DNA of 62,984 nucleotides, filler included, from Pelomyxa schiedti (GCA_020536535.1; 5 parts of 5 records of this genome joined end to end with filler, not necessarily neighbours in it), one strand, 5' to 3'. Numbered from the whole stretch's first letter, positions 1 to 62,984 are shown. Numbers and translations are program-made. Notes: generated from the letters alone by a model not told the origin.

Positions 1-143
1 AAAAAAAAACCCCAAACTGAAAAAATGTGAAGCACAGTGGGTGTTGAAACCCCCCACAAGCTGGGAAAAAAGGGTATTTCTCACAAACAGGAAGCCTGGT
101 ATTAAGGCAAAAGCCTGACTGGGTTGGCAAGTGCTTATTTTAT

Positions 144-770
144 CGATTATCTTAGAACGTACCTTGATTGGGGGGAGCAGCCCAGCAGATTGATGGATGG
201 AGCTGCAGAAGTGGTGGAGCTGACTTGCCTTAATAGGCCAGTCTTCCGCTGCTTTGTTTCCTCAATAATAGCGTGTACCCGCGATCCTCCATCATAAATC
301 TGCGGTTAATTTCAGGTTCAGTGATCAAAACGGAACTGCCACAGACAAGGCTCTTTGTATGAAATGAGCCCAGCAAATCAACAACAACGAGTTCCAGGTT
401 CCAAATCTGGGTGCACCCCCCTGGCAGCAGAGAGATTCCAACAAGGATCAGTTCACCTTCAGAACAGTTTGGGAACAGAAACCACAGGAAGCGAAAGTTC
501 TCTGGCAGATTCACTTGCACTCGCCTTGGTGACAGCGGAGCAGCACAACGACCATTGCAGGACTCATCAGGAGATATCTTCACAATGACCAGAGAGTCCA
601 GCTCCCTGTTCGTAGCCACGACCCTTTACTCCCTGGCAGCCACAGTGCCTGAGCTGGTGTGTGATTCAGTAGAATACACAAGCAAACTCTCTGTGAGCAT
701 GAGCACGAACACTGAGACTGAGAGACTGACCTGCTGAGTCAGCACTCGGACCTAACATCTTAGGAAATCA
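144..770 (-). pseudogene. Deleted, mosaic copy of the 16.1-17.35 kb gene joined to a dispersed repeat
   Basis: 144-196 matches ~16113-16166, ~253-620 matches ~16577-16942, short pieces match ~17038 and ~17313, and 660-770 matches 21330-21450 (reverse complement). ORF 230-619 is near-identical to part of ORF 16189-17355. Confidence 0.85.
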
Positions 771-1258
771 AGTTTGCGGAACTGTGTGTGGCCTGAAAAG
801 AGTGTCGTGTTGTGTTGCCTCCATGGTTGCCACAACAATCGTTTCGACCAAGCCGGGAAAATGTAATTTCTCATGTGGATAGGGGCGAAACTTGTGGCAA
901 CTGAACCGGGAAAATGTAATGTCGTGCACCAATAAAAGTGAACCTCGTTGGAGCCACCACCCACCAATTCAACAATGACTGTGACCACCCAAACAACAAG
1001 ACACAATTCCTAATAAAAAAAATTAAATGAGTGACAGATAAACAAACCACTCTCACAACCCATTCAACAAACAACAATGTTGTGTCTCTTACAAACAAAC
1101 CCTACTCTTCTTCTCCACCCAGAAAATACCTTTTCTGGGTGGTTACCTTTTTGTCTCTGACAGGCAAAGCACTACTTTCCATATTTGTTTTTATGTGTTT
1201 CAAGTGTTATAATATTTCTCTCTCTTTGTGTTGGATAGTGCAATTGTACTGTTAAGAC

Positions 1259-4200
1259 TCAGAATATTTTCCTTTGATATCTCCCCAACAGGCACTGTGT
1301 GTGTGGTTGTGCTGTTGGGTGTGGTTGAGACTTCCCCAAGGGGCCCTGCTTTCCTAATGGTAAAACTGTGCTATCCAACTCAAAGAGAAAGGTGGCTACC
1401 ATAAGAGTGTTTTCGGTGAGTTTGTCTTGAAAAGAGGCTGCTATTACTCTGAAATCAGAGTGGTGAGAGAGCCTCTGGCATAGGATATTACTGACATTTC
1501 CAGCATTTGAAGCATGCAACAGGGTTAGCATGGAATGATGGGAATGATGCACACTGTTTCTTTGGGTGGAAACTACACCAAAAGAGAACAAAGAGGCATA
1601 AAAAAAAACACCCCCATCAGGAAGAGCTAGTGGAGCAGTGCATCACACCTCATTAGTCACAAACAGAAAAACTCTTGAATCTCTCTTTTGATCTCATTCT
1701 TGTTCACCCCATACTTCATCAAGAAATTGGTTTGAATTGGAGAATGTATTTTTTTTCTAACTTGAAAAAAATTGTTCTGTTGATGGTTGAATCTGGTGCA
1801 AAAAGCCTGTTGGGCAAAGATTCCAAAGTTCAGGTCCAGATATGATCTGGAATTGTTTCCAGTACTTGTCTGTAGAGTCTACTTTCATCTTGGACTCCAT
1901 GAAGGATTTTAGGGTTGGAGTAATTTTAACTTCAGTGGCTGACACAAAAGTGTATACTCCTGTGTCTAACTTAGTTTGGAGAGCAAGTGGTGGAAAGAGA
2001 ACCATGTTCATGTCAACATAAGCCTGCTTCAAAAAAATCCACACACTTCTTCACAAGTGCAGCCAAATTGGTAGTTGTGGTCACTTGAATACAATCTACA
2101 ATCCACACAGTTAAAAATATATTGAATAAGAAGAGGGGATGTTACTTATTACTTGGCAAGGAATTTTAGGATTGTTCATATACTCTTCCCCTAAGGTTTT
2201 CTTATCAAGAAAGACAAAACAGACAGCAAGGTACTTTTTGTGCCAGGGGTAAAAAAGTCCACTCTTTCTGCCTTTCCGGATGTGTTGATATCACTTTTAC
2301 AACACCCAATGACCTGGTCAAACACCCAATCACTGCCTCTTTCCTTGAGTGTATCAAAACTCACAAACCCTTCACGTAAATCTAAATAACCTTTAAGTCA
2401 TCTCAGTGTATGTTCTTTCTTACCAGGATGAGATTGGAATGGAGTATTTGCAAAAATTACCATCAATAAAAGGGAACTGGGGAACATAAATGAACTGGCA
2501 CAACACATCTCAAAAAGGTTCCCCTTCATAGATTTCAATAGCTCAATTTCTTTTACCCAGGTAGACGGCTGCAAAAAGTTAGTAAAAGCTTCTTGTGAAA
2601 AAAGATTGAACACACTGGAGCCCACTCTTTTGGGTTGCAGGATGCAGCTGCAAAAGGAAACGGCAGATAGATCCGCATGGCATTTGGTAGAGGGATGAAG
2701 TAAGCCCACCCAGTGATTGAATCACCCGATCTGTATGAGCTTTTCACCTTTGGTTTGTTACAGTGTTGTCTTTTGAAAAATGGTACTTGATGGAACTTCA
2801 ACAATTTGTGCTGTAAACCATTTCATTGTAGGGGCATTGCACAAGAGCTTATACAGCTTCAGCACCATTTTTCGCCCCTGATTTTTACTGGATTCAGAAC
2901 ATCTGTTTGTTGTCAAAGGGAATCCAGGTTCAGATTGTGTTGTTTACTGATTGGTGATCGAATCCCAGGCGATTTTTATAATATCAGCCATATGAGGCAA
3001 TGGGTTTGAATTCCTACAGAAGCCTTGGAGACTAAATATTTTGTGATTTTTCATGTACTTCAAAACGCAGATACCTTTTCAGAAAAAGCTTGAAAAGAAT
3101 TGGCTTTCCATACAATGCCCCAGCCACTTGTTTCATCTGTTCCCAAAGTTTATTGGGCACAGTCCCAAACATGTTTTCCTCAGGTGCTGTTCCAAAAAAG
3201 TGTTCCAACAAATGCAATGCCACTGAGGGACTGACAATTGATATCTGAAAAACAGTTTTTTCACAAAGATAATAACTAAAAGGATAGAACTCACAAGGAT
3301 GTAGTCATACAGCGCCAGTGAAAGAGGTGCCTGATGGAGGATAAGAGGATTTGTGCAGGAAATGATCAATGTAATATTATGGTCTTCAACCATCTCCTTA
3401 AAGACTCTATGGAATTGGATGAGTGAATTGGAGGAGCTGAAAAAGCTAATCATACTGGAATGCCTTCTCAAACAAACTTGGATCTTTTGTGTGCTTCACG
3501 CCAGAAACGTATAAACCACCTTGCTCAGTCAATCCTTTTTCCTTCCTAAAAAAATCCAGTACCTCTTCAGTGCTTTTTCCTATGCGTTTATCAATAAAAT
3601 ACCATCCAAGTATTACCACGCATACCATTAGTGTACATAAGAAATTTTTCGAATGGTATCATTCTGCAGTTCCAATTTGTTTTGCCTTTCTTCACCTCAG
3701 CAGTGAGCTGCTTGACACTGGTTTTACAATCCTCTGGGTCACCTTTGGGTTTTTTAAATTTGGAAGAAGAAAGGGAAAAGGAATACCCAAAACAGTGTAT
3801 ATCTTGGGGGTGTCCACCCCTTGTTTAAATCCCAGAATTTTGTTGGCAACAGTGCAACATTCGTACCGCTTGAAGGTTACCTTGAGACAGTCATTGGGCC
3901 AGTGGTCCCAATACTTATGCCTCTGAGCATTATCAGATTTTGGCTCCACGTCAATAACAGAATCAGCAGCCTTTGTAAGTAGGGGATTTTCACTTGTGTC
4001 TGATGTTGCTGTTGGCTGAGTACTAGTACCTGATGTGCTATTGTCAGTGGCACCAATGTCGCAGCTCACAGGTGGAGGTTGCTGCATATCTGGAGTGGCT
4101 GGAGTTGTTTGTGCAGCAGCAGCTGCTGCTGCTGGTGTTGTTCCTGGTGGTGCAGCTACTGGTGTTGGTGTTTGTGTTGGTGCCGGTGTTGTTGCTGAAG

Positions 4201-4807
4201 TGGTTTGAGTTGATGCATCAGAAGGTTGTGCCGCTTTGCACCCTGGCCAGCTTGCTTTGGGGGGGAATGACGACCTAGACATGAAGCAGTGCCTCTGCGG
4301 TATGTCCAGCTCGATCTGCTCGGACCTCGAAATCAATGCCACGACGAGCAGCAGCCTCTCCTCCAGCGACACGTCGGGGGCCGTGTACTTGGCCCGGTCC
4401 TTGGGGCGCTGCCACAGCGCCCCGGCGGTCAGCACACGGTGGCAGGTCCGTCCCGTCGCGGATCTGCCCCTCGCGCCCCTTGGTCGGCACCCTGCGAACC
4501 ACGTCGAGCCACGTGTTGGTCCTGCCGCGCTTCCCGGGCCCCACCAGCGGCGCCATCAAGACGCCCATCCCATGTCGACGAACCAGTCCCAGTGCTCGCG
4601 GTCCATGGGCGCCGCGGCCTTGCCCACTTGACCATCAGCTGGAAGTCCGCCGAGCCCGCCGCGAACTGGTGGTAGAGCCTCGGCGCCTTCGGGGGCCGCG
4701 TCGGCGCAGCCGCTGCGAGAATCGGCGCCGCGGGCGGCACCAATTTCGACTGCGACGGCGAGTAAGGTCGCTTCCTCGAAGTGAGGACGCTCGACATCTT
4801 GTCGCAC
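1259..4807 (-). CDS. Multi-exon hypothetical protein, probably frameshifted; T/P/A-rich linker; exon boundaries approximate
   Basis: Chain of same-strand coding-like ORFs (4275-4807, 3692-4435, 3446-3628, 3133-3471, 3032-3223, 2398-2709, 1757-2044, 1259-1591) with a GC/CpG-rich 5' end. An ATGGG-ATGGG duplication near 4565 shifts the frame. No family recognised. Confidence 0.5.
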
Positions 4808-5016
4808 GTGGTACCGGTCCTTTAAAAGTTGTTTGTTTGTTTTGTTTAATTAATTGAGGCAAACGGCTCAAGTTAAGCAGAGCGAGTCGATTTTCTTCTC
4901 GAAAGGAAATTGTGTTTCACCGAAGGGAACCTTTTTGGTGGGTATCTGACTGGCAAGTGGTGTTTAGAAAAAGAAAAGAAGAAAAGAAGAAAGATTGGCC
5001 AACAGATCGGTTCTAT

Positions 5017-5689
5017 TTATTGTGGTGCTGTGGCAGTGCTGCCGGCGAGCGCTACTGTGATTCTGGCGTGTGCCAGCGGGCATTTTGGCACGCCGGCAGA
5101 GTTTTGTTTGGTTGCGGCATGTGTGCTGTCGTGATACTGGTGGGTGCTGGTGAATGCTGAGTGTGGCCGGCAAGCAGTGGTACTGTGGATCAGGTCTGTG
5201 CTTATAGGCATCACTTCCAGGGGTTGTTGTGGATGTGTGCTGGCGTGCCCCTTCACATTAGTTGTTTCAATCCTTCGGCTGTGGTTGTTACTAAGTGCTA
5301 GTGAGAATGAAGTAAGCTAGGTGAGCATACCAGTAGATCTAGTTTTGTGCCTATCAGCTTGGTACTTCAAGGTCAGCGGAAATAACAACTTGTATCACAA
5401 GGTGCCAGAATACAGAAATACTTGGTGTGCAATGCTGGGCGCCTGGGTACCTACGCAACAGGTTAAACTGGTCATTCCGGGTGTCTGCCAGCATGTTAGT
5501 GGGACCAGGGAAGGCTATGGTGGGTACCAACCGAATCGGACCCATTGTCCTGTTGTTGTTGAGTGGTGATAAGACAAGGGAGAGGGAATGCACCTTGTGA
5601 GATATTGTCCGCAGGTCTGCCACCCGAATAATATATGTGAGCTGCAGGGGAAAGAAAAAAAGAAGCCACCTACCAGCATCACTGTTCAA
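5017..5689 (-). CDS. 3' exons of a hypothetical protein
   Basis: Coding-like ORFs 5354-5689 and 5017-5256; no motif recognised. Confidence 0.3.
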
Positions 5690-5802
5690 AGTGCCGGAAA
5701 TGCAGGGAATCGGCCCTATGTTGCCATGAGGAAATGGAACACAACAGTATGTTTAACTAAATAAAGAAACTGATACCGATGATGACAACTTGTCTTCATA
5801 TG

Positions 5803-6560
5803 TACACAAGAGGCATCAACCGCCCCTGTTGATGTTGCTAGCCCATAATGTGCTCGTGGCTGTGCTACAGGCAGTGGTACTAGATGCTACGTTGGTATCA
5901 GATTACCCACCGACGTGGTGATGGCTACGAAACGCCATAGCCGTTCAGAAAGAGAACAGGGAACAGTAGAGACAGAGCAGAGAAAAAAGAGGGTGAGTTT
6001 ACGTGCCCATTGTGCATACAGAGTTTTATTAAAAACTTTGTACCACATTGATCAGGAAAAGTTTAAGCTGGTAGGTGGCAGGGAAGTAGTGTCTGGAGGA
6101 TGACATTTTTCAGGTGCCAAAGAGTGCAGCGTTGCCAATTTCACCTCTCAACAGTTTTCATGGGATGATTTTGATTGTCGTTGATCTTTTCGCAACTGGT
6201 TGCTGACGCGACACCAAAAATACACGATGGACGGGCCGGGAAGGGGAAGGGGAAGGGGAGGGGGCAGGGGAGGGGGCAGGGGAGGGACGGGAGGAGGGCA
6301 TGCGAAAGGGAAAGTTTCGAGAAACAAGGACTTAGGGAGAACGTTTACTGTCTCCAGCCATTCTTTTTTGGAGCTCAAGACACTCATTTTGGAGCAGAAA
6401 CCACCTCTGGAGGCTGGGGGATGGTACCACAACCACGGAATCAACTTGGCCACGGTGGAACCAAATTTGGATGCTCTTGAAGACGCTAAGGTGCTGTGCC
6501 GGGAAGCACCGAAAATTTCCCTGGAATCTGGTCTTGGTGCCCTGCTGACGCTGAACACGT
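5803..6560 (+). repeat. Segmental duplication, copy 1 (copy 2 at 18533-19320)
   Basis: Direct near-identical match starting TACACAAGAGGCATCAAC. Copy 2 is bounded by gaps on both sides. Confidence 0.95.
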
Positions 6561-8417
6561 ATTGGGGCAAAGACGTGCCACGTGGCTACCATGAGGCACC
6601 CCTCGAAGTGAGGCTCTTGCTGATCCTGAGGGGTCTCTTCAGAGTCCAAGGGGCCCTCTCCATGCCCACACCAGTCGTAGGACCTGTGGATGCACCACAA
6701 CCAGTCGCAATGCCGCACACCAACACCAAAGAACTCCAAGTTGGTTTCCACCATCCACTCGCTCCTCCCCACTCCCTGTAGAGATTTGCTCAATGGCTCC
6801 CCCTCCTCCTCTCACACTCCCGCCAGCCTCACTGGACGGTATTGGCACTGTCACTACAACTTCATCACTGTCTTCGTGCGCATCATCTTCGTCGAGTTCT
6901 TCTTGGTCCAGTACCACTACTTCGTCAACAAACAACGTTGTACCGATGCAGTTTGATGGGGGATCCCAGAATTGCCTTTGGGCAGGTTGTAAGCAAACCG
7001 GCGTGGATAAATTGCCCGGCGGACACGAAGAATGTGCACGTTACAACAAGAGAGTACACGAGACTGGCTGAGAATGCAAGGGAAGGGAAAGTGACCAAGC
7101 TTCAGGGAATCTGGGGTTTGTTATTTCTTCCTTATCTGGAGTGAAATGATGATTGCCGTTCGTACGAAAAAAGAAAACAAAATAATGTCTTGTCAGGTGA
7201 CCCCGAACACTGTCGTGCAAATGTATGCGGATTTGTTGAGGTGGTCAACTCTATAGAAAGGGATGTAGCAATTAAAAACCACCTGTCATCGTGTCCCACG
7301 TGGAGCCTTCAGCACATCGCTTTCGACGTGATCCTGAGTCACGTGGGTACAGGTACTGTTCGATTTTTTCCTTTTTCCTTCATTATTAAAACGAAAAACG
7401 AATGGATAACATTCCCTTCACAGGTGTTGCCTTGGGGGACTTTGTGCACTCACTGAGACAATTTATGGTGTTTTCATGCCGCCACAAGCGGACCTATTTC
7501 CAAAGGCCTTTAAGTATAGTTTCTTTCACTCGTTTTATACTGAGACGAATGTAGGCTGATCAATGAACTCAAGGCGGCTGGTTTGATTGTACTCATATCT
7601 GGTTCAAACCCCATGTCCCTTCGACTCGCGGGTCTTCCTCTAGAAAACTATGACCATGTACTGGTATGTGTTATTTCCCTGCAGCTCTTTTGTTGCAAGT
7701 GGTAAGTGCATTACTGAAACTCAACACAAAACGTAGGCACCAATTATAACTCCCCAGCTAGCTTATCGACTGCTTGCCACATTGTTTGATAAATCCCCGG
7801 AGTCGCCCTGGTTTGGTTTGGACTGCAGAAGCATCGAAAGTGAGATGGCACACACTGCGTTCATCCTTTATGGGCAACCCTTGCTCTTAGAGGCGTATCT
7901 AGAGCTGTATGTCACTGCATGCTGTTCTACTATATCATCCGGTAATGTCTCAACAGGATAAAGGAAGGGGTGGACCACAAGACAGCGAAATGGAGGGTGA
8001 GTTCAATGGTCAATAGACAGTTGAGTCCAATTACAATCCTTTTCCATCATTCTCACTGCCAAATGGGTTGCAGTTTTGGTGTTCAGGGCAGCCGACGGTC
8101 CCTCATCTACAAACTTAGAAAACTATTCCTGCGCGACACAGTTCAATGGCTCTCCCCTGTGCGTTTTGTAGTACCCATTGACTGGACTAGCATATCAGGT
8201 AATCAATCGCAAAAAAAGAATGTGTTCTAACAGAAAAAAAGACAAGAGGAGCCAGAAGTTGATAAAACTGGGAGAAGATTTGAATTCAAGTCACACCTCA
8301 TTGGTTGTTCCTCTTCCATGTGCAATGGAGTTCCACATACCTTTCTCTATTACTGTTAAAATAATGAATTCGAATCCGTTATCAGAAGTACTTGTGCGTC
8401 ATTTCTCTTTCTTCTAA
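6227..8417 (+). CDS. Multi-exon hypothetical protein with N-terminal GRGG/RGG repeats
   Basis: ATG at 6227 (MDGPGRGRG...). Downstream GT-AG-bounded exons translate cleanly, e.g. LINELKAAGLIVLISGSNPMSLRLAGLPLENYDHVL (7556-7663) and APIITPQLAYRLLATLFDK. The 3' end is uncertain. Confidence 0.6.
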
Positions 8418-8599
8418 TTCTCACAAAATTCCTCTACAAGCAATCCACGGCCAGACAGCTTTTTGAGCAACCAGATTCTCATTTCGATTATTTCTTATTG
8501 GAACAACTGATCAGGCCGAGTATATTGCGGGACCACATTTACACTGTAACAGAGTTTACTGAGCCACAGAGTATATAATTTACATTCACTTCTCGCTAT

Positions 8600-9614
8600 T
8601 GATATTCAATATACCACTAGGTTTGCACCTCGGTGTTGTTGCAGGTATTGAAAAACTGTGGGAGTGGTGCATTGCCGTTCACAAGCATGGGTGCTGGATT
8701 TTAACCCTACCCGCCGTAAAAAGTACCCTGATCTCCTCTTATCCCGTTCTATCCCTCACCAAATCCTTATTTTGCAAAGATACCTCCAAAGATGTTAATC
8801 CGAGAGCCCCCGAACATATAGCTTGTATACTTCCCTTCTCGATTCATTTTACTTAAACCCTTGCAGTCAAATTCGGAGCGATCGAAGCTTCTGCCGCGCT
8901 GAGTGTACAGGCACTTGAGAAATTCTACATGACTGCTGAAGAGGAACAAGAATCCGGTACCTCTTGCTGTATTTTTTTGTGCTCCATCCTCATTTTTTTT
9001 GTTTCTTCTTCTTCAGCAGTCTATTTTCTCCTTTCCAAGGCACCGGTTCTCACGAAATTCGACACCCAGTCAACGGCTTTTTACAAGAAGTACATTGTAA
9101 TGTCAGGCGAAGAACTCCTCGAACGATGCCCGAGGCCAGAGAGGTTTGGACCAGAGGAAGACGTTGCAAAATCTGCAGCAAGACACAGATCAAGATGCCT
9201 GCCAGTACCTCAAAGATCAAGATGGTTTGTGTCCCAGTGCTTTTAATCCCACAACCACACTAACGACCACATAGCGGAAGAAGAAGAAGAGGACGGCTCG
9301 TGATGCCCGGGCATAAAGCTCGTACTGTTGTTCCAATTGGCATAAAACAAAAGAGAAATCCCTTTTTCTGTGTTGGTTCCATGAAACGCAACAAGGCAGC
9401 GGCAGTGGTAGTAATGCCTCACTCGCATCCCAAAAATGTAATAACCCGAACTCACAACAGAGGTTTCCAGTGATACCTCCCAACTCCTCGACCACGTCCA
9501 CGCCCCCTTCCTCTCAGTCCCCGCCTCTCGCTCTTCCCGGCGACCCATAATCGCGGTGACCAGCCGCCGGCCTGTCCTGCAACGACCTTGCTGGGCGCGA
9601 GGGACCAACCTCAT
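8600..9614 (-). CDS. Hypothetical multi-exon protein, head-to-head with the 9680 gene
   Basis: ORFs 9243-9614 and 8767-8949 look coding and the 5' end is GC-rich; no family recognised. Confidence 0.35.
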
Positions 9615-9679
9615 TTTTGCTCGCCGCTACACCAGGCGTCATCACCCACAGGCGGCTTGAGAGCACTCCCGAGGCAATT

Positions 9680-11870
9680 ATGGGAGGGGGCGGCGGTGTG
9701 GGATTGCGTTTGAGTGCAACCGGGGACCTCCCTCGTGGTTCTATTTCTGGTTCTGATTCTGTATATACTCACTCAAGGAACCAGAATAATCCTGGTTCTT
9801 ATATGAATTCAAATGGTGCTGAAACTGGCCCTGCTGAAAAGCCTTACAGGCCTACATATTCCACCACTAAGAAAAGGTTCCAGTCTGTTGCGGCAAGGGC
9901 TAAAGCTGGAGGCGTCAAGCAGGCACCAAAACAGCCACTGTTGGAGACTCCCGCATTGGTTATATCACAGCCACCGGCTTCGTTGTCTCCTTCCCCACCA
10001 AATTCCATTCCAGCTACTACAGAACCTGGGAAAACTGCTGCAGTACAACCGGCAGTTGAGCTGGACAAAGTTGTATCTGTTTCACCTCCACTTGGGGTCA
10101 AGATTCCTTCAGTAGGGGATTCCATTTCCAGTACTGATGCACAAGTCCCCAATGCTCCAACTGGAAGAAATGGATATGATAATACACCGATGGTGGTAAC
10201 CACAGGGGATACAGAAGAAGAAAAGCCCAAGTTGAACCTGCGTGAGGTTGCAAAGCATGCCCTGTATGTCAAAAATTCAGGGGGGTCCACAGTTGACGCC
10301 AAGGTGCGCATCCCCGAGTTTCTTGCATAGCACTTAATACCTATAGATAATTAGGAGACTGAATGTTACAATTTGCGATCTTCAGCAACAAGTTCGGGTT
10401 CTCAAAACTGGTCGGTTACTTGAGTGCATAAAGAGAACATTTATTTTTCCCAGAAAACCTAAAGCTGCGAAAAGAGCGAGATCTACTCAAGACAAACTTG
10501 AAACATTCACAATCAAGATATGTTGCCTTGCAAAAGAAGATAAATCCTCTGGGTACGTCTCTCCTCCGAAATGTGCCCAAATCAACTCAACATCTAGACC
10601 TCCCAGCAGATGAACCTCTGCCAAATGGTTTTGTGAACTCATCTTCCTTCCAAATTTACTCCGTTTCAGACGAAAATTCCCCAGCCGAGGTGCCTCGTAC
10701 AGAAAGCCCCTATGAGTGGACATTGAAAAAAGAGGTAAATTCTTTGCACCTAACAGTTGAATAAACAAAAGTTGGCAGGGTGGCTCAATTGTTGCCGTAA
10801 TGGAACCAACTGCACCTACAAAGGGTCCTGAACCGCGCCCAAGAAAGCTGACAGAGCAGGAACAGTTGAAACTGCACAAGAATTTGGAGGCACGTGCACC
10901 TCTCCTTTCCGAATTTCAGCTGACATTGCACAGTTTTTGCAGTCTTTGGCTCTTCTTTTTACCAAGGGTGGGATTGTGATGGGTCCTTCAGGTGCGGTCA
11001 ATATGAGGCAAGCAGCTTCTTCCGTTCCCACACCCACAGCTTCAACTCCATCTCTACAAGCAATGAAACTGATTTTTACCCCAGCCGGAACTGTTTATGT
11101 TCCCGTTGAACAAATTGAGCAACTACCAAAATCCAAAAACTCAAAATCGGCCCCACGCACCACCAAACCTTCAACAAACGCCAGCTCAACTTACGGCACC
11201 AAACCCTCACCACCTACCCCAAATAACAACAATAAGCCCGCGCCAGCAGAGCCCCCTCAACAGCCACCGCAACCACAACCACTGAAGCCCCAACAGCAAG
11301 AGCCCAAGCAACAACCACCTCAAGCAGAGCTGCCGGTTCCTCAAACATTCCAACTATAACAACAAACACAAAAAGCAGAAATACCCCCACCAACAACCAA
11401 TTCCCCAAATCCGGGTGTCATTCCAACAACATCAATCCCCCAGCCAGAGCAACATATAGCCGCACCCCAACAACCAACCATTACCGGAGGTAATCCACAC
11501 AAAAACACCAGCAATACCATCTGAATCCCAACCTGAACCAGCCACTAACAACAACACTGTAAACAGGGATTCCGGCACACAGCCACACGAGAAGCCTAAA
11601 AATGAAACCATTAACACACAAACCCCACCCAGTAATCAACAATCCTCCACACAAGACAAATCACAACCAACACCTGAACCAAGTAATCAAGAAGCAAAAC
11701 ACCAACAATCCATAACAAAACAACACGTGCATATAACCTGTAAAAAGAAAAGAAGGAATAACAACCAGTATTTCTTATGTCAAAAAATAAAGACAAAAGA
11801 AATTGATTTCAGTGTTTCCTTGTAAAAGGGGTTGTAACACTGTAAGGTGTAAGAGTATGAAAATAATGGA
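9680..11870 (+). pseudogene. Low-complexity P/Q/T-rich protein with coiled-coil segment; in-frame TAA and later frameshift
   Basis: Exons 9680-10302, ~10355-10410, ~10444-10734 (ENLKLRKERDLLKTNLK) and ~10780-11359. TAA at 11357-11359 sits in a CAA run and the reading frame continues (QQTQKAEIPPP...). Confidence 0.55.
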
Positions 11871-12830
11871 ATGAGGACTCACGTAGAAACTTGTAGGTCG
11901 TTTATCAGCACTGATGAGGATTGATTCTCTTCATCCTGAAAGGAAATGAGAATTTGGGACATAGGCTGATATCACACACTTTTTCAAGTTCAAAGTTGAA
12001 TAGTTCCTTGACAAATACACTTGACAGTTCCCCAACATCGCCAGCTTTCACCCAATCAGGTTCTTCTTTCTTGTCATTATTTCTGTTACGGGTAAGAGTG
12101 AGACATTGTGTGAGCACCGGTCAAGTACCCCTTTTTTGGAATCATGATTCCATGTTCCGGTGTGCGGCCCAAAGAGTTGACAAAAGCGATTTGCATCACT
12201 TTCTCGACGGGAGTGCGCTCAATTCTACGTATTTGGGATATTGTTGTTTTCTCAGAGAGAGTATTTCGCGGAGGCCCGCGCAATTTCATTCCAGGTCTCA
12301 CATCAGAAACAGAGAGAGAGACGCCGGTCAGTGCGCATGTAACTGTGCCATCACCCAAGAAGCATGGAGAGCCGCTCCAGTCATCAGTACCTCTTCCATA
12401 TGACTGGTAATGCAGATCCACGGAGGGTCCATTGGCTTTATGCAGCTCTTGGATGCATTCTCGATCAGTTCTTGTATCTGTTTCGTCTGGGCCAAAGATA
12501 TGGCCGATTTCCCGCCCTTGGTCTTAATATAAGGGTTTGCACCATGCTTCAGCAACAAGCCGACAGCACCGACACTTGAACGGCGTATGGCTTTGAAAAG
12601 CAACAATCCTGATCTTCCAGTGTCGGATTCAACTCTGTTGTATTTGTGTGAGTGTCAGAAGAACAGACCTAACGGGAAGAAAACAGACCTAAAGTTGATT
12701 GCACGCAGCTTTGTCCCCATTCCGTCAAGAATGGAGGCCATTTGCTCCTCATCCACAGTGACTTGTGCATTGCGTGGCTTGAAGCACGCCAACAAATCCC
12801 TCGCTACATAACTGTTTACATACTCCTCAG
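11809..12830 (-). CDS. Ankyrin-repeat + C-terminal Hint (Vint-like) domain protein
   Basis: Ankyrin segment LLLFKAIRRSSVGAVGLLLKHGANPYIKTKGGKSAISLA. Hint block A CFLGDGTV (Cys 12362-12364), block B TPEH (12152-12163), and spliced C-terminus W-x2-AGDV...LFNFELE...VLINDLQVST. The ankyrin-to-Hint junction needs a 29-nt intron or a frameshift. 5' exons may extend to ~13376. Confidence 0.7.
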
Positions 12831-13399
12831 ATAATAAAGAAAACTCTAAGAGTTTTGGGCGTAAGATAGCGAAACCCCAATCCCACCCACTATATTAATA
12901 ATAATCTACTATGTCACGAGACCCCAGGGATCAAGCCAAGCCAAGTCCCAACGTAGTAAGTAATAATAACATAGAGGGCGGGGGAAAAAAAAGAGTACTT
13001 CTTAGGGGAGAGAGCAGGGAGTACCAGGCCAGGCACACCCTCAGGCAGCTCCCCCAGGTCGCCGCATATTCCCCCCCGACCCCCAGCCGCTGCCTCGGCC
13101 CGCCCCTCCCCCCGCACGGGCTCACGGCAGCAAGGGCGGGCCTCCCGCTCCCCCACGCCCTCCCCCTTCCTGGGCCCCAGCGCCGTGACCCAGTCCAGCG
13201 CCGCCCTGACCCCCTTGCCCGCTCACCTGCTCCCCGAGGTGGTTCCCCTGTGTCCCTGTGCCTGTCCCTGCGGCAACAGCAGTGGCCGAGCCGGGGGCCG
13301 CTGCTGCCGCCCTCGTGGCTCCACGCCCCTCCCCGCTGCTGCTAGTACTAGTAGTAGCAACCACTGCGCTCGCGCTCATGGGAAGCGGGAACAACAGGA

Positions 13400-14490
13400 C
13401 TTCCTCGGTGTGGATCAAGGGGTTGAAGTTCTGAACTTGGTAGTTTTCGGGGCGTTTGATGATGGACGGTGGTGGAGTACTGCGCAAAAAGGTGTTACTT
13501 TTGGGACCTCATCAACTGGAAAATCGTGTGCATATTTTCTATTGTGTTTTTCTTAGAAGAGTGGAAAAGTTTGTCACTCACTCACACGACTCAGTTCATT
13601 TTTTCGGGCACTTGGTATTTGTACGGGTGCGTTGAGGGGCACAAAACTGTTATGGGACAATGCACTCTGATGGAAGTGTGCTCAAACTCAGGGCCAGTGT
13701 TGTGAATCTCTTTGTTTCATTAAACATTCAGAAGCCAGGGTTGATGTAAGTGCTGATGTTTTCTTTTTTGTTTTTTGTATCAGTGTTTTGCTGTTGTTAC
13801 TCCTCAACATTCCTGTAAGATTTTAGAATGCTTAGGGTCACTGGATACAAGTACATTCTCCAAGTTGTATGACCTTTTGAAAAATGACCCTGCTGTTAAA
13901 TCTATCCTCACTAATGTCTGCTTTCATTATTTCATTTTTTTTCTCTGACTGCTTGCTCTTCAAGTATCATGAACTGGGACTTCACCTAACACCTCTAGCT
14001 AGTTTCGTTTCATCATCAGATCTCCTTTGGAGGCTATCCCAGCATTCTCCTCTTACTACAATCTGGGAAGTTCTGAGTTCTGGAATTCCCAGTACTGGAA
14101 TTCACACCTGGGAAATGGACATTGAAGGAAGCGGAGTATTAGTTCTTGATGTGGGAGGGACTCCTCCCCAACGCAAGAAATGGATCCACTGGTGGATGAA
14201 TATTCAACTTCGTGTCGATTTATATATTCTAGTTATGACGATGTCTCCGCTGTCCTATTCTTTGTATCCTTAACTAGCTATGATGAGCTCACGGCTGACT
14301 GACTCCGACAGTATTATTTCTTTTTTCATCTTTCTTTTTGTCACATTGTATCAGACTTGATGATGCCGCTTCATTACTAGCTTCTGTTTCTAAATCAGAA
14401 CGACTCAGAGAAAAACCTATCTTTCTTCTACTCTCGATGCTAGATCAATTTCAGCTAAAGCGCATCTCTGTCCCAGTGAATCTTGATTGG
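13400..14490 (+). CDS. Divergent heterotrimeric G-alpha-like protein
   Basis: G1-like GTSSTGKS (13503-13526); switch I/II-like STGIHTWEMDIEGSGVLVLDVGGTPPQRKKWIHWW (~14090-14195); G4-region RLDDAASLLASVSKSERLREKPIFLLLSMLD. The order and spacing match the G-alpha family. Confidence 0.75.
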
Positions 14491-15403
14491 CCTCCAGCTG
14501 GGACTCTATCGCTGACAATTACTACGATATTCTTGCTGACAAAGTCTCCGCCATCGATCTTCCATTTTGGAAAAGGATGGCGAGAGAGGCATGCACTTCT
14601 TGTGGAAACAACCAGATTCTCGAAGTAATGGCCGGCACTGGGAGAGTGTCTATACCCTTGGCAATTGATGGAGCCGCTGCGCACCGTGTTGTTGTTGCAG
14701 TAGACTATTGCAACTCTATGCTTCGGAAGCTTAGTGAAAAAGCCACAAACGTTTCCCCTAGGGGAATCATTGAAACTATGTACCAGGTTGAATCCAATAA
14801 ACCGTACCTGCTTAATTTAACCCTCCTTAGGATGCCAGAAAGCTGGACCTTGGTGAAAGAAAATTCAAAATTCGGACTTGTATTTATTGCTTTGAATAGT
14901 ATTTCCTGGAAATGTCATCCCGCACTATGACAGTTACTGCTCTTGCTCGGCATCTAGCTCCGCATGGAACTCTGATTCTCACTCTGCACAATCCTACAGT
15001 CAAGCGGGAATCGTACAAGAATATTAGCCAATCCGGAACTGAACCAAAGGACCCGGAACTAGCTGAGGCTGATTCACACTTCCGGAAGCATCGAGGTACC
15101 AATCTCACAACACCCGGCAATTGAATGTGATATCCCAACAAGGTATATTCCAAGGGGGAACTATCTGAATGCAGCCGGATAGCAACTGGCGAACAGTACT
15201 ATGTGGATTGTGCCCGAGGTTGTAGTGTCTCACTACCCATCAAGTTCGAACTGGTTGAAAAGCAAGAACTGATTGACACGGCAGAGGAATGTGGCCTAGA
15301 ACTCACCAAGACCCTTGGTGGATACAACGATGAAGAATACAATCCCACTACCAGTCCATTTATCGTTCTCAGTTTCACTAAACCCGGCCCTACAGACTTG
15401 TAA
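14487..15403 (+). CDS. Class I SAM-dependent methyltransferase (Methyltransf_25-like), frameshifted near 14900
   Basis: Motif I ILEVMAGTGRV, post-I VAVDYCNSML, FIALNS(FLE), LARHLAPHGTLILTLHNP, and C-terminus ECGLELTKTLGGYNDEEYNPTTSPFIVL. No ATG at the apparent start. Confidence 0.85.
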
Positions 15404-15496
15404 AAGTATTTAAAAACACAAAAAAAAAAAAAAAAAATTCCATTTTGTTCACCTCAGGTATTGATACACAAAATTTCTGAGTTTTGGAGATTAGTG

Positions 15497-15706
15497 TTAC
15501 AAACAAGAAGACAGTAACAAAGAAATTATTGACCTGCTACTTGCTTGAACCCGTGCGTGCGACGACGTGGCCGGCGCTGCGAGTTGACTGCGTGTGGTGA
15601 GGGCAGGAACAGACCGCAACGTTGTTCCTGTTGTTGTGCTTGTTGGGGCCCGGCGTTCGCTGAGATTCCCATCAGATGGTTTTATCAGAAAGGTGGTTCG
15701 CAACAA
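15497..15706 (-). pseudogene. Isolated 5' fragment of an expanded family (RSQLAAPATSSHARV motif)
   Basis: Motif resembles KSQLVAFAASSQARCG at the start of the 16189-17456 gene. Confidence 0.4.
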
Positions 15707-16188
15707 AAATCAATCATTCTGCAATTGGCTGAATAAAATAATCAACAGACCGGAACGCTGTACTTTTCGTTATCGTGGCTCAGGATCGGCGGTCTGGTGT
15801 TTTTTTTAATCAGCCAATTGAGTTCATCACTCTTTGCTGTTTGTTCCTGTGGGTTGAGGTTGAACGATGAGGCTGGAAAGAATCACCCAACCTGGAACCG
15901 GACTCAGAACTCTGATCTCCTAGCACACACAATACTCTATCACTGATGTCAGGGGTGTAGTGCACCCTGCAGGACCACGAACTGTTCATACAAAAGGGAA
16001 ATGAGCTTACTGTCAAGGAACCACTCACAGGGTGCATGAAACATCGTGTGACCTTGCTGCCAGCACTGCACGAAGTTGGTCACCCTGATGTTGTATCGAT
16101 TTTTAGTGTTTTATCTATTATCTTAGAACGTACCTTGATTGGGGGAGCAGCCCAGCAGATTGATGGGGTCAGCTCTTGATGAGAATTG

Positions 16189-17456
16189 TCAAAGAATGGA
16201 GTCCCTCTCAATAATCCAGAGTTTCTTGTCTGGAGGGAAGGTGATTGTGATTACAATGAGGCCAGAGTCAGGATCCAACACTTGAATCTGGGCACCTTTC
16301 ACAACAAAAAGGAACCCTGAGCCACAAATAACCTGCCAGCATCCTGGAAAACTCACTGTTTTGAATGGTGTTTCTGTGTTGTTGCACTCCCAAAACTCGC
16401 ACATCAAGTTGAGTTGGGAAAAAAGGGCACAAAAAACGGACTTGTTGAGCTGGCTAACACAATGGCTAGCAGCATTCATTTCAGTACTTCTCAGATGTGT
16501 CAAGTGGCCTGTTGATGAGTCCACTTGGAAGAGGTCCACCCACGGGAATAACAACACAAAAGCAGCGGAACCATCTTGTTTCCTCAATAATAGCGTGTAC
16601 CCGCGATCCTCCATCATAAATCTGCGGTTAATTTCAGTTTCAGTGATCAAAACGGAACTGCCACAGACAAGGCTCTTTGTATGAAATGAGCCCAGCAAAT
16701 CAACAACAACGAGTTCCAGGTTCCAAATCTGGGTGCACCCCCCTGGCAGCAGAGAGATTCCAACAAGGATCAGTTCACCTTCAGAACAGTTTGGGAACAG
16801 AAACCGCAGGAAGCGAAAGTTCTCTGGCAGATTCACTTGCACTCGCCTTGGTGACGGCGGAGCGGCACAACGGCCGTTGCAGGACTCATCAGGAGATATC
16901 TTCACAATGACCAGAGAGTCCAGCTCCCTGTTCGTAGCCACGGCCCAATCCATCCACCTGCTCACAACCACCCAGCTCCCAACATCCTCACCAAACCCAA
17001 TGATCCTTCCACTGGCGCCGGGTTGCAGAAGTGGAGCGACCCTGTACTCCCTGTTGCCACAGACGGAGATCTGATCCATCACGTGGGTAGGGTCACACAG
17101 ACTCCTCCAGATGCATAAGCCGGGATCACTCCTTCTAAAGTGCGCTGTGGTAATTCCAGCGGATTCGACGCCCAGCAGTGTGCGTGAAATTCTGAACGAC
17201 ACCACATCCACCTCTGGGTAGGTTGACAATCCAGGCTCACCCACAACGATGGCAAACGACACCATGCACAGGAAGCGCGGAGAAAAGAGAGAGAGGCCGA
17301 GGCGAATGGGGACCCTGGCAGCCACAGTGCCCGAGCTGGGCTGTGTGCCCCGCACCTTGCCTGCGACGATGCGGCAAACGCAACAAGTTGGCTCTTAATG
17401 CACACGGCAGGGACGCCACGCGGGGGCCTCCTTTGTGAACTCGAAGCCTGGCCCAT
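16189..17456 (-). CDS. Intronless expanded-family protein (QLVAFAASSQARCGAHSPARAL N-terminal motif, beta-rich C-terminus); frameshift in (CT)n tract
   Basis: ATG 17456 (MGQASSSQ) frame switches to the 388-aa ORF at the CTCTCTCTC tract near 17285-17295. A paralog fragment lies at 230-619. Confidence 0.7.
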
Positions 17457-17545
17457 TTCCTGTGTCTGCGACAGAAAATTGTTCCCAGAAATCAGAAACC
17501 GCCGCGATGCGGAGAAAGAACCAACAACGTAAGAGTCGCGTCGAC

Positions 17546-18432
17546 ATGGAAGACAACAACAGCAACAGACTGTCCCCAAACCCAACCACCACTACGCGTC
17601 TTTCCTTTTCGGGAGACACCAAGAAAGCAATGCGGGGAGAGCCTAAGAAGTCATCAAATGGGTTTTGAGCACACTCACTTTGCTCGTGCCTGTTCCAACA
17701 AGAGAGACAGTGTTGAGGTAGTGAAGTACCTCTCACAAATTGTCACTCTTGATGCAGACCAAATCGAGTCAGGATCTATCACGGCCATTGCTTCAACAAC
17801 ACAGCAATTGCAACATGGCTTGATGTTCGTAATACTGAGCGAAATGGACAACTTGCTAGAAGCTGGGAGTATCACTTTGTCTATGTTGGAGGCTCTCTTG
17901 CACCCTCCACATCGAGGTCACCATCAAGAATCTTGGGCTTACGTCCCATCGTCATCTTGTTGAAGTGTGCTGATGTAGATTTCCGCTTTCTCAAGGAACA
18001 TCAAGTTCAGCGAAAAAGACCAAAGAGGCTTGTGCAAAGAGGTGCACGTGTACAGCGATGTACAAATTGTGGGGCGCTGGGGTTCTTGTGGTGGTGATGT
18101 CGGTGATGTTGCCAATGACACATTGTGGGTGTGTGACGAAGTCGGACCTGCCAAGTGAGTTTGGGTGACTTTTATTTTTCCTTGGTTAACGTAAACTTAC
18201 TGTTGTTCAAAAGTTCCACTCAGTTCATTCGTTGGAGTGCCAGCAATTCCCCCTCCTGGGCTTTACTATGCCTTCTCTGAGCAAAGGACACCACTGTACC
18301 TGTGCACATCCATGTGGGAGCTGGCAAGTGGAATTGATGTTGTGGACAGCGTCAGCGCAACTGATGGTCCCGGTTGTGCAAGTGGCTCACTTGACTTGCC
18401 TGACTTCTTGAAGTCTCTTGGCGACCAGCAGT
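17546..18432 (+). pseudogene. Degenerate ankyrin-like/helical-repeat gene, frameshifted, runs into gap
   Basis: EVIKWVLS and ACSNKRDSVEVVKYLSQIVTLD segments occur in different frames; later exon 18237-18432. Confidence 0.4.
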
Positions 18433-18532
18433 NNNNNNNNNNNNNNNNNNNNNNNNNNNNNNNNNNNNNNNNNNNNNNNNNNNNNNNNNNNNNNNNNNNN
18501 NNNNNNNNNNNNNNNNNNNNNNNNNNNNNNNN

Positions 18533-19320
18533 TACACAAGAGGCATCAACCGCCCCTGTTGATGTTGCTAGCCCATAATGTGCTCGTGGCTGTGCTACAG
18601 GCAGTGGTACTAGATGCTACGTTGGTATCAGATTACCCACCGACGTGGTGATGATCGCTACGAAACGCCATAGCCGTTCAGAAAGAGAACAGGGAACAGT
18701 AGAGACAGAGTAGAGAGAAAAAAGAGGGTGCGTTTACGTGCCCATTGTGCATACAGAGTTTTATTAAAAACTTTGTTCCACATTGATCAGGAAAAGTTTA
18801 AGCTGCTAGGTGGCAGGGAAGTAGTGTCTGGAGGATGACATTTTTCAGGTGCCAAAGAGTGCAGCGTTGCCAAAATTGTAGATCACCTCTCAACAGTTTT
18901 CATGGGATGATTTTGATTGTGGTTGATCTTTTCGCAACTGGTTGCTGACGCGACACCAAAAATACACGATGGACGGGCCGGGAAGGGGAAGGGGAGGGGG
19001 AAGGGGAGGGGGCAGGGGAGGGGGCAGGGGAGGGGGCAGGGGAGGGACGGGAGGAGGGCATGCGAAAGGGAAAGTTTCGATAAACAAGGACTTAGGGAGA
19101 ACGTTTACTGTCTCCAGCCATTCTTTTTTGGAGCTCAAGACACTCATTTTGGAGCAGAAACCACCTCTGGAGGCTGGGGGATGGTACCACAACCACGGCA
19201 TCAACTTGGCCACGGTGGAACCAAATTTGGATGCTCTTGAAGACGCTAAGGTGCTGTGCCGGGAAGCACCGAAAATTTCCCTGGAATCTGGTCTTGGTGC
19301 CCTGCTGACGCTGAACACGT
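18533..19320 (+). repeat. Segmental duplication copy 2, including truncated RGG-repeat gene (ATG 18969)
   Basis: Matches 5803-6560 with an expanded G-rich repeat. Confidence 0.95.
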
Positions 19321-19364
19321 NNNNNNNNNNNNNNNNNNNNNNNNNNNNNNNNNNNNNNNNNNNN

Positions 19365-19376
19365 TTAATTAATTAA
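19365..19376. other. Artificial contig-join linker TTAATTAATTAA (also 29686-29697, 59869-59880, 61720-61731)
   Basis: Identical 12-mer with stops in all six frames, centred in 44+44 N. Confidence 0.95.
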
Positions 19377-19420
19377 NNNNNNNNNNNNNNNNNNNNNNNN
19401 NNNNNNNNNNNNNNNNNNNN

Positions 19421-19627
19421 TGTTTTTCACGCCGATGCCCCCTATCGGCGCACCCCAAGTTACTCGAGCCACCAAAGAACTCCGGCTCGTTTCTTTTTTA
19501 ACTCGTTTGTTTTGTGGGATTTATACTTGTGGGAGACAGTCCGGAGGGTTTATGGTTGATCCTCATCAGATGACGAAGTCTTTTTTGCGGTACTACTGGT
19601 TCTGCTAGATGAGCGAGTGCACACACC
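19421..19627 (+). mobile_element. Left-end fragment (inner TIR + subterminal region) of a second piggyBac-like family member
   Basis: Near-identical to ~22300-22525; truncated by the contig start. Confidence 0.85.
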
Positions 19628-20049
19628 AGTCTTTTTCTCAGTGTTGGAATCTTTGCCCAGCCAAAGAGTAACCGTCACTGTTAGTCCTGCTGACATACTG
19701 TTAACTAAAAAAAACAGGGAAAAAAACGAAAAGAACCTGCTCACTGGCTGAGATGCCACAACCGGAGTTTTCACGGCACCTGTTGCTGGGGGATCAACCA
19801 CAGCTGGTTTAGTTTTGCTCTCGGGTAGTGATACCGGTGGTAAAAATGGGGAGGTGGCCCACTCAGTATCCTTTTCATCGTCAGATGGAACCTCAATAAG
19901 AGCAAGTTCTGGTAAAAAGTAAGTAAATAGTAGGAAAACAAGATGTTTGNNNNNNNNNNNNNNNNNNNNNNNNNNNNNNNNNNNNNNNNNNNNNNNNNNN
20001 NNNNNNNNNNNNNNNNNNNNNNNNNNNNNNNNNNNNNNNNNNNNNNNNN

Positions 20050-21016
20050 TCGTTCCATTTCCGACCGTAACAATAAACATACAGCTGGCGTTCTACATTG
20101 GCACCGAATGCCCGTCTTCTCTGGAATCAATTTACAGCTACTACGACATTGTGTCACCAACTGGCACTCTGTCCACCGAGTGCAACTCGGCCTGGTATTC
20201 CTTTGGGGACACATTCACGACCGGTTATTATCAGCTCTCCAGCTGCGGTGCCTTCAACGATCTCATCAAATACAACGCGCAGCTTCTCATCGATTCCGAT
20301 GGTTAGTTTTTTCTCGCCTCCCTCCCCCTCACGCAATCTTATCCAATAAAATACATCCAAAATGTATGTATGTATGATATGACTCTGGAAACCAACAACA
20401 CAGATTGCAGTGGAGTTCCCCTTTGGGGATACGCAACACTCACAAGGTTCTGCGAGTATCCAGAGGATGGTACATGCGACATCCTGGATGAGGAAACAGG
20501 CACATACGAGAACACAACCTGCCTTGACCAGTCATCAGTCTCCGAGGCAGGAACCACCTTGGAAGGAGGGTGAGTGCTTATTCATTCCTCTCTCCAAATT
20601 CCTCTCTATGCCCCATATGAGATGCCTGACGCAAAAAACAAAACACACACACACACACAAACACACAACACAGAGCCGTTCTGTTGGTCTCACAGAGTGA
20701 CACCTGCAACCTCGAGGAAATCACTGTGATGACCTTCTACCGCGGGGGCGACTGCGTGTGCGACAACGAGGGCGAGTGCTGGTCGCTCGAGTGCACCCAC
20801 ACAACCGACGAGGAGCCAGGGACTGTCACTTTCGCCAGCTTCGATACTGCTGATGGAACGTGTGACAGCACAACCGCACCAGAGGAGATGCCGGAGCAAG
20901 AGTGCTTCGTCAGAGAGGGAGTCACCATGATGTGGCTGTGCTCTGCCCCGTCTCCGGCATCGATTGCCTCTTTGTTGGTGTTGCTTCTTGTGGCTTCTTG
21001 GTTGTTGCTTCTGTGA
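20050..21016 (+). CDS. Cys-rich acidic cell-surface protein with GPI-anchor-like hydrophobic C-terminus
   Basis: Three GT-AG-separated exons; ends SAPSPASIASLLVLLLVASWLLLL*. The 5' end is lost in the gap. A second copy lies at 27297-27600. Confidence 0.7.
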
Positions 21017-22428
21017 GTTTCAGGAACCAACCCTGAATTTCGTTGTACAACAGACAAGTTCCTTCCCAGGAAATCCCTGGATCTCCCACAGAATCAGAAG
21101 AGGGATTTACCTTGGTGATGTTACACTGTAAGTGCAGTAGTGTGTGCTTCTGTGGGATGTGTTCGTTGTGTGACGGCAAAGCATAGAACAAGAATGAGAT
21201 CAAGAAAGAGATTCTATTATTTGTTCTGTTTGTTGTTTGTTTTGATTTGTGGGATTAGGTCGCGATTCTAAGGTTGGAGTGTGTCGGGCTTATAAGGACT
21301 CGAAAAGGACTTGACATCGAGGTGAACGATCATGTAGATTTCCTAAGATGTCAGGGCCGAGCGCTGACTCAGCAGGTCAGTCTCTCAGTCTCGGTGTTCG
21401 TGCTCGTGCTCGCAGAGAGTTTGCTTGTGTATTCTACAGAATCACACAATAGGTGATTAAGGTTTTTCCCTTGCTTCATCCCAGGTTGGTACTTTGGATG
21501 CTGTGGCTGTATGCTCTGTTGGGGGCTCCTCGTTTGTTCAAAATCTTTGGTTCATTGGTCAAAAAAAAAAAGAAAAGGATACCTGTATCTGTAAGTGCCC
21601 TCTCCTTTTTAACAGCACTGATCCCCACATAATAGGTACCCACAGGCACCAGGACTGACTAACCAAATTGCACACTCCCTCCCTCTACACTACACGCTCT
21701 TGGGGATCATCATGCCATTTATGTAAAAAAGAATCCAGTTTCCAAAATCAAATGCTTGGTGTGTGATGTTGGTTGGGGTTGTGGTGGCTGAGGGTGTTGT
21801 TGTGCCTGGTTATGTGTTGGTGCCCTGGTTGTTGGTGGTGCTGTCTGGGCTGTGGTTGTGGTCCTAATAGGTGCCTTGCTTGCTGGAGCTGGTGCCTTTG
21901 TACGTGATGCCATTGTGAGTGGCTTACTTATTGTTGGAGCTGGTGCCTTTGTTTGTGAGGGTAACTTTGTTGGTGCACTGATGAGTGGTGTCCTGTGGTG
22001 GGAAAGTGCTTTGGAGCGTGGTGCTGGCTTAGAGTCCTGTGGCACATATGTTATTTTATGCCAACACAAGGTTTTTGTGTCACAATAAAAACAGTTTACC
22101 TGCCGGCGAGTCTAGATCATGCAACACCAACAAAATAAGAAAAAGAACACAAATACCATCTATCTGCAAGTTTGCCCAGGTTACAACCTTTGTCTTGAGG
22201 TGCTGTACACACAGAACCAGGTATATCTCTTTGCGTTGTACGGCACAATCCGCTCGTTGCCGGGGCGCCTAACGGGGACGAAATTTGGACGTTTTTTCAT
22301 GTTTTTCACGCCGATGCCCCCTATCGGCGCACCCCAAGTTACTCGAGCCACCAAAGAACTCCGGCTCGTTTCTTTTTTAACTCGTTTGTTTTGTGGGATT
22401 TATACTTGTGGGAGACAGTCTGGAGGGT

Positions 22429-23929
22429 TTATGGTTGATCCTCATCAGATGCCGAAGTCTTTTTTGCGGTACTACTGGTTCTGCTAGATGAGCGAGTGCA
22501 CACACCAGTCTTTTTCTCCGTGTTGGTGAGTCCTCTCTCTTGCTGGTGGGCGATTGGGATCAGAAAATGAGTTCCTGATGTAAGCATCCATATCGAAAGT
22601 CGCATAATGTGGTGAATAAGGAGATGCCGGCTTACTGGGTGATACGTTCGCCTTAGCGGGTTGCTGGGGAGGTGTCTGCAGCTTACTGGGCGATATGTTC
22701 GCCTTAGCGGGTTGCTGGGGAGGTGTCTGTGGCTTTGACTGCGTTTGGGGTTGTGGTTTATTGGGCATCGGAGGTGGCACATGAACCAGTGGCCGTTGCA
22801 GATCTGAACAGCGCTGCCTTTTTGTATAGAACATTGAACTTCAGCACCAGGCAATGGGGGTATCTTGAAGCCGTGAGTGAGAGGTCTAAATGAATGAAGT
22901 ACTGAGCCAGTAAATCAAATAACTTCTCCTGGGTGGCCACATCCAAATCTTCGTAAAGTTGTACGTATTCACAAGCAACCTTTTCCGATTTTATTCTCAT
23001 GTTTTGGACCACAGGGGATTCAATTACTTCCTAAATCCAGTTATTCAATAAAAAACGAAGAAACAAACACAAACCTTCCATGGTTTCACTGCTGACTTGG
23101 CAGCAGGGTACTGAACTGCAGGATAGCGCAGGTGGTAAATAATTCTGGCTTTGCAAAGATAGTTGGTTTCAGTGCTGTTCTCTGCAAAATAGCTCAGTTC
23201 AAGCCAGGTCAAATAAAAAAAAGGGGGTGTTTTTTTTTTTTTTTTTAATACTTACTCATTCCAGCCAAGAAAGAAATATTCTGCATAATATCATTTGTGA
23301 CGTTGGTGCAGTAGATGCGAGCCGGTATCCGTGTTTGTGGCAGTGTCATATTAAAAAAAAAGTCTGCCGATGCTTCAGTTAATACTGGGATGCCCTGCTT
23401 TTTGCAGCTGGTCACAAAGTCGCAGATTGGTGCCGCAAACCGCCGGTGATTTCCGTCAAAACAGAGGTAAGTCCTGGTAGCGTCGTCCGCTGTCAGCGGT
23501 ACTACACAGATCGGAAGTAACGACTGGTCAACTCCAGTTTTCAACATCGTATCGACGAGGTGCCCCATGGCGCCCTGTTCAAGGTGTCGGATCTGAAACA
23601 CATGTGTGATCTAAGTAGTTTGTTTTAGAGATTTTTACTGTAACCTTCGCTCAACCTGTGGAAACAGAAGATACTCCACCTCCTCTGTCCAAGTGACATG
23701 CGTACTGCAGGGAGACTTTGTATGTAGTTGCTTGGTGAAACTAGCTTCACTGCCTGCAAAAACAGAAAGGAAATAATCCATTTCGAATTAGCGTTGTTGT
23801 AGATAAGGCAACAAACAAGAAATAATAATAATAAAAAGTACAGGAGCTTACCCGCGACACATACAGCCTCCTAAAAGTGTCCCATTCTGGGACACTAAAA
23901 TATGGATTAACCTGCTTCGTGTTGGTCAT
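22429..23929 (-). CDS. ParB/Sulfiredoxin-like domain protein carried by the transposon (spliced; P/Q/S-rich tail, likely frameshift near 22830)
   Basis: Spliced model ...VTWTEEVEYLLFPQ|IRHLEQGAMGHLVDTMLKTGVDQSLLPICVVPLTADDATRTYLCFDGNHRRFAA fits the ParB-N pattern R-x-L...L..S/T-h...G....Pi.V......y.h.DGNHR..A. DGNHR is at 23443-23457. Confidence 0.8.
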
Positions 23930-24084
23930 TGGTATAAAGGTCTCTCCGGAGGACTTTGTGTCAGTACTGAAACTTCTGGCCCAGTGAGTCGTTTCTCTCT
24001 GTCCATTGGTTTTTGTTGTTTGTTTTCAAAAAAAAACTTGTGTGCAGTGAATACAAAGGCTGTTCCTCAGTGTTTCGGTTTGAG

Positions 24085-24302
24085 GGATACGTATCCGAAA
24101 CTGACTTTCGGAGATGTATCCCACAGGAAATGTTCAGGACACATCTCCGAAAGTCAGTTTCGGCGATGTGTCCTGAACATTTACGGGGGACACATGTCCG
24201 GAACCCAAATCGGATTTGTGTCCTGCACATTTCCTGTGGGACACGTATCCGGAACAAAAAAAGGGACTTGTGTCCGGTGCCTTCCCTGTGGGACACGTAT
24301 CC
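24085..24302. promoter_or_regulatory. Phased array of nine 12-bp pseudo-palindromic boxes (GGAYAC-RT-RTCC-like) between the divergent genes
   Basis: Box starts 24085, 24110, 24137, 24162, 24188, 24212, 24239, 24264, 24291. Box 1, GGATACGTATCC, is a perfect palindrome. A regulatory role is inferred. Confidence 0.7.
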
Positions 24303-24345
24303 GGAACCCAAAAAAAAAAAAACAAAAACCTTTGCTTCCTCCCCT

Positions 24346-26331
24346 ATGAGTACCACTCTTCCTGCGGACTGGTGCACCAACCCTGATCTATGGAGTGACA
24401 GTGCCAGTGAGTTGCCACAAAGGAATTTTGGTGGCTTGGTTGGTCCTGTGAAACTCTACTCTGTTTAGCAGCACGTCTAACACAGTGTTTTTGCTAAATG
24501 TTCTCAGAGCAACTTTTATGCTACGATTTCTGGCGGGAAATATTTGATGAGACTTTTTTACCCATGTAGCAGAGGAGACAAACCGGTGTGGCTAAACGTT
24601 TGTTCTTTCATTTGTGTTCATAGAGCTCTATGAAGGTACACACACGAAAATGTTGATGGGTGGGAGGGATTCACTACTTCTCCATCTGAAATCGAACGTC
24701 GGTATGGGTTTTTTCTTGCAGGTACCTTCGGCGCAGTTCGTTGTGTTGTTGTTTTTTTTTTTTTCTTTTTTTGACGATTGTTACAGCTGGTGTTTATAAT
24801 CAAAAAGGCAGTGGGTCTCCTTGGCCTCGCAGTCTAATTTCCAGTTCGACTAGGTACGAATTGGCTCTTCCCCAAACACAGTTGTCCGCTGCATGCACAC
24901 CCCCACTAGATTTTGGGAACTAAACCGAGTGTTGCACTATTCAAACGCAGCAGAAGTTCACCTCATTGTGGCCTCCAGGTGACTGGGATCATGTGCGTGA
25001 ATGTCTTTTAAGGTACTCACTCCTTTTTAGGGAGAAATGTTACCATTGATGAAGGAATTATCCCTTTCAAAGGCTTGGTTGGTTTTCGAGTTTGTATGAG
25101 GGACAAACCTCAGGGAACTGGGATTAAAGTATATTTACTTGTGGATGAGTACTCTGCCATAGTTAAGTTCGTAATGTATGACGGTGATAACCCCTATGGT
25201 ACTTTCAATTGTTTCCTTAATTCTTATTTATTTTCACATGGGAAAAAAGGCGACTTAGATTGGAATAAAACTCTGAAGTCTCCTTTTTTTCGGCATTTGA
25301 ATTTGACTCATGTACGTTTTTTTCTACAGCCCACTTCTCGTCTCACTTTCTGATTTTAGGAATCCCTGCATCCAACAGAAGCAACTGTGTACTCGCTGTT
25401 GAGTGCTGTCCATTGGTGCCAAGCAACTAGACTTTGTATGGACCGGTATTTCCCAATGGCAAACCTGATGAGGAATCTGCATAACTCTGGTTTCGAGTTT
25501 GTAGTTATCATCCAAAGCAGCAGGGCTGGCAAGGTTTGTTTGTGTTCTTAATGCATTCACTGTATTCACAAGTCCCACAGATTTTTTCACACATCCAGTC
25601 ACACGCAATGAGAAGGCCTTTAAAGTTGGACTTGAATATAGACCTAGTGTGGTACACAACTACCGCTTCAACTATCACAATGTCGACCGGGTCAACCAGT
25701 TGCGTAGGTACTCTAAAGCTTTGTTGTACTAACATTCTTCCAAAAAAACCAAAAACACAAGATGTGCGGCCCGTTATGCCGTTGACCATCGGCAACACAA
25801 GTGGACAACAAAGTGTTCCTGGTCGTTTTTGTTGTGGGGAACGCACCAAGCCCGACTGTTGTATTGTGCAGTCAATCACTGTTGAATTAGTATGAGGGAG
25901 TTTGTGAAGGCAGTATGTTATTGCTTGTGTTTGTAATTTCTTTCTTACATCTTGACTGCAGGTCGTCACAGTTATTGCTTCCATGTTTATTTGTCCAATG
26001 ATTCTTTTACTGGACCCCTTCTCTCTATTCAATGACCGGGCTCCGTTATTGAAGCCAGTGCAGATTACACCAGATAATTGCTATCACTGATAGGTTTAAG
26101 GTGTCCATTTCTTTCCATGCCCATTGCAAAAACAGAGGGAAAGTACAGCATTGTATGCTTTGCTGGTTGAATGGCCGCCGGTCTAATACTTATTTTTACT
26201 GCAACATCTGTATGGTGGCACTGCACTCCTCTGCTAAGCTGTGTTGCTGGGAAAGGTGGCACAACAGAACACACCTCTCTTCTACACAAACCGAAAATTG
26301 GTGGCAGGCTAGCTTTATCCCACAAGTATAA
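24346..26331 (+). pseudogene. Intron-containing piggyBac transposase, inactivated
   Basis: FWREIFDETF..HVAEETNR; NVTIDEGIIPFKG (D 25048); DKPQGTGIKVYLLVD; LCMDRYF (D 25441); RPSVVHNYRFNYHNVDRVNQ (D 25685); RQHKW; C-terminal Cys-rich CMLC...TYFYCNICMVALH...CCWERWH. In-frame TAA at 24921 plus small frameshifts. Confidence 0.92.
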
Positions 26332-27296
26332 ATCCCACAAAACCAACGAGTTAAAAAAGAAACAAGCCGGAGTTCTTTGGTGGCTCGAGTAACTTGGGGT
26401 GCACCGATAGGGGGCATCGGCGTGAAAAACATGAAAAAACATCCAAATTTCATCCCCATTAGGCGCCCCAGCAACGAGCGGATTGTGCCGTACAACGCAA
26501 AGAGATATCATGTGTTCAGAAGAATACAAGACCGTGAGGGTGGTGGTGGTTCCACCAATCAGTTGTTGTTTGTCAGGAGGGAATGTCGAGGTGAATGCCT
26601 CTCTCGTGGTTACAACTTCCTCACCATTGAGGGAATGGCAAACTGCAAAGAGCATTTCAGTGTTTTTTGCTTGAGTTGGCTTCCTTTTCTGTCACCGCAC
26701 CTTTCGCCGCTCCAGCACGGGCCTCTGTCCTGCGCCTGCAGGCTGCTGTTGCCTGCGGCAGCACCTGCATTATGGGCCTGGTTGGGCTCCACAGGCGCCA
26801 CCACTCTTCTGCCACCTGGCTTTGGTTTCCCGGTCAGTTTTCCCGGTCAGTGGTTTTTGCCTGTCGCTTCTTGCCATTTCCGTCGCTGCACCTCCACCAA
26901 TGAAACTCACAGCACCAAACATTTTCACCCACTATGGCTTGCAACAGCACAACCTCTGACAGGTTGTGCACTCTTAAGCACCACCAAAATTGTTTTTGAA
27001 CTTGGAATACAAAAACAACTTGCCTCTAATTAATATCTGTCTCTTTGTTAGAGTGGAATGCAACACAAATTCTTTATGTTTATTTTTACTGGGGGCAAAA
27101 AGCCTGTGCTAATTTCACTCATTTTTGGCGCCAAATAAAGGTCAAGAGTCATTGAGTCATTGGATGAATGCCAAATAAGTGGTCTTACATCAAAGCNNNN
27201 NNNNNNNNNNNNNNNNNNNNNNNNNNNNNNNNNNNNNNNNNNNNNNNNNNNNNNNNNNNNNNNNNNNNNNNNNNNNNNNNNNNNNNNNNNNNNNNN

Positions 27297-28430
27297 CGAG
27301 GAAATCACTGTGATGACCTTCTACCGCGGGGGCGACTGCGTGTGCGACAACGAGGGCGAGTGCTGGTCGCTCGAGTGCACCCACACAACCGACGAGGAGC
27401 CAGGGACTGTCACTTTCACCAGCTTCGATACTGCTGATGGAAAGTGTGACAGCGCAACCACACCAGAGGAGATGCCGGAGCAAGAGTGCTTCGTCAGAGA
27501 GGGAGTCACCATGATGTGGCTGTGCTCTGCCCCGTCTCCGGCATCGATTGACTCTTTGTTGGTGTTGCTTCTTGTGGCTTCTTGGTTGTTGCTTCTGTGA
27601 GTTTCAGGAACCAACCTGAATTTCGTTGTACAAAACACCCAGACAAGTTCCCCAATTTAGTATTACCCAAAGTGGCATACACTAAATTCAGGGTTGGTTC
27701 CTGAAACTCACAGAACCTCTGGAAATCCCTGGATCTCCCACAGAATCAGAAGAGGGATTTACTTTGGTGCTGTTACACTGTAAGTGGAAAATCCACCACC
27801 TATTGTGTGATTCTGTAGAATACACAAGCAAACTCTCTGCGAGCACGAGCACGAACACCGAGACTGAGATGACATCTTAGGAAATCTTCATGATCGTTCA
27901 CCTCGATTTCAAGTCCTTTTCGAGTCCTTATAAGCCCGACACACCCCAACCTTAGAATCGCTACCTAATCCCACAAATCAAAACAAACAACAAACAGAAC
28001 AAATAATAGAATCTCTTTCTTGATCTCATTCTTGTTCTATGCTTTGCCGTCACACAACGAACACATCCCACAGAAGCACACACTATTCTCAGGTGAAACC
28101 TCCGTTGCAGCCCTGCTGCCCCACCCTTTTGCAGCACCCTGGTTTTTTCCACACCTGATGCAGTTGGCTGGTCCTTCCAGTGCCTCGTGGCTGAGGGTGT
28201 TGGGGAAGTGCTTTGGAGCGTGGTGCTGGCTCAGAGTCCTGTGGCACATATGTTAGCTATTTTATGCCAACACAAGGTTTTTGGGAATACCAAAACTCCT
28301 CTAAGAATAGAAAGAGCATCATTACACGGCTGTATACAAGCATTGTGTTTCCCCGGAATGTGCCAAGTTCTTTCACTAGATCAATACAAAACTGTTCCCT
28401 GCTGTACACACAGAACCAGGTATATGAACG
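27297..28430 (+). repeat. Rearranged paralog of 20710-22226 (surface-protein 3' exon, inverted middle block, empty ATAT site)
   Basis: Sequence match; block ~27790-28085 is inverted relative to ~21138-21455. Confidence 0.85.
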
Positions 28431-29741
28431 GATTCACAATCCTCTTCATCATCCAAAAGAATTTCATTTTTATCTCTGTAAATAACTTCTATTTTTACAG
28501 GTGAGTGATATCAATGGGGAAAAAGTAATAGTACCTCTTGGTGTGTTCGCCCTTGGTATCTGAGGATCTACTGGCTTGATTCTGATCCCGATCCGCTGGC
28601 TGATTCTGAATAGTCTCTTTCACTTTCCGAGTCAGAAGCAGTGTCGCAGGGTTCTTCAACATCTACTGATGGCATCATCACCATCGTTTCTACAATCGGA
28701 GTTAGTGCGGGAATATAATTTATATAAATTTAAACAGTAGGTAGCACGAAATGAAATGGTGTGACATGTTGTACCTGTTGGCGAACTTGTTGTTGCGTTG
28801 CTTGCTCCACCTACACCACCACCGCGAATTCCGCTTGGTGGCTTGCCGCCAACAACTGAAGAACTACTGACATTTTGGGGTTGCTGCTCAGGTTGAGCTG
28901 CCTTGGACATAATAGCAGGAGACGGCACAATCACCATCGTTTCTACAATTGGAGTTGCAGGTGGAGCAAGCAATGCAACAACAAGTTCGCCAACAGGTAC
29001 AACAGTCACACCATTTCATTTCGTGCTCGTTGTAGTTGCAGTTGTGTCAGTGGAGTCATTGACCGTTTCTGTTTCGGCGGTGATGGTGTAGGTGCTGTGT
29101 GGGCTTCCCTTTGATATTTGTGTGCGAGGCCGCTTCACAGAACACTGGCGGAGGCTAACCAGCGGCGTCTCGAAGTGAGTCTGCGTGATACGATACCGAC
29201 CGCTTGGCCGCACGTGGGAAGTACGGCCGAGTTCGTGGTCCTCCCGGCTGGGTCACCCATTGTTGTTTTATTTTTGTCTATCTTTCTATTTCCAGCGATA
29301 GAAATTAGAAATAAGAAACTTTTCAAAAAAGAGAACATTCCTCAGAGTACTCTGGTATTAGTTGGCGTCTAAATGCGATACCGGAGCCCTCGTCCCAAAC
29401 CACCAGTGAGGCACTCTGTGGCTCTGACACACCTGCAACTATTGGTACACCACACACTGTCATATCACCCCAGTCAGCTTCCACACCCTCTTCAAAGGCA
29501 CTACTACGTTGTTGACTTTTCTATGAGAGTCTTCAGGAATATTTCTTGTCAGTTCAAACGACAGATTTGCAGTGGGTGCAATCCATTGGGGAGGACAGGG
29601 TATTCCTCATTGTGAAGACAACAAGCCCAGAAGATGCATCCNNNNNNNNNNNNNNNNNNNNNNNNNNNNNNNNNNNNNNNNNNNNTTAATTAATTAANNN
29701 NNNNNNNNNNNNNNNNNNNNNNNNNNNNNNNNNNNNNNNNN

Positions 29742-30345
29742 CACGTCCCTTCCCACGCCACACCCCCACCGCCTGTGCAGGTCTGGCCTCACTGAGCTCT
29801 TGGAAGATCGCCACAGCCTGAGCCCAGTCCCTCTCCACGCCCTCGCCACGCAAATAACACACCAACCCGCCCATGTGTACCCCCTTTGGCATGGCGATTG
29901 CAGTGTAGAGAGACGCGGCCCTCGGCTTGTCACACTCCACACCCACGCCGTGCCGATAGCACCACCCGAGCGAGCGCCACCATCGCGTCGCGGGGTTGCC
30001 CAAGTCGGCGGCCATGGCCCACGCCGACACCGCCTTGTCCGCGTCGCGGTTGGAACCAAAACGGGTGCCCTTGTAGTACTCCCGCCCAACCAGGAACAGG
30101 CCATGGCAATCACGTGCAGCGGCAGGGCCTCGTCGAGGTTCGGGCCCCACCCCACGCTGTCCAAAGTGGTAACGCAGAGCCAGTTCTCTCATTGCTTGGG
30201 TGTTGCCTGGTCGATGAGGAGGTGGATGGTGTCTGTTGCCATTTTTTTTATTGCTTAATCTGAAGGTGTGAACATCAATGATGGCCGCAATGTGTGGTGG
30301 TTGTGGTGACGGTACGGTACGGTACGGTAAACGTGGAGCGGACAA
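29742..30345 (-). CDS. Sel1-repeat protein, degenerate, truncated by gap
   Basis: LGWCYRHGVGVECDKPRAASLY and CYLRGEGVERDWAQAVAIFQ. Confidence 0.75.
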
Positions 30346-30709
30346 GGCACTTCACCTGTACCGCGCGGTAGCAGTGTCAGTGGTGGTGGAGATGATAATG
30401 ACAAGACAACCATGATGGCAAAACAGAGAGAGAGCTACTGTGTGTGGAATCGGGATCTGTGGGAGTGATATTATGAATCGTGTCCACGCCAACTCCATCC
30501 ACTGAAAAGGAATACCACTGGAACAGGGTGCCATGTTGATATATCTCTGGCTTCACTATTGTGATCCATTATCTGTTGGGAACCAGGAAAGCCTTTGACT
30601 GTGTGTTTTAAAAATAAAAAGAGCGCATAATAATAATATATAATATATATAATATACTATTATACATAATAGTACATTGTGTACTAGTTAGTTCAACTAT
30701 ATGTATGTA

Positions 30710-32403
30710 CAACCCTCCTCCGGGGATAAAACCAATTTTTATTCCCGCTTGTAGAGTTTCCGGCGCGTTTAGGCAGCGGAGTTAATGAGTTTAAGGAACG
30801 TTTAAGGAACGGAGTTAAAAAGTTTAAGGAAAGGAAATGTTGCGGAGTGTCTTTAAAAGCGAAGCCAAAAAAACCATTTTCATCAAAAAAACCGGGGGCA
30901 AGGGCGCGACTATGCCGGTGGCGGCACTGGTGTACGATGGTTAGGCCATCTTGCGAGAAATTCTATGGGAAAGTTGTGGACTCGTATCGTGTGCTTCTAT
31001 GTGGTTTGAGCTTTTTTTTTTCCCCCATGCACTTTATTTAAGGTTGACCCTTAATCAAAAATACAAACAAAAACCCTGGCAAGAAAATGCCATGGCAAGC
31101 TCCTCGAGGACCCGCAAATCCAGTGGACTCCCTAAGAAATGTGGAGAGTGTAGTCGGTTTGCTCATGTAAGGACCAACCACACAGAAACATTACATTACA
31201 TAGGTACTTCGATGATTATATATCTAACATGTATGTATTCCTACCTCTACCTATGATTTATTGAGCCTATTATTGTAACAGAACAAAACTTGAGGGTGCT
31301 CTTTTGGAAAATATGGCTAAGAAAGGACATTCTACAAATAATGTCAAAGCTGCACCCTGACTCACCCTCTGGCTCCAGCTCTGTCTCGGCCTCCGGCTCT
31401 GGCTCCAACTCCAGCTATGTCTTGGGCTCCAACTCCGGCTCCGGCTCCGGCTCCGACTCCGGCTCCGGCTCCGGCTACGGCTACGGCTACTGCTACTGCT
31501 CCAACTCTGGCTCTATCTCATCCAGCTCTGTCTCAGGCTCCGACTCCAACGCCGACTCCAACGCCGACTCCAACGCCGACTCCAACACCGACTCCAACGC
31601 CGACTCCGTAGCCCTACAGCCTTCTCTGGGTTGTACCCCTCCAACTTCTTACCCTGCAATCCACCTCGTTACGACCCTCCATGGAGCCCAAGACATAGCT
31701 GGAGTTGGAGCCAGAGCCGGAGGCCGAGACAGAGCTGGAGCCAGAGGGTGAGTCAGGGTGCAGCTTTGACATTATTTGTAGAATGTCCTTTCTTAGCCAT
31801 ATTTTCCAAAAGAGCACCCTCAAGTTTTGTTCTGTTACAATAATAGGCTCAATAAATCATAGGTAGAGGTAGGAATACATACATGTTAGATATATAATCA
31901 TCGAAGTACCTATGTAATGTAATGTTTCTGTGTGGTTGGTCCTTACATGAGCAAACCGACTACACTCTCCACATTTCTTAGGGAGTCCACTGGATTTGCG
32001 GGTCCTCGAGGAGCTTGCCATGGCATTTTCTTGCCAGGGTTTTTGTTTGTATTTTTGATTAAGGGTCAACCTTAAATAAAGTGCATGGGGGAAAAAAAAA
32101 AGCTCAAACCACATAGAAGCACACGATACGAGTCCACAACTTTCCCATAGAATTTCTCGCAAGATGGCCTAACCATCGTACACCAGTGCCACCACCGGCA
32201 TAGTCGCGCCCTTGCCCCCGGTTTTTTTGATGAAAATGGTTTTTTTGGCTTCGCTTATAAAGACACTCCGCAACATTTCCTTTCCTTAAACTTTTTAACT
32301 CCGTTCCTTAAACGTTCCTTAAACTCATTAACTCCGTTGCCTAAACGCGCCGGAAACTCTACAAGCGGGAATAAAAATTGGTTTTATCCCCGGAGGAGGG
32401 TTG
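30710..32403. mobile_element. Foldback/MITE-like non-autonomous element, copy 1: 722-bp inverted arms around a 250-bp microsatellite-rich spacer
   Basis: Arms 30710-31431 and 31682-32403 (3 mismatches seen); spacer has (CCGGCT)n, (GGCTAC)n and (CCAACGCCGACT)n. Confidence 0.85.
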
Positions 32404-32839
32404 AAGGGCGATATTCGGTTTTTCATTCAACTTGGAAACTATTTTTTTTCTCCTTTTAATACGCTACACGACGCTCGTAGTAGCGACTTAGCTTTTCCTT
32501 CACAACCAAGTTAATGTCGGTACCGTTGTGGCGGTTTCCAATGTAGTACCAAAGTGTGTCGTTTTGTGCTGCTGCGCATTCTATTGGGTGCACAGCACCC
32601 CTGGGTGTTCCGTGCAGGAACAACTGCCCCGGTACTTACTGTGCAGTTACGTGTGTTGGTGTGGCAGTCATGCGGGTGTTGGGGTGCCTTTGTGGGGGCT
32701 TGTTGCCTACATTGGGCCAAAGCGAGGCTGTGCATCGTGCACCGCTAGTGTACGTTTTTCTGTGAGATCGCCAGTGAAACTGTTACCGTTCCACGTAACT
32801 GCATTCACTCTTCCCCATCGTCGTTACGCCGATGCGTAA

Positions 32840-35800
32840 TTAAAAAATCGCGGGTTCTAAGATGACAAAGACTTGCAGACCCCGGTTATGGGACATCTCA
32901 ACCAGGTCCTCCATCTCGGCATCACCACAGGGGGATCCTCTTTCAGATAAAATCAATAGAACCGGAATTTCACCAGAAAGCAGCCCTTGTGACAGTACTG
33001 TTCCCCCTCCTTGCATTTCGAAACTTTGTATAAATGCTGGAGTGGATATCATTGGTATCTGCTCACAATGAACCCGTGCCATGGAATCATACAGGACAAT
33101 GCTCGCAATGTCTCCAGATTGAGCACGACTGTTTGCAAAGTCCGTTAAGAGTGGCAACATCATGAAGCCCGAGTGGGTGGGTGAAGTGGTTGTCTCGAAC
33201 CTTCAAAACTCAAAGAAGGTGCATTTCAAAACCCTGGACTCTTTTGGAGTGTGCCCGAAGGGTTGCGAGCGCTGCCAGAGTGCCACTATCGGTACTCATA
33301 CTGCGTGCGGCTTGGGAAGGACACCCCGACACAGTGCACGCACGAGGCAGGGCACAGAGGCGAACACGACTGCAAGAACGGCCATACTTGCCCAAAGCCA
33401 TGCCTCCTCTCCGGCAAGCTTGGTTGCGGCGGGAAATGCGGGCTTCCACTTGAACACACAGGGGAGTGCCGGTGCAACTCCCCGCTCCACACCCGGAGCA
33501 TGACTGTGGAAGCCGTAGCTGCCTCCTGAATTGTTGTTTCCTCAGTGTGGGCTACCTTGAACAGTGACTGGAAACTCCCTCCGTTTCGAACTGAGGTTTC
33601 TGGTCCATCAGAAGGTCGAAAGCTTCGACGAGGCTCTCGTTGTAACCGGGTGTGCCAAGGGGATTGCTCATGATGGTGGCGTACTGTCCACAGAACATTC
33701 TGGTCAGGAAGTTGTTGGCGCTGTCGTTGGAGACGATGCTGGATAGCTTCTCCTGGAACTCAGACTCCAGGGCCTCAATGTCTCTCTCTGGAACATCCTT
33801 TGCCACAATCGTGAACCTGCCTTGGAAAAGCCTTCCGTCTCCCTTGATGTATGAAATGCCTTCCTGAAACCTGGAGAACATCTTCTCCGTGTCGCGATCG
33901 ATCCGGAACTCTGTCTTGAAAAGGGTCAGGTTGGAAAAGGCAGCATTGAGGACTGACAAAAGGATGTCTTCCTGTTCTGTGCGCTCCAGTGAGCAAAGAC
34001 CTTCGAAGTCAAGGGCAACGAGGAGGCAGTCTTCAAGTTCCCGCACGCTCATCCAGCACCCGTCGGTGCACCTGCCACCTGCAATGTCAAACAACGCACC
34101 CGTGATGTGGTTGGGTCCCTGTGCTCTGTTTTCCCATCGAAGTCAGCACCCGCACAGGCTTGTGAAAGGAGGCTCCGAAGACAGCCTCCATCAATCCGAA
34201 AGACGGGGTCGACTCCACGGCCCTGGCGGAAGCGTTATTTATCGGAACGAGGTTGTTGTTCTCGGCACGCGCGACCTGGATAGGCACGAGCGAAATGAGG
34301 CACTTGAGCCACTGGCCGAACCCACCCGGCGACAGCAGAGAAACGCGCTCTGTGACCGGTGCGGAATCGCCAAGCAAGTAAACGATATGGTCCCTGAGGA
34401 AGGGTTCTGCCTTCCCAGGGAGCTTGCAGGTTCCGTGGAGGGATGTCAGGTACTTTTCCAAGCACTGGGATACAAGCCCACACTTGCTGGATTCCGAAGA
34501 CGGGATGACGACGGTCAGGCCCCTCGCTGGTGATTTTCCGCGGTCGCACACAGCTTCGATGGGAAACTTGTCAAACATCAGGTGAATGTAGTCGAGAACA
34601 GGGGTCATCGTGCCTCTCTTGTTGCGCCTCTCGGCTTTTTGCAGCTGGAACTGGGACTGGCTTGTCTGGATGGAAACGGCAGCGGACGTGACTTGGCCAG
34701 TGGCGGGGTCGAACTGGACAAGGTGGCTCTGGTGGTTATCCTGATTTATCATGAAGTGGCCCATAACTGTCGAACCCGTGAGCTCGGGGTTGAAGAGAGC
34801 TGTGTCCTGCGTGAGGGTTTTCATGTCTTTCTTTGGATGGAGGAAGCACCGAACCGTCGTGCCGGCCCCGATGTTGGCGCTGGGAGACAGGGACAAAAAC
34901 TCACCACCCAGCCTGCTGAAGTGGATGTCATGGCACCCTTGGATTGCAACGGTGGTCCACACTTATTGATGTTCATAAGCATACAGCTTGACTTGCGCGG
35001 GAAAGACGAACACAACCGATGCGGACGGTGCGATACGCACCCGAAGCAAGCTCGTCGATTCTGGTACTTGGAGAGTGCCTTTTGGACGGTACTGGGAGGT
35101 CGACACCTGGAAATCATAAATGCCAATCAGTGGGTGTGGTTCGTTGAACTGAAAAATAAAGGTGTGGGTCCCGCAGCAGTAATCGGCAGCCACTGCCGCG
35201 TGCCCCGCAACGGGGTAGCACGGCGGAAGGCCGGCACGGTGTGGGTGAACCGCGAAGGCCGCTCTCCTGATCGGCGGAGCTCCTTGAAAATTGGAAGAGG
35301 AATCGTTTGTCTCCACATTCCCGAGCACGAGCATGCTTTTGGCTGACAGGAAAAAGAAACTGAGGATATCGCACAGTGGGGCTTCGAACCGAAGGCAGTC
35401 CATCAAAACCGGCGTAATCTCGGTGGCACGCTCTTTGGACGCCTTCAGAAGTATTCCCTGCGCCGGAATTTCCGTGCCTGCTGGGCACTCCACGTCCAAG
35501 GTAACATCCATCTCTGAAGCACGAACATCGGTGATATGAAACCGTAGTTGCCTCGGGTTATCCCCAGTACAAGGGAACAGAGACTCCATAGCTGCATCTG
35601 CTGACCTGTTAACTGCTTCATGCCATTCTGGGAGGTACTTGCAGTCCATAGGTGCTCCCTTAAAGACCTCTGCAACAATCTCATTTGCCAAGTCGCGCAT
35701 TTGATCCTTGAACTTGCCATATAGAGTAGTACGGATTTCAACAGACTGAACTACACTGATATCTTTGCAAAGACTTGGAAGATCAGTAAGTCTTACCTTC

Positions 35801-37300
35801 CCTAAATCTGGAGGAGTCCAAAATTTAGACTTACTCCAAGCAATAAATCGAGAGAAGCAGTTCTGGTTGTCTTTCAAGGATTCAAGGTAATTTCTCAACA
35901 GTGATAATTTTGTTGGAATGCCTATCAATCCATTTCATAGCCTCATCATAGCAAAGCCTGAGGTGAAGAAGTAATACTTCAAAAACCCAAATGACAGATT
36001 TCTGCCCTTGGCACTTTTGGGCAATTAACTGCTCCAATAGTGTAACATTCCTCAACCTCATGCACTTCTCCACTGTAGTGGGAATGCCAAGGATATGATT
36101 TTCTTCTTGGAAAAAAGTGGCCAACTTGAATTGGCAATAAGTTAACACAGCTGCTTTCAAGACAATTTCTACTTTCTTCCTCTCATCCTCAGTAACAAAA
36201 GCGTGGATGCCGGGAATTTTTGGAAGGATGTAACCATCGGGAAGTGCCCCCAGACCGTTCAACAGCTGCCTGATGACTGCTGGATCACCAAAGAAACCAA
36301 GCGCTATCTGCTTCACGTCATCCAAACAATCAAACCTGATTTGATGCCCACTTGCTGAGCAGCAATTCTTGTGAGTGCCACAACGCTTTCGTTGCACAGG
36401 ATCACCCTCTGTGCTAGCATCCCACCGCGGTCATCGTTCACAATCGAAATTATGTCACGGCTATCAGCATTTTCGAGTCTCTTCAGACTGAGCACGGTGA
36501 TCCCAGGACCTAAGGTTGGCGCCTTTGTACATAAGGCCGAATCAGTGGTGCTGGCGTGTGAGCCTCTGTAGTCTCCTCCTGAAAACCCATCCAGTGGACA
36601 TGGGCTGGTTAACCCAACAGCTCTCTTTGCCTCTGTCAGCACACTTTCCACGGTCCCCTTTGGGATCCTGACCACCTGTGGGAGCCCCTCATTGCCAAGT
36701 TCCACAATATCCTCCAGGTCTTGGAAACCTGCCCGAGTTAAAACTGAGGGAACGGTCGCAATCATCGATAGTGGTGTCCCCCCAGGGTCTACCTGTGGTC
36801 CCAGCCTCCGACGTAGCTTGAGGAGCCGCCCAACCGGTAAATCTAGCCCAGTCTGCAAGGGAATGCCACTGCTTCCAATTTGTGCAACCAGCACATCCCT
36901 CAGCACATGCAACGTGCACGGATGTCCCAGTTTGCACAGAGCTGTGCGGATGGACTCCTCTTCCTGGCTCATACCAATTTCTGTGCGTCAAGTATCAGAT
37001 ATCATTTGGTCGGGTGGGGGAAAACAAGAACCTGAGAGCTTCTGCTTCAGCCCACCATCATCCACGCCGCAGTCGCCGAGGTGTCTCAAGCAGACTTCCC
37101 GCACCGTTTTGTACAGCGCCGCGTCGCAGTCTGCTTGGTTTTCGTCCAGTAAAGCCAGGAACTCCCCGATTGGCGTTTCGTCGACGTCGAAGCCCAAGGA
37201 CTCCAGCGGCGACACATCAATACCCGCGCTCTCGAGTGCCTCTCGAACGCTGCCGTTCCCTGCTTCGACCTTTTGCATGGCGGAGGAAATCAATGGTTCT
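32840..37300 (-). pseudogene. Giant GBP/atlastin(RHD3)-type GTPase - Cys/His zinc fingers - vWA protein, disrupted
   Basis: LVPIQVARA...VRVLTSMGKQSTG (G1, broken), GGRCTDGCWM (G2), LDFEGL (G3), AKD (G4); Cys/His-finger block on the opposite strand at ~33162-33530; vWA-like SIVLYDS...GGGT; N-terminal HhH/SAM-like LTRAGFQDLEDIVEL...RIPKG. Confidence 0.8.
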
Positions 37301-37790
37301 GAAAAGGGAAAAAACCCTTGGGGACAAGGGTTTACACTGGAGCCAAGTTGGGTTTCCCACAGAAAGAACGTTGTTCTCGGCACGGCAACACGAGTACAAC
37401 GACAAGGTATTGCAACACGCACGGGGGTTTGCCGACTTTCGTGTGACACCGCTGGGTACCGTAGATGCCTGTTCCCCTAAATCTCACCAGGTCTTTTTGT
37501 CATCAACCTGTTGGACAGAGTCTGCGTGGACTACAAGCTTCTGTATTTCCAGCAGCCTGGCACTGGTGTGGCTCCTTTTTAGGGTGCCACCTTGTATTAC
37601 TTGACATTGCCCAGTTTTTTACTGTTCCTGTGCAACAAGCTACTGCCACACAACACAGCATGCTTCAAGTGAAATTGAGTGGAGCTGCTGGTCTGATTTA
37701 GTTCTTGAGTGTGCAGTTGAGGCTTTTCAGCAAGTACTAATAAAAGATACAAAAAGATGTTTTGTTTTAGATTGCCACAAAACAGATGGT

Positions 37791-39284
37791 CTACACATGC
37801 AGAGCCAGCAATTTGTTACCAACGGCTGCAGCAATCCATTCAGGCTGGAAAGACCACGTCAAGTGGTTGATTTCTCCCTCGGCTTCATATTGTCGGCTGG
37901 GACAATCTACCGGTTTTGGAAGGCTACATAAGTCCCACACCTTATCAATGTTGAGTTGTTTTTATTGGGGGTTGGCTGTTGGATGTAAGGTTGCATACTA
38001 AGGCGAGTCTGTCCTCCGCACCTGTGCATATCAGTCGCGATGAATGGGGTGCCCAGGTCACTGCATTGACAAATCCAATGTGACCCTGAAGAGAGACGGT
38101 AAAATGTGAGTGTGTTTGAAAGTAAGTTTGGCAAAGATGTGAAAATACATAAAGCTCTGCAGCTGCTACAGAAGGGCTCCGGATATCTAAGATGATGACC
38201 TAAAAAAGATGGGTAAGAGTATAATTATAATCACAAGGCTCACCTTGTTGGCTTCCAAGCTAAAGGTTGCAAGTAAAAACGGATCTTGTCGGTTCCATGA
38301 TAGACGGAGGAGGGGTGATAGGTTCGAATTTTCGTACATAATCGTGGAGTGCTCAAGTGATCGCAAATCAAACATGCGCAAGGAACCGTCTGCACCAACA
38401 GAAGCAAAAACTTCTGTGCTTTGATACTGAAATGCGATGTCATATACTTCTTTGTCGTGTGCTATGAGCTGAGTTTTTACCTGCAATATGGTAAAGGAGA
38501 AATAACCATCAGCATTTAGAGAGGTGACCTTATGGTTCTCAACACTCCAAATTGTGCATGTTTTATCAATCGAAGCAGTGCCGATTATGTCGGGATTTGT
38601 CTCATTCCAATCAAACGAAGTTAGAGGACCGCAAAATTCCGATTGCTTGGAGCTATTTGACAGATTGACTTTCAGCCCAACCTGGCCAGTTGTGTTTACT
38701 TCCCACACACGGAGTGAGTCCCCACTTGTAGCTTTTGAAATATTTGATTAGTTTTAGTGTTTGTGGGTTGGTTTAGGATTTCATTTGATTCCTTTCATTG
38801 TAATCAGGTAAAGTTAATATGTCCCTCGACTTCCAAGCATAGGAATGTATTTAATAAAGGGATGGAAGTACAAACCAAATAAATCAAGAGCTGAGGATTT
38901 GGATGGATGCCACATGGCCTTTGTTGCCGGGAAAGGCATGTCAAATTCCGCAGTGGCCTCCAACGCATCACGCGACCTCGAGAGTTGCACCACGCGGCCC
39001 TTGCTCACGGCCTCCTCGCTGTAACCACACGTCACGAGCCTGAACGGCCGATCGGGCCTACAGCTCCACCCTGTCGCGTACAACGGCCACGGTGCATCGT
39101 ACGTGTATATGTCTCGTGAACTCTGCTGCGCTGTATTGTGGGTTTGTATTGTTGTTTGAACTACGTGAGATCTCGTGTTTGTTTGTTTTTTTTGGTATGG
39201 TTGCAGTAGGTGTGAGACTTCGTATTTTTTTATTTTATTTTATTTTATTTTTTTTTTTGACGCCTTACTGTCTTCGTCTGACAT
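37791..39284 (-). CDS. DCAF7: WD40 protein DCAF7/WDR68/AN11 orthologue, multi-exon, apparently intact
   Basis: [24 protein letters not shown]; [29 protein letters not shown]; [16 protein letters not shown]; [23 protein letters not shown]; [16 protein letters not shown]; [10 protein letters not shown]...PEWIA. Splice sites are canonical. Confidence 0.95.
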
Positions 39285-42179
39285 CGAAGCAGCAACAAAG
39301 GGAAGCAAAAAAAAAAAAAAAAGAAATCAAATCACTCGCTCGTGTCGCCTCGTTGTATTTTTTTGAGGAAAGAAAGAAAAGGAGATCGAATCAAGACGAG
39401 TGATTTTCCGATAAAGAGAGCAGGGCGTTGAGCATCTCGGGGACTGGGTGGGTGTTGGCAAGATCAAAGTCCAAATGGTTGTGTTGCGGAACTGCCTGGA
39501 GCTGCGATGCCAGGTTGGTGAGGTAATGTCCAGAGGCACTAGGTGCGTATTAATTGTGGGTCAGAGGTGTTGCTTGGATTTTGACTGTTTTGCAAGGTGG
39601 AATTGAGGGAATGATAAGAACCTGGAGGATTGTAGGCAGCCGGCAACGGGAACATCGGAAGAGGGCGAGCTGTTGAAGAGGCGCGGGTATGACATTGGCA
39701 GGGCCATTGGTTCGCGGAATGTGAATCTGGGGAGGAATTCCGGTGAGTTTCGGAGTTGGTTTTTAAGTGGGAGTGTGGAAGGATTGTGGAAGGATGCACA
39801 CCCAATTGAGCGGGAGCTCCCGGTTCTTGCTATCAACTCATCGAGAGAAGGTTCTGATAGAACTGTAGTGGATGCAGTTGATGTTGTTGTGGTTGTGGTT
39901 GTTGAAGTAGTTTGGTCTGGGAGTGCACACCTCATGGTGACACTCTCTGCGTAAGGTAAGCTGGGCTGTAATGGCTATGAGTGACAATGAGAAGGGCGAG
40001 CAAAACTCAACCTTGAAGAAAGGACTCAGCGATGTTAAAAACGGAGCAGAGTACAGAGGTTGGGGTGGAGGAAGGGATGCAGATAGCGGCACGGGTAGAG
40101 GGAGTGCGGCCCATAATGAAGTACACGGGTTTACAAAGTTGCTTACAATTCCAGCCATTCCAACCCTAAAGGTGCTCCTATAGCATGTTTCTTAGGCTTC
40201 TGTATATTGTTTATACATAACATAAACAATACAGATAGGATACCACAGAATCAGTGTTTTTACCTATAGGGCAGAGTTACCAGGTCAATTCCAGTCGCCA
40301 GGGCAGCACTTGAATGATACCATAATGACATCTACATGGAGGTTGGTATGCAAGGCTTACACTGGACATACATACATCAGTTCCGCTAGCCATGGAGGGA
40401 AACGAGGAATTGCAGAGATGATGTGATGACAGAGGAACATAGAGTGAGCTAAGTGGAAGTAATGAAGTCACACCCAATGCCACATTCAATGTCCTTTTCT
40501 CCTTCCTTTTCTGCAGAAAGTAAGATTGAAAGACTCTGGCGACTGGAATTGACCTGGTAACTCTGCCCTATAGGTAAAAACACTGATTCTGTGGTATCCT
40601 ATCTGTATTGTTTATGTTATGTATAAACAATAAACAGAAGCCTAAGAAACATGCTATAGGAGCACCTTTAGGGTTGGAATGGCTGGAATTGTAAGCAACT
40701 TTGTAAACCCGTGCACTTCATTATGGGCCGCACTCCCTCTACCCGTGCCGCTATCTGCATCCCTTCCTCCACCCCAACCTCTGTACTCTGCTCCGTTTTT
40801 AACATCGCTGAGTCCTTTCTTCAAGGTTGAGTTTTGCTCGCCCTTCTCATTGCCACTCATCGCCATTACAGCCCAGCTTACCTTACGCAGAGAGTGTCAC
40901 CATGAGGTGTGCACTCCCAGACCAAACTACTTCAACAACCACAACCACAACAACATCAACTGCATCCACTACAGTTCTATCAGAACCTTCTCTCGATGAG
41001 TTGATAGCAAGAACCGGGACCTCCCGCTCAATTGGGTATGCATCCTCCACACTCCCACTTAAAAACCAACTCCAAAACTCACCGGAATTCCTCCCCAGAT
41101 TCACATTCCGCGAACCAATGGCCCTGCCAATGTCATACCCGCACCTCTTCAACAGCTCGTCCTCCTCCGATGTTCCTGTTGTCGGCTGTCTACAATCCTC
41201 CAGGTTCTTATCATTCCCCCCTCTCAATTCTCAATCTCTCCCATCCCTCTCAATTCCACCTTGCAAAACAGTCAAAATCCACAACAAACTCAAACAAACC
41301 CCTTGACCCATAATTAGTGCCTCTGGACATTACCTCGCCAACCTGGCGTCGCAGCTCCAGGCTGTTCCGCAACACAACCATTTGGACTTTGATCTGGCCA
41401 ACACCCACCCAGTCCCCGAGATGCTCAACGCCCTGCTCTCTTTATCGGAAACATCGTTTTGATTGATCTCCTTTTCTTTGTTTCTTAAAACAAAAAAGAT
41501 ACAACGAGGCGACACGAGCGAGTGATTTGATTTCTTTTCTTTTTTTTTTTTTGCTTCCCTTTGTTGCTGCTTCGATGTCAGACGAAGACAGTAAGGCGTT
41601 CAAAAAAAAAAAAAAAAAAAAAAGTCTCACACGTACTGCAACCACACGATGCCAAAAAAAATCCAAACGAGATCTCACGTAGGTTCCAACAACAATAAAA
41701 ACCCACAATACAGCGCAGCAGAGTTCACGAGACATATACACGTACGATGCACCGTGGCCGTTGTACGCGACCGGGTGGAGCTGTAGGCCCGATCGGCCGT
41801 TCAGGCTCGTGACGTGTGGTTACAGCGAGGAGGCCGTGAGCAAGGGCCGCGTGGTGCAACTCTCGAGGTCGCGTGACGCGTTGGAGGCCACTGCGGAATT
41901 TGACATGCCTTTCCCGGCAACAAAGGCCATGTGGCATCCATCCAAATCCTCAGCTCTTGATCTATTTGGTTTGCACTTCCATCCCTTCATTAAATACATT
42001 CCTATGCTTGGAAGTCGAGGGACATACTAACTTTTCCTGATTACAATGAAAGGAATCAAAATGAAATCCTAAACCAACCCACAAACACTAAAACTAATCA
42101 AATATTTCAAAAGCTACAAGTGGGGACTCACTCCGTGTGTGGGAAGTAAACACAACTGGCCAGGTTGGGCTGAAAGTCA
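38666..42179. repeat. Inverted duplication, arms <=38666-40301 and 40536->=42179, 234-bp spacer
   Basis: Reverse-complement match with scattered substitutions and indels; the right arm ends in a gap. Confidence 0.92.
41575..42179 (+). pseudogene. DCAF7: Partial 5' copy of DCAF7 in the right arm
   Basis: ATG TCA GAC GAA GAC at 41575 and exon 2 are near-identical; the sequence after the gap does not continue DCAF7. Confidence 0.8.
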
Positions 42180-44672
42180 NNNNNNNNNNNNNNNNNNNNN
42201 NNNNNNNNNNNNNNNNNNNNNNNNNNNNNNNNNNNNNNNNNNNNNNNNNNNNNNNNNNNNNNNNNNNNNNNNNNNNNNNGAAGCTTTAAGATTGCATCAA
42301 AATTGAAGCTGAGCCAACCTGCTAGGAGTTTACAAACAGGGACATTCTCATGCTGATTCCAGTATGAAATCAACACCATGACATGATGTTGACCATCTCT
42401 ATCTTTTAGTTCGTTTTTTTTATTGAATCAACCTCTTGGATTGCTTGTTGTAATTCCTGTTGTTCTAGGCTACTAATGGCACGCACCAGTTTAGTAATGG
42501 TTGTTGTACTCATAAAGTCTTCCTTTGTAAAGGAGCCTTTGAGAATAAGCTAAGACAAATCAGAGCCTCCACAAAGGTGATTAAATACATACAGAACACA
42601 AGGCTAGCACCTCAGGAATCTTGTTGATGCTCACCATCAATGAAAGGTCTCTCAAAGCACAAGCTCTCATCTGAGAGAAATCACACTTGAGTAATTGTGT
42701 CTTACATACCAATTTCTTTTTCTGTTTTGCTGACAATGTGGATTGGACTTGACAATGATCCTGCAAGAGTCCATTCACCAGTTGGGTCAATTGTCTTACT
42801 TGTTTCTTTGAGGAGATGTGATGCCCTAGGATTTTCTCACAAATCCCTGTTGGTATTCTTTCTTGCCGACCTATAGAAAGTCAGAAAAAGGATGAGGGTC
42901 TAACATAACTCTTTCTGGTCTGGACCAGATCCAGAATTTTCTTGTGTTTTTTGGGTAGAGTTGGTTTGACCCCCATAAAATAATGTTTACCATGACTATT
43001 TCGAAAATTTCTATATCATCGAGTGAAATTCGCTATCCAAGTATTTAACTGCTTACCAAACGCAAATACAAGCCAATAAACCAATAAATACAACTGAAAT
43101 GAATAAATAGAGTGGTAATAATGCTACATAGCTTTGGATGATTTCTGAGCTTCGATATCTAGCATTCCCACGTTTGTATGAACGTTTGCCGGGTGTTGTA
43201 TGTATGATTCCCATCATTTCCGTACTAATCCTGTTGCAGGATGCTGCAAGTGCCGGAAATGTCAGCTTCAGTGCCAGTAATATCCTCGAAAATTTTCCGG
43301 TTGAGAGCGGGATTCTGCAGCATCACTCTTGTAATGCCATCATTGTTCCACCATGCCGGTATCTGCTTTCTTCGAACGAAATTTCTTTTTTGTGATCGCT
43401 TCAATGATGACGCGGTACAGCAGTGAGGTAGTCCTCGTTGTTAGAACGCAACGATTGGCGATCCACGTGGTGGTTGAGATGTCGTGCGATGTCGAGTGCA
43501 AGACGCAATCTTGGAATCATGTAGTGCTTGAACAATGCGCTGTGGAGCTCAGAGTTCAGCTCGGGTCTGGATCCTCAGTGAGGACCACGAGCCACCTGCC
43601 TCAAAGTGTAAACACAAGCACTTCTACTCTTCGGTACTGTTTTAGTGTGGTTGGGTGGGGCGAACTACGTGGGAGCGTAGGAAATTATTTACTAATCGGC
43701 AATAGTTGTTTTTTCCCTTTTCCCACCAACATCCTTAGACAGCACAGGTAGCTTTAGCATTTGCCATGTTCTCTTCCCATATTTCCGTCGTATCCTGAGC
43801 CCTGAGAAGATTTATGGGGCATCACCTTAAAAGGATAGATTCATACTTGGATTAATCTACTGTATGTAAAACTCCACTCGTTTTGTTTCAAGTTTTCAGC
43901 AGGCGACTGAGGGAGGGCCTTGCGTGGATCCACTTCGTGCATTGGTACAAAGAGTGGCTGCTGTGAATGTTCAGGTATTATTTATTTTGGGCCGCAAACG
44001 CAGCAACTATCATTTCAAATGCAACCGCAAATGCAACAACCATTTCAAATGCAACGCAAGTCAACCACAACCAAGTTTGATCCCCCATCCAGGATTCTAA
44101 CCTTGACTCTTCTTGTGCTCGGCAGATAGATCATATGTTGTTTTTTTTTTATTATTTTGTATTTTTCGAAAATTCGAATTTTTTCATAAATAATAAGTTT
44201 ATTTTGTTTGTATATTTTGTTTGCACGTTGTTGTTATTTTCTTTGTGTTACAGTTTCAACAACACATTATTATTAATATATTAATTCCCTTTTTCTGCCA
44301 CTAACTATGAACAGAGCAGCCCCGCTCCGTTTTCGTGAGTGAGAACTTGGCTCTGTTTGAGCATATTGGTGGCGACAGACCAAGTGAGAACAGGGGTGTG
44401 TTCCCTACTTCCCTTTTCTTTCCCCCATTCACCCTGGAGACGCGGATCTCAGCATTGCCCAGCCTGAATGCATTTGTGTCCAGCCCTCACCCACTGCATT
44501 CCCCTGCAGGGTTTCACGCACTTCGGTTGAATTTGTGTACCCCACGCCCTCTCTTTTTCCCCACTGACTCCTTGAGCAGCAGCTTGTGGTTGGTGACCAC
44601 CTACCAGGCTTTGGTATGTGGTCCACAATACTTTAGATTTTTGTCACCCAAAAAATAACGAAAGGAAATAAA

Positions 44673-47398
44673 ATGGGGAACAGCCAAAGCACATCCTCGA
44701 CGTCGGACCCGGTTGATGGCAGCGACGAGTTTCAGAGGGCGATTCGTGAGCGTGATGCTTTCTTCGCGAGGCTGGGGCGGTGGGCCACAGTCGACGACGT
44801 GCAAAACACAGAGGGGAGTGTGGTGGTGGCATCAAACTTCAGGCTCGTGAGAGTCATCTCACAAGGGTGCGACGGTGTGTGTGATTCAACCAACGAAACG
44901 AAACGAAACTAAACGAAACCAAACGAAACAGAGATTGGGTTTGAGGTGAAATGCATTGGGTCAGGGCACCCCAAGTTGTTCATGCACCAGTCATATGTTC
45001 TCAAGGCTCCTTTCAATTATGGTTTCACCACAACAGAAACAAGTGTTGATGATGACTTTGAGGCATTGTGTCTTCTTCTGCTTTTATTTCTCACCATCTT
45101 TTTTTCTGTGTACTCCTCCTGACTTCTTCTCTTTTTTCTCTCTCTCTCTCTCCATCTCATCAGAATGAGAACATTGTTGCTTCAGTTTTGGATGCACACC
45201 AATCAAACCGATATCTTTGCCACTTCACAGACCGCATCCCACAAGAGTATCACAACCACCTTCCACCAGCCGCAAAGGAGCTTGCATTTGACCCAGTGCA
45301 CAACAGGATGCGTGCATGTGTGTGGGTTGTCCTTGAGCGTCATCACTCTGAGACATGGGACCAATTTCTAACTCACGTTGATGATGCTCAGGACATGTAT
45401 GACCTTGGGGTGTGTTATTACAATGGTGATGGTGTTGGCAAGGACATTCATGTGGCAGTGTCACTGTTCCAAAGGGCAGCTGATGCTGGTAATGCCAAAG
45501 CAATGTGTGACCTTGGTGTGTGTTATGAAAATGGCAATGGTGTTGACAGGGATCTCAGCAAGGCAGTCACACTGTATCAGAGGGCTACTAGTCTTGGTAT
45601 TACCTGGGCAATGTGCAACCTTGGTGAATGTTATGAAACTGGAAATGGTGTGGAGAAGGATGTTTGCAAGGCAGTGTCACTGTATCAGAGGGCCGCTGAT
45701 GCTGGTGATGCCATTGGAATGTTCAACCTTGGTGAATGTTATAGAAATGGCAGTGGTGTTGACAAGGACGTTCACAAGGCAGTGTCACTGTATCAGAGGG
45801 CTGCTGGTTCTGGTAATGCCATCGCAATGCGCATTCTTGCTCTGCATTATTACAAAGGCAATGGTGTTGAGAAGGACGTTCACAAGGCAGTGTCACTGTT
45901 CCAGAGGGCTGCTGATGCTGGTGATACCATCGCAATGTGCATCCTTGGGGTGTGTTATCACAATGGCGATGGTGTTGAGAAGGATGTTCACAAGGCAGTG
46001 ATGTTGTATCAGAGGGCTGCTGATGCTGGTGGTGCCTCAGCAATGGCCCAACTTGGTTACTGTTATCAAAATGGTGATGGTGTTGAGAAGGATGTTCACA
46101 AGGCAGTGTCACTGTTCCAGAGGGCTGCTGATGCTGGTGATGCCAAAGCAATGTTCAACCTTGGTGTGTGTTATCACAATGGCGATGGTGTTGAGAAGGA
46201 TGTTCACAAGGCAGTGCCACTGTGGCAGAGGGCCGCTGATGCTGGTGATGCCAAAGCAATGATCAACCTTGGTGTGTGTTATCACAATGGTGATGGTGTT
46301 AAGAAGGATGTTAACAAGGCAGTGTTACTGTTCCAGAGGGCTGCTGATGCTGGTGTTGCCAACGCAATTGGCAAACTTGGTGACTGTTATGACAATGGTG
46401 ATGGTGTTGAGAAGGATGTTCATAAGGCAGTGTCACTGTGGCAGAGGGCTGCTGATGCTGGTGATGCCTCGGCAATGGTCCAACTTGGTTACTGTTATCA
46501 AAATGGCAAGGGGGTTGAGAAGGATGTTCACAAGGCAGTGTCACTGTGGCAGAGGGCTTCTGATGCTGGTGATGCCAAAGCAATGAGCAACCTTGGAGTG
46601 TGTTACAAAAGAGGCATTGGTGTTGAGAAGGATGTTCACATGGCAGTGTCACTGTTCCAGAGGGCTGCTGATGCTTCTCCCACAGCAACGGTCAACCTTG
46701 GTTTGTGTTATGAACTTGGTGATGGTGTTGAGAAGGATGTTCACAAGGCAGTCACACTGTATCAGAGGGCTGCTGATGCTGGTGATGCCAACGCAATGTT
46801 CAACCTTGGTTTGTGTTATGAAAGAGGCAATGGTGTTGAGAAGGATGTTCACATGGCAGTGTCACTGTTCCGGAGGGCTGCTGATGCTGGTGATGCCATG
46901 GCAATGTGCAACCTTGGTGACTGTTATTACTATGGTGATGGTGTGGACAAGGACGCTCACAAGGCAGTGTCACTGTTCCAGAGGGCTGCTGATGCTGGTG
47001 ATGCCAAAGCAATGTTCAAACTTGGTTTGTGTTATCAAAGCGGCAGTGGTGTTGAGAACGATGTTCACAAGGCAGTGTCACTGTTCCAGAGGGCTGCTGA
47101 TGCTGGTGATGCCAAAGCAATGTGCAAACTTGGTGACTGTTATTATGATGGTGATGGGGTAGACAAGGACATTCACAAGGCAGTGATGCTGTATCGGAGG
47201 GCTGCTGATTCTGGTAGTGCTCAGGCACTGCACTGCCTTGCATTGCGTTACAGCCGAGGTGTGGATGGTTTTGCCAAGGACATTCATCAGGCACAGAGAC
47301 TGTGGCTGTGGGCTGCTTCCCTTGGTAATGTTGATGCCCTGGTGGAACTAAACAATCGTAAAGGGAAAGATTTTTGGAGGTTTTTCTCCTTTTTTTGA
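44673..47398 (+). CDS. N-myristoylation-motif protein with kinase N-lobe remnant and 18 tandem Sel1 repeats
   Basis: MGNSQS start; FRLVRVISQGCDG (Gly-loop-like) and YVLKAPFNYG (VAIK-like); no HRD/DFG; 18 x 36-aa LG.CY..G.GVEKDVHKAVSLFQRAADAG in one exon (108-bp period, ~45390-47340). Confidence 0.9.
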
Positions 47399-48899
47399 GA
47401 AAAAACCCCAACAGACAAAGAACACACCAACTACCACCCACATTTTCAATGGACTTTCAATAAATCAGAAACAACTGTTTAAAGGCCAGCCCATAGCACT
47501 GATCGCTCTTTTTTTTTCCAAGTTTCAAGGAGTTCTCAAGAAACCTGGGACCAAAGCACTGAAGTTTTTGGCATCAGTGGTGTTCTGTTCAATGACAGGT
47601 ATCACACTCGCTTCTCTTCTTCAAGAGTGTGGTGTGTGTGGCTGATGCCAGTTTTGTGTGCTTCTGTGGGATGTGCAGGGAGCATTCTACACTATCCATG
47701 GCCTTGGCACATACCACACCTTTCAGTGGTGTTGCCACACATGTGTTCACCTGGGTCACTGGTATTGCTAGGTACTGCCTCATGCTCATCCACAGTGTTT
47801 TTAATTCTGAGGTATGTGGTGGCAGAGACATAAATCCAATGTAGCAAGTGTGTGATTCTGCAAACAAAACAGGCAAACTGTGTGCAATGTCACACAACGA
47901 ACTACACATCCCACAGAAGCACACATTTTGGTGGAGGCTTTGCGGTGTTGATTCTTGAGCACCACAACAACGGCCACAACCATGGATACATGCAGTACAA
48001 CAACGAGATTCATGCACAACAAGCACTAGTACTTCACTATCTATCGCACCATACTTCATCGCCGACACGTACAACTGGAACGACTTCTCGGACATCACCA
48101 ACGCGAGCACTACTACAACGCGTACACCGTTTGCGCACGCTCGACATCGGCATCGTTGTCACTTCTGTACCGCGTCATCTTCATCACTGAAGCGATCACA
48201 AAAAGAATATCGTTCAAAGAAAGCATCAGTTCTATTAATCTGAAATCTCTTGCGACATCATGGCATGCTAGATATGCAGAATCAAAAAATTTTCAAAATA
48301 GTCATGGGAAACATTATTTTCAATGAGGGATACATACCCTACCCATGCACATACTCTGTCTGTGCATGTGGAATAGCTACAAAGCTATGTATCAATTTCC
48401 ACTGTCAGAATTACCATAAAATCGGTTCATCAACCCTAAATGATTCGTTAGTCAATTTAAAACAAAGATAACCTGAACCTATGTTTCACATTTCTGCACA
48501 GGGATTGCAGAACAGAAGGAAAACTTTGTCAGTGGACCACCCTATACTAGACTGTCTGCACCATCTTGTGATGGATGCACAGCCTGAGAGATCTGGACAC
48601 CAAGCCAGAATCTATGAGCCAACATTCATATCATCGACACCAGAATTTTCTGCATGAGGTTAGTTCATCATCTCTGGAAGAGAATGGCATTACCTTGCTC
48701 AAATCAGAGGCAGTGCAAGATGGACAACCTGAGGAATTTCTGGCAATTCTGATGCCAAGTCTGCACACAGCATAGGTGCAAATTCCTGAATGGCGCTGCA
48801 CAAGAACATGAAGCTCAGCAACAAGAGCATTGCGAGCAATCTAGCATTTTCTCTAGGACCACCATGAGCAAGAATAGTCTGAGGACCAACGCATCATTT

Positions 48900-50190
48900 C
48901 CAAGCATCTGCACAAGCTCTGGACACTGCAATGTGCAAGTCAGATCAAAATCCCTTACAGCAATTGCACATACCTGGAAAAGCAAATGCGCAGCTCAGCA
49001 GCAATGCTGCAATGTGGACACTGTTCAATGCAGCTGAGAGCAGCAAGCACATCATTGTAAACGCCAAGGCAATGGCATCTAATGGCATCAGATGCTGATA
49101 CAAAGGGTAGGAGCAAACCTGATTCAGCAAAACGCAACAACAGCAATACTTCTGCAAGGCTTTGCACATCATTTCGAGGCTTCTGCAATGGAATTAGCCA
49201 TCTGGAAGACAATAGGAAGGCATACCTGGATGCAGAAACAACCTGCAAGCAAGTCTAAGCTCAAAAAGTTCACTGCAAAATCGGGAACTCACTGGCAATG
49301 CTGCATTTCAGCCCTGCAAGGCAACAAGGCATCTTTGGCAGCAATTGTTTCCTTCAGTGGGTGGGAAACTGCACCAAAAGAGAACAAAGAGGCACAAAGT
49401 ATTTTATTCATCTTGGAATGGATGGATACATTTGGGTGTATGTTATTTGTGTTGAGGTTTTTTGTATATTTGTATTGGGACTCTTGGTATTTTTTGTATA
49501 GAAATGAGGTGACTTGGTGTGCATTTATAAAGGATTCCAAAGTCAAGGGAAAGGTCTTGGGTATCTCGATGATCTTTCTGTGAACTTGGTAAGTGATGAC
49601 TCAGCCTGTGTGCTTTTGTGTGTAACAAGAAAATTCGATAATGATAATGTTTTGGTTATCCTCGTGTAGTGTTGGTGTGTTCTTATTGCTTTTTACTTTG
49701 TGTGTGTTGTCAGGTGGATTTGAGCCTGGCTTAAAAGGACACACTTGTTCTAGAAGGTTCCAACAGCCACATGGTCCAGGTATTGGGGGGACCACTTTTC
49801 AATGCAGCCGAGCCAACAGCTTGAGGATTATCAATGGCAGCTGCTTGCGCTAGCCCCGCCATGTGATATTTACTCTCGGCCTCCATTTCCAGTAACCATC
49901 ACGAATCTGCAAGTCAAGATCAGATCTCTCACCCCCGAGATGATCAGATTCCTCCGACTCAGTGAGTTCGTGTACTTTATGGAAGTACACAAGCCTCCAA
50001 GTCTCCAGTCTCGAGTCTTGTGAGTGCGCCTTGTGCACAGTTTGCCTGTGTGTTCGCAGAATCACACACAATGCAGTCAACCAAGTCCACAAGCTCATTC
50101 CATCATTTCTGAACAAGTTAAGAGACAGAGATCCCACAACACTGGCATACCAAATTCAAATCCACATTGTACTCCAAGGTCTGTGATGCT
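48900..50190 (+). mobile_element. Degenerate hAT-like transposase remnant
   Basis: KLKKFTAKSGTHW...EAQSILFILEWMDTF resembles the hAT TRW region, and a C-terminal block resembles the dimerisation domain. Many stops. Confidence 0.35.
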
Positions 50191-50514
50191 CATAGCCAGA
50201 ATGTGCTATTGCATGTTAATTCCGAATTAACATAAATTCAAAAAAAAAAAATGCACCAAAGGTACATTGGCACACTCAAGGAGTACACAACCACACCACT
50301 TGCATCACAGAACAACAAACACCAAACGCCAAATATCGCACTTTGACATTCCAGACTCACCATCCACTTCATCATCTCTGAAAAGGCAAAAACAAATTGA
50401 GGTGATCAGAGGTCTGAGTGGTGATAAGTGGTTTGCACCTAGCTGTTATTCCTCACTGCAAAAGGCCTGGTCTTGCTTATTTGTCCCAGACACCCCATGG
50501 GGTTATTTGATCCC

Positions 50515-51237
50515 CAACCCTCCTCCGGGGATAAAACCAATTTTTATTCCCGCTTGTAGAGTTTCCGGCGCGTTTAGGCAACGGAGTTAATGAGTTTAAG
50601 GAACGTTTAAGGAACGGAGTTAAAAAGTTTAAGGAAAGGAAATGTTGCGGAGTGTCTTTATAAGCGAAGCCAAAAAAACCATTTTCATCAAAAAAACCGG
50701 GGGCAAGGGCGCGACTATGCCGGTGGTGGCACTGGTGTACGATGGTTAGGCCATCTTGCGAGAAATTCTATGGGAAAGTTGTGGACTCGTATCGTGTGCT
50801 TCTATGTGGTTTGAGCTTTTTTTTTTCCCCCATGCACTTTATTTAAGGTTGACCCTTAATCAAAAATACAAACAAAAACCCTGGCAAGAAAATGCCATGG
50901 CAAGCTCCTCGAGGACCCGCAAATCCAGTGGACTCCCTAAGAAATGTGGAGAGTGTAGTCGGTTTGCTCATGTAAGGACCAACCACACAGAAACATTACA
51001 TTACATAGGTACTTCGATGATTATATATCTAACATGTATGTATTCCTACCTCTACCTATGATTTATTGAGCCTATTATTGTAACAGAACAAAACTTGAGG
51101 GTGCTCTTTTGGAAAATATGGCTAAGAAAGGACATTCTACAAATAATATCAAAGCTGCACCCTGACTCACCCTCTGGCTCCAGCTCTGTCTCGGCCTCCG
51201 GCTCCGGCTCCAACTCCAGCTATGTCTTGGGCTCCAA

Positions 51238-51316
<79 letters not shown>

Positions 51317-52437
51317 TACGGCTACTGCTACTGCTCCAACTCTGGCTCTATCTCATCCAGCTCTGTCTCAGGCTCCGACTCCAACGCTGACTCCGTAGCC
51401 CTACAGCCTTCTCTGGGTTGTACCCCTCCAACTTCTTACCCTGCAATCCACCTCGTTACGACCCTCCATGGAGTTGCAAGGTTGAAACCCCTTCACCACC
51501 TTCACCCCAATACTGCACCCAGCAATATTGACTTGTTTAAAAAAAAAACTTTTTTTTTTTAAATGATAGACTCCCAATACTATGCAGTGCATGTTGTGAT
51601 AGTCGTCGGGTGGTTTGTAAACATAGTATGAGGTCGTCAAGGTCCGCTGGCCTTGCAACTCCATGCGTACCTACAATATGATGAGATTGGGATTGTGGCA
51701 AAAAGAAAACCTGATAGAAGTTCAAGGTGCAGCTGTGTGATGCGGTGTAAAACAGCATCCCAGAATTTCTCACTGAGGAATTGTGGGGGGTTCCATGCTG
51801 TAAAGCAGCCACATGCGGAAATTGAGGAAAGAAAGCCCCTAAAGACTAATTAGTGGGTGTACTCAACCCTATGTAAAATACCTTGGAGATATCACTTGGA
51901 GTCACAGGCATCCCAAGTTGAACAGTTGCAAGTTCCGATAATGCCTTGGGACCCCAAGAGTTTGCCACTGCATGCCTGTAAAAAGGAGCAAACCTTAGAG
52001 GCTTTTGAGCTACAAATTTGTATTTTTTTCGAGTAAGACCAGTGTACATAAAATATTATGTGTACAAACTTGGGTTGGAAGTGGTGGGAGAAGGACTTAC
52101 GTAATTTCTCAATTGCCGCTGCCTGATGCTGGATCACAAGGAAACACGCAACCCACACGTTTTTGAGAACACCTGCACCACAGTAATCCTGGACTCACAC
52201 CGCTAACCATCATACACCAGTGCCACCACCGGCATAGTCGCGCCCTTGCCCCCGGTTTTTTTGATGAAAATGGTTTTTTTGGCTTCGCTTATAAAGACAC
52301 TCCGCAACATTTCCTTTCCTTAAACTTTTTAACTCCGTTCCTTAAACGTTCCTTAAACTCATTAACTCCGTTGCCTAAACGCGCCGGAAACTCTACAAGC
52401 GGGAATAAAAATTGGTTTTATCCCCGGAGGAGGGTTG
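50515..52437. mobile_element. Foldback/MITE-like element, copy 2: 1,923 bp with 235-bp TIRs
   Basis: TIRs 50515-50749 and 52203-52437; left ~950 bp colinear with copy 1; longer (CCGGCT)n tract. Confidence 0.85.
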
Positions 52438-52597
52438 AAGGGCGATATTCGGTTTTTCATTCAACTTGGAAACTATTTTTTTAGGGTTGTTCAAATAATT
52501 TTTTCTGCCCATCTTCAAAAAAAAAAAAAAAATACAAGCAAACAAAGAGGCAAACCCGACACCCAAAAAAAGGACTCCTCCATAACGCAACAACGGA

Positions 52598-54050
52598 ATG
52601 TCTGACTGCTACTTTGTGCTGCTGGGGGACGTTGGGTCTGGAAAATCCACACTGTTTGAGAAGATCACTGACACAACTGGCCGCAGTTCTTCCTCCTCTA
52701 CTTCTTTCTCACGTACTTCAAAGGTGTGCACAATCAATGCCTTATTTTGCTCGTTGTGCAAACACAACAATAACAAAAAAAAATAATAACAAATAATAAC
52801 AAACAATATCAAATAACAACCAAACAACAACAAAAAAAATCCAAATCACAAAAAAAAAGGTTGTACAAATGGCAAAGTACAACGTGGCTGACACCCCTGG
52901 ACTGAAGTCTGGTGCTGAGAGGGTTGACCATGCCATGCACATACTATCATGCCTGGAATACCGCCCAGTGAAGTGCCTCATTGCTGTGTGCTCAATGAAG
53001 GATCGCATTGACGGAGTAATAGACTCTGTGTCAGAGCTGATAGTTCCGTTCTGGTCAGATTTTGCCCAGCACCTTGCATTGATCATCACAAAGCAGGACC
53101 TCCAGCCCCACATCTCCAAAGTTGAAGTGCAGCAACGCATGATCGAACTTGGGATCCCAAACGTGCTGGTGACTCACAAGGCCACACCTCGACAAGAGCT
53201 CCTCCTCTTCCTCGACCAGCTGAAGGCAAGGATTCCAGGCTCTGTGTCATTCAGGGTTGCACCCACCCAACTTTACAGGTACTTCAACTTGGCTGAAGCT
53301 GACTTTGGATACATGGCTGACATGAAGACGTTTGTTGACTTCTTCAAGGACCTTGTGGCAACTGGTGAGAAGCACCTGCTCACACTGCAGGGGAATGCCA
53401 GGAGAGACTTTGCGTTCTCCTTCAAGGCGTTCATGTCTGATCTCATGCCTCAGTTCCAGTCTGAGTTTGCTGGCAAGCATGACGTGAACGCTCCCAAGAC
53501 ACTTCTGTATGCCATGGAACTGCAGAAGAGGTGCCACAGAGAGCTGCTGGCAGTGAGGCGCCTGTGCAGGGAATATGGGCTTGAGAACGACAACTCCACA
53601 TACAAGAGCTGCCCTTACTGTGGCACCGTGTACGTGAAGGTGCAAGGCTGTGATGGCACCACGACATGCGGCAACAGGCCGTCTGTGGCTGATGGTCACA
53701 GCTTCAGCATCTTTGAGTGGACATTTGAAACTGCAAGGGCAACGATATTCAGCTGGTCAAACCCAAGGAACACAAGGGCAGTTGAGTGCTCATCTGCAGT
53801 GAACACAAGCCAGTAGTGGGGCACTGGCAGGAATGCAGAGCTTGTGAAACCTTGTGGAAGGCAAGTAGCCTGGAAGGATATGACTCCTGTTCAGCAGCCC
53901 GCAGACTGGGCCGTTATTGGTGAAGTGGCTGACACCAGGGCTCTCGAGACCCCCCTCGATGCCCAGACTGAAAGGATGTTCAAGTCCGGCACAGTTGCTA
54001 TCCCAAGGACTCTTCCAGGTGTCGAAGTTGAACACAAAGGAAACCTGTGA
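52598..54050 (+). CDS. TRAFAC (MMR_HSR1/AIG1-like) GTPase with C-terminal Cys cluster; in-frame TAG at 53814
   Basis: LLGDVGSGKST (G1), VADTPG (G3), IITKQD (G4); CPYCG...K..GC...T.CG and, after the TAG, PCGRQVAWKDM. One intron (~52703-52860). Confidence 0.85.
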
Positions 54051-54367
54051 AACAAACAAAAAAACTTTCGGTGAAAAATAGTGAGCTGAATCAAAAAAAC
54101 ACCACGTTTCTAAAGTTTAGCTTCTGTTGGTGAATCGGGCGTAACAACAACAACAACGACAACAACAACGACGGGTTCCAGATGGTGGAGATTTGGAACG
54201 GCCAATGGAGTTTTCTCGAAAATATTAAACAATTTCTTTCTTTGCACCCCAGGGCTGTCTCTCCACCGAAGGTCATAAATATACAAATATCGTTGGAAGC
54301 GTGGCTTAGAGTCACTTGGGAGAAAACGATCGGGAGTCACCGCAACCAGTTTTACTGTGGGCACACA

Positions 54368-55620
54368 ATGAGCCAAAGCACTTCCTCTCCAAACAAGAAA
54401 GACCACCCAAACCAGCGTCCCGTCTGGTTACCAAAGGAGTTGCATGACACACTTCAAAAACTTGTGGGGAAAGGACATGTGCTTTCCCCTCAGCAGTGCT
54501 GTATGCAGTTCAACAATCACTCCCCTCTGCATCCAACAACAGTGACTCAACTTGTGACAAGCTGTTGCAAGCAAGGTGCATTCGCTGGTTGCACAACTGG
54601 TAAAGTAATTACTTTGGAGCAACTTCCAAGTAGAAGTGACATACCTAATATCAAGAGACACTGTCAGAGCTTCACTCCTGTGTTCATTGCATACCACTCT
54701 GCTGTGGAGAATACTACAGTGTGCAGAGTGCTGAGTGTCTCTTTCACTCCACACTGCTCAGCTGAAGAACTGGCAGAACATGTTGTCTCCATGTTACACA
54801 GAGTTGATTTGGCCTCTGTACCTCCTACCACATTTATTGCAGATAATTGCTCTGGGATGCAAGGAGAAGTAGGAGGTACCATTGAGTTAGTGAGGAAAAA
54901 GTTGAGCAAAGGATTTCCCAAATCCAAGGAGTTTTAAAGTATATTAATGACCACTGTGCAAGCAACCACTGTACTTTGAGGCAGATAGTCTATGCCATGA
55001 GAGCTTGGTTACAGAATCCTATACTTTGAGTGCAGCTATCTTTCCTTTCTGAGTTTGCTCCTTTTCAGATTTCAATGACAGAGTGGGCGGAAGCACCAGA
55101 TGTTGAGCACAATTTACCAGCATTATTCAAAGCCCATCTTCTCCCTGCACATATGTATTGCTCTGTGTTACCATCCCTGTGTTAAAAGAGTTTTTAGGTG
55201 TACTTTCGGCAAGACCAGTTAAATCAGATGTCTGAGGATTTGTCAACACACTTTCACAAAACTGATAAGTTGTCTCCCTTGGATGATGTGACACTTGGTA
55301 TTGATGTGGCTAAAGCTTTCCTGGGAGCAGAGGTTCAATTGCAATTTTCACCAAGTGGAATGGTCTAAAGAAAGACTTGAGGAGGTATGTGCATGATAGC
55401 AAAGGAGGGAAGCCTGCTATTGCCCCTTACTGCTCCTTGGATAAATTTGGTAGGGAAGTCTGCTTTTCACAACCAATTACTACACAAAAGGTGAAAAGTT
55501 CTTTTAATGAGCTAGACACAATGTTGGTGCCAGGGCCACAAATCAGCACTAGGTTATTGGAGGCCAAAGTGTGCTATAAATTGAATTCCATCAACCCCAT
55601 CAAGAACTCCATTAGTTCTT
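54368..55620 (+). mobile_element. hAT-like transposase pseudogene
   Basis: SAEELAEHVVSMLHRVDL...FIADNCSGMQGEVGG (second catalytic D), HCASNH (CxxH-like), TEW (TRW-like), PITTQKVKSSFNEL...LLEAKVCYKLN (dimerisation-domain-like). Stops and frameshifts present; no TIRs found. Confidence 0.65.
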
Positions 55621-57896
55621 CATCCAAGAATTTTCCCACACAGAAGAGCAATCTTATTGCCCTCTCTAAACACCTCTTAGGAAACACTCAATACTCTATG
55701 GAGGAATTCACAATTGCCAAGAAATATAGTAGTTGAGCCACAGTTACCTTTCTGAACAAATCCCATCACCACTGCTTCCTTACTACAGCCGGATAATTCC
55801 CACTTGGATGATGATGCTTCCTTAGAGCCAGGCAATTCGACGTTGGATGAGGTGGAGTATGGTCCTGATGCAGAAGATCCCTTTTGGCCTCCAGATGAAC
55901 CTCCTATTGTACCACTTGTAACACTGCTCAAAAAGAAGCTTCACAATACTTGACACCTGAAACTCCCTTTATTGAGGCTCCCCAAGTGCCTCTGCCTGTC
56001 CCACAGCCTCAAATGACATCAGCTGTCACACAACCACCTCAAATGACACCAGCTGTCACACAGCCACTTCAAATCACACATGCCTCCCAGGTCCAGCTGC
56101 CCTTACAACTTGCCACAGTTCAGGCCTCTTCCTTAAGCAGTACAGTAATTCTGCATTGGCCGTCCCAAATCAGATTGCTGTGATTTGTGTTGGATGTACC
56201 ACACACCGTCAGTGAACTGGTGTTGGTTTCTGTGGTGTTTAGTACATGGTGCGTTTGTGATGAGAATGAGGCCTTCATTCTCAAAGGGCTCTGCCATTGG
56301 TATGCACTTTGTCTCCTGCTATTTAAGTTTGTTTTATTTCGTTTTCATATTCGTTTTCGTTTTTGTTTTGTTTGGTTTTGTTTTGTTTTTTATTCTTGTT
56401 CCCACATCCACAGGTCCATGAAGATAATGATGATGAGAAGCTGGCACTATGGTAGGTTTCCATTTATCTTCTCTGTTTTTCTTTTTCGACTTCACATTTG
56501 ATAACCAGGTGGTGTTTTAGATGCTAGTTGAGAGGCAGACAGGAGCAGGGAGATCTGAAGGCAGAAGCGGGCACGCACCCAGAAGAATGTGTGTGCAGCC
56601 CATTCGAGCAGTATTCCTCTTCTTCTTTGAGTTACCCAATATACTCAAGATCCTTTCCCGCACTCAACCTGTATGTGAGAGTGCTGGCATCGGAGCCCAC
56701 TGGTATGTTTCTTCTTTTCCTCGTTTCACCTTGTCCTACATGTACCATGGTAAATCACCCTCTCCCTTTTCATCGTCACCCCACTCAAACATAATAGGTA
56801 CCCTCTGACTGACGCCGCCCAGGAGAATGGTGTGCAGCTCTGCTCTGAGTTTTCACTTTCAGTGTCCCCCCTGTATGCCCTCACTTCCACTCCAATCCTA
56901 ATAAGCCCGAGGCACTCCAACCTCAGAATCACGACTTAAACCTCATAAATCGAAACAACAAACAAACAAGCAACCATACGCTGATGTTGTCTTCTTGCTT
57001 GTTTCTGAAGTCTGAGAGTGTATTCGGCTCAGTGCTGGGCAATACTCATCATAAGTTGTTTTCAAGATTATCTGGATTGCACAGGAAACAGTGGTAGTCA
57101 GTGATTCTCAATTTTTTTGCGTCACTTTGGCCTAAACAGGACTTCTAAGAAGAGGGTTCTGTGAATGGCCATAATTAGCAGCAACTTGGCGCCCAATCAT
57201 CAAAAAACCGGGCTCCCTGTGGCGAGGTGTCGCGTATGATCAAGGGGAAGCGCTATTCTATTATTTTTATCTGTTGTTTAGCACCATAGCGACAATTAGT
57301 CACCATTAGTGCTTTAGCTCTTCAAAAGGCACTCGCCACACTCCCTTTCAAGGATTTTTTTTCATGAGATCAACTTGGTGAGGTGGTTTGCTCGGTGCAG
57401 TGCTGCGTGCCTGGCATTCTCGGAGGGCTGCAAGCCCTGCCTCAGGTTTGCTCTGGCTACTACCTCATTGATGATACTGCATGTCCTTTGTCCTGACTCG
57501 GTGTGCTTCAGATGTGTAGTTCTCCAGCAGGAAGAGGTCTTCAGCCTGCATGCCAATAGAGTGCAACTTTTTGAAGATTCGAAGAAGCAAAGGGGAGCTG
57601 GCTTCATTGCAACCAAAGACAGGAGAGAAGTTGCAGACAACAATGGGCTTGTAGCCAGCGTCTACGGCCGCGTGCACGTGAACGTCAACAAAATGCTCAA
57701 AGCTGCAGCTACCTGGCAGGCCCTCCGTGAGGGGGATTATTTAATACGAAAATGACTGCATCCATGGGGCACTTGGGCTTCGTTGTTCTCAACCACATTG
57801 CTGGGTAAACGTCAACCTTTGGTGTGTTGTTTGGCACTACACCATTGAGGAAGTCCACAATCTTAAGCTTGGTGTAGGATCCATCCGACACTCCCC

Positions 57897-59014
57897 ATGA
57901 CACAACAATTCGATTTTGAAGAAAAAAGAGGGAGCCGGCCGACAATCACAGTTTTCGTGAAATCTGTAAAAAAATTTAATTCCCTATCCCCTTGTAACTG
58001 GTCCTCGTACGCAATGCGTTGTGTGGCTTCAATGAAAGTGTGTCCATTGTGTTGTACAAGTCATTGCCAACAATTCACAGGAGCGAGAAGCCGAATCACT
58101 TCCGTTCCTGGGGAGAAAGAGGGTCCGGGAGGTTCATTGAGGTTCACAGAGGAAATCCAAAAAAAAAGATGGACCTCCTGGAAACCGATCCTGCGCCCTG
58201 TGGTTCTTTGGAGGACAAACCACGGCGCAAGTGAGTGAAAATAACCGAAACAAACTTGGTTGACAGGAAAGCGCAGTTTGTTGGTGGAAGCCCACAGAAA
58301 CGTACCAAGCGCTTGTTGTGAAGCATTTTTGTTTTACTGGAGTGCAAAAGGGCAGCCCCTCCCTCATCAGAGAGATGATGAACCGAGTCTGTTAGGCGAA
58401 GACAGGACTTTTTTTCCTCCTTCGACACGGGAGCTCAGAAAACCACCGAATTGTGCTCTGTGACGTGGTGCGTTGTGACCACAGGACCACAAAGAGTTGT
58501 TTGCCACCAAGACCGGTGTTGCCGGAAACACGACAGCTGAAGAGGGAAAAAATAGTTTTTTTTTCGCAATCATCACTATGTCTGCGGCTGTGTGTCGTAA
58601 GCCCACCGAGTGTGTCCCATTTGAATGAATAGTACCAAGTGAGGAGGAGGACCCTCCAGCGAAAGTGCTGCAGACAAGGATTTGGGACTCGGTCCAGCCG
58701 GACAGGCTGGGAGGGTCTAGGATCGGTTTCCAGGAGGTCCATCTTTTTTTTTGGATTTCCTCTGTGAACCTCAATGAACCTCCCGGACCCTCTTTCTCCC
58801 CAGGAACGGAAGTGATTCGGCTTCTCGCTCCTGTGTATTGTTGGCAATGACTTGTACAACACAATGGACACACTTTCGTTGAAGCCACACAACGCATTGC
58901 GTACGAGGACCAGTTACAAGGGGATAGGAAATTAAATTTTTTTACAGATTTCACGAAAACTGTGATTGTCGGCCGGCTCCCTCTTTTTTCTTCAAAATCG
59001 AATTGTTGTGTCAT
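57897..59014. repeat. 296-bp inverted repeat with 526-bp spacer
   Basis: 57897-58192 vs 58719-59014, about 3 mismatches, no TSD seen. Confidence 0.9.
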
Positions 59015-59208
59015 TCCAGAGAAGCGCCTCCCAGATCATCTGGTAGATCCAAAGACGGGGACAGCTGTAACTTCAACCCAAGAAACTCTGTGAGAGCGTT
59101 GCCCAATCAAGAGGCTTGGTTCCTTGGTGGCTGAATTGTGGGTTTCCGGCCTCATCACCGACTCATAAAACACAGAAAAGAGAACGAACAGCAGCCAGCC
59201 ACAACCGC

Positions 59209-59718
59209 ATGGACTTGGGGGGGGCCGAGCGGGGTGCTGCTGCCGCACCGGTTCTATCCTGCGCCCGCGTTGTGCGGGACAACGTGGTGCCGCTGTACCT
59301 TGGCGGGTGGCACAGAGCAGGGGCGTGGGTGGCGCCCCCCCCGACGGCATCGGCAGCGGAGGGACGAGGGGTCAGCGGTGGTGCCTCCTTCTTCTCCTTC
59401 TCCTCCTCCTCCTCCCCCGCCCCTCCTCCATCGCCGTCCATGCTGGAACAAATGTGCGTGGGAGGAGAGGCATATGGTGGTGGTGGTGCCAGCGGGGTGC
59501 AGCGGGGTGCTGTGGGGGCTGTGGGAGCTGTGCTGAGGGAGTACCACATGACGCCGGACGACGCGGACGTGAGGCTGGGCATGTGGTCGTGGAGGGACTT
59601 GCTGTCCCTCGCAGAGGCTCTGTTCCCTCTGTGTGTATGTGCCCCGGGGTTTTGTTTTGTCGGGCGTGTGGGGCGTGCGTGCCTTGGTTATGGGACGGGG
59701 TTTAAAATTATATGGTAA
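59209..59718 (+). CDS. GC-rich 5' exon of a hypothetical protein
   Basis: ATG 59209; low-complexity region then VLREYHMTPDDADVRLGMWSWRDLLSLAEALFP; gap downstream. Confidence 0.45.
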   Translation: MDLGGAERGAAAAPVLSCARVVRDNVVPLYLGGWHRAGAWVAPPPTASAAEGRGVSGGASFFSFSSSSSPAPPPSPSMLEQMCVGGEAYGGGGASGVQRGAVGAVGAVLREYHMTPDDADVRLGMWSWRDLLSLAEALFPLCVCAPGFCFVGRVGRACLGYGTGFKIIW

Positions 59719-60510
59719 TATCATGATATTATTGCGGCTAATGGAATTTTTGTGGGGGGTGAAGGTTTGAATGGCTTGAAGGTTGTTGGAAACTGACCAT
59801 GTGAATTAGGATTCCACTTGTTGCNNNNNNNNNNNNNNNNNNNNNNNNNNNNNNNNNNNNNNNNNNNNTTAATTAATTAANNNNNNNNNNNNNNNNNNNN
59901 NNNNNNNNNNNNNNNNNNNNNNNNATCAGCCCACTGTGCCTCTGGATGTTCTTCAGGAACTCAAACGCAACAAGACAAAACACAGGGGCAAACACGTGAG
60001 GGGGTTCATGGCAGAGTCTGGATTCGTGTTCAATGTGTTTGCCAAAAACCTCACTTCCACTCCTTTCTCTTGTTTCTTGAGAGTATGAGAGTTTAAAACT
60101 AGTTGCTGCACAACAATGCTCCACTTGTCGCTGTCGCTGTCGCTGTCTGAAGAGGACCAAGCAACACAACCCCACAGAAACAAAAAACTGACTCGTGGGC
60201 AGCTGGTCTGGCAGCTTTGTTGCCATCTCCCACAGAAAGCCAGAAAGCACTGTGAACAAGAAAAGAATCTGCTAGCATCTGCTGGGGCAGGTAGCATAAA
60301 TGCCAGCTGCGCCAGAACGTGCTACAAGCGCGAACATGCTAAGAGCGTTTTTTGGGGTAGTCTAATCAGCCTCCAATCTTCCTGATGATTCTGATGAAGA
60401 ACCGCTTCCCAGAGAAAGAACAAATTATTCACCATAAGCCAGAAGAACACCAACGTTCATACACAACCCATTAGTTTCACAAGGATCAACAGCTCAAGGC
60501 ACCATAACCA

Positions 60511-61487
60511 TTGAACGTCTGTACTATGGCAGCAACGATGATGGCTGTCAATGACTTTGTGATCGAGACAGTGAGAATGTGTGCCAATGGCAACTTCAAG
60601 GAGGCCATTCCAAGGTGCAACGAAATGCTACTGACAGAGGTGCCAACAACAACAGCAAACACCAACACTCATCAACCAGATGAAAGCACCCAGGTTTGTG
60701 TCAGGTGGGTGAAAAATGGAACACAAGGATGAAAGATAAAAGAAATCATTGTGTGTCACTGGGGTGGCTTGGGGGAGAGCCAGTTGTGATGACTGCTGTG
60801 TACTTTAGCAAGTACACGAGCTTTAGCTCTCTGGACACTCTGCGGACTCTGTACGAATCTCGACTCTCGAGATCCAATGCGGGCTTGATGGAATTACTGG
60901 AATAAGGCAGCAACGATCTTATGAGACACAGAATGCACTAATGCGGACTGCAGCGGTGATTGATTCTGAGGCAATCTTGACTGAGAATTGGACAACAGCG
61001 TGGCTTCGAAGCTAACCGCACCTAACCGCACCAAAATTAATTATCCTTTGAACACGTGCAACCCAAGCACGAGAACAAGCAAGAGAACCTTTACACTCTT
61101 ACTCTCTTTCATTCTTTTCCCTCTGTGGGGCTTTATTCTCTTCCCACAGAAGCTAACACGGCTGGGAATTACCTCTTGGGTGTGATATACTCCCTTGGTG
61201 TTGGTGTGGACAAGGACACAACACTTGCAGCAGAATACTTCAGGAAAGGTGTGTCACAGGGCAGCGTTCTGTCAATGAGGAACCTGGCACTGTGTTACCT
61301 CAAGGGAAATGGAGTTCCAAAGAACGAGATTGAGGCATTCAGGCTGTTCAAGATGGGTGCCAGCATGAACTCAGCACCATGTCAGACTGAGGTGGCCACC
61401 TGCCTGGAAACTGGCGAAGGTGTTGGGCAGGACATCACAGAGGCTGTGAGAATGTACTCCGTTGCAGCACAGCAGGTGTTCTGTTAG
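60511..61487 (+). CDS. Sel1-repeat protein, partial
   Basis: YLLGVIYSLGVGVDKDTTLAAEYFRK; RNLALCYLKGNGVPKNEIEAFRLFK; CLETGEGVGQDITEAVRMY. Confidence 0.8.
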
Positions 61488-61775
61488 CTTCTGTGGGCTC
61501 GAGAATAAGTCCCACAGAGGAAGAAAACGAGTGAGAGTGAAGAGAATAAAGAGTGTTCTCTTGTTTGTTTGGTCGTTGTTGTTGTAAGGGGGTAAAAAGG
61601 GAGTGTGTAAAATCTCGCAGAGCGGTTGTGCGATTGGGTTAAAAGGCTGCGATGTTCAAATGGATTCTCGGACAANNNNNNNNNNNNNNNNNNNNNNNNN
61701 NNNNNNNNNNNNNNNNNNNTTAATTAATTAANNNNNNNNNNNNNNNNNNNNNNNNNNNNNNNNNNNNNNNNNNNN

Positions 61776-61950
61776 TAGTAGTAGTTGTCGTAGTTACAGT
61801 AACAGTAGGTGCAGTAGAAGTAGGAGAAGAGCCGCCAGGGGCAGTTTTGGCCAAAACGTCGTCGCTTTTTGGTGATGTTGGTGGGGCCACAGGCGTCCCG
61901 GAAGGTGTCGCGTCGGCCGGTCGTGTGAACCACTGGTATAGAAAAGACAT
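61776..61950 (-). CDS. 5' exon of a hypothetical T/P-rich protein
   Basis: MSFLYQWFTRPADATP... runs into the gap. Confidence 0.35.
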
Positions 61951-62243
61951 TTCTGTTTGTTGTGGTGGTAGCAGTAGTGGTGTGTTTTGCGGTTTTGCGA
62001 CACAACCAGATCCCTATGACGTGATCTTGCGTGTGGTGCCCTTTTGTTTGTTTTTCACTTGGTTTTTTCCTCAAACATCAAAACAAGGATCCCATTACCT
62101 GTACTTCCCAGATGATTGTCTCCACCTGTTGTGGTCGTGGCGTCTTGACTTCACCAGTTGTCAATCAAGGCTCTAATCAAGGTTCTTTCTCCTTTCTTTT
62201 TCACAGAGCTCTGTGATTTCGTGTAGCAGTCATCGGTTCGAGA

Positions 62244-62984
62244 ATGAGCCGGTTGATTGGGCTTGGTGGTGATGGTACGGCCACGCCGTTGTCGGTTGCC
62301 CTGCAGTCGGCCAGGGACGCTCTCAATGCCTCCGCCCAGTCCCAGTCCCAGTCTCAGTCCCAGGCCCAGGCCCCCCAACTTGGTGCGCGCGCCTTAGCTC
62401 CCATTGCATTGGCAAACTATCCATATTGGCAATATTATATGAGATGTGTTTGTGTTTAGGGTTATGAATTTTATGAAGTTGAGCATACTCCCAATATTTA
62501 CCTATTGGAAAAGGCAAGAGTCAAACTAGAGCAGGACCAGCTGTGATTCCTGTTGGGCCTGCTGCTTTGACTACAACCGGGACTGGTTCCAGTGGATCCT
62601 CCTCGTCATCAGTGGTGACGTGGCTGACCAATGTGTTTTCACCTGTGACATCTTTGCTGGACAAAACGGAGGTAGAATTTATGGCCAATCCTACTTTGTT
62701 GTTGGGTGGAAACTGTTATCTCACTTTTTTCCCCCACTATGTGCTACAGCTTGCCGAAATCACGGATTCAACTTACACCGAGTTCGAACATATTCTAACT
62801 ACCGTACTTCCCGTAAATTTTGTGGAATCCGCCAATGCGTAGACTACTTTTTTTTCCCTCTCCGAATCTAAAAGACTCCTAGCTTTGTTAATAGCGTCAA
62901 TCAAGGGGCATATGCTGACAACCCGGTTCCAGTAAGACAATTTATTGAGAGTATCTCTGAAGACCTCTGCATCTATTTGTCTGA
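62244..62984 (+). CDS. 5' exons of a hypothetical protein
   Basis: ATG 62244, (QS)n tract, GT-AG-bounded coding-like exons (VTWLTNVFSPVTSLLDKTE; LAEITDSTYTEFEHILTT). Confidence 0.45.

Follow-up and report, generated by a model that had tools for sequence, protein, structure and literature searches.

Contig JAHLWZ010000784.1 of the anaerobic amoeba Pelomyxa schiedti carries, at positions 22227-26504 of the window (the whole 62,984-nt stretch of DNA that was analysed, filler included), a piggyBac-type unit that is likely to represent a piggyBac-superfamily DNA transposon with two genes, in a copy that has decayed and is probably non-autonomous. The unit is bounded by two inverted repeat arms of 196 nt (22223-22418 and 26313-26508), which are 95% complementary; as each arm takes in the palindromic ATAT that flanks it, the element proper spans 22227-26504, in agreement with an initial annotation that had delimited it by its terminal inverted repeats. 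The left flank (22223-22226), a presumed target-site duplication, is followed by the left terminal inverted repeat (22227-22418, plus strand), which starts with CTCTTTGCGTTGTACGGCACAATCC; the right terminal inverted repeat (26313-26504, minus strand) contains the last transposase codons with their stop and is adjoined by the right ATAT (26505-26508).

Two further copies were compared. The second one (L001), on a different P. schiedti contig, was the reference for lesions and contains the cargo gene, a palindrome array, a transposase remnant and an end repeat in the same order and orientation; its end is 95% identical to the left terminal inverted repeat described above. ATAT was found at all three element ends seen (both ends here and the single end present in L001, at 3917-3920), which corresponds to two insertions. 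A paralogous flank at 28400-28425 likewise terminates in ATAT. The third copy (19421-19949, plus strand) is truncated, being bounded by the contig start and an N gap, and comprises the inner left repeat and the cargo 3' region; it was recognised as a direct repeat (19421-19647 versus 22300-22526, 99% identity) and by a segment (19829-19949) 100% identical to L001 3283-3403. An intact transposase was present in none of these two and a half copies.

The plus-strand gene (24346-26331) is, by its sequence matches, a multi-exon, disrupted transposase of the piggyBac superfamily. The exon at 25012-25350 scores 28.0 bits with the Pfam family DDE_Tnp_1_7 (PF13843), above the cut-off of 22.4 (E 1.7e-6, profile positions 125-180), and coverage is extended to profile positions 147-241 by P0126, a spliced GenBank fragment with a score slightly below the cut-off (E 2e-4). 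The best matches among solved structures are piggyBac and piggyBat: residues 262-302 of piggyBac (PDB 6x67) align with the protein, pairing its first catalytic aspartate with D268 (GRNVTIDE versus GAHLTIDE). The second (CMDRYF) and third (YHNVDRVNQ) catalytic aspartates are motif-level readings, and PDB searches with the exons that hold them gave no matches. In the last exon the cysteine-rich C-terminus has its best PDB match in piggyBat 532-574, a weak one (E 0.018) in which the Cys/His pattern is aligned and which keeps the same order relative to the core hit. The stop codon (26329-26331) falls within the right repeat. Compared with L001, the gene has suffered a frame-breaking 1-nt deletion near 24553 (T6 here, T7 in L001), a frame-breaking 56-nt deletion near 24952, within a conserved block, and an in-frame 24-nt deletion near 24807. 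The inactivating lesions differ between the two copies, indicating that both derive from an intact two-gene ancestor. The spliced DDD piggyBac transposase proposed initially thus stands as to family, whereas its reading frame is not intact and only its first aspartate could be aligned.

The published picture of piggyBac-like elements is that of a single ORF with end repeats of 12-19 bp and a TTAA target, ATAT being a rare oddity of single copies, and within Amoebozoa such elements have been reported from Entamoeba invadens (PMC5381638). The P. schiedti element shares with Trichoplusia ni piggyBac and bat piggyBat the DDE_Tnp_1_7 core with its first aspartate in a TIDE context, the C-terminal cysteine-rich domain, a four-base AT-only palindromic flank and inverted-repeat bounds. 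It differs from them in its ATAT flank in place of TTAA, in the length of its end repeats (196 nt), in ends that start with CTC instead of the usual CCC type, in a transposase interrupted by several introns, and in the addition, in two copies, of a multi-exon second gene and a central palindrome array, so that its layout does depart, as had been suggested, from that of the published elements. The element would have moved by the piggyBac cut-and-paste route, cutting with a four-base stagger at a palindromic tetranucleotide of A and T only, its target having presumably shifted from TTAA to ATAT; mobility of the copy at 22227-26504 would need transposase supplied by an intact copy elsewhere.

The minus-strand (cargo) gene is predicted to consist of five exons separated by GT-AG introns and to comprise about 288 codons. 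Exon 1 (23852-23885; MGHF-stop-EAVCVAG) has TAG at codon 5, where the second copy has TAT. Exon 2 (23656-23753; (G)SEASFTKQLHTKSPCSTHVTWTEEVEYLLFPQ) lies between TTTTTGCAG and GTTGAG, and exon 3 (23256-23610), an open frame of 118 codons, reads FQIRHLEQ...PICVVP...YLCFDGNHRRFAA...IPVL. Exon 4 (23075-23181; KNSTETNYLCKARIIYHLRYPAVQYPAAKSAVKPWK) is bounded by TTTTGCAG and GTTTGT, and exon 5 (22758-23030; EVIESPVVQNM...SCATSDAQ, then TAA) has the acceptor GGATTTAG upstream. The peptides quoted in the initial annotation are all present in the sequence. The introns (98, 45, 74 and 44 nt) have a GC content of about 0.29-0.34 compared with 0.44-0.49 in the exons, and GC by codon position (0.51/0.39/0.51) resembles that of the transposase exons. 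In GenBank the gene of the second copy is annotated as KAH3723271.1 (P0001), an independent prediction that agrees with the internal splice junctions given here: exon 4 matches it, and the exon 3 protein is 98% identical to its residues 109-227. That model reaches further upstream and crosses the palindrome array, an extension that is probably an artefact of prediction.

The 3' region of the cargo gene (22429-22757, minus strand) would be either untranslated or, as GenBank models it in the second copy, occupied by extra C-terminal exons. A 51-bp segment is tandemly duplicated in it (22630-22731), a deletion junction lies near 22527, and the region lacks about 360 bp of L001 (3257-3616) that are partly kept in the copy at 19421-19949; a shared terminal ORF, ending in NTEKKTGVCTRSSSRTSSTAKKTSASDEDQP, finishes at 22432 (stop 22429-22431). 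It had been claimed that the 3' ends of both genes run up to or into the terminal repeats, which is true of the transposase; in its simplest model the cargo gene stops 340 bp short of the repeat, at the TAA at 22758, and only the extended GenBank-style model reaches it.

The cargo gene recurs together with array and end repeat in the second copy, and its 3' region in the third, so it is a gene of the element family, as originally proposed. The same recurrence in further copies rules out a one-off capture. The accessory protein could assist or regulate the element and be specific to its lineage. An alternative, which we regard as rather improbable, is that this gene is nonfunctional (a captured fragment that has decayed, or an artefact of gene prediction) and that the array acts as a DNA or RNA structure, for example as a hairpin source of small RNAs silencing the family or as a recombination-prone cruciform. 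It would agree with the lack of relatives outside P. schiedti among 1.84 billion representative or 5.8 billion clustered proteins, with the TAG that follows the only predicted start, at codon 5 (the 5' end is uncertain), with the indel variation among copies in the 3' region and with the lack of a GenBank annotation of this gene on contig JAHLWZ010000784.1. The cargo gene is, judging from that stop codon in the predicted exon, probably disabled in the 22227-26504 copy. Comparison of the copies did not provide evidence of purifying selection either, the informative differences being 3 synonymous and 4 non-synonymous; exon 5 is 100% identical to L001, and exon 2 differs by five substitutions (2 synonymous and 3 non-synonymous). 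Between the two copies the cargo body, introns included (about 23500-22530), shows 99.7% identity, compared with 91-95% elsewhere, which suggests gene conversion, a recent recombination or a collapse in the assembly and carries no selection signal. Against a nonfunctional gene stand five exons whose reading frame continues across four canonical GT-AG introns, a clear drop in GC in each of these introns, a codon-position composition typical of coding DNA, the independent prediction of the internal exon structure in the second copy and a host proteome containing no paralogue as a capture source.

The two genes lie head-to-head around the array, also as first described, and nine phased 12-bp palindromes with the consensus GGAnAYRTnTCC indeed fill the intergenic DNA between the gene starts (24085-24302). 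These GG-N8-CC sites start at 24085, 24110, 24137, 24162, 24188, 24212, 24239, 24264 and 24291, with a spacing of 24-27 bp that nearly alternates between 25 and 27 bp (about 52 bp per pair), resulting in nested inverted repeats. The L001 array has ten sites with the same spacing. As a single strand the array folds at -118.7 kcal/mol (z = -9.6), far better than its shuffles, a property that would suit the structural role just considered. Within the two-gene piggyBac explanation, the array may serve both genes as a bidirectional control region to which a dimeric DNA-binding factor binds; this factor could be the accessory protein, the cysteine-rich domain of the transposase or a host factor. The piggyBac cysteine-rich domains bind short repeated motifs within the element. 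Binding by the transposase or by a host dimeric factor that recognises the ACGT or CAYRTG core instead of the cargo protein, making the array a strong bidirectional promoter or enhancer, is a tentative possibility, suggested by the AYRT-core palindromes, whose last member ends 44 bp before the transposase ATG, by the piggyBat-like C-terminal domain and by the failure to detect a DNA-binding domain in the cargo protein. No further sites with up to 3 mismatches were found elsewhere in the 10.2-kb piece, including the end repeats, where transposase-binding sites would be expected, which argues against the transposase as the binder. This reading of the array is compatible with the two-gene piggyBac explanation.

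The cargo protein had been assigned a ParB/Srx N-terminal domain. Its exon 3 has, after a strand, a GxxR / DGxHR-type pattern (PICVVP...YLCFDGNHRRFAA), the kind that binds nucleotide in ParB-family N-domains, a short motif from which alone, as read in the predicted protein, the assignment is made and which is by itself no proof of membership. The exon, FQIRHL..(helix)..TG....PICVVP...TRTYLCFDGNHRRFAA.....GIPVL, keeps the key residues of the ParB/Srx core in that core's order (first a hydrophobic strand, then a helix that ends in G, next a P-I-x-V strand and finally Y-x-x-x-DG-x-HR-x-x-AA), and low-confidence AlphaFold models place strand, helix, strand, strand, helix and strand in the order of that core. 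Profile, pairwise and structural methods failed to detect the domain: scans of Pfam, NCBIfam, PHROGs and PADLOC, with E values allowed up to 10, gave no ParB-clan match (very weak ones may be hidden by the HMMER filters), a PDB sequence search found nothing, and a translated search of 72,556 plasmids and 50,697 phages gave no real match, its single hit (E 0.8) being antisense to real genes. BLASTP against the ParB N-domain of plasmid F YubM showed no similarity, and a custom YubM-family profile, searched unfiltered, returned no score for the cargo protein. Since the protein has no relatives, no alignment could be built, and the two AlphaFold2 models obtained without one are unusable (pLDDT 36.9 and 39.6); Foldseek searches of these low-confidence models against PDB returned nothing at E <=0.001, the best value (0.84) being noise. 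No helix-turn-helix or other DNA-binding family was found in Pfam, NCBIfam, PHROGs or PADLOC, which confirms the earlier remark that no such domain was recognisable, and the box III (ENxxR) motif is absent from the protein. A ParB/Srx fold of the accessory protein is possible but rather doubtful.

The loading mechanism proposed for this protein depends on the ParB/Srx assignment and is left unsupported with it. It is unlikely that the minus-strand protein is a ParB/Srx-fold nucleotide binder that loads on the array like ParB on parS and regulates, bridges, protects or partitions the element, although a phased, dimer-type palindrome array does adjoin the gene, as palindromic sites do in bacterial ParB-parS and CTP-clamp systems. 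To these the cargo protein is similar at the motif level only (P-I-x-V strand, then DG-x-HR-x-x-AA); compared directly with F SopB and YubM, it differs in the lack of detectable profile, pairwise or structural similarity, in having neither helix-turn-helix, ENxxR box nor ParA partner, and in 12-bp sites every 25-27 bp as opposed to the 16-bp parS. Still less probable is the fuller scenario in which an archamoebal piggyBac lineage recruited a highly diverged ParB/Srx nucleotide switch loading on its own array, together with a transposase retargeted from TTAA to ATAT. If true, the switch and the array would be a eukaryotic transposon-borne counterpart of ParB-parS controlling transcription, end pairing or silencing.

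An accessory protein beside the transposase is known from other superfamilies. Autonomous PIF/Harbinger members need a second element-encoded protein, a Myb/SANT-like DNA-binding protein, and insert at TWA; the P. schiedti element is likewise a two-gene DNA transposon, differing in superfamily, in target and in its central array, which Harbinger elements lack. An accessory gene encoding a ParB-like domain was described earlier from a eukaryotic transposon, Sola1 of Ectocarpus, a 21.5-kb element of another superfamily whose accessory protein of 1104 aa combines a recognisable ParB-like domain with a fused N4-C/N6-A DNA methyltransferase (PMC12477816). The idea of a candidate eukaryotic ParB system borne by a transposable element thus has a precedent in the alga, whereas no search or model supported a ParB identity for the P. 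schiedti protein. Both elements are cut-and-paste DNA transposons in which transposase and accessory gene occupy opposite strands, and they differ in that the P. schiedti protein, of about 290 aa, has neither a detectable domain nor a methyltransferase, a further point against its reading as a ParB-like protein.

Pelomyxa schiedti is an anaerobic, free-living archamoeba. In the assembly GCA_020536535.1, its contig JAHLWZ010000784.1 (the piece; 10,221 bases, window 19421-29641) contains a two-gene piggyBac-like element, and a repeat search placed the inverted arms at 22223-22418 and 26313-26508 (196 nt, 95% complementary). As the four outermost bases of each arm are ATAT, the element proper spans 22227-26504, the same limits as those of the repeat-bounded unit in the initial annotation, and its termini read CTCTTTGCGTTGTACGG... 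ATAT was present at the three ends seen, which come from two insertions (both ends of the window copy and one end of a second copy on contig JAHLWZ010001597.1, here L001), and a paralogous flank at 28400-28425 likewise terminates in ATAT. From this anatomy, we infer that the element would transpose in the piggyBac manner, through staggered cuts of four bases at an AT-only palindrome of four nucleotides, in this case ATAT and not TTAA.

The plus-strand gene codes for a transposase. The Pfam profile DDE_Tnp_1_7 (the piggyBac transposase core) matches the exon at 25012-25350 above the gathering score (E 1.7e-6), and the match is carried on to profile positions 147-241 by P0126 (Pelo_9865), a spliced fragment retrieved with a transposase exon as query, which is the sole GenBank gene on the contig (5676-6475, window 25096-25895). 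In the Protein Data Bank (PDB), the best match of this exon is to residues 262-302 of the T. ni piggyBac transposase, with GRNVTIDE aligned to GAHLTIDE, including the first catalytic aspartate (D268), and the last exon finds its best match in the Cys-rich domain at the C-terminus of piggyBat (residues 532-574). The core and Cys-rich matches are collinear in both proteins, which makes the assignment to the family sound. Of the DDD piggyBac transposase initially proposed, the family and the first aspartate are thus borne out by alignment; the second and third aspartates (CMDRYF and YHNVDRVNQ) stay as motif readings.

Judged from its sequence, the window copy of this transposase is broken. A path search between conserved peptide blocks found no in-frame path from LLCYDFWREIF to VAEETNR via GT-AG introns in the window copy; near 24553 the window has a run of six T against seven in L001, where both blocks share one open frame. 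Compared with L001, the window also lacks 24 nt near 24807, in frame, and 56 nt near 24952, a deletion that shifts the frame and takes out ...DNPGD.IASIHWLVDFLNW, the block preceding ...KFTSLWPPG-RNVTIDE. The damage in L001 is different (an in-frame TGA in the IASIHWLVDFLNW-bearing block and the loss of about 500 bp of the core), so both copies descended from an intact ancestor, and neither would be able to supply transposase. The peptide DWDHVRECL was dropped as transposase coding sequence, since comparison with L001 places it in an intron.

The second gene, the minus-strand cargo, had been described as an integral element gene, as opposed to a one-off capture of a single-copy host gene, and the copy comparison agrees with this. 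L001 contains a transposase remnant, an array of ten palindromes, the cargo gene, an end repeat and ATAT, arranged and oriented as in the window and with 91-95% identity. A third copy opens the contig at 19421-19949 and is cut by an N gap; what is left of it is the inner portion of the left repeat plus the 3' region of the cargo. Given these further copies, the two-gene layout is a property of the family, and no cargo paralogue was found in the host proteome. Metagenomes scanned for the cargo exon and for a 25-nt element terminus yielded no further copies. The cargo body (23500-22530) differs from L001 2284-3256 at only 3 of 970 positions, introns included (about 99.7% identity), whereas the rest of the window copy (end repeats, cargo 5' part and transposase) differs from L001 by 5-9%. 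Such a mosaic of identities suggests gene conversion, recent recombination between the copies or assembly collapse.

The cargo gene could be modelled as five exons with in-frame joins (23885-23852, 23753-23656, 23610-23256, 23181-23075 and 23030-22758, all on the minus strand), separated by four GT-AG introns of 98, 45, 74 and 44 nt. GC content is about 0.29-0.34 in the introns and 0.44-0.49 in the exons, and by codon position it is 0.51/0.39/0.51, like that of the transposase exons. The GenBank model on L001, KAH3723271.1 (P0001, "hypothetical protein Pelo_18026"), has internal junctions identical to those of the window model and is 98% identical to its exon 3. Its N-terminus (L001 1520-1700) is translated straight across the palindrome array (MCRTHRRKSVSEMYPTRNVQDTSPKVSFGDVS...), probably an annotation artefact, and it also extends downstream via doubtful short introns, a part that was treated as a prediction artefact. 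Codon 5, counted from the sole predicted start (MGHF...), is TAG in the window and TAT in L001, and near 22527 the window lacks about 360 bp of the cargo 3' region that L001 has in full and the truncated copy in part; therefore, the window cargo gene is probably also damaged. An alternative start at ATG 23929 (MTNTKQ...) was ruled out, having no in-frame join to exon 2. Coding differences between the window and L001 cargo genes number only seven, three of them synonymous and four not. Downstream of the cargo stop codon there is a 51-bp tandem duplication (22630-22731, 92-95% identical), kept in L001, which in another frame encodes a 17-residue repeat of the PQQPAKAN type.

The nine phased palindromes reported between the two gene starts were all found, as GG-N8-CC sites at 24085-24302 spaced by 25, 27, 25, 26, 24, 27, 25 and 27 bp. 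No further site within three mismatches of GGACACGTGTCC exists in the whole piece, indicating that the array is no chance feature. When the nine window sites are pooled with the ten from L001, the consensus is GGAnAYRTnTCC, with the outer GGA/TCC and the inner A/T nearly invariant. With spacings alternating between 25 and 27 bp, every other site is 52 bp from the next, about five turns, and hence in helical phase. The distance from the array to the start codon downstream of it is 44 bp for the transposase and about 200 bp for the predicted cargo start. Most simply, a dimeric protein would bind the array, which would serve the two genes as a common bidirectional control region; absence of the motif from the end repeats counts mildly against a role in end recognition. 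The spacers consist of two sequences and their reverse complements in alternation, which makes the array a nested series of inverted repeats, and it may instead act as a hairpin RNA or a cruciform, in line with its single-strand fold of -118.7 kcal/mol (z = -9.6 against shuffles); an Rfam scan of the piece gave no match.

The cargo had further been assigned a ParB/Srx domain, and cargo exon 3 does read like the core of this fold (a hydrophobic strand, a helix ending in G, PICVVP, TYLCFDGNHRRFAA and GIPVL). None of the tests run supported the assignment. Neither the cargo exon nor the longer GenBank protein matched ParB-clan families in Pfam, NCBIfam, PHROGs or PADLOC at E values up to 10, and the profile matches obtained (AEP-TOTE, E 0.18; Cas5fv, 0.079; one PHROG, 0.22) are noise. 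Among PDB sequences, the cargo found no ParB or sulfiredoxin chain, its sole match being a lyase (E 0.75). When 1.84 billion representatives were scanned in full with HMMER, P0001 was the only relative returned, besides four low-complexity repeat proteins regarded as spurious, and P0001 matched only itself when 5.8 billion proteins were searched by indexed words. Plasmids (72,556) and phages (50,697), both rich in parB genes, gave no genuine cargo match in a translated search, the only one (E 0.8, on a Rhizobium plasmid) being antisense to real genes. BLASTP of the cargo against the ParB N-domain of the F-plasmid protein YubM found nothing. A protein search seeded with YubM gave only near-identical proteins among the matches listed, and a genome scan gave 19 relatives (39-100% identity); a profile of this family, built from the 12 uninterrupted ones and searched without filters, gave the cargo no score, this being a narrow profile that tests one ParB subfamily. 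As the cargo has no relatives, there is no alignment, and AlphaFold2 models of P0001 residues 79-335 and 97-230 were consequently poor (pLDDT 37 and 40), with Foldseek returning noise for the 97-230 model. The order of secondary structures in these models fits ParB/Srx, but that order is common. A eukaryotic transposon-borne ParB would be not entirely new, since Sola1-1_Ec32 of Ectocarpus carries, on the strand opposite its transposase, an accessory gene coding for a ParB-like domain fused to a DNA methyltransferase (PMC12477816). Motif and precedent speak for a ParB/Srx fold of the cargo protein, which overall appears rather doubtful.

The piggyBac elements are widely used as genetic tools. 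In a survey of 157 piggyBac-like elements, which names Entamoeba invadens as the amoebozoan host, the family features are a TTAA target, end repeats of 12-19 bp (in one exceptional case 50 bp) and a single ORF, and ATAT is a rare oddity of single copies only (PMC5381638). The P. schiedti family shares the transposase features but departs in target (ATAT), repeat length (196 nt) and ORF number (two genes). The architecture is unusual and the lineage barely explored; the copy is degenerate and the ParB claim unsupported. With its second gene, long end repeats, different tetranucleotide and phased palindromes, this lineage would show the piggyBac superfamily to be structurally more varied than the surveyed elements suggest, and would be a natural case for studying shifts in target choice. 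Should the accessory protein turn out to be of ParB type and to act on the array, it would be a counterpart of the ParB-like accessory proteins recently noted in algal transposons, and would suggest that self-recognition of transposon DNA in eukaryotes has repeatedly taken this form.

The DNA to the left of the element (20713-21455 and 21995-22226) is duplicated within 27297-28425, about 6.2-6.6 kb downstream, in mixed orientation, partly direct and partly inverted (300 nt at 98%, 216 nt at 98% inverted and 73 nt at 100% inverted). The homology ends exactly at the ATAT insertion point (22201-22226 corresponding to 28400-28425), and the sequence beyond 28425 differs from the right flank of the element; the duplication could be a segmental rearrangement or the result of haplotypes scaffolded across N gaps. 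Compared with its paralogue at 21009-21043, the flank copy at 27593-27715 has about 100 extra bases; these repeat the neighbouring sequence in inverted orientation, perfectly over 24 nt, and may represent a foldback insertion of small size or else an inverted duplication. Also outside the element, a near-perfect long hairpin lies at 28743-29027 (arms 28743-28821 and 28950-29027, matching over 23 nt at 100% and 55 nt at 93%, with a loop of 128 nt). A three-exon host gene at 20052-21013, with short GT-AG introns, encodes a Cys-rich product with a hydrophobic C-terminal tail, and its last exon is duplicated at 27297-27596.
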